DNA of 63,026 nt, counting the filler, from Diploschistes diacapsis (lineage: Eukaryota), in NCBI GenBank assembly GCA_023645945.1. It is 7 parts of 7 records of this genome, joined end to end, with 100 filler letters (N's around TTAATTAATTAA, not from the genome) between each part and the next. Parts side by side here need not be neighbours in the genome. Positions count along the whole stretch, not along the records: positions 36,136 to 45,054 come from JALAIB010001100.1; 6 more parts are not named here. One strand, given 5' to 3'. Positions 1 to 63,026 of the stretch are shown here, piece by piece (the stretch's first letter is position 1; every line of letters begins with the position of its first letter). The position numbers and the translations under genes were made by a program. A model generated the notes under the pieces. That model worked only from the letters and a program-made list of their open reading frames with translations, was not told the origin of the DNA and did no database searches.

Positions 1-351
1 GACAGAGATTAGATGGTGAGTGATGTGTACCTACTGGGTGGTGCGGCGGTGGGTAGCGGGGGGCGACCTTGCGGAGTATGTTGCGAGTGGATGGAGGGGG
101 GTTTTTTGATTAGGAGGTTGTATCCTACATCGTATATAGCCGGTATCCCAAGGCAGCAAACGGAGGACGTTCCATTATTCTCGGAAAATGGAACGATGGA
201 TGGCGTCATTGCATCTTCACGCAGGCCCCCGAACAATAGCCACCAGCCACCAAGCCCGCTCCCTCCGTTTCCCCCTTCCTCTCCATCTGCTCCCTCCTCT
301 CCTCTTCCCTTCCCTTCCGATATCTCCCTCTCCTGCAAACTCCCCACTCCC

Positions 352-1508
<1,157 letters not shown>

Positions 1509-3184
1509 TTTGATTATCTGTCTGTGAACTTTGTGACAGTTGGTCGAAGAATCGGGAAGTTGAGGGTTCGGGAGAAAAAAGAGAATCGAGTGTTATAATG
1601 GGGGGATATGGATAAAGATAACGTATCACAGGAGGTTCATATATGCGAATTGAATTTGAGTACACTGCACCTACCTTATTTTACTTTAGATTATGCACGC
1701 CAGAGGAGCACAGAGGGGCATTCATTTTCTCTTGCAAAACGGTCACTTGCTCTCAACAAATACCCTGTCTTTGTTTTCAATCTGGATGAGCCATTTTCAA
1801 CCGGGCTCATAGCAGAAATAGAATCGGATTTAGGCGGAAAAGGTCAGTCCAATCAGGGTCATAGCGAAGCAAAGCGAGAGAAATCCTGCGTCATAGTTTA
1901 CCAGTACAGGCTTTAGTCTTTGCTTGAGCATGATGAATGTCGGCATAGAAGGAAGATCGAAGAGAATGCATTGCAATCCTGGATTGAACTCATGACTTAA
2001 TATATTGATCAGCTTCCATATGCTTTGGAAGGCGTGCTGCGCTGGCACCGGTAAGTTCTGTATTTGAGGAAGCTTCCCCAAAACTTGCTTCTCCAAGTTA
2101 GCAACGTGCATTCTGGGATCTTCATTTTGTGTCCTGAACCGAAGCTTCGACGAAAACGGCCTGGGCAAGCTACGAGCCTCCCGTAAGCAACCTGTCCTGA
2201 AGAAACAAGGGTCCTTTGACGCAACCTATAGCACGTAAAGGGGGGGAGTGACCCGTGTTTGAGCAGATAGCATGCGAATCTGTCCGACTAGGCCTAGCAC
2301 GATCTAATAAGCGCAATTAGAAGGCATTGAGAGAACGGGTTCACGAAACAAGTGCAGATCGATTATCTTGCCTATTCTGACCGAGAAATCTTGCAGTCCT
2401 ATTGCACAGTCTGACGATAAGGGAGAGTTTTGAACCTCGGTAGCTACATGGCAAGTGAGGCATGTAATACTCGGAAGGAGCTCTTAAAACAGTGTGAAGA
2501 GCGTAGGTATTGTCGTAGCATGATAGGATAGAAGTTACATTGGGAGACTCCCCGGCGATAAATCGACCTTCGAGCCAAGATCACGTGAAAATCACATGAC
2601 TAGCAGCGTCGGGAAGCTGAGCGGTACAACGTATCGCCGACGGGCCGTTTACCGTTAAGGAAGTTGTTACTGTTTATTATTAGACTAAACTTTTCCTACC
2701 TACCTACCTACTACTACCTACCTACTACCGACCTACCTCCCTATCGCTTATCGTACACTAATATAAATAAAAAGTGACTTGAGCGTGGGATGACTGTCTT
2801 TATTATTGGCTGGGCTGCAGTCTCAATGCAAATGTTCCATTCCGGACTTGCTACATATTATATCGGCCGAGGGGCGTCGCTTGCCCCGGGATATGGAGCT
2901 GTCATGACTTCCTCGGGTTATTTTCCTCCGTATCAGTGGCCGAAGGCCCGCAGTGCCCCTAGCCGTGGCATTTGTAACGTTGCTCAGGCTTCATTTCTCT
3001 TCTTGAGCATCGATTGACTTGTTCTTTGCTTTTCCCTTCCTTTGCAGAGGAAGCGTCTCGCTCGAGTAGAGATAAGTGTCACTGCCTCAAAGATGCGCTA
3101 ATCGATTGCGCTCTATCGACTGCAGAGATAGATAGGTCGTGTGCATAGAGAGCGCAGCCCAGTGGTAGCCTTGCGCATGTCAGG

Positions 3185-6100
3185 ATGCTTTTCTTTCGAC
3201 AAATCTGGGCGTTAGTATGGAAGAATATCCTCATCGTGCTCGTGAGACATCCCATAAGCACGCCTCTACGAGCCCTAATTCTTCCCATCATTTTTGGCTG
3301 GTTCTTAGGGTAAGTTCCACGCCATTGGGCCCAGCATTCCAAAGCTAACGTGCAACAGGTATGCGAAAAACTTCTTCATAGCGCCTAGTGTATACGGCAT
3401 CGGCCATGCTGAACCAGTAAACTCTCTGCAAGACGTTTTCTCGCTCAACGAGGGCCGCAACATTGTCGCGTTCGTCAACAGCGGGCATTCTGGTGGAGAT
3501 ATCGATCGAGTAATAAACCAGATAGCGGGCGTTGCCAAGACATCGGGCAAAGACGTTCGAACTTTGGAACAGGAGGACGATCTTCTGATCACCTGTCGCA
3601 GCACGCTTCAGGGCACAACAAACTGTTTCGCCGCACTGGTCTTTTACTCGTCGCCAAATGAAGGCGCGGGCGGTATTTGGAATTACACCCTGAGGGTAGA
3701 TGGCTCGCTCAACTCAAAGTTTGATGTGAGGTACAACAGCAACGACCAGGAGATATTCATCCTGCCCCTACAGCATGCCGTGGACTATGCCATCGCCGGA
3801 CTCAATCATACGGTAGACTCATCGGCCCTTCCCAAGGTCGATGAGTATCCATATACTGACATCACGCAAGACGAAAGGAATACGTTAATCCGGGAGAGGT
3901 ATATGCAGTCCCTGATTAGCATTCTTGGTGTGGCCTTCTTCATTGGAATATGCGGCATTCTGTACCAGCAGGTGGGCCTGCAAGCGTCGGAGAGAGAGCT
4001 TGGTATGTCGCAACTGCTGGAGAGCATGATGCCGAACAAACGGTCCTGGGAGCCTCAAGCCGTCCGACTTATCTCTTATCACCTGGCGTTTACTCTCATG
4101 TATCTTCCCGGCTGGGTCATCATGGCCATCATCCTCCAAGCCGAGGTGTTTGCTCAGACCAGTGTGGGCGTGCTTATTGTGCTTCACCTCCTTGCCGGCC
4201 TTTCGCTAGCGTCTTTCGCTCTCTTCGTTGGCGCTTTCTTTAAACGAGCTCAACTCTCGGGCATTACGGCAATTATTGTCTCGCTGGTCCTTGCCATCCT
4301 TGCGCAGGTTTATGATACTGCAGGGAACGGGGCTGTCATTGTAACTAGTCTCCTCTTCCCGTCGATGAATTATACATATTTCATCATCTTCATGGCCAGA
4401 TGGCAGGCTCAGGATCTAGCCACGGACCTGGTCAAAGCGGCCCCAAACAACCCATGGACCGTCTCTGGGCTTGCTCTTTGGATTCTCTTGATAGTGCAGA
4501 TCTTGGTGTACCCTGTGCTGGCTGCCATAGTCGAACGAGCCCTCTGGGGCACTTCCGGAGGTCGTAGAGCGCTTCCAAGGGATTCAAATTCTGCCCTTGA
4601 GCTGAATGGTTTCTGCAAGTACTATTACCCGAACTGGATGGCCTCGAGGGTGTTGCCAAGATTCGGCAAAGCAAAGAAAGAAACCGTCTTTGCTGCGGAC
4701 GATATCAACCTGTCCATCTTGCCTGGTCAACTGACGGTATTGCTAGGGGCTAACGGGTGCGGCAAGTCGACCACCCTTGATGCAATAGCGGGTCTCTCCA
4801 AACCTACAAGAGGCACTATCGGGGTCGACGCCACACATGGCATTGGTCTATGTCCGCAGAAGAACGTGCATTGGAGTCTACTGACGGTTCGTGAACACGT
4901 GCAAATTTTCAACAAGCTCAAGTCAGTCGACCGTCTATCCAGCATAATAGAAATCGAGAAGCTCATCCAGGACTGCGATTTGGACAGAAAGATCAGTGCC
5001 AAAGCAGGGTCGTTGTCTGGCGGTCAGCAGCGGAAGCTGCAGCTCCTGATGATGTTCATCGGCGGCAGCAAGCTATGCCTGGTGGACGAGGTCAGCTCGG
5101 GTATCGATCCTTTAGCCCGAAGGAAAATCCAGGAGATTCTCCTGGCTGAGAGAAGAAGGTCTCGTCGTACGATCATCTTCACGTCTCACTACCTAGATGA
5201 AGCCGATATTGCTGACAGGATCGTCATCATGTCGAAAGGCAAGATCCGGATCGATGGCACAGGCCCGCAGATCAAACAAAGCGGTGTCTACCGGATACAC
5301 GTTCACCACAGTATCGCTAATTCCACGACTCCGCAATATCCTGGGATAGAGCGGCATATATTCCATGACCAGACTGTATATACCGTTCCTACTGCAGCCG
5401 AGGCTACCGATCTCCTCCAACAACTGGAAGATGCCAACTGGAAAGAATACCATATTAGCGGACCCACAGTCGAAGATGCTTTTCTCAAAGTCGCTGAAGA
5501 AATGGTGCCAGCAACCGAGAAAGTCGAGAAGTTTGGCGGTGACGCGGCGGTTGGGGGTCCACCCTCGGATGGTGAAGACGCATTATCGGAGAGCTCAGAG
5601 AAGGGGTTGCAGCTGCAGACTGGTTCTCGTGTTGGTCCTTTGCGTCAAGGATTCGTTCTGTTTCGCAAAAGGTTTACGGTCTTTTCGCGTAATTTTTTGC
5701 CCAACACAGTTGCTTTTCTTATCATTCCTGTTGCTGCAGGCCTAACGTGTCTCTTCATCTACAACTTTGCCGGAGCAGGCTGCACTCCGACGGATCAAGT
5801 CTCTGCGTCGGATGTCAATTCGATAACCAGTCAGCTGCAGAACAACCTCGACATTGTGATTGGTCCTTCGAGCAAGTTGAGTATCGAAACACTAGCGCTT
5901 GTCGGTCAGTCGTTAGGCTTTGCGAGTAACGGTACGAATAATGGCAATTCTGCTGGTGGATCCAGTAGCGGAAATCTCACGGGCCTTGTACATGATTTGC
6001 ATTACGTTCAGACGCTTGACGGCTTCAACGACTACATCAACAACAACTTCCACAACGTCACGCCTGGTGGTGTCTTCTTTGGGGAGGGACTGAACAGTCT

Positions 6101-8159
6101 CGCCTATCAGCAGAACGGCATCATCGCCTACGCTTTCCTAATCCAGAACATCGCGGACATCATCACCACGGGCATCCCAATTGCGGCTCAGTACTCGGAC
6201 TTTGACATTCCATGGGAAGCGGGCCAAGGAAACACCTTGCAATTCTGTGTCTACCTTGGACTCGTTCTATGCGTCTACCCTGCTTTCTTCGCGCTGTATC
6301 CTACTTTGGAAAGGTTGAGGAACGTTCGAAATCTCCACTATTCCAATGGCGTGCGGGCTCTACCTCTGTGGCTTGCTTACACGGCCTTTGATTTTCTCTA
6401 CGTGCTAGCGGGTACTGCCATAGCTGCCATAATCTTTCGGGCTGTGACCGATGTCTGGTTTGGCTTGGGCCAATTGTGGGTAGTTTTGGTATTTTACGGA
6501 CTGACCGCAATACTCGTCTCGTATGTGGTGTCGCTCTTCGCTCGATCGCAGCTTGCTGCCTTTGCCACGGCCGCAGCGTTCCAGACCATCTCCCTTCTGC
6601 TATACATGATTGCATACTTGAGCGTCTTCACATACTCTCCTGTCAACGCGGTACAGCAAGACCTTCTTATCGTTCACTACACTATGGCTATAATCTTCCC
6701 GGCCGCAAGCATGATGAGAGCATTGTTCGTCTCTCTGAATCTGCTTTCGATCAACTGTGTTGGTCCGAGCGTCTACATTTCATCACCTTCCGCCTTTGAA
6801 GCCTACGGCGCTCCAATCACCTACCTTATCATTCAATCGCTTGTGCTCTTTGGCTTCCTCGTTTGGTGGGATCGCGGGATCCGGTCATCGATACTTCGTC
6901 GCAAGGCTTATCGTGCACCCGATCACGAGGAGAAGAATGGTATGGAGCTCGAAGTCGCGGAAGAGTTGCAACGAGTCCAGGATGCTTCAGACGATGGCCT
7001 TAGAGTCTTGCATCTAACGAAAGCCTATGGAAAGAATGTCGCAGTGCAAGATATCAGCTTTGGCATCAAGCGCGGCGAAGTATTTGCTCTCTTAGGTCCC
7101 AACGGCGCTGGCAAGAGTACTACCGTGAGTTGCATCAGAGGGGACATCCAGCCCTCGTCCGGCAGTGGAGATATCTTGATCGAAGAGGTCTCGATTCTGC
7201 GAAAGAAGGCTGCCGCACGGCAATTGCTCGGCAACTGCCCTCAATTTGACGCGATGGACCAGCTCACCGTGCTGGAACAGCTGCGCTTCTATGCTCGCGT
7301 GCGAGGCGTACCCGACGTAGAAGCAAACGTCAAAGAAGTCATTCGCGCTGTCGGTCTGACAAAGTACAGCAACCGCATGGCCAACTCGCTTTCGGGCGGC
7401 AACAAGCGCAAGGCAAGCATCGGCATCTCGCTCATGGGCAATCCGAGCGTCATGCTCCTCGACGAGCCTTCTTCGGGCCTGGACGTCGCCGCGAAGCGCA
7501 TCATCTGGAAGACGCTCGAGACCATCGTGCACGGCCGATCGATAGCGCTCATCACCCACAGCATGGAAGAAGCGGACCGTCTGTGCCAGAGAGCGGGCAT
7601 CATGGCAAAGAAGATGCTCGCAATCGGTACAAGCGACTACCTGCGCAAGAAACACGGCGACCGTTACCACGTCCACGTTCTGCTGAACAGTGCGCCTTAT
7701 ACTACGGACGAGGAGTCGGAGCGCGTCCGAAGTTGGGTCACGGAGACCTTTGAGGGTGCCGAAGTCGACGAAAAGGCCTTTCACGGGCAGATTCGCTTCT
7801 CGGTGCCTGCCCGTTCGTCCGCTCCAGCTACGGACGAGAAGGCCACGGTGTCTCCGTCCTTCTCTACGAACAGCGACTCCATCGATCCTGTCTCCGACGA
7901 GCGGGTGACGCCGCCGCCACTGAAACGAACCACTACCAGCGCCAACATCAACGCCATTGCATCGCTCTTTTCCAAGCTGGAGCGGAGTAAAGAAAATGTG
8001 GGATTTGAGTATTACAGCGTCAGCCAGACAACGCTGGACCAAGTGTTTTTGAGTATTGTAGGGAAGCACAACGTGGAGGAGGAGAACTACGTTGCTCAGG
8101 GCGTTGAAAAGGATAGTGAAGGGCCGAGGAGGAGGAGAGCGTGGTGGAGGCAGCCTTGA
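3185..8159 (+). CDS. ABCA-subfamily full-length ABC transporter (TMD-NBD)x2; exons 3185-3309 and 3359-8159
   Basis: ATG 3185 gives MLFFRQIWALVWKN, a typical ABCA start. Intron 3310-3358 (GTAAGT..GCTAAC..CAG) joins in frame. Two NBDs: GANGCGKST/LSGGQ/LVDE and GPNGAGKST/LSGGN/LLDEP/THSMEEA. C-terminal YSVSQTTLDQVFL. Confidence 0.95.
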
Positions 8160-8941
8160 GGATACGATTGTGTTTTGTGATGGGCACTGTATAGAGGGCG
8201 TTTATTTGCATTCGGGCGGCTTGGCAGGCGGCGATAGGTATTGATGCATCGCGCGGCGTTAGCGTTGGTAGCGACGCTGGCAGGACAGTGAAGAGGAGGA
8301 GGCACTGGGCGGCATTGCAGGAAGGCATTGAAAGGTATTTGATGATGTGGCGGCAGGAAGGATACTGTAGCATCTGTTCGCGGTAATACAATCTTCTTCC
8401 TTCCGTTCGCCTATGCGTATCGTGATTGGGACGAAGCTACCTACCGTACCTTGTCTGTTGCCCCGTGTATATATATTTCTGCGTACGTAAATAGTGTTCA
8501 GCTCGCAGCATCTAAACAGAACATACCTATTTGCATGTAGATACCTCTGTAACACGTACATCCCAATGACGTCTTCCTTGCCTTCCCCAGCAACCGCGAA
8601 ATCTACGTAGAGCTTGACTACTTCAGGTAAACAGTTACTTGGGTACCTAAGTCACCATGTATGTTACTAGTAAAGACTACTTAGCACAGGACATCGAGAA
8701 TTGCGATTCCGCGCCCAATTCCCAAACCCCGAATCCCAAAACTCACACATGCATATATATATACATCATCACTAGTCTAGATCTGCATCTACAGAAATAC
8801 CTGCGCTGAAAGGGAACCGGCATGGCACATCCAAACCCCAACCTCAGTTCCAGCCCTGTTCCCGGCGCGCATACCGATGATATTCAGCCCGGTGCCGAGG
8901 GCCATACCGCTTCTGCCTCTCCTCTCGCTCCTCCCCATGCC

Positions 8942-9041
8942 NNNNNNNNNNNNNNNNNNNNNNNNNNNNNNNNNNNNNNNNNNNNTTAATTAATTAANNN
9001 NNNNNNNNNNNNNNNNNNNNNNNNNNNNNNNNNNNNNNNNN
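8942..9041. other. Artificial contig-joining spacer
   Basis: N44-TTAATTAATTAA-N44, with stops in all six frames. Confidence 0.99.
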
Positions 9042-10079
9042 CCCCCGCCTCCCCCCCAATCCCTTACCAAGAACCACCAAAATATCATAACAAGCGGACC
9101 TCTCCTGGACCCAGCCGCCCTTCATCGGCTTCGCGTTCGCCAAAGACACCGGCACAGGAACCGGCGGCCTCGGCGGCGTGTATGTCGACAGGGTTCCTAT
9201 ACCCGCTCTTCTTATCTCGCTGCCCTTTCTCTCCGCTTGCCCATGTCCCATGTCCTCGTTCTCTTTTTCCTTTTGCACTCCCTTCCTCCTTTCCGGGTTG
9301 ACTTTTGTTCTCGGCCATCGGATGCCCACCCTCCTCGCTCCGTTTCGTGCTAGGATCGCTGACATCTAAATTCCCTGCTCCCTGTGAGGCCTTCTTCTTC
9401 GTCGAAGCAATGCTAGGATTAGAATCAGAGCCAGAGTTGGATCTGGAAGCCGTGTACGGCGCCGCTCTTCGCTTGGGCAAGCTTTTACCCCAGCGTTCGC
9501 TGCGCAGCGGATCTCCCGGCAACTCAGCCGGCTTTGTTTGCTGCGCCCGTCCGCCCCGTCGTGCACCATCGGGATGGAGGTTGTGTGGTAGAGGCGCGGG
9601 CATGGGCACGCTCGCTGTGTTCTCTGCCGAGAAGGGTCCGGGTGCTCTTCGCTCGTGGTAACGGTGGTCGTGGCGACGATGATGGATGGGTGCTTTGAGC
9701 TGATTCGTGGCGCAAGATGGGTCTCTGCGATGGAGGGGCGCAAGATGGGATGTTGCGGTGTTAAAGGCGAAAGAGGGCCAGTGGTGTTAATGGATGCATA
9801 GGTGGATTCTGCGGAGGGGAGGAGTCGGGGGCTGGATTTTGGGGGTTGGGCGGAAATGCTATCTTTTTCGTTGGGAAAGATGTAGGTGGGGCGGTCTGGG
9901 GAGGAGGTGGTGAAGTCGTTGACGAGTGTCAATCAGAGGTTTGGGTACCTCGGCGTGTCCTCTGATTTTCGGTGCTGTACGCGTTTGTGAACTTGTTTTT
10001 AGTATGGCTGTTGGTGCGTTTGTAGATCACAGAAGATTTAGTGCTCATGAGGGTGGTGGGCCAGAGGTAGTCGATTAGG

Positions 10080-10900
10080 GGCCGGAAGGTTGGTAGGTAG
10101 GCGCTTGTTACCGCAACGTCCAGTTCGATTGTGAACCAGTAGGCGGGTCGAACATATGTCCCTAGCATTCGAGATCAGCTAGGTGCTAGGAATTTTGTTT
10201 GATAGGGGAATGGTGCTTACAGGTAGCATCATCGACGTGCATTTGGGTCATGAATTGGAGTCTGATGAATGTGGTTAAGATTAAGCTGAGTGGAGATGTT
10301 AGCTGGTTTCTGTAGCCGACGAGGAAGGCGGCTTACAATCCACCAAACAGAAACATACCTGATACGGCGATCTTCTGGCGCAGATTCATCTGCAGCTTTC
10401 CAAATCATGTGGAGAGGCAAGGCGAAGATAGAAATGTTTCCCAAAACATTGGTGACGGAAGTCCACTGGAAGAACATGATAGCGCTAACACAATTCGAAG
10501 GGATGTCAGTATCCCAAAATCCGTTGACTGGTGAGCACGAGAATACCGATACTAATGTCACAGGAATACCCCAAGCGACGACATAGCCCATGACGATATT
10601 TGTCGCCAGTGCTAATCCGTTGCCAGCAAAGACTTTACGACAGAGTAGAAGAATCGACACTTTGACGAAAGTAAAGGCCAGGGCATAGTCAATCTTGGAC
10701 TCAAGACCTTCTAACCATCCAAGACCAATGCCAACTGCAAGAGCGATCCGATAAGCCCAAGTATCACGAACCAGTCGTGCCATTCAATTGTCCCTCGCTG
10801 TATTCTCCGTGCTGTAAACCGCGCAACGACAGCCAGAACAACCAGCACCATTCCAGGAATAGTGTTCTGCACAACCTGATGCCGCAAGTCCTCGCGCCAT
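10080..10900 (-). pseudogene. Disrupted PTH11-like (fungal rhodopsin-domain) integral membrane protein; low-complexity tail may extend to about 9366
   Basis: Fragments LAVVARFTARR..DWFVILGL, VKVSILLL, CSPVNGFWD..C, ALPLHMIWK/LQMNLRQKIAVSGMFLFGGF, IRL..DAT and WTY..WFTIELDVAVTSAYLPTFRPL lie in different frames. There is a +1 frameshift at 10397-10399, a frame break near 10740, and the ATG at 10900 is out of frame. Two introns are still recognisable. Confidence 0.8.
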
Positions 10901-12097
10901 AGTCGTGAGCCGAAGACATTCTGGACACGGATTAAAGCTCTGCGAGGGTTTATGCATCCTGTTAAGTCACATGGAAGCGTCGAAATTCCAGGAAAGACGC
11001 TGAAATGAACCGGCGCAGGGAACAATCGGTACATAGGTCATGCAACCGTCTTTCAGGGGGTTCAACATGGAGGAACACAGGCATTTCCGTACTGGGTCCC
11101 GGTCCAACGACCCATCAATGATTGTGCGGCAAGATTCGATCATCATGCGCTGATCCCCTCTTGTTCCTCCTCCAAGGCAAGGCGGGTATGCGGCTCAATG
11201 GAGCTTAAGCCCTGTCGGTTTGAGAATAAGCTTTTTATGTTTGGCAAAAAGAGGAGAGATAGGAAAAGCATTAAAGGTGGCTGAGTTGAACACCGAGCTT
11301 CCTGTATGTGTGAGAAATCCTGGGGGTGGATGCAAATCGTCAAAGGTCTTGGGTTCTGTGGCAAAAATCGCGGCACAGAGAGCGTTATTCTTCATAGCGC
11401 CACATGAGGCTCCAGTTCAATCTTAACGTAGGTTCATATGTCCTCGCTGATAAAGGTGCTGGTAGTCTACCAGGAAGGAAAAGGCTTTCTGGGGATCCTC
11501 GACAATGCGAGGTTGAGGTGAAGGATCAACAACCAAACCAGACCAGCTCATGGCACCACGCCTTCATTTTCCATATATACAACGTAGGCTGTAGACAATA
11601 ACTTCTATCTTGTACTAATTTCATACTATAACCGAGTCCATATCTTTGCATGTCGTTATCACTTTTCATTTGCAGCATGCTCAAGGCGCGGGGTGATTGA
11701 AAACACCAACAACTTCGGACGGGATCCCTCTAAAGCAACCTACACCGCAGGCCCGCTTTGCTTTGCTTGCGTACTAAGATAAAAGCTAAAGTCAACGCCT
11801 TTTGAGCCATGTGGATGCATTGATTGAACCTTCTCAACTCTGCTACTGGCCTCATATTATATTTGCACAGCATGTTGGAAGCAACCTGGCTTTGATATAT
11901 TCAACGGCCCGCGGATGGTAGATAGACATTACGGGATATATTCGCTCATGCTAGCTACAATGGTGGTTTTACAGCCTTGACGCCGATGCTGTGCAAGGTA
12001 TGAATCCAGATGCAGGTACAATAACCAATGATGCATATCATACCAACTCTTCGAAGCTGGCGCTCTGACCCCCCCTAGGAGAGGACACGGAAGGGAC

Positions 12098-13637
12098 TTA
12101 ATTCATTCTGATATAATTACCTGAGTGCAATCAGAAAAACGCATCCCAAAGCATTTTGTCGACGTCACTTACCAGGAAACTGTCCTGTCTTTCCCCGTAG
12201 CCTTCCCGTCCACCACTCGTTCTCCGTCGCGCCTTTTTGAGTTACTTCTACCGTGTCTCCTGCGCTGAAGCTAAGATCTCCCTCCGCCTGCGCTTCGTAA
12301 TCGTACAGGGCAGTAGCTGTAGGGATCGAAGGAGCTCCCGATAGCCGCGATGGCTTTGGCTTCGGTGGAGGAGGAGCCGGGCCCTTCGACTTGGCTGCAG
12401 CACCCAAGGTGCCACCAGGACTCGTGTAACCGTTCGTATGAGGCGACATACTCGGCGAAAGTGTTGGTGACGATGCGGCCTGACTGTATGGAGGAGGTGG
12501 AGCGCTCAGCCCGTCCTCTGAGTTCTTGCGCGTTGCATACTTCGATTCTGTCGCGAACTTTGATGTTCCATATTTCGACTGACCAGGAGGTCTTTTCCCC
12601 CCAGTTGTCTTGAAGCGGACAATTGACAGCTCTTCGGCCTGCGACTGTATGTCGCCTCGCTTCTTCTGAAATGCAGCCTCAACGTCCAAGGTCAAATCAA
12701 AGTAACCAATGTCTATGGATTGCATCCTCTCGTGCAGCGTGTAGAAAACGTTAAGCTGCATGTAGTAGAAAGATTGGAAGAGGGGCTGCACAAACTCCCG
12801 CTCAAGTTTGAACAGCCTAGGCAGCTCCTCTTTTAGCAGGTTGTTGAAATATTCAAAGTCTTGTGTCGCTTGTTCCACATCAGCTTCAGCCTTAAAAATG
12901 GCCTTTTCGTCCTTGAGAGTTTTTTCTTTCTTTTCTTGTAACTTCTTCAAGGTCGCCCTATGTCTATCGTAATCCAACTGTTTATGCGCCCTTTTCCCTG
13001 TTGTTTTACGCACAGCTTTGATGATCGTGAGGAGCTCATCAGCCGGCGCAATGACTCTTTGCTCGATCATTTCCAGCTCGGGCTGCAGGGTTGTTTTTAG
13101 CTCCTTCACGATCTTCTCATATTCATCACAGGCCTCGATGCCTGCTTGGTTGCCCTCATCCTTTATGGAATCCGGGTCCGACATTCGACCTGATATGGGT
13201 TTGTATAACTCGGCGATGGTACGAGAGAATTCAATCTGATGATCTAGCATGCCTGGTTCCACCCAGTGAGTCGCGTATCAACATAACGCACAGAGTTTGT
13301 ACCATTAATCGCATCAAAATATTTCTTCGACTCTTCATGTAGCTTTTTTGTTTCCTACAACTTTCTTGAGTTCTTTGCCTGCCGAAGTCACTTGAGGGAG
13401 GCATACAGTTTCTAGGTCTTGGAAACGTCGCTCGGCATCAATGTAGACAGCATCTTTCGTGCTCTCGCCCTATCAAATTATCAAAGCTGCTGCAACAGCA
13501 CCCCAGACTTGAGCCATACGATATTGAAGCGTTGTTTGAAAGTTTGGGGTGCCTAGGCGGGGTTAGTGAAAAGCTACCACTAGAGCTCTTGGTTGTCGAA
13601 CCCGAACAACGGACTTTTGAAAGCCCTTGAAACTCAT
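12098..13637 (-). CDS. RVS167: Amphiphysin-like BAR-SH3 endocytic adaptor Rvs167/Hob1 (6 exons)
   Basis: Spliced start MSFKGFQKSVVR|APQTFKQRFNI|GESTKDAVYIDAERRFQDLET|ETKKLHEESKKYFDAIN|GMLDHQIEF. BAR region YKPISGR..KQLDYDRHR..YYMQLN. SH3 ALYDYEAQAEGDLSF..WWTG..GQFP|GNYIRMN*. Confidence 0.95.
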
Positions 13638-14099
13638 TTTCGACCAGTGTTCACAGCCGCTGTGGCAAGCGGCCTGTGTCTAGCAAGAGGACAATTGCTG
13701 CGGAGATGGGTAATGAAGGTTAGTCAATGGCTTATTCGAGCATGAGTCGAACAATACCAAATCCGGAAGTGGTGGTTGCGCATGCAGCTAAGCTGGATGC
13801 TCATCGGCGAGATTGCAGGTGCAGATGCAGATGCAGATGTAGAAGTTGATGGTGCGCAAAGACAATGATGCCATTTGCCACTCGAAATGCAGAATATGTA
13901 TCAAACGGCTATAGGTATCTAGATACCAGCATGAGCGATGTGGAATTCCAGCTTGAGACTGCGCTCAACAGGGCTGAGCAGGTAACGCCATCGGCGCTGT
14001 CGGTCATACGCACGCATACAACATTCGCCTCCCGTCGATAGAGGTAGGTAGGCACCATACCATTTTGCGCCCACGTTACGGTACGATTTATTTATTGTA

Positions 14100-15030
14100 T
14101 TCGGCTCGATTCTTACCATCTTTTCATCAAAGGTTGAAAACGAGTTGTGTTTTAATTACGAATTACGATATAATGCAGTCATGCTTATCACAAGATTTTA
14201 AGACAGCTTAGCTCTTGATGTGATTGATTTACTTGGTAGTTAAAACTGCTTCGGCTTTTTCAAGAGCGAAGACTATAGCAGGGAGCACTTCTCGCGAAAA
14301 CTAAGCTAAGCTTATTTAAGCTAGAGTTATTCAGTCTGTTAAATCCAGATCATGAAATTTATGCGAGATATACACACGATTTCGTTAATACTAATTACAC
14401 GCTACCCTAAAGATGTAGTGGCATAGCTGACGTCGCTGCTGACGTCGCTGCAGCAGCATCTATGACGATGCTGCCCACTATGGCTATATAGTGCTCGCTG
14501 GCCCACCTAGCTAGCCCTCATCATAATTCAATTCAATTCAATATACTATACTAATGCTACATAATAGTGCTTCTGTTTTTACAATAATACCCACGCCTTT
14601 TAAATAAATCAAAATCGCAGCTACCATCATTTTCTGCGAATTTGTCGTACGGGCTTTTAAGCTATTAACTGGCGACTTGTAGCACGTTTTGAGACTCGGG
14701 CAGGCTTACACACCGTCAAGGTAGCTTTGTCTCTTGAGTCCTGGCGACTCTTTTCCTGAATTTCTTTTTTCGTTGATTCAGTATCCTTCTTTGGTCCCGG
14801 TGAGCCTCCTTGCAAACTGTCAGATTAACCTAAATAGGTTAGTCTGTCTGACTAATTAGCTACTAGTGGGACCCTGAGGGTTCTATTAAGTTTTAGACTA
14901 GTCTAGAATCTAATAGAACACATTGCTGGTCCTATTAACAATAGTCGAAGATCCTAGTAATAATCTTTAACTATTAGGGAGGACTGCAGATGATCTAAAT
15001 TATTAATCCAATATTTAAATTAATGATCTA
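14100..15030. repeat. AT/TpA-rich degenerate tract with hairpins; probable RIP-eroded repeat remnant
   Basis: Local AT and TpA enrichment, no credible ORF, imperfect palindromes at 14821-14846 and 14881-14918. Confidence 0.4.
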
Positions 15031-15897
15031 AAATAATAATGAATTGCATATGCATGTGGCGCTCAGCGCGCCCCAGTGTGGCGTAAGTACAGTGAGACAG
15101 CTTATGATGGCGTTTCTATTTCGCCGGATGCTGTGCAGAAAGAGCTGGTGAAGATGGACAAGGCAGGGCATCTGGCGCCTGCCCCTGGCGCGAAGAGCGA
15201 GATTGGCCAAAGAAGGAAAAGGCCGCCAAAATAACGAGAGGGGTGGCGAAAGGCGGAACTTGAGCTACTATCGATGGATTGGGCTCTAGCGCCGATGGGT
15301 AGAAGGTCGCTGCTCGTAGGATAGAACGGGATGTCGACCTTTGAGCCAAGTGCCATTTAGGTTAATGTGTATACCTGAACTGCTATCACTGGTAAATTCG
15401 TTATATACTACAGAGATCTTGAATACAATCAACTGAGTCGAACCTTGAAAAGGGATTAGCCGCCTTCAACCCTTGGCACGCTTGTTGCTGGATCGTCTTT
15501 CTGAGCGGATGCTTCCTCATGCTGTAACTGAGTTATGTGAGTAATTCATTCAAGCACGATCGTTCCGCAAACAAGAAACGGCGGCCAGTCCCTCTCTCAT
15601 ACCAATACAATAAGAACGGGCGCGACAGTATCCGAAGCGATTAAAATAAACACGCCATACTCCGTTCAAAGGTATTTCTCCCTCTTTTCATGCCAAGAAT
15701 GGCGGTATCGGACTCTCGGCTTGGGGTTTCTTATTGCAGTAATTCTCGGACTTAAGCGGGACGCTTTTCGTCTATTAGAAGAACGAACTCTTAAAGACAA
15801 AATCGTCTTACGGATTCACACTTCTATCAAAGTAGTACTCTTTACAAGCTCAGTGCATACTGACGAGGTTTATTCGCACTCTTTAAACCACACTATC

Positions 15898-17442
15898 ATG
15901 TCAGCAGCTACCCCAGTGTTGAGGCAAGCCTCGCGACTTTGCTCTCGCCGCCTCTCTTCATCCATCCTCCGCACATCGCCACACCACCTCTCCAGACACC
16001 CCCTCGCCCCAGCACAATCACATTGCCGCGGCTACGTCTCCCCCTCGCAACCTTCTCAAGCAACAGCCGCCACCATCGATACAGCCATCAAAGCCGACCG
16101 AAATGCCTTCATCGGCCAAACAGGCCAATCTCCATCCTCTGTCAAACTACCTGGGTCCGTGCTGTCGGGCGACACCGCCATGTCGCCCGTCGCCAGCATC
16201 CTCAAGCAAGCCACCATCATGGACGAAGGCACGCGGCCAATATATCTCGACATGCAAGCCACGACACCCACCGACCCCCGCGTTCTTGACGCCATGCTCC
16301 CCTTCATGACGGGCCTCTACGGGAACCCGCACTCCCGAACTCACGCGTACGGATGGGAGACGGAGAAAGCTACCGAAAAAGCCCGAGAGCACGTTGCAAC
16401 CCTTATCGGCGCTGACCCGAAAGAAATCATTTTCACGAGCGGAGCAACGGAGAGCAACAACATGTCACTGAAAGGCGTGGCGAGATTTTTCGGAAGGGGC
16501 GGGAAGAAGAGACACATCATCACGACGCAGACGGAGCACAAGTGCGTGCTAGATTCTGCCAGGCATCTGCAGGAGGAAGGATTTGAGGTTACGTATCTGC
16601 CGGTGCAGAAGAATGGACTGGTCGATCTCGCGGAGCTAGAGGCGGCGATGAGGCCGGACACCGCGCTCGTAAGCATCATGACGGTTAACAACGAGATCGG
16701 CGTGATCCAGCCCATGGCGGAGATCGGCAAGCTGTGCCGGAGCCGGAAGATTTTCTTCCACACGGACGCCGCGCAGGCGGTGGGCAAGATTGCCGTCGAC
16801 GTCGATGCGTGGAACGTCGACTTGATGAGCATATCCGGTCACAAGATCTACGGGCCCAAGGGCATCGGCGCATGCTACGTCCGTCGCCGGCCACGCGTTC
16901 GGATCGACCCGATCATCAGCGGCGGCGGGCAGGAAAGAGGTCTACGCAGCGGCACCCTGAGCCCGGCACTGGTCGTCGGCTTCGGCGAAGCATGCCGCAT
17001 CGCCGCAGACGAAATGGCGTACGATTCTGCGCGCATCACGGCCCTGAGCAAGCGCCTCCTCACCGGCCTCTTGTCTCTCGAGCACACGACGCAGAACGGC
17101 GACCCGGCAGCGCACTACCCGGGCTGCGTCAACGTGTCGTTCGCGTACGTCGAGGGCGAGTCGCTGCTCATGGCGCTCAAGGACATTGCGCTGTCGAGCG
17201 GGTCCGCGTGCACCAGCGCCTCGCTGGAGCCGAGCTACGTGCTGCGCGCGCTGGGCAGCAGCGACGAGAGCGCGCACTCGAGCATTCGCTTCGGGATCGG
17301 GCGGTTCACGACGGACGACGAGATTGAGTACGTGCTCAAGGCGGTGAGGGAGAGGGTCAGTTTTTTGAGGGAGCTGAGTCCGCTTTGGGAGCTGGTGCAG
17401 GAGGGGGTGCCGTTGGAGAGTATCGAGTGGAGTCAGCATTAG
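15898..17442 (+). CDS. NFS1: Mitochondrial cysteine desulfurase Nfs1 (intronless)
   Basis: R/S-rich presequence from ATG 15898, [22 protein letters not shown]-lysine motif [10 protein letters not shown], catalytic SSGSACTS, C-terminal IEWSQH. Confidence 0.98.
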
Positions 17443-17977
17443 TTATAGGGGAGAGGGCTGAGGGGGAGTGGTGGAATGAGGCAATGGGAGCGAGAAGCCA
17501 GGACGGAAGGGAGGAAGGAAGGACGCAAAGCAGGATAGGAGAGAAAGTGAGAGAGAAGATGGTAGCGCAGGAGGACGGTATGCAAGGCTATACGGTGGCT
17601 TGAGTGACAATGGCTCTGGCGCTCATCCCTCGAGCTCTTGTGGGCAGCATACACCTGTTGCATGGATTGCATATTTGTTTCCTTTTTTGTATACCTACTA
17701 TACACATCCGTCCCGTAACTTTGTCGGGAATGATATGACTGCTACGGCCTATTCCCTTCCTTTTCTTCATTCGCTACTACAGTATACATGTCGGCACACT
17801 CCTCTGATACTTCCACGCGCCCACCCCAGATAATTCCACGCTTCGACACTGGCTTACGCGCTAACAGTTGTTCTAGCCATGCCCTGATGATGTGCACATA
17901 TGCCGGCCATATTCGTCAAAACCCAGCCTCTAAATACAGGGCAAGTTGCACGGTACCGCTCGCACTCGGACCTTATC

Positions 17978-18077
17978 NNNNNNNNNNNNNNNNNNNNNNN
18001 NNNNNNNNNNNNNNNNNNNNNTTAATTAATTAANNNNNNNNNNNNNNNNNNNNNNNNNNNNNNNNNNNNNNNNNNNN
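17978..18077. other. Artificial contig-joining spacer
   Basis: N44-TTAATTAATTAA-N44. Confidence 0.99.
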
Positions 18078-19019
18078 CCCCATCCCATCCCTTCCCCTCC
18101 CCTCAACCTCCAAAAAGCTAAGAGGGCTGTGAGACAGGACACAGGACTCAAGAGTCCTCCCCAAGTATCTACCAACACACTCAAGAATGTAAGGGGTAGG
18201 AGGTTTCGAGTGCTCCCCCAGCAGATGCTTATGCGAGAATATGTTGTTCAGACCGTGACGCGCGTGGGGACGTGCAGGGAGGACCAGTAGACGGAGATTG
18301 GTTCGGGATGTGGCTAAGGATATATAGACTGGGTAGGGATTTTTGGGATTTTGGACATAGAGCTGGTGTGTGTGGGTTCGGATATAGATGCAGGTGCGAA
18401 CATGCGTCTTCGATATGGATTGGTAAAAGTGGGAGGATGAGGATAGATACCTATACCCTGTGTGCTGTCAGAGCAAGGGAAGGGGGAGTAGAGCATGGCA
18501 GGGAAAAGGCGTAGTATGAGCGGAGGTCGAGGTGGATAATAGCATAGAAAGGGGGGAGAGATTACGGAGGCGAAGACACATATTCCCAGCGGCGAAGGCA
18601 GGGCAAGCATGAGTATTGTTAAAGTTTTTTTTTGATTTCTCGACCATGGTTCTAGTCCTTTGTCAGACTAGCTACTTGGATTCTGACTGGCATCTCGCAG
18701 CTAGCCATGGTTTCTCGGCTATCCACGAATCCGTTCCTTCAATTGGCATCACAGCGGCAGCCTTTTTTTTCTTTCCAACAACCACCTCAGCGACTCACCA
18801 ACCACGTCCGCAAACTCGCTTCATTAATCCAATTACCACACTCCCTGCACAGCCAGCGCTGGAACATGTCCACAGCTCATAAGCCGCTCAAGAATAATAT
18901 ACTATCAAAAGAGGAATGCATTAGGAAAGAAGCGAAGAGATTGTACAATGGCGTGAGCTCGCTCTTAGATGCAGCGAGGGGAAAACGTAATACTTGGCAG
19001 TTCATTATCCCAAAGATAT

Positions 19020-19808
19020 CTAGAGCATGAACACGGCAGCGGCGAAGACACCGAGACCGGCACCGAGCTGAGCCTTGAGTACGGCACCGCCGGCCGTCGA
19101 CGGAACAGAGGCGGATGAGCTGGAGGCAGGCGTAGAGGAGCCAGCACCGGAGCCGGTGGCAGTCACGCTGCCGGCGGAGAGACCGGTGGCGGTCGAGGCA
19201 GCAGTCAGAGTCTGGCTGTAGAAGGTAGTGTTGTGGTGCAGAGCGGTGCCGGTGCCGGCGCTCGATGCGGTGCCAGTAAGAATGGCGGTGACGGAAACCT
19301 TGGTTGTGGCAGTCGTGACATTAGCGGCAGCTGTGGTGCTGGGGGCAATCGTAGTGATCGGGATGGTGGTTGAACCACCGACGGCGACAATGGTGGTGGA
19401 AACGGCGGCCTGGCCACCAAGGACGGAGAAGAAGCCGGAGTAGTTGGTCGTGTCCTCGCCCTGGGAAATCTCGAGCGCATAGTCGGTGGCCGGTGGGATG
19501 GAAGAAGAGGGGGTCCAGGTGTAGGAGTTGCCGGAGGCGTCACCTTCACGTGTCGTTAGCCATTGCGCACAGACTTGCTGCACATTGTAAAACTTACCAG
19601 TGATGATGGCGATGGTGGCCAAGTTATTCGGGTCGGGACCCTGGCGGAGAGTGAGGGTCACATGGCCACCGTTGCCTCCAGTCCAAGAGATGGTGGAGGA
19701 CTGTCCGACTTGCGCATTGGCGGGAGTCTGGGTGAACTGAAGCGCGTTCTGGGCTTGAGCGAGGGCGGCGAATGCGCACGCGGCAACTGCCAACATCTTT
19801 CCAAACAT
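19020..19808 (-). CDS. Ser/Thr-rich GPI-anchored cell-wall protein with Kre9/Knh1-like N-terminal domain; intron 19597-19544
   Basis: Signal peptide MFGKMLAVAACAFAALAQA, TISWTGG..VTLTLRQG..SYTWTP..YALEI..NYSGFFSV, S/T/A-rich stalk, hydrophobic C-terminal GPI signal. Confidence 0.88.
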   Translation of the reverse strand: MFGKMLAVAACAFAALAQAQNALQFTQTPANAQVGQSSTISWTGGNGGHVTLTLRQGPDPNNLATIAIITGKFYNVQQVCAQWLTTREGDASGNSYTWTPSSSIPPATDYALEISQGEDTTNYSGFFSVLGGQAAVSTTIVAVGGSTTIPITTIAPSTTAAANVTTATTKVSVTAILTGTASSAGTGTALHHNTTFYSQTLTAASTATGLSAGSVTATGSGAGSSTPASSSSASVPSTAGGAVLKAQLGAGLGVFAAAVFML

Positions 19809-21249
19809 TTTGCTGGATATCTCTCTAATATTCAAAAAGTATGACTGGTGGACAACAGGTAGTAGGTTATTAGATGGCTTTGTAATTTGCAAATAAAGGA
19901 GTGACTAGTTTGTAAAAGAGTGGCAGTCCAGAAGGACAGAATCGACAGTGAGCGGGCAACAGGGAAATTTGTCGAGTGCGTGTTGTGCTGTAAAGAAGAA
20001 AAAAGGGAAGGAGGACGAGGGCGTTGGGAGGTAGATGAGGAAAACGGGAAATTTGGGGCAGGTCGAAGCGGCTGCAAGCTCAAGCTCTCCCGGGGACTCA
20101 GACTCAAACTCAAACTAGGGTCAGTCACACAGAGTCACAGCACGGCTGATGGGGGAGATTTTCTGCTTGTTAAATTCTCTATGGAGCCAGCCCCGTGTGG
20201 GAGCAGCAAGACTCCTCCTTCCTTTCAGCTCCCGGCTCCAGCTTCAGCTTAATTTAAGAACAGAGGCGCACGCTGAGTGGGATTTTGGGGAAAAGGGCGG
20301 GTTACACAGTATTTCATTTAAGCGGAGGGAGCTTGGGGGTCAGTTCCGGAGATGAGGTTGATTAACCTCATCTGGGGAAAGGTGTCAATGGCGTAGGCTC
20401 AGCAACAGCCAACCACAAGCCATACAAGCACGGAGCTTGACCAGAAGCTAATCTCTGTCTCCCCCGCAATAGAAATCAATCACATAGACCTTCGATAGCA
20501 GCGTAAAAAGATGGGTCACACGCTACTACCAGCCACACTTACCACTTCATATAACAACAATATAGTACGGAAAGCACTTGCTGCTTTCTGCTCTGTCCGT
20601 CCAAATGCTAGTGGAGAAGAGATCTTTCTCCTAACAAGCAGTGAGAGCGGCTCGCATATACTATCAATTGAGTAAAAGTACCTCGTACCTGAACAGTGAT
20701 GTAATAGCGCGTCGTGCCTGACCTGACACTTGTTGCATTGCAGATGCAAATGGGGGGCACAAGATGAAAATGAGGATGCACTGGGGGGGGCACGTTACAA
20801 CAAACAGTGATTCTCACCAGTTTTACCCAAACATCAGTACTATATAGGCAATTGAAGGGAACTTTTTCCTGGAACTCTACAGTTCCTCCTCAGCCTCTCT
20901 CTTTTTAGTCTTGGACCACTGTGGCCTTTACACGTTATACACACGTAATGGGATGGAATGAATGGGGCATGTAGTTTTACCGGGTGCGAAACAGCGAGGA
21001 TCCGCGCCCCAAGTTGTGGTAACACGAGGTTGCTCTTTCTGGCTCGCTTGTGTCCACCACCCCATTTTTTCACCATGCCCTTCTGCTTGGCGAGGATTGT
21101 AAACCTAGATGCGAGCTGCACTATCGTTACCCTTGCTCATTCTCATCAGCTATCATCCAATCAGTAAATGTATCGACCAGCACGCTTTGCCAAGCAGAGG
21201 TGCCAAACTCGCACTCCGACTGGGTATGTTTGCTCCGCTTCCAGGAACT

Positions 21250-23667
21250 TCAGTCCTCGATATCATCATCATCATGTTGTGCGTACTTGTGAGTAGTCAT
21301 GTACCGCGCATTCAGAGCAACGCTGGCCTGCTCTGCATCTCCGGACGCCTTCGTCCGCTTTCTGCGAGTCGCGTTGTTGAAGCCCTTTCCAATTCTCAGA
21401 GCATCGACTTCGTCTTGCTCCCGCTCGCCTCCATAGCGTGCCGGCTTGGTGAAGATAACTTTTCCGTGCTCCGTACCTTTCTTTCCTGCTCGTAGCGTAC
21501 TTCCCTTTTCAGCCACCAACCACGACCTATCGTCGGCCCCGTCAATGAACTCAAAACTGTCTTTCTCTGTATGATTTCCATTTGTAGCTTTGTTGCTCTT
21601 AATGGACTCATCACTTTCATCTTTGGGCCAAAGCGCCAGAGGGTCTGTGCTTGAGCTTCTTGCTTGCGGTTCGGTAGCCAGAGTCTTGATGGGACTTCGC
21701 GGTGGGAGAGATTCCGGATCGATTGGCAAGCTCCGGAGGGGCGTCTCAACAGGCGAGCATGAGACCTGCACTGCGATTGAACTGAACGACCGAGCGCTCG
21801 AGGATGCTCGATCACGCGGGGGAAGAGTACAGCCGGGCTCGGGGGGGGCCTGCGGCCGGACCGTTGCTGTTTCGAATTGCATTCCGTGGACTGCTGCAGA
21901 TCGCCGGACCGCATCGTCGCCAAGAACAAACGCGCGCCATACTTTATCTTGCTCCTCGAATGATTGTGAACCAGACACGGTCTCGACTCTTGCGGCTCGA
22001 AGGGGGCTGTCTCCAGATTCTTGCTCTGCCGTATAGGCTGCATGATTCTCTGGCGGCGCCTTCTCTGCGTCTCCAGCAGGCCTAAAGGTGTAACTATGCT
22101 TTACCATGTTAATAGTCCGTCCATCGAAGTCGGCATTTCCCACCAAGGTATACCTCCTCTCCTCTTCGACATCCGCAGGAGAATGTACTATGCTTGCAAC
22201 TGGTGAGCTTTGATTCTCTTCTATCACATAGGCCGCGTCAACCATGATGGAGCTCTTTGGAGCTTCTTCCGCCCCGACGCTACCTTTTTCTCGAAGGTGA
22301 CTATAACCTTGGCTCTCCTCAATGCTATCCGTGGTATTTGCAATAGTGCTCCCTCTACCTGTTCTCGCTGAGCACTGAAGGACTTCATGAGCGGGAGCCG
22401 TTGAGGACGTGGTACATCGATTGGGTGATTCGTTGGTAGGCCAGGATATGACCATTGTTGGAGAGATACCTTCTCGCGTGCGGAAACGTACTCGCTCTGG
22501 GGTCAATTGAGGGTGGGAGGCTTCGAACCACTGTTCTGCATTCTGCGTTAATTCGATGTGCGCCTGTTGAGGCATGTCACTCAAAGCCTGCAGACTTCCC
22601 AGACGTGGACTCTCTGACGCCTGGTAGCTGAAGGCCGATGGCTCGGTTGCAGGGCTGGCACATGTTCCTGGTTGCTCCTCGAAGTCACCACAATATTGTC
22701 GTTGCCGGATAATCTGGGTATTGCAATGGGCCGGAGCATACGGAGAACAGCGACGGTCCATCCCTTGAAAGTCACGGGCGTGTGACGTCCGATTATACGC
22801 AGAAGCAGGGCTCGAGTCCATGAGCATTTCCTCAGGAGTCACAAAGGCATGTGCTGATGAGCAGAACTCAAATTGTGGCATGGACGTTCGTGTCATTTGG
22901 CTGCCATGGATCTGCGTCCCATGCCGGACGCTGATTGTCTCCACCTGTTGGCGATTGCGGCTCGGCGAAGAAAGGGTGTGTGCGCGGCCTTTGGTGAGTT
23001 TATTCCGACATTGTTGTTTGAGTCTTGCCAAGTCATCTGCGTCAAGTTTGCGGCGCCTAGCGGTTCTTTTTCGGTCTTGTTGGCTAGGGAAAGTGATCCG
23101 CAATGGCCGAACGGCCACAGAACCAAGCCAGTCAGTTCTTCTTAGAAGTTGCTGCCTCTTTTGTTCAATAACTTTGTTCTCATTACATGGGTTGCTCTTG
23201 TTGGGTCCCTCATCTCTAGCGTAGTGAGTGTGTTTCATTTTCTTTTTGGCTGGAGCAATGTGAATGTCTTGATGTCCTCTCCACTTCGTTCGTGGCTTGC
23301 TTTCATGTTGTATGGTCTGTGAGTAGGGTGAATAGGCAGAAAGATCTTCTGGTCCCGGACTCTGTGCTTCGATTTGCCTGGTAGAGCATTTGTTCAGTAT
23401 TGAGTCTCTGAGCACTGAACTTGCTCCGATCTTCTGGGCAGTCGAGCGTGGACTCTCTGTGTTTTCGTTCGCTGAAACATGCAACTGAGAAGGCTTCACA
23501 CTCTGGCCAGCATTTCCACCATTGCAAAAAGGAAAGTCAAGCGGTGGTCTCGGAGCTTCATCATTCAACAGTCTAGCCCTTGCCTTTGCAAAGTAAGCCT
23601 TCTGCTGAGCAGAGAGCCCTCCTTTTGTTCGCCTGGACTGTTGCAGGCGACCTCCAGTCCAATTCAT
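21250..23667 (-). CDS. 805-aa mostly disordered protein with conserved N-terminal MNWTGG..QKAYFAKAR motif; probable HEIP1/REDIC1 (C12orf40)-like protein
   Basis: Long uninterrupted ORF starting at ATG 23667 (MNWTGGRLQQSRR). The N-terminal motif resembles the recalled C12orf40 start MNWVGGSR..QKEYF. The CDS is solid; the functional call is tentative. Confidence 0.6.
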   Translation of the reverse strand: MNWTGGRLQQSRRTKGGLSAQQKAYFAKARARLLNDEAPRPPLDFPFCNGGNAGQSVKPSQLHVSANENTESPRSTAQKIGASSVLRDSILNKCSTRQIEAQSPGPEDLSAYSPYSQTIQHESKPRTKWRGHQDIHIAPAKKKMKHTHYARDEGPNKSNPCNENKVIEQKRQQLLRRTDWLGSVAVRPLRITFPSQQDRKRTARRRKLDADDLARLKQQCRNKLTKGRAHTLSSPSRNRQQVETISVRHGTQIHGSQMTRTSMPQFEFCSSAHAFVTPEEMLMDSSPASAYNRTSHARDFQGMDRRCSPYAPAHCNTQIIRQRQYCGDFEEQPGTCASPATEPSAFSYQASESPRLGSLQALSDMPQQAHIELTQNAEQWFEASHPQLTPERVRFRTREGISPTMVISWPTNESPNRCTTSSTAPAHEVLQCSARTGRGSTIANTTDSIEESQGYSHLREKGSVGAEEAPKSSIMVDAAYVIEENQSSPVASIVHSPADVEEERRYTLVGNADFDGRTINMVKHSYTFRPAGDAEKAPPENHAAYTAEQESGDSPLRAARVETVSGSQSFEEQDKVWRAFVLGDDAVRRSAAVHGMQFETATVRPQAPPEPGCTLPPRDRASSSARSFSSIAVQVSCSPVETPLRSLPIDPESLPPRSPIKTLATEPQARSSSTDPLALWPKDESDESIKSNKATNGNHTEKDSFEFIDGADDRSWLVAEKGSTLRAGKKGTEHGKVIFTKPARYGGEREQDEVDALRIGKGFNNATRRKRTKASGDAEQASVALNARYMTTHKYAQHDDDDIED

Positions 23668-26600
23668 ATTTGATGGTAGACAAGAAAAACCATGCTGTAG
23701 GTGAAGGCATGCTTGGAAACTATACAAATAGGAAATGAAGTGTGAGATATGTCCTTACGCGCAAAGGGTTAAGGAGAAGTTCTAAACATCACTGGGAATT
23801 GCTGGAGCAAATCCAAGCAGTAATAGGGCACAAGAAGATGGGGAGGAGTAGCAACTAGAAAGGCCTGGTGAGCTAGCTAGCCTTGTTAGGAGTACGAAAC
23901 CCTAGTTTAGCGACTGCTAAGGGGGGCGACTCCAGAGGGACTATATATTTTGTATGTATTTGGTACCTCCGTAAGTTCGTAAGTCGCTCATGATGGAGAG
24001 ACTCGAGATCAGACAATACGTACGTGTACTGTCCTTGAGCATGAGTGTGCCGGGGGCGCGCAAGCTTATTTTTTACATCGTTCCTCAAGTTATCACCCAA
24101 GAAGAACGTACCTACCGCGAGAAGCTCGCTCCGAACACTTTGTTACTCTTACTCCGTATGGACTCTCTCTCGCCACGCCGCACCCCTAATCGCTGTATGC
24201 TTGAAGCCCCCCAATCATTACGCAACCGCGCATGCGGCGGATCAAAAGATAAGAGCGGACTTCTGATTTGCTACGGCTGTATATCTAGAGAACAGGGAGG
24301 GTATTTTCCAGGAGCCAGATTGGCATGCTCTAGCGATTGGCACCTGCGTGGGCAAGGAACATTTGCGGAGATCATGCCAGTGCTGACTCACCCTGCAGGT
24401 GCCGTGTATATATTTGTAAGGTAAGAAAGCTTGTTAGATCCGGGGGGCTTCTCCAATTTGTATATTTGCTGCTCTGTGTACAAGGGGCTCTTTCGCGCAG
24501 ATTGTGATGTTGTAGTCTTCCTTGCTTTGTTTCGATTTGGGTTGCATTATAACAGGCGAGTGCCATCCGAGAGATTAGAGAACGTGCTTCAGCGCCTTCC
24601 ATACTAATGATAAACATACCTGGCTTCCGAGGAGCCTAATGGCTTCACGGCTTGAATCCGGGGTAGGATTGCGGAACCGTATAGTAGTAATCACGAACTA
24701 TGAAAGATTCTCGTGGAGAGCAAGTTGATCCTGATAGGCGATTTCGGATGGCTCTAGAACCCAGGCCAGTACACCTTCTGCCTAGGACATGCAGAAGCCG
24801 ATTCCAGCTTAGGAATATCGGAAACCCCTAAAGGTTTCGTACGACTCCTCAATGACAGGCGGTTATGACAAATGGTCCTCGAAAGGAATAGTCTTCAAAA
24901 CTGTCTTGAGCAGCCACCTTGGCATTTTTGAAGGGTAATTCGTTTACTGTCCGCAAGTACATATGCAGGTCCATACACCACCCTCTGAAAAGGAAAACGA
25001 GGCTACGGCAAGTCGGACCCTCTGTGAGGCCAGCCCTCCGAATTCTCATCCACTTTGAAACAATTGTAAAGAAGACATTGAATGGAACGTGCAGGAATAG
25101 TCTCAGTTACCGAAGCACGTAGATGGCAGAAATGAGCAGTATTTTCAAGCTCAGGCTCAGCAGGTGGCTGATATTAGTTGATCCAGGGAGCAACCAGTCA
25201 TAAATCTGCATCATTGCCCTGTATGTCCTTGTTGTATGCTCTGCGGCTCGTAATGAAAGCCGGATCTGCAGGCTTGATGGTATCAAAGCGGCTGCTTAAA
25301 CTCCTGGGGCCTTCGCTGCTCTGCAAGTGGCGGAAAAGCTATTGCAGCTAGGGTTTTGATTGGCAATTGCTTTCTGCACGATGCAGTTCATACGAAGGGA
25401 CAGGCAAGCACCACGCTGGCGCTTCTCAGATGGTGTAAAAAGAAATCCTGTTGGCAGTGTTACATCATCCGAAGGGTAGCAGTAACTCGATTGTAACTGA
25501 TGTGGCAAGGTGATGGAAGTTCCAGGGAGCTGCAGGCAAAGAAAAAAGTGGTAATCCACGTCAACAATCGATTTCCAAGTCAGCTACAAGAGAGCCCCTA
25601 GCCAGGAAAGGACAGCCTCGACGTACCTCCTCAGCAGAAAGGCTCATTGAAGGGTCGCCACTCTTCAACAGCAACGTTGCACATCCTGCTTCCCTTGCCC
25701 CAGAGGTGCAGGTACGAGCGTTGAAAGCGATGTACCATGTGCTCTGTAAGGAGCCTTGGGAAGAAGTCATGGATCAACAGCTTGAAGAATTCTGGCTCGG
25801 TCGCATTGCCTTGGCAGAGATGCAGGATTGCCCCCATCTCGCCCAATCCGCTTCCGCTTGATTTGTTGAACTAGTATACCCCAACCGAATTCAAATTCAG
25901 CGGCCATTCAGCAGTCCACAGCTGCTGATAAAGACGGATAGCTCATGCATGATCTTGTCATCGCGGCGGCGAGTGTGTTCAAGCTCGGCTTAAGGCACAG
26001 TACAGATGCGCTGCCTTGACCAACTTAAGCACAATTTGCATGATCCTATGCCTCGGTCAGTTCAATCGCGAGCAAGTCGCAACAGGGAGGTGCAGCAATG
26101 GATGAAGGCCGCAAAGCACCACACGTTCGCTCTCTTGGGGATGTTGGAGAGGTTTACGGAGAAACGACCGGGCGGCGAGCGAGCGGGACTAGCGAGCTCT
26201 TGGTCTTGGATGCAAGCAGCTTTCCTGCATTTTCTCAACACATGTGGCATATCGGCCAGAGGGTAGGGTAGTGTAGTGCAACGTTGAACTGCAAGAGAGC
26301 TCGAGACGAGCAAACATGAGATGATCCAAACCTCGTCCATCAATTAATCAATCAATCAGCCAAGCCTTAGCATGGTTCCTTCTGCCTCCTGTGGAATGCA
26401 TTATGCCACGTAAGGCCAATAGAACTCGAGGCATTTTTTTGCTTTGCGGAATACTGGAGTCTTCGCCCTCCACTAACATCCGGGCCATCCAAACCAAGGC
26501 AGCATCCTCTGGCGGCGTATTGCTCAATATCGTCCTGGAGAAGCAAGCAATCAGGAGAGGCCTATAATATTGCCCTAATATTGCTCTAGCTCAGTGATTT

Positions 26601-27012
26601 GATTCGAGCGACTCCGCTTTGTCTTGGTGAGCTTTGACCTCGAAAGTGAAACCAGCGCTGCTTGCAGGAGAGCTTCATGACAAGCTATGGCGCCGCCAGT
26701 CGTTTATGAAGAACCCAACGAACAGATACGGCTACTCTCGGGCAAGAGCAGGTCTTCGCTGTTCGGGAATGGCGGTCGTAGGAGCTGTATGATTTTTCGG
26801 GAGAAATCTCGTATCTTCTTCACAAATAAGCCCTCCAGCAACAGCAGCAGCAGCAGCAGTAGTATTATGCACTTAATCTTGACCCCAATAGGTGGGACCT
26901 TTTCGCCGTACAAAATGACAGCTACCAGCGGGCGGAGGAAATGCCGAATGCTGTCCGGATAACGAGGTGGAAATTCTGCCCGTCACACAGGATAAACCGA
27001 GCACGCCCACCC

Positions 27013-27112
27013 NNNNNNNNNNNNNNNNNNNNNNNNNNNNNNNNNNNNNNNNNNNNTTAATTAATTAANNNNNNNNNNNNNNNNNNNNNNNNNNNNNNNN
27101 NNNNNNNNNNNN
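27013..27112. other. Artificial contig-joining spacer
   Basis: N44-TTAATTAATTAA-N44. Confidence 0.99.
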
Positions 27113-27491
27113 GATCAGGAGGATCTGTTGGGAGGGAAAGAGGAGGGTGGATGTTTTGCGTGTAAGCACGGAAGATAGCAGGGAGGTGGGGGTGTCTTCT
27201 CCATGCAAATAAAGAGGGAAGATGGGTCGAGCTGCGTAGCAGGGCCCGGGAAGAGGCTGGCGCGGCATCGAGATAAAATGCAGGTGCCAGCGCATTCCTG
27301 ATCAATGTCGGGGAACCAGTTATTCTCAGATGCGTGGCTTGAGAAAGATGTTTTTTCATCTTGGAGTAACCGCTGGCATGCCGCATTCATCGACGGCAAC
27401 TATACGGTCTTATATAAGCACACATGTGCACGAACTCGAGGTACCTAGAGGTTGAGCCTGTATCAAGAAAGTCCTATCTGAACAGCTACCG

Positions 27492-30472
27492 TTAAGTTAC
27501 ATTGACGAAGGCTCTCTTTTTCCCGCTGAGACCAATCTTCTCATCCGTCCACGTATCTTCATCCACATAGTTCTTAGTACCCTTGTCGCGGACTTGAACC
27601 CCAACAAATCGCAAAGCAGCAAGGTTGAAGCCCATTTCATCCTTCTGACTCTGCAGAGCCCGACGAAGCCCTCCCCTTATGCTATCCAGCATGGGCCGCA
27701 TAGTCTTGCTCGCCATGATCTGCCTGTAATGCGTTTTGAGCATGAAGAAGAGCACTCGGCAGGTCAGCGGTATGTTCCACTGCTTTTCGGCCCAGATGTT
27801 GATAAACGTGAAAAGCGCAATTACCCTGTCAAACGTCAAAACCAAAAGGGCGTCTTGTAATGCCGCCGCTTTGATCTTCTCGATCGTGCTCAACACATGT
27901 CGTTCCGCCGAGATGTTGCCAAATGCCATAAAAGTCAGATTTCGTTGGGGAGGAGCAATACTTGGTTGTACTGCCTTGCGCTTTTTCCACTCCGCAACTA
28001 TTTCCAAGTCTTCCATGCCAACCTCCAGTGCTTCGGCTATCCTTTCACCGGCTTTCAAGGTCTCGGTGGTCTGTTTTCCTGCTGTTGCAACTTCACCCTT
28101 CTCCTCGCCTGGCTCCTCTTCTTGCTCCAAAGATGTGGCAAGTGTATTCTCGTAGAGTTCTTCAAGCTCCTTTTCGCGTTCTTCTTCGAGGAACAGTTGC
28201 TCGTCCGTTTGGTGCCATACTCGAATGCTCTTGTCGTGACTTGCAGTTACCAGGAAATCGCCGGTCCTGCTCACTGCTATGGCCCAAATCTCCCCATGGT
28301 GTCCGCTAAGCCGTTGGATCTGCTCGAACTTGTCGCCGTCCCAGTATTTGATCATGCGATCCTTGCTAGCACTGAAGAAATGATGCCCGTTACCATCTTG
28401 ATTGTGAGGTACAAAAGCTACCTGCATAATGCTGTCTTGATGGGCAAAGAATGCCTTGTGGCAATCGCCAAAGTCCAGGCCCCAAAGCCGTACATTCTTG
28501 TCGGCTGAGCAAGTGACGATAAGCTTGCTGTCGAAAGAAATATCCATGTTGAGGACGGGCAGCTTATGTCCGTACAAATTCAGAAACAGCTTGAGAGAAT
28601 CCACAAAAAAGACTTTGACTGTATTATCGAGCGTTGCAACAGCAAGCAACCTTGCGTCCGGAGAGAACCTCAAGCTCAGGATATCATCGGACACTTTTAG
28701 TGTTCTTTTATGCGCAAGCTTCAAATGAGGTGTCGTTCGCCTTGAGCCCGGAATCTCATCTTGGACAATTTCGAAAGCCCAAAATTTTGCAGATTTGTCC
28801 GCTCCCCCTGTGACCATAGACTTGCCATCAGGGTGCACGTGCAGAGTCCAAGTTGGTCCCTCATGGGCTTTAATGGTCTCAATGGGCGTAGAGGACGTTA
28901 TATCAAACAGCTCGAGATCTCCGTTGCGATTGCCCACCACCACAATTTTGTCACCTGGTAGGAAAGCGGAGCACAGGGCGTACCCGCATTCTAGAGTTCG
29001 AATACAGGTTTGCGTCCGCACATTCCAGATTTTCAGGTTCCCATTGGAGGCAGACGCAAGCATCCTATCATCTGAGCTTAAAGACATGGCTCGGATGTCT
29101 GTACGATGGCCAGGCATATTGACTGCAAACGTCCGCTCATAGTCTGGTGGTTGGTCGGATTTGACATGTCTTTCTTTTTGATCCACAGGGACATTGTATA
29201 CTTCTATTTGGTTGTTGGTAGCCACAAGTAGTTGGAGACGCTGTGCAGGCTTTTCCGGTGACCAAGCTAATGAGCTCACCTTACCTTCAGTTCTTACCAG
29301 AACGTATGGGACAATAAGCTCCGAAATGTCAACTTTCGCCATATCTTCGTCGTGTATCTTGTCGCCAGCTTCGGTAACGCCGTCAGCAATTCCTTGACCA
29401 GCAGCCTTTTCCCGTCGTCTTTTCCGCTTTCTTGCTAAAGACTTCTGCACTTCACTTTCTGATCTTATCCGCCACAGCTCAATAGACTTCTCGGTCCCAT
29501 GGGCGGCAATGTATCCAGCTCTAGGATGGAAATGAACACCTATTGTTCTGTCCTTTCCTTGCCTGTAGAGGGTACCGCGCTCATAGAGGTACTTTTGTTC
29601 TCCTGGATCGTCTACTTGCGATACCAGATCTTTGATTCCCCGAAGGTCGATTGACCATATTCGTAGTTCGCCGTCGTTACCAGCCGTAATGCAGCCGTCA
29701 CATCGAGGGGATACGCCCATAGACCAGCATTCCCCATTAGACTGTGCTATATGAGTCTCGATGCAATGTTGCGATCCAAGATCCCAGAGCTTGATCAGAG
29801 CATCTTTGCTCACGCTAAGTAGTACTCCCATGTTCTCCTGGCTTGTTCCATTGGCCGGCACATTGGTATGCGCCTCTTCATCTTGAGCTTTATCGATATC
29901 TCCTTGCACAAGATCGAGGTCGAGAAATTTGATTCCTGTCACCTGATTTTTGTGTCCTCGTAGTCTATACAATCCTACTTCCGCTACCAGATCCCAAATG
30001 ATAATGTCCGTATCCTGCGCACCACTGGCAAGTCGAACGCCAGGCTTGTCAAACACCAAAGCAGTGACTCCCGATTTATGTCCATTAAAGGATATCACCA
30101 CTGTCCCGAGTCGAGAATCCCATAGCCTGATGCTCCCATCTCCATATCCAACGGCATACAGGTCAGTGTCAGCTTCGCTGCGCGCAAGAGCGGTGACCTG
30201 GGCAGTACACTGACTGTCTTGCCATCGGCCTAGTAACTCCCCTTTCTTGACATCCCAGCAGAGCACCTCCTCATTTGCAGCCGTTATGGCATGGCCAGCC
30301 CCAGTTCTTCGCGCATTAGAGGGCAGCTCCGCATCTTCGTGTGTCCACACAACGTTGGCGCCAGGTGAGGTGACTAGTCCAAACGTTTTTGAATGCTCAT
30401 ACTTTCTATCATTGTCAGCAAGTCCGTACGGTTGGGATTCTAGCAACTCACTTACAAGTAGGACTTAACCAT
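27492..30472 (-). CDS. UTP12: SSU processome WD40 protein Utp12/Dip2 (WDR3); intron 30455-30406
   Basis: Spliced start MVKSYL|KYEHSKTFG, many WD repeats, GHRTDIR, LYGHKLPVL, SADKNVRLWGLDFGDCHK, and a C-terminal Utp12 region (GFNLAAL). Confidence 0.96.
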
Positions 30473-30781
30473 GATGCGCGGCTGAGGACCTGAAGTCGGA
30501 GTTGTCACTTTTTTCTTTTTGCGGAGCAGGAATGCTTGGCATTCACGGAGCGATCTCCGCTGTAGTGCATGGTGCTTGGTAGGGCAGTGCTCATAGCGCC
30601 CGCATGCCCTGCCATACTTAAGCGAGAGTTCTTATGGGAAGCTCTGTGGGCTACTAATCGTCTATAACTGCCATTTGCGACATCGCCATCGACATCTAGA
30701 CATTGACGTACGTCTGCCGGCCCAGCCCAAGGTCAAGCTAAAATAACGCCCCCTTTTAGCCATGATTTGTAGCCTGCCACA
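30473..30781. promoter_or_regulatory. Short divergent intergenic region; probable bidirectional promoter of UTP12 and ARC35
   Basis: The two ATGs (30472 on -, 30782 on +) are head-to-head, 309 bp apart. Confidence 0.6.
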
Positions 30782-32050
30782 ATGCTGCTACTAGATTACC
30801 AGAATGTTCTCATTCAAGCCCTCCTTACGGAGCGGTTCTCCGGGTAAGCACTCGTGCTTCAAAACAACTTTGCAGGTAGTTGAGCTGACGAAGAAGTGCT
30901 TCTCCGATATCAATCGACCAGGTTGTCTCCGACTTCGATGGTGTCACTTTTCACATATCTACACCAGAGTCAAAGTCCAAGATCCGCATCTCAATGGCCA
31001 TAAGATGCTTCAATGACTTGATACAGTACGGCGCGCAAAAAGAGCTGGAAAGAGAGTATGGCAATTACATTGTGGAGCCCGAGGCTGGTTACGATTTTTC
31101 AATCATGATCGACCTGGACGCTCTTCCTCCCTCATCTGGTGCATACAGAGGCCTGTCCTAACCAATATTTTCCGGCTAACATTTTTCAGAGGAGAAAGAA
31201 CAGTTAATCAAAAGTATCTCGCTTCTCAAACGGAATGCCATGGCTGCCCCCTATGAAAGGGCATTTGATGAGCATGGGAGACTGGCAGAGGAGGCAGCAA
31301 AATACACCTCAGAATCAGCACCACAGGGAATGAAGGAGGGTGGAGAGGTTATGGCTATACATTACCGTGAGGAGGAAGCGATCTACATAAAGGCCAGCCA
31401 CGACCGAGTAACCGTGATTTTTAGCACAATTTTTAGGGATGAGACAGACAGAGTCTTCGGTAAGGTCTTTCTGCAAGTAAGACATTCTCAGCATAAGAAC
31501 TCAGTCGAAATGCTGACTCGCATGGTCAGGAATTCGTTGATGCTCGACGGCGCGCAATCCAAAATGCACCACAGGTTTTATTCCGCAACGAGCCACCGCT
31601 AGAACTTCAGCATGTCCCTGGTCTTCCGAAATCCAGTAAAGGAGAAGTCGGATACATTACGTTTGGTTAGTGGAGTATCGTCCGGTTGTTGGTGTCTCTG
31701 CTACGTTCAGTAACCGTTTACAGTGCTATTTCCGCGACATCTGAAGTCCCAACGGCGCGTTGAAACTATCTCTCACATTCAAACATTCCGAGACTATTTC
31801 CACTATCACATTAAAGCTTCAAAGGTTAAATCCCTGGAGGACGTACCCGCAACTTCAGACTGATTCCAAACAGGCATACATACATTCACGAATGCGGCGA
31901 CGAACAGCAGACTTTTTGCAAAGTGAGTTTGAATATCGGAAATACTGAAGATGTCTCACTAATCTTGTAGTCCTAAATCGAGCAAGACCCGAGAATGAGG
32001 AGAAAGAAAGGAAAACAGCAAGTGGGCGCACTTTCCGTGTCCAAGGATAA
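30782..32050 (+). CDS. ARC35: Arp2/3 complex 34-kDa subunit (ARPC2), multi-exon
   Basis: [95 protein letters not shown]. The exons are bounded by GT-AG introns. Confidence 0.96.
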
Positions 32051-34009
32051 CGCAGCTCCCGCCAGTTACGAATGACGAGGCTGAGCCTCTCTGGTGTTCT
32101 GGCAGAACTTCTCAAGGTGAATAGTGTCAAGAAAAGCCTGGCCAGAAACGTTTCCCCGGTGGCAGTTGCGGCTTCCGAGGTCAGGATCCCCTGCATATCC
32201 TCTTATGCCCTAATGATAGCACAGTGCTACTTTCTAAGGGCATCCAACATTTGTGTGTGTTTTGAACATATCATAGTGCCCTCCAGGTCGTCAATAGACA
32301 AGATGCACATGGAGCTTTGGGTTACGCTTGATTAGCGTTAGGGCTGGGTCATGAATAGAGTGCTCGTAGAGGAAAAGGTGGTATATCCAGTAGTATTGCT
32401 AGGAAGTAAGTTGTGTACTTGGACCCAAGTGGCGCACACACTTGATCAACGACGCTAGTGTACGAATCTCTCTGCCGAGGTGACATTTTCCAACGAGTGC
32501 CAAAACCTCATGGCCTTAAGCGCCTAAGACTCGTTCGGAAGAAGAACGTTGGGTGACATTCAATATCGTGTGTGGCGTCACGTGGCCGTTTTCCGGTGCA
32601 GAGATAGACCAGATCATTGGCATTGGCCAGCATTCTTAAATGTGGCCGAAATAAGTACGGAGTAGGTGTAAGCTATACACTGTAGCTATAGCTGCATGTC
32701 GCTGTACCTGTACCGTGCGTCCAAAGGGCTCTGGGGGGGAGGTTCTTTCCGATAGGAGATATGAGACTTCACATGACCATATCGAGCATGAACTTAAGCT
32801 TTTTTGCGAGAAATTTTGGGTTGGGAATTTTGACAGTGTGAAGTGTGATATTGATATGCACTAGGGCTCGGTTATCCACATCTGCCACCACCTCAGCCAC
32901 AAGGGGACTGATCCAGACCCGTGCTTTGGCGGACAATGGAGGAAACTTTCCGCAGAAGTCGTACGTGGCTGGTAAGCTGATGATTATAGCACACGCTGCT
33001 GCTCAATCTTTAGCATCTATCGCCACTGTGTGTGAATTCATAATACAACAACGTACCACTACGGTACTACGGCTGGCTAGGAAGGTGGCCAAAGCCTACC
33101 TTGTGATGTTGCCTCTCTCTCCTACGAATACGATGTCTTAGAGCCACATGGTAGCAAGCTTGACCTGGAGCCCTGGAGCGCTTAACTCCGTGTATTCCCC
33201 CACAGAGCGAAAAATGAACTAAATCTGTTGGGTCATGCTGCTCCTTCTGCTGTAAGTTCTAGGAGGTACGTATAATTGCAATTGCACGTGTGTGGACGTA
33301 GATAGGCTACGTCTAATGTGCCCTGTGTCCCGAAAAGGCTCAAAGGGTCCTACCGTACCTAGCAGTAGTACCCCCTCTAGCCCTGTTCTCGGCCATCAGG
33401 AGAACCATAAGCTAAGGAGGCAGAACATGGGAGAGGAAAAAAGGTGCTGCATCCAAAAGTTCGCCATTTGACGTGTATCAGTTGGACGGTTGGACTCTTC
33501 GTTCCTGTTCTTTCCCTTGGGCTGCCCCAATAAGCTTAGCCTGTCCGCCAGTCCTGGCGAAGGCCTGCCCCATCCATCTCTCGTCCCCTTGTCGACCCAA
33601 ATCTGATGGCCAATCCCTCGTCTCCTATTAGTCCTCACATGCTTGGAGGTTATCCCCGATGCCCTCGAAAATACAAGAAGACTACTGCACCAAGGTTCCC
33701 TTGCCATGGCTTGTCCAACCCGCGCTTTTGTAGAGCCCCGTCTAGACAAGACGAGAGAAATGGACGGCAGGCTCGGGTCTAGCGCCTGCATCATACCCCA
33801 TTGAGACCTTTCGTTCCTGCATAACATCTTAGAATACCTGCTATATTCAGCTAAGGGGCGAGCGTCGTTGTTATCATTGAGCATGCCCCCCTTATGTAAG
33901 ATGTCATTTATTTCGAGATGAGATGCTCCCTCTGGTCCCATCGATATTCTGATCATGGTTGAGCGTGTATGCTCCTTTGCTCAGTCGATCACCGAGTGCC
34001 ATCAAGATA

Positions 34010-36026
34010 ATGTCGAGTTCGGGCATCACAAAGCGTGCCTGCGATGCCTGTCATAGACGCAAGGTGAGGGAGGCTCAACTGCGTTGTTATGACTCCGGGG
34101 CGCCAACTGATTCGGACCGAATAGGTTCGTTGCAATGGAGCCCATCCATGCCAAAATTGCTCGCAGTCCTCCCTAAACTGCACCTTTGACAAACCCCCTC
34201 AAAAGAAGGGACCAAAGGGAAGTCGATCAAAGGTCATCTCAGAGCTTAGAAAATCGCAAGAGCAATCATCGTCTTCCAAACCCAGAGATGGCTTGCATCC
34301 TCTTTCGCCAACGGGGTCGTCAATGCTGGCGAGGCAGCCAGAGGCCCTGCCACCGGACCTCGTCGACGCCTGCATAACGGAATTCTTCGACAAGATGTTT
34401 ACTACCGTTCCGATCCTGCATCGGGGTTGGGTCCAGCAGCGGGCATCCGAAATCACGACTTCTCCGGAGGCTTACTGCGTTATCGGAGCCCTGTGCGTCT
34501 ACATGGTTGCTCTGCTACGCGTTGAAATGCCTGCCCCATCTAATCCGCTCAGTATGGCGAGCACCAGATCGCAAACGAATAGCTTAGGCTTACGTCTTGT
34601 CGAAGACATCAAGCGGATGAGAAACCAGACCGACTACTCCGACAACCCAACTACCGGCACCATCCTCACTTCGTTCTTCCTGTCAGCCGGACTGTTCAAT
34701 CTTGAGCGGCAAAATACAGGGTGGTTCTACTTGCAAGAGGCAATCACGTTCGTGAAGATGATGCGAATCCATCGCGAGGAATCCTACAGCACAGGCGGAC
34801 CACAGGATGTCATGAACAGGCGCTTATTCTGGATCCTTTTCATCTCGGAGAGGTAGCTCTAGAGCTCCCTTGCGTCGGCAGACCGCTGAGATTCAATAGA
34901 GCCCAAGCTTTACACAAACATCGCGACATCCTACTGCACGAAACGATCGATTTTCCACAACCCGATCCAGACGATCCTGTCGACGAACTTGGTATCAAAG
35001 GCCTCACCTGTCTGTACAATATGTTCGGGGCGGTGGACGATAGATTTTCGGAAACCTGGACCAGTCTAAGGTCAGCCACTAGAGTTGCGTGGCCTCAAAA
35101 CACAGCCACATGGCTTGCAGGTCTACAGCAACAACTCACCGAGGCCGTGCCGCTTGATCTCAAGTGTACAAAGATCCAGGAGGCGGACCTGCGAGTGACC
35201 CAACAGTGGCTTCGACTCGTTGTGTGGCAGCTCTCCACCGCCAGCGGCTGTCTATCTTCAGCTGCTCATGATGAATCAATGACCCTTTTGTACCCAATCA
35301 AACTCTCAAAAGAACTAGCCGAGACTCTCCAGTATATCGAGGTGTCGGCGATGGACGTACACGGTATAGGATTGGTAATTATGCTTTGTTGTCTTCTTCG
35401 TGAGTCGCGCTAACAAAACCCTCCTGTAGGTCGAAAAGCTGTTCGACATCGCATACAGTCTTGCAGACATTATAGCCCTCAACGCGGTTGAGACTGGTAC
35501 ATACGAAGCGGGACCTGGCGACCATTTGACTGCCTTCCTGAGCTTCGTATCGACTCTTCGAAACGGCGAAACCAAATTTGTTGGCCTGTTGCAAGCTAAG
35601 ATACGCGAAGTCCTTCCTTCCCTGGCCATTTCTCTAGGCCTTCTACATCCTCCTCCGCCACCGCCTACGCCCTCGTCCACACGCTCGGCAAGTTCGTCAG
35701 GCAATGCTCATCAGCCCCTTATTCCACCACTTGGACGACTCGATGGTACCGAAAGTTCAGTGTCCAGCCCTTACGGAAGCCCGTCAGCAATGACCAGCGC
35801 TCCTCCTCATACGTCTGTACCGATGAGGTTTGCTGTTGGTCGTCAAGTAGCGTCGCCGGCGAGTCCCGATGCTGGGGATGCTGCAACGACAATGAGTATG
35901 GGTGTGTCACGCAGCATCGGCTCGCCCGCTGGCTCGACGTCCGAAAGTGGCGTATCGGAGAATCTGGGAAACGTAAGAGGCGCTAACCCCTATCCATCGA
36001 ACTTTGGATCAGGGCCAGGCTATTAG
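34010..36026 (+). CDS. Zn(II)2Cys6 transcription factor, sugar-utilisation regulator type (MalR/AmyR/InuR-like), 4 exons
   Basis: ACDACHRRK|VRCNGAHPCQNCSQSSLNCTF..KKGPKG across intron 34064-34124. Fungal TF middle region RRLFWILFISER, QEADLRVTQQWL, HGIGL|VEKLFDIA. Confidence 0.9.
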
Positions 36027-36035
36027 GATTTAAGC

Positions 36036-36135
36036 NNNNNNNNNNNNNNNNNNNNNNNNNNNNNNNNNNNNNNNNNNNNTTAATTAATTAANNNNNNNNN
36101 NNNNNNNNNNNNNNNNNNNNNNNNNNNNNNNNNNN
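36036..36135. other. Artificial contig-joining spacer
   Basis: N44-TTAATTAATTAA-N44. Confidence 0.99.
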
Positions 36136-36689
36136 CTGCTGCGGGCCTTTGCTGGTGGGGGGGGTTTCTCGTCCTTTGGGCTGCCGAGCAAGGGTGCATA
36201 TTGTGTATGGCGGGAGCCATGGGACATGTTTGTCAGTGGGGGAGTTCTTGGGAAAAGGGTGGATCGACGCCTATTAGGCAGACACGGAGGGAAAAAATGC
36301 ATCTATATAGGCCGTGGGTTTATCGGTCTGGTCCCGACGTTGTAAAACCCCAAGGTTTATTAGCAGATACAAGTAGCCTGGGAAATGCTAGATTTTGCAC
36401 AAAGGCCACAAAAATCAGTTCCTTGATGGTCTATAAAACCAAGCCATCCCCTCCCTCCCCTCTTCACGTAGAGCTAAAGCGTTGAAAGGTGTGCCAGTTC
36501 TACATTTGCCATGTTCATGTTCGTGAGAATAGGAATTTAGCTTGCCAGCTTCTTTGGCGCCCCCCCTTTAAGTAAGTGGCTTAAAATGTGGTTGATTTGC
36601 CAAGCTTGTCCATATGTGGTCCAACTGCCACGCAAAGGTAAACCATTCTAGTAAATAGGTATTTGTTGCACATGACAGCTGAACTGATC

Positions 36690-38326
36690 CTGAGAGAACC
36701 CCCCGAGTCACTAGCCTTCAAAGTCCTGCTTAGCCTCGATGCGGGCGAAGAAGATCAGCGTGATGTTGAACTCGAACTTCTTTTTGGGGCGATCGACCAT
36801 TCCCCCAAATGGTCTCGAGCTTTTACGTCGATTTCCTTTCCCCCTGCGTGTCCTTGGCCTTGCTGATCTAGAAGACGGCGAGCATCCGCACGACAAGCGG
36901 TGGAAGCACTCGCGTCCGCAAAGGAGCGACCGGCGTGAAACCTTCGTCCGTAGCCAAATGCGAGATCGTTGGGGGTCAGGCTCGTCGAGTGGCGCCATGT
37001 ACTTTCTCGGGCTTGTAGATGTTAGGGTCCGAGTACTCCTTGGGGTCTTGTAATAAGAACCACCATGGGAGAGGGACCAAATATGCTCCTTCGGGGGATA
37101 ATATAGTCCTGATAGGTGATGTATTCTTCCGATGTCTGGGCTAAGCCCATGGTCCAACGGGGATGCCGCCGCCATGCTTCTTTCACGATGCCGTCCATGT
37201 ATGGTAGATTCTTTGCTGTCTTTGTACCCAGGGAGCCCGATCGCTGCCGACGAAGCGGTCAATCTCCTCCCGTGCCCTGCGCCGCATTTCGGGAAACATT
37301 ACCATGGCAGGAATGAAACTATGTAGAATCGCAACCGTGCTGTCCGACCCCGCAGCGTAGAGACTGACAGCAGTCCACTTAATAGCTTCTTCGTCTTCTG
37401 GTGCCAAGTTGGGGTCATTGCCATTCTTAGCGATGCTCTGTTGCAGTAGGTTGGAGACGTTAGACGGTCGGTGGGGTACTCTTTACCATCTGCTGCCGAA
37501 CGAAAGAGTAGGGAGCTCTGCCGCCGCCTCGTGGACTGCTTTCCGTTCCCGAGCTGTGTGCTTGTACGACATGCTGGGAAAGCCCTCGGGAAGACGGTCG
37601 ATAGCTGGAACGGGGTCAACGAGCTAGGAAAGAGGTACAACCGCGTGGGACAGGTGCTCCATCGCATGTTCGATCACATCAACCACTGGATCGGCCTTCT
37701 TTCGCTTACCAGATAGCCATACGTGATCTGCGAAATGATGGCTGCCGCCAAACTGTGAAATTCAGCGAGCTTGTCAGCTAAGTAGGTACAATTATTGTGT
37801 TCCACAGCGCTGCAGATCTAAGGTACATTTTCAGGTGTCATATCACAGTTATCAGGGTCATTGAACGTCATCGGAACAAACTGAAGGGCTTGCTTCTCTT
37901 GCATGGGTTTGAAACCGGCCGACAAGGACTTGACGCCCACCTGCTTATGCAACAGCTTTCGATGCTTCCGAAGGTGTCGTTATGCTGATGGGTAATCAGG
38001 AAGTTCTCGAAGCCACACAACGACGCAAAATTCAACTGCGGTCTCCGACGTTTTCTGTGACCTTCGCCGCCTCTTTGTGATTAAGATGACGAAGGTAAGG
38101 CCCATCACGATGATGGAACTGATGGGACCATTGGTGTCGTTGTGTTTGAGCGAATGTAGGAATTCCGGTTCCCTTTGGGTGGAGATCCAAGACATTCCCG
38201 ACGATGGATAGAGGCGTTGGCCGGGGAGGAAGGCGAAAGTGTGATTTCCGTTTTGGATGTTGTTAATAGATTAGGAAGTCGATGAAAGCGACGAGACTGG
38301 CTTGGATGAACAGCCAACATACTCAT
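36690..38326 (-). pseudogene. Cytochrome P450 pseudogene, OrdA-like, resembling fumagillin Fma-P450 (Af510)
   Basis: Fragments in shifting frames: LPPRPTPLSIVGNVLDL, PEFLHSLKHNDTNGPISSIIVMG, PQLNFASLCGFENFLITHQ, I-helix AIKWTAVSLYAAGSDST, AREEIDRFVG. The heme motif reads FGYGRRFHAG (Cys lost) near 36925-36960. Many indels and stops. Confidence 0.9.
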
Positions 38327-38417
38327 GATGACAGGTAGAAAGGCCGGTTCTTCCACAAGTTGGAAGCATGGCAGGATCTTCCCAAAACTAGACACCTGTG
38401 TCAAGTCTTTTGAACAA

Positions 38418-38472
38418 TGGTTAGCCAATTTAGTGGACCGTCATTTGAACCAGTGGTTAGCCAATTTAGTGG
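38418..38472 (+). repeat. Short direct duplication TGGTTAGCCAATTTAGTGG x2 in the P450/terpene cyclase intergenic region
   Basis: Identical 19-mers at 38418-38436 and 38454-38472, each preceded by TTTGAAC and containing CCAAT. Confidence 0.85.
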
Positions 38473-38904
38473 TTCCCACGCTTACTCAATTAGGAACATC
38501 AACCTCTGGCTTGCTTTGGGAAAAGGACATCTACCTGCCAGGGTCAAAAGCACCTGCAGTGGCCAGAATAGATACGTGACAGTGAACATTGAGACGCATC
38601 TATGGAATCCAATTAAGGGATGCCTTTGACCAGTAGACATTGTCTAGATTCAAAATTTTGTGCCCTGGAGCTGCATGATCAGCCAGCTGGAATTCGAATG
38701 CTCATCTGACGAAGCAGGTAGAGTCGGAAGTACCCCGTTTGAGCGCAAAGATCCTTCAAGTCCTAACGTAATCGACGGAATGCTCAAGGGTTATGGTTTG
38801 GAGAAGCATGAATATTAGTATCATAGCCTGTCTTGACAGGTTTGCCTCGCCCCTGCATCATCCGTCATGGCAGCTGCTCCATACTAGCTTTGTCGCTTCT
38901 AACC

Positions 38905-39868
38905 ATGAAGAGTATCATCGGGTTGAGCATTCGTCCTTTGGAGTCTTTAAAAAACTTTGTACTTGTTTGGCAAGTCGGATATCCCAGCCGCCGCTTGGCC
39001 TTCGGTGCGCGGTACGCAATACCCCCTCTAGCTTGCCCTTAATTAACGAAGTGGATGCTGTGGCCATTGTGCTCGCCGGGCCCTCAAGCTCCAACTTAAT
39101 CGTAAAGGGCTTTCTTTGGAACCAGTTACACCTGCTTGCTTTTTAGGTATATTCCAGGAATCTTGCTTTGGAACCCACATCCGGATAATGTAACCGAAGG
39201 TCAAGAACCGAGTCCGTACAGCCATTCGTTTATGGAGAAATAACGCATTTGCTCACTCGAAAGGTCAGATCGATGGCGTGGAAGGGGCTAGGATAGCAAA
39301 GCCACATCCCGCTTGCCATCCGGTCGAATGTTCGTCGGAAAACGCACGTGTGCTGTACCGCGTTCTACTCATGTTGACGTGGGCGGCTGCCTTCTATACA
39401 AGAACGGTTCCATGTGTCCCGGTCTGCTCGGTGGCCATCGTGGTATACAGCGAAGGAGGGCTGGCCAAGGTACCCATCGTAAAGGATGTTGTCGGGGCCA
39501 TTGGACTGGCATGCTACTGCTGGGGAACCACCATCATCCTCGGGTATGGTCGTCTCTTGCTCGCGCATCTTGCCTATACTCGGGCCATGCTAATACTAGC
39601 TTCGACGATAGGTCTAATCACACCGTAGCGGCCGCGGCTCGTGGCTAGTGTCGCTTTTGCTCTTGCGGAAGTCTAAAGTGCCTCGGCGGGTGTTTCGAGC
39701 TACGATAAGGACGACTTCGTGTCGTACTGCTGGGACGGCGTAAGTGACATCCATGACAGCCTTCTCAATGTCGGAAAGAAATTGTGTTCACGATTTTTTC
39801 GACAGTTCCGGCTTCTTGGGGCCAACTTATTCCCTATCTTTCCATGGTTGAGAGGCGAAATGCTATAG
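38905..39868 (+). pseudogene. UbiA-type membrane terpene cyclase pseudogene resembling beta-trans-bergamotene synthase Fma-TC (Af520)
   Basis: Fragments LYLFGKSDIPAA, AVAIVLAGP..IVKGFLWNQLHLLAF*, VKN|IDG..IAKPH/LPSGR, AIVVYSEGGLAKVPIVKDVVGAIGLACYCWGTTIIL, SSYDKDDFVSYCW, LLGANLFPIFPWLRGEML*. Frameshifts, premature stops and deletion of the second Asp-rich motif region. Confidence 0.88.

Positions 39869-63026: not shown

Follow-up and report, generated by a model that had tools for sequence, protein, structure and literature searches.

Apparent pseudogene remains of a fumagillin-type terpene cyclase and P450 pair in Diploschistes diacapsis

Introduction

The locus described here raises the question of whether two heavily broken genes, lying head to head in an assembly of Diploschistes diacapsis, are what is left of the two-gene module that builds the core of fumagillin- and ovalicin-type sesquiterpenes and, if so, what they made while alive and where unbroken copies may be sought. 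In Aspergillus fumigatus, the genes for the UbiA-type terpene cyclase Fma-TC and for Fma-P450 lie side by side (Afu8g00510/00520; PMC7020470, Table 1), and the chemistry of both enzymes is set out in the same review. Fumagillin-type compounds inhibit MetAP2 covalently; they serve as agents against microsporidia and have been explored as anti-angiogenic leads (PMC7020470). In Metarhizium, the counterparts of AfuA_8g00520 and AfuA_8g00510 are mFmaA (EXU98497; P0004 in our reference set, in which Af520 is P0157) and mFmaG (EXU98498; P0139), respectively (PMC9600275, Table S1). FmaA and mFmaA each yield β-trans-bergamotene in yeast, and that study leaves the activity of the other enzymes, mFmaG included, open (PMC9600275). 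An analysis of 581 genomes counted 326 clusters that combine a UbiA-type cyclase with a P450 (PMC5895447), and the HEx TC1–13 clusters and Antrodia Tps1A/Tps2A share with our locus this common layout of a membrane cyclase with a P450 nearby.

The whole stretch of DNA analysed, called the window throughout, is 63,026 nucleotides long and consists of seven separate contigs of 8884–8941 bases joined by 100-base N-linkers. The broken pair sits on contig C115 of an assembly of 4361 contigs (G000), corresponding to window positions 36136–45054; as the window joins seven contigs, nothing outside these positions is shown to be a neighbour of the pair. The window also holds genes for an ABC transporter, a cysteine desulfurase, WDR3 and a Zn2Cys6 factor, all of them outside C115 and not shown to be neighbours of the relic; the last (34125–36026) was considered as one and ruled out, since it lies on a different contig. 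The clusters to which the window's proteins belong contain no named members, and one gene shows just 44–47% identity to its Teloschistes exilis counterpart.

Recovery of the pair

The locus comprises three parts:

36711–38326, minus strand: pseudogene of a multifunctional P450 of the Fma-P450 type (Af510/FmaG, CYP620F-type), ends approximate
38327–38904, no strand assigned: divergent intergenic region of about 580 bp between the candidate starts
38905–39868, plus strand: pseudogene of a UbiA-type terpene cyclase of the Fma-TC type (Af520/FmaA), from frameshift-aware alignment and tree

As the original prediction had stated, the two genes are invisible as long reading frames: none of the six stop-to-stop ORFs scanned in the relic has a Pfam match. 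When stops are read as X, a p450 match appears in two of the three minus frames (E 3.3e-8 and 0.013), and UbiA matches appear in none of the three plus frames. The peptides from which the prediction had reassembled the genes – KSDIPAA, KGFLWNQLHLL, EGGLA..GAIGLACYCWGTTIIL, DDFVSYCW and PIFPWLRGE on the plus strand, and the P450 peptide PQLNFASLCGFENFLITHQ on the minus strand – are all found in six-frame translation where they had been placed. The predicted head-to-head spacing of about 580 bp is borne out as well, with the candidate ATG at 38905 (plus strand) lying 578–584 bp from that at 38326 or 38320 (minus strand). In tblastn searches against the relic, Af520 scores 144 bits and mFmaG – used here in place of Af510 – 232 bits, the maxima over 100 triplet shuffles of the relic stretch being 21.6 and 25.4 bits, respectively.

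The cyclase and the P450 are adjacent and divergent, an arrangement also seen in L004 and L005, two of the metagenome loci used for comparison, and on a 5646-base contig from run X4 – a lichen metagenome other than that of run X1, discussed below – on which both genes stand in the same order. The intergenic distance is about 606 bp in L005 and about 835 bp in L004. In the relic, this region contains a 19-bp direct repeat, including CCAAT, at 38418 and 38454, and a shared divergent promoter may once have co-regulated the two genes.

The cyclase relic

Two features mark the state of the catalytic centre:

39206–39289, plus strand: what is left of catalytic motif I (NxxxGxxxD), interrupted by intron 3 and with Ala in place of the final Asp
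39544–39600, plus strand: rest of intron 4 and the deletion junction near 39583, with motif II (QDxxDxxxD) removed

Frameshift-aware alignment to Af520 covers codons 16–288, of which 141 of 224 are identical (63%), with five frameshifts and two stops; an additional one-base gap near 38949 brings the frameshifts to about six in all. The stop codon stands at 39866–39868. Introns after codons 33, 64, 68 and 269 are placed as in L004 and L005, the intron donor after codon 159 is kept, and the intron at 183 falls within a deletion which, by DNA alignment, took about 60 codons and one intron, the first model having under-called the central gap. The catalytic motifs of such cyclases have been defined as NxxxG/AxxxD and QDxxDxxxD (PMC9835599). 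Neither is whole in the relic, given the Ala that ends motif I and the loss, within the deleted part, of motif II (QDFRDRTAD, residues 187–195 of Af520), whose aspartates are required in the related Tps1A (PMC9835599). The gene reads as a relic of the Fma-TC family, not as a working member of it.

A quick 49-row tree puts the cyclase relic in a 36-row clade (SH-aLRT 100) with Af520 and mFmaA and, more narrowly, in an open 13-row group (90) that includes both of these and in which its exact place is tentative; basidiomycete homologues and the assembly's own two UbiA-type paralogues (on C682 and C3974) stand outside the clade. The relic has a long end branch (0.51 in this tree), and its identity to the M. 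anisopliae member is 66% over 221 columns.

The P450 relic

One further feature concerns the haem-binding site:

36929–36958, minus strand: haem-binding motif, reading FGYGRRFHAG, its Cys ligand gone

The P450 relic has one intron, near 37770–37846, and its aligned part (38223–36726) is broken by two internal stops and 16 frameshifts, of which the one bordering the intron is questionable and may be an artefact. Hallmarks of P450 enzymes are AGxxT in the I-helix, ExxR and the haem-binding Cys; the relic keeps the first two as AGSDST and KEAWR, but the haem-ligand codon (36937–36935) reads His, where all five related loci (L002–L006) have Cys, so that the motif set is incomplete.

The best full-length relative is P0011 of A. 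nanangensis, with 312 of 455 codons identical (69%) in the frameshift-aware alignment; identity to Metarhizium mFmaG is 61% over 484 positions, and full-length clade members are 61–64% identical compared with 31–43% for five other OrdA-like P450s (P0236–P0256). The relic lies within a 39-row Fma-P450 clade (SH-aLRT 100) in a quick 65-row tree and within a 25-row clade (100/100) in a careful tree built from 30 of these rows, for which 22 rows of the outgroup, 12 of the clade and the assembly's own P450 on C1580 had been dropped; the careful tree carries a long-branch warning on its outgroup. The relic groups with P0009 and P0010 (94 in the quick tree, 85/87 in the careful one) and stands outside a 17-row group (99/99) that holds mFmaG. 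Outside it, too, are P0009, P0010 and – in a position that is not firm – A. nanangensis, none of which is characterised, and it is chiefly this placement that makes the exact product less certain. In the careful tree, the relic has a longer end branch (0.29) than its sisters (0.065 and 0.13).

Both relics accordingly sit inside the clades to which they had originally been likened, with full support (SH-aLRT 100 each) and about 61–69% identity to clade members; the best matches do not come from unrelated UbiA or OrdA-like clades, the outcome that the original prediction had named as the one that would overturn it.

Reality and age of the lesions

Fungal genomes commonly contain decayed secondary-metabolite clusters, and both genes of the pair are, to judge from their sequence, dead. 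Run X1, labelled as a lichen metagenome and the sole run with the whole stretch, shows no differences from the window over 4401 bases; it may be the source of this DNA and may for that reason not be an independent confirmation. Run X2 reaches all 30 bins, those of the flanks among them, and shows 142 substitution places as well as a 72-base skip of its own inside P450 exon 2; run X3, from a rock metagenome, reaches 21 of the 30 bins and has its own 166-base skip in the first P450 exon. Both samples are about 95–97% identical to the window. X2 and X3 share a G>A change at 36937, with which their haem-ligand codon would read Tyr, not Cys, provided that its other two bases match the window; the 18 of 20 substitutions listed for the X2 contig here leave those two bases, and also the stop at 36868–36870, untouched. 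Lesions are likely to be common to the window, X2 and X3, as seen from 40 of the 198 substitution rows. Private to the window are the extra base at 38949, absent in X2, and the loss before 39583, where X2 still has exon-6-like letters. Since X2 and X3 carry broken copies with lesions of their own, we infer that a single inactivation likely preceded the split from these samples and that separate neutral decay followed.

An excess of change is visible at sites fixed among intact loci (L002–L005, each left out in turn), where the relic differs in 17–21% of residues versus 4–9% per comparison locus; at second positions, the figures are 6.1–7.5% versus 2.1–4.2%, the counts behind them being small (8 of 124 when all four loci are used). 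Run on the P450s of the same loci, the aligner reports no breaks in L002 and L003 and a single one in L004; the L005 gene shows a shift at the edge of the intron, one frameshift and one stop. Repeat-induced point mutation (RIP) was ruled out as the cause, the dinucleotide indices being 0.72/1.20 versus 0.64/1.25 in an intact gene and the X2 transitions symmetric.

That the genes are intact and their breaks mere errors of sequencing or assembly is hardly credible. Several breaks do coincide with short runs of bases, and the reads of X1 may be those of the assembly, but such errors fit poorly with the stops, the lost haem Cys, the deletion of about 60 codons and the excess of amino-acid change, with the open frames of 990 and 1616 codons that the same assembly holds on other contigs of the window, or with the different ways in which X2 and X3 are each broken. 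We conclude that the pair makes nothing today; no RNA runs are listed among those with the relic stretch.

Partner genes and the rest of the genome

Contig C115 stops about 575 bp beyond the P450 relic, and no PKS, acyltransferase, O-methyltransferase, dioxygenase, ketoreductase or MetAP gene was found on it. Beyond the cyclase, twelve frames of the contig in which stops were treated as X have no Pfam matches other than low-complexity or chance ones, and the proteins collected for comparison have no match in the flanks at E 1e-3; no further gene is recognisable on C115. A 39-residue tblastx match to L005 near 40128–40244 (E 0.006) is attributed to chance, as tblastn of the PsoF-like frame did not repeat it. 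On the P450 side, an acyl-CoA ligase gene follows in L004 and a MetAP gene in L003 and L006.

Elsewhere in the assembly, intact copies of either gene were not found, the next-best cyclases being 30% and 34% identical and the next-best P450 35%. Partner genes were searched for with queries from clusters of the L003–L006 type. The best match is 40% or less for the PsoF-like query and 33% for the PsoB-like one, and the regulator of the L005 cluster was not found with one query and no positive control. The PhyH family has two matches, on other contigs and unlinked to the relic. One MetAP1-like gene is 63% identical to the copy in the L003 cluster, and two MetAP2-like genes are present (on C4336 and C1011), neither with an evident link to the relic; the C1011 gene stands on a 3.5-kb contig without another long gene and is assigned only to Peptidase_M24. 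A propionyl/acetate-CoA ligase on C3809, the best such match at 61%, was taken as a housekeeping gene, its neighbours looking unrelated. In sum, cluster-type copies of the five queried partner genes were not found in this fragmented assembly, and with 4361 contigs such blanks do not prove absence. The proposal that the lineage once carried, and then lost, a bergamotene-derived pathway is upheld for the two-gene core, whereas no other fma gene could be traced in G000; the rest of a cluster presumably once surrounded the pair.

Unbroken relatives

The expectation that relatives may hold intact copies, disappointed within G000 itself, is met by unbroken-looking pairs elsewhere. The best matches are two JGI proteins, P0003 for the cyclase relic (67%) and P0009 for the P450 relic (75%), each listed with a 26,396-base contig, so that both are probably on one and the same contig. 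The P0003 protein was called straight through introns, and its alignment to the window extends across introns 2–3 (64% over 70 translated positions), which marks its source as a near relative; exon 5, lost in the window, is retained in P0003, and P0009 keeps the haem Cys within a 365-residue open frame. Both look unbroken in the parts of the genes that are visible. P0009 and P0010 are 74–76% identical to mFmaG.

Among five metagenome loci, two combine the divergent pair with pseurotin-type neighbours, two have the P450 beside a MetAP gene and one is too short to tell. Lichen genera account for 20 of the 69 P450 matches – 19 from Teloschistaceae, a membership checked for Gyalolechia ehrenbergii and presumed for the other genera, and one from Pyrenula – at 68–79% identity to mFmaG and with the haem Cys present in 17 of the 20. 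They also account for 7 of the 60 cyclase matches, and in four Teloschistaceae genomes the two genes carry consecutive locus tags (LQ343_003760/1, Q9184_007266/7, Q9168_003150/1 and LQ344_004085/6). In the careful P450 tree, Aspergillus, Diaporthe, Teloschistaceae and Pyrenula are mixed in one clade (100/99).

Such mixing of distant genera fits transfer or hidden paralogy, and one may ask whether C115 comes from another fungus present in the lichen sample, or reached the lineage by sideways transfer as a fragment that never came into use, instead of recording a pathway once run by the lichen former. The fragmentation of the assembly and the fact that the only run with the whole stretch is a lichen metagenome would agree with this. 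We nevertheless consider it very improbable in view of the depth of about 80 in both X1 and X2, the complete coverage of bins and flanks by X2, and the unbroken-looking sister gene whose alignment across introns 2–3 points to residence in a living lineage.

What the pair probably made

Our preferred reading, held with good though not full confidence, is that the locus is a dead head-to-head pair from the Fma-TC and Fma-P450 clades which, when alive, made the fumagillol/ovalicin core. By analogy with characterised clade members, the cyclase would likely have converted farnesyl diphosphate into β-trans-bergamotene, and the P450 would likely have turned this into the epoxy-ketone core of fumagillol and ovalicin. 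With the A. fumigatus system, the locus shares the same two adjacent enzyme families and a cyclase of the same clade, and it differs in that both genes are dead and the tailoring genes have no counterpart on C115. In Metarhizium robertsii, too, the cyclase adjoins the P450 (mFmaA/mFmaG in mer-f3, the 12-hydroxy-ovalicin sub-cluster, with CYP620F3); the differences here are the position of the P450 outside the inner mFmaG clade and the PsoF-, PsoB- and regulator-like copies not found in G000 with the queries used.

Those very differences leave some room for a sister of the fumagillin module that branched off early, is now dead and had another sesquiterpenoid as its product, be it a different skeleton or bergamotene oxidised in another way. 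Other clusters of a UbiA-type cyclase and a P450 do make other sesquiterpenoids (PMC5895447), bisabolene among the products (PMC9835599), and neither a tailoring nor a self-resistance partner of the fma type was traced in G000. We regard this as rather unlikely, because the best full-length matches of the cyclase relic are those of the Af520 and mFmaA clusters, because the bisabolene cyclases Tps1A and Tps2A of Antrodia are only 28–36% identical to Fma-TC (PMC9835599), compared with 63% for the relic, and because the closest P450 relatives, P0009 and P0010, so strongly resemble mFmaG. The original reading of the pair as a fumagillol-type module remains supported at the level of sequence.

Implications

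The Fma module itself is already known and widespread – it is not rare, since homologues occur in many ascomycete genera – and the relic is a dead further member of it. Among titles and abstract openings, taken mainly from outside subscription journals, there is no report of an Fma module in a lichen fungus, which, given that scope, is weak evidence of novelty; in a survey of lichen terpenes (PMC11457338), fumagillin appears in the reference list only and UbiA never in the main text. It is possible, though on balance we lean against it, that a working fumagillol-core module is widespread in lichen fungi and has been missed by surveys of lichen chemistry and terpenes, its products being undescribed, MetAP2-blocking epoxy-sesquiterpenes directed against grazers, microbes or the algal partner, and that the relic, together with P0003/P0009 and P0010, represents an early-branching version with a product of its own, lost here.

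The relic shows a lineage beyond Aspergillus and Metarhizium that likely possessed the fumagillol core and lost it before its close relatives among the samples parted, and it points to unbroken-looking copies in lichens as the place where undescribed compounds may be sought. A version of the pathway in lichens would offer an inexpensive and direct target in the search for new analogues of these inhibitors, as well as a testable piece of lichen chemical ecology.

The dead region and other parts of the window

The deletion in the cyclase relic, with its junction at window 39570-39600, may have arisen between short repeats, a guess that we base on two observations there: intron 4 of P0003, the unbroken-looking near relative that is the relic's best match, reads RAML in translation, matching these bases, and in X2 (a related sample of organism A) exon-6-like letters run into the same bases. 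Small indels are unusually frequent relative to substitutions in the dead region as a whole (94 indel rows and 198 substitution rows for window 36200-40600 against X2 and the rock metagenome X3). The following features also lie in the window:

38418-38472, direct repeat of 19 bp that has CCAAT as its core, located between the two head-to-head relics
43870-43990 and 45155-45215, long TAC/TGC-type microsatellites
49167-50423 (+), single-exon gene for a Neprosin-domain protein (PF03080, E 2.7e-42), on a contig other than that of the relics

The microsatellites account for spurious mucin-like Pfam matches. The Neprosin family is known chiefly from plants and bacteria.

Related genes beyond the relic pair

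Elsewhere, the assembly holds:

C682 (L008:1399-2367) and C3974 (L010), two further UbiA-type terpene-cyclase-like genes
C1580 (L037), separate intact-looking cluster with O-methyltransferase-like, P450, alcohol-dehydrogenase-like and AflR-like regulator frames
C1011 (L035:955-2143, -), second, divergent MetAP2-like gene, additional to that on C4336

Both cyclase-like genes fall well outside the Fma-TC clade; that on C682 is an open frame of 323 codons with the motif QDLKDQDGD. The C1580 P450 matches mFmaG, the Metarhizium robertsii Fma-P450 counterpart, at 35%, the other labels in this cluster having been assigned by inspecting translations, without a family scan. In the metagenome locus L005, the P450 at 5269-6147 is near-identical to Scedosporium P0023. 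Its read-through reveals a frameshift and a stop, meaning that the copy is broken or that the contig contains an error.

Fma-P450-like and Fma-TC-like genes with consecutive locus tags – P0022/P0082, P0035/P0092, P0045/P0097 and P0061/P0094, for which no publication was found in the literature library searched – occur in Teloschistaceae lichen genomes. The second MetAP2-like gene of D. diacapsis could be a self-resistance remnant or a plain paralogue.
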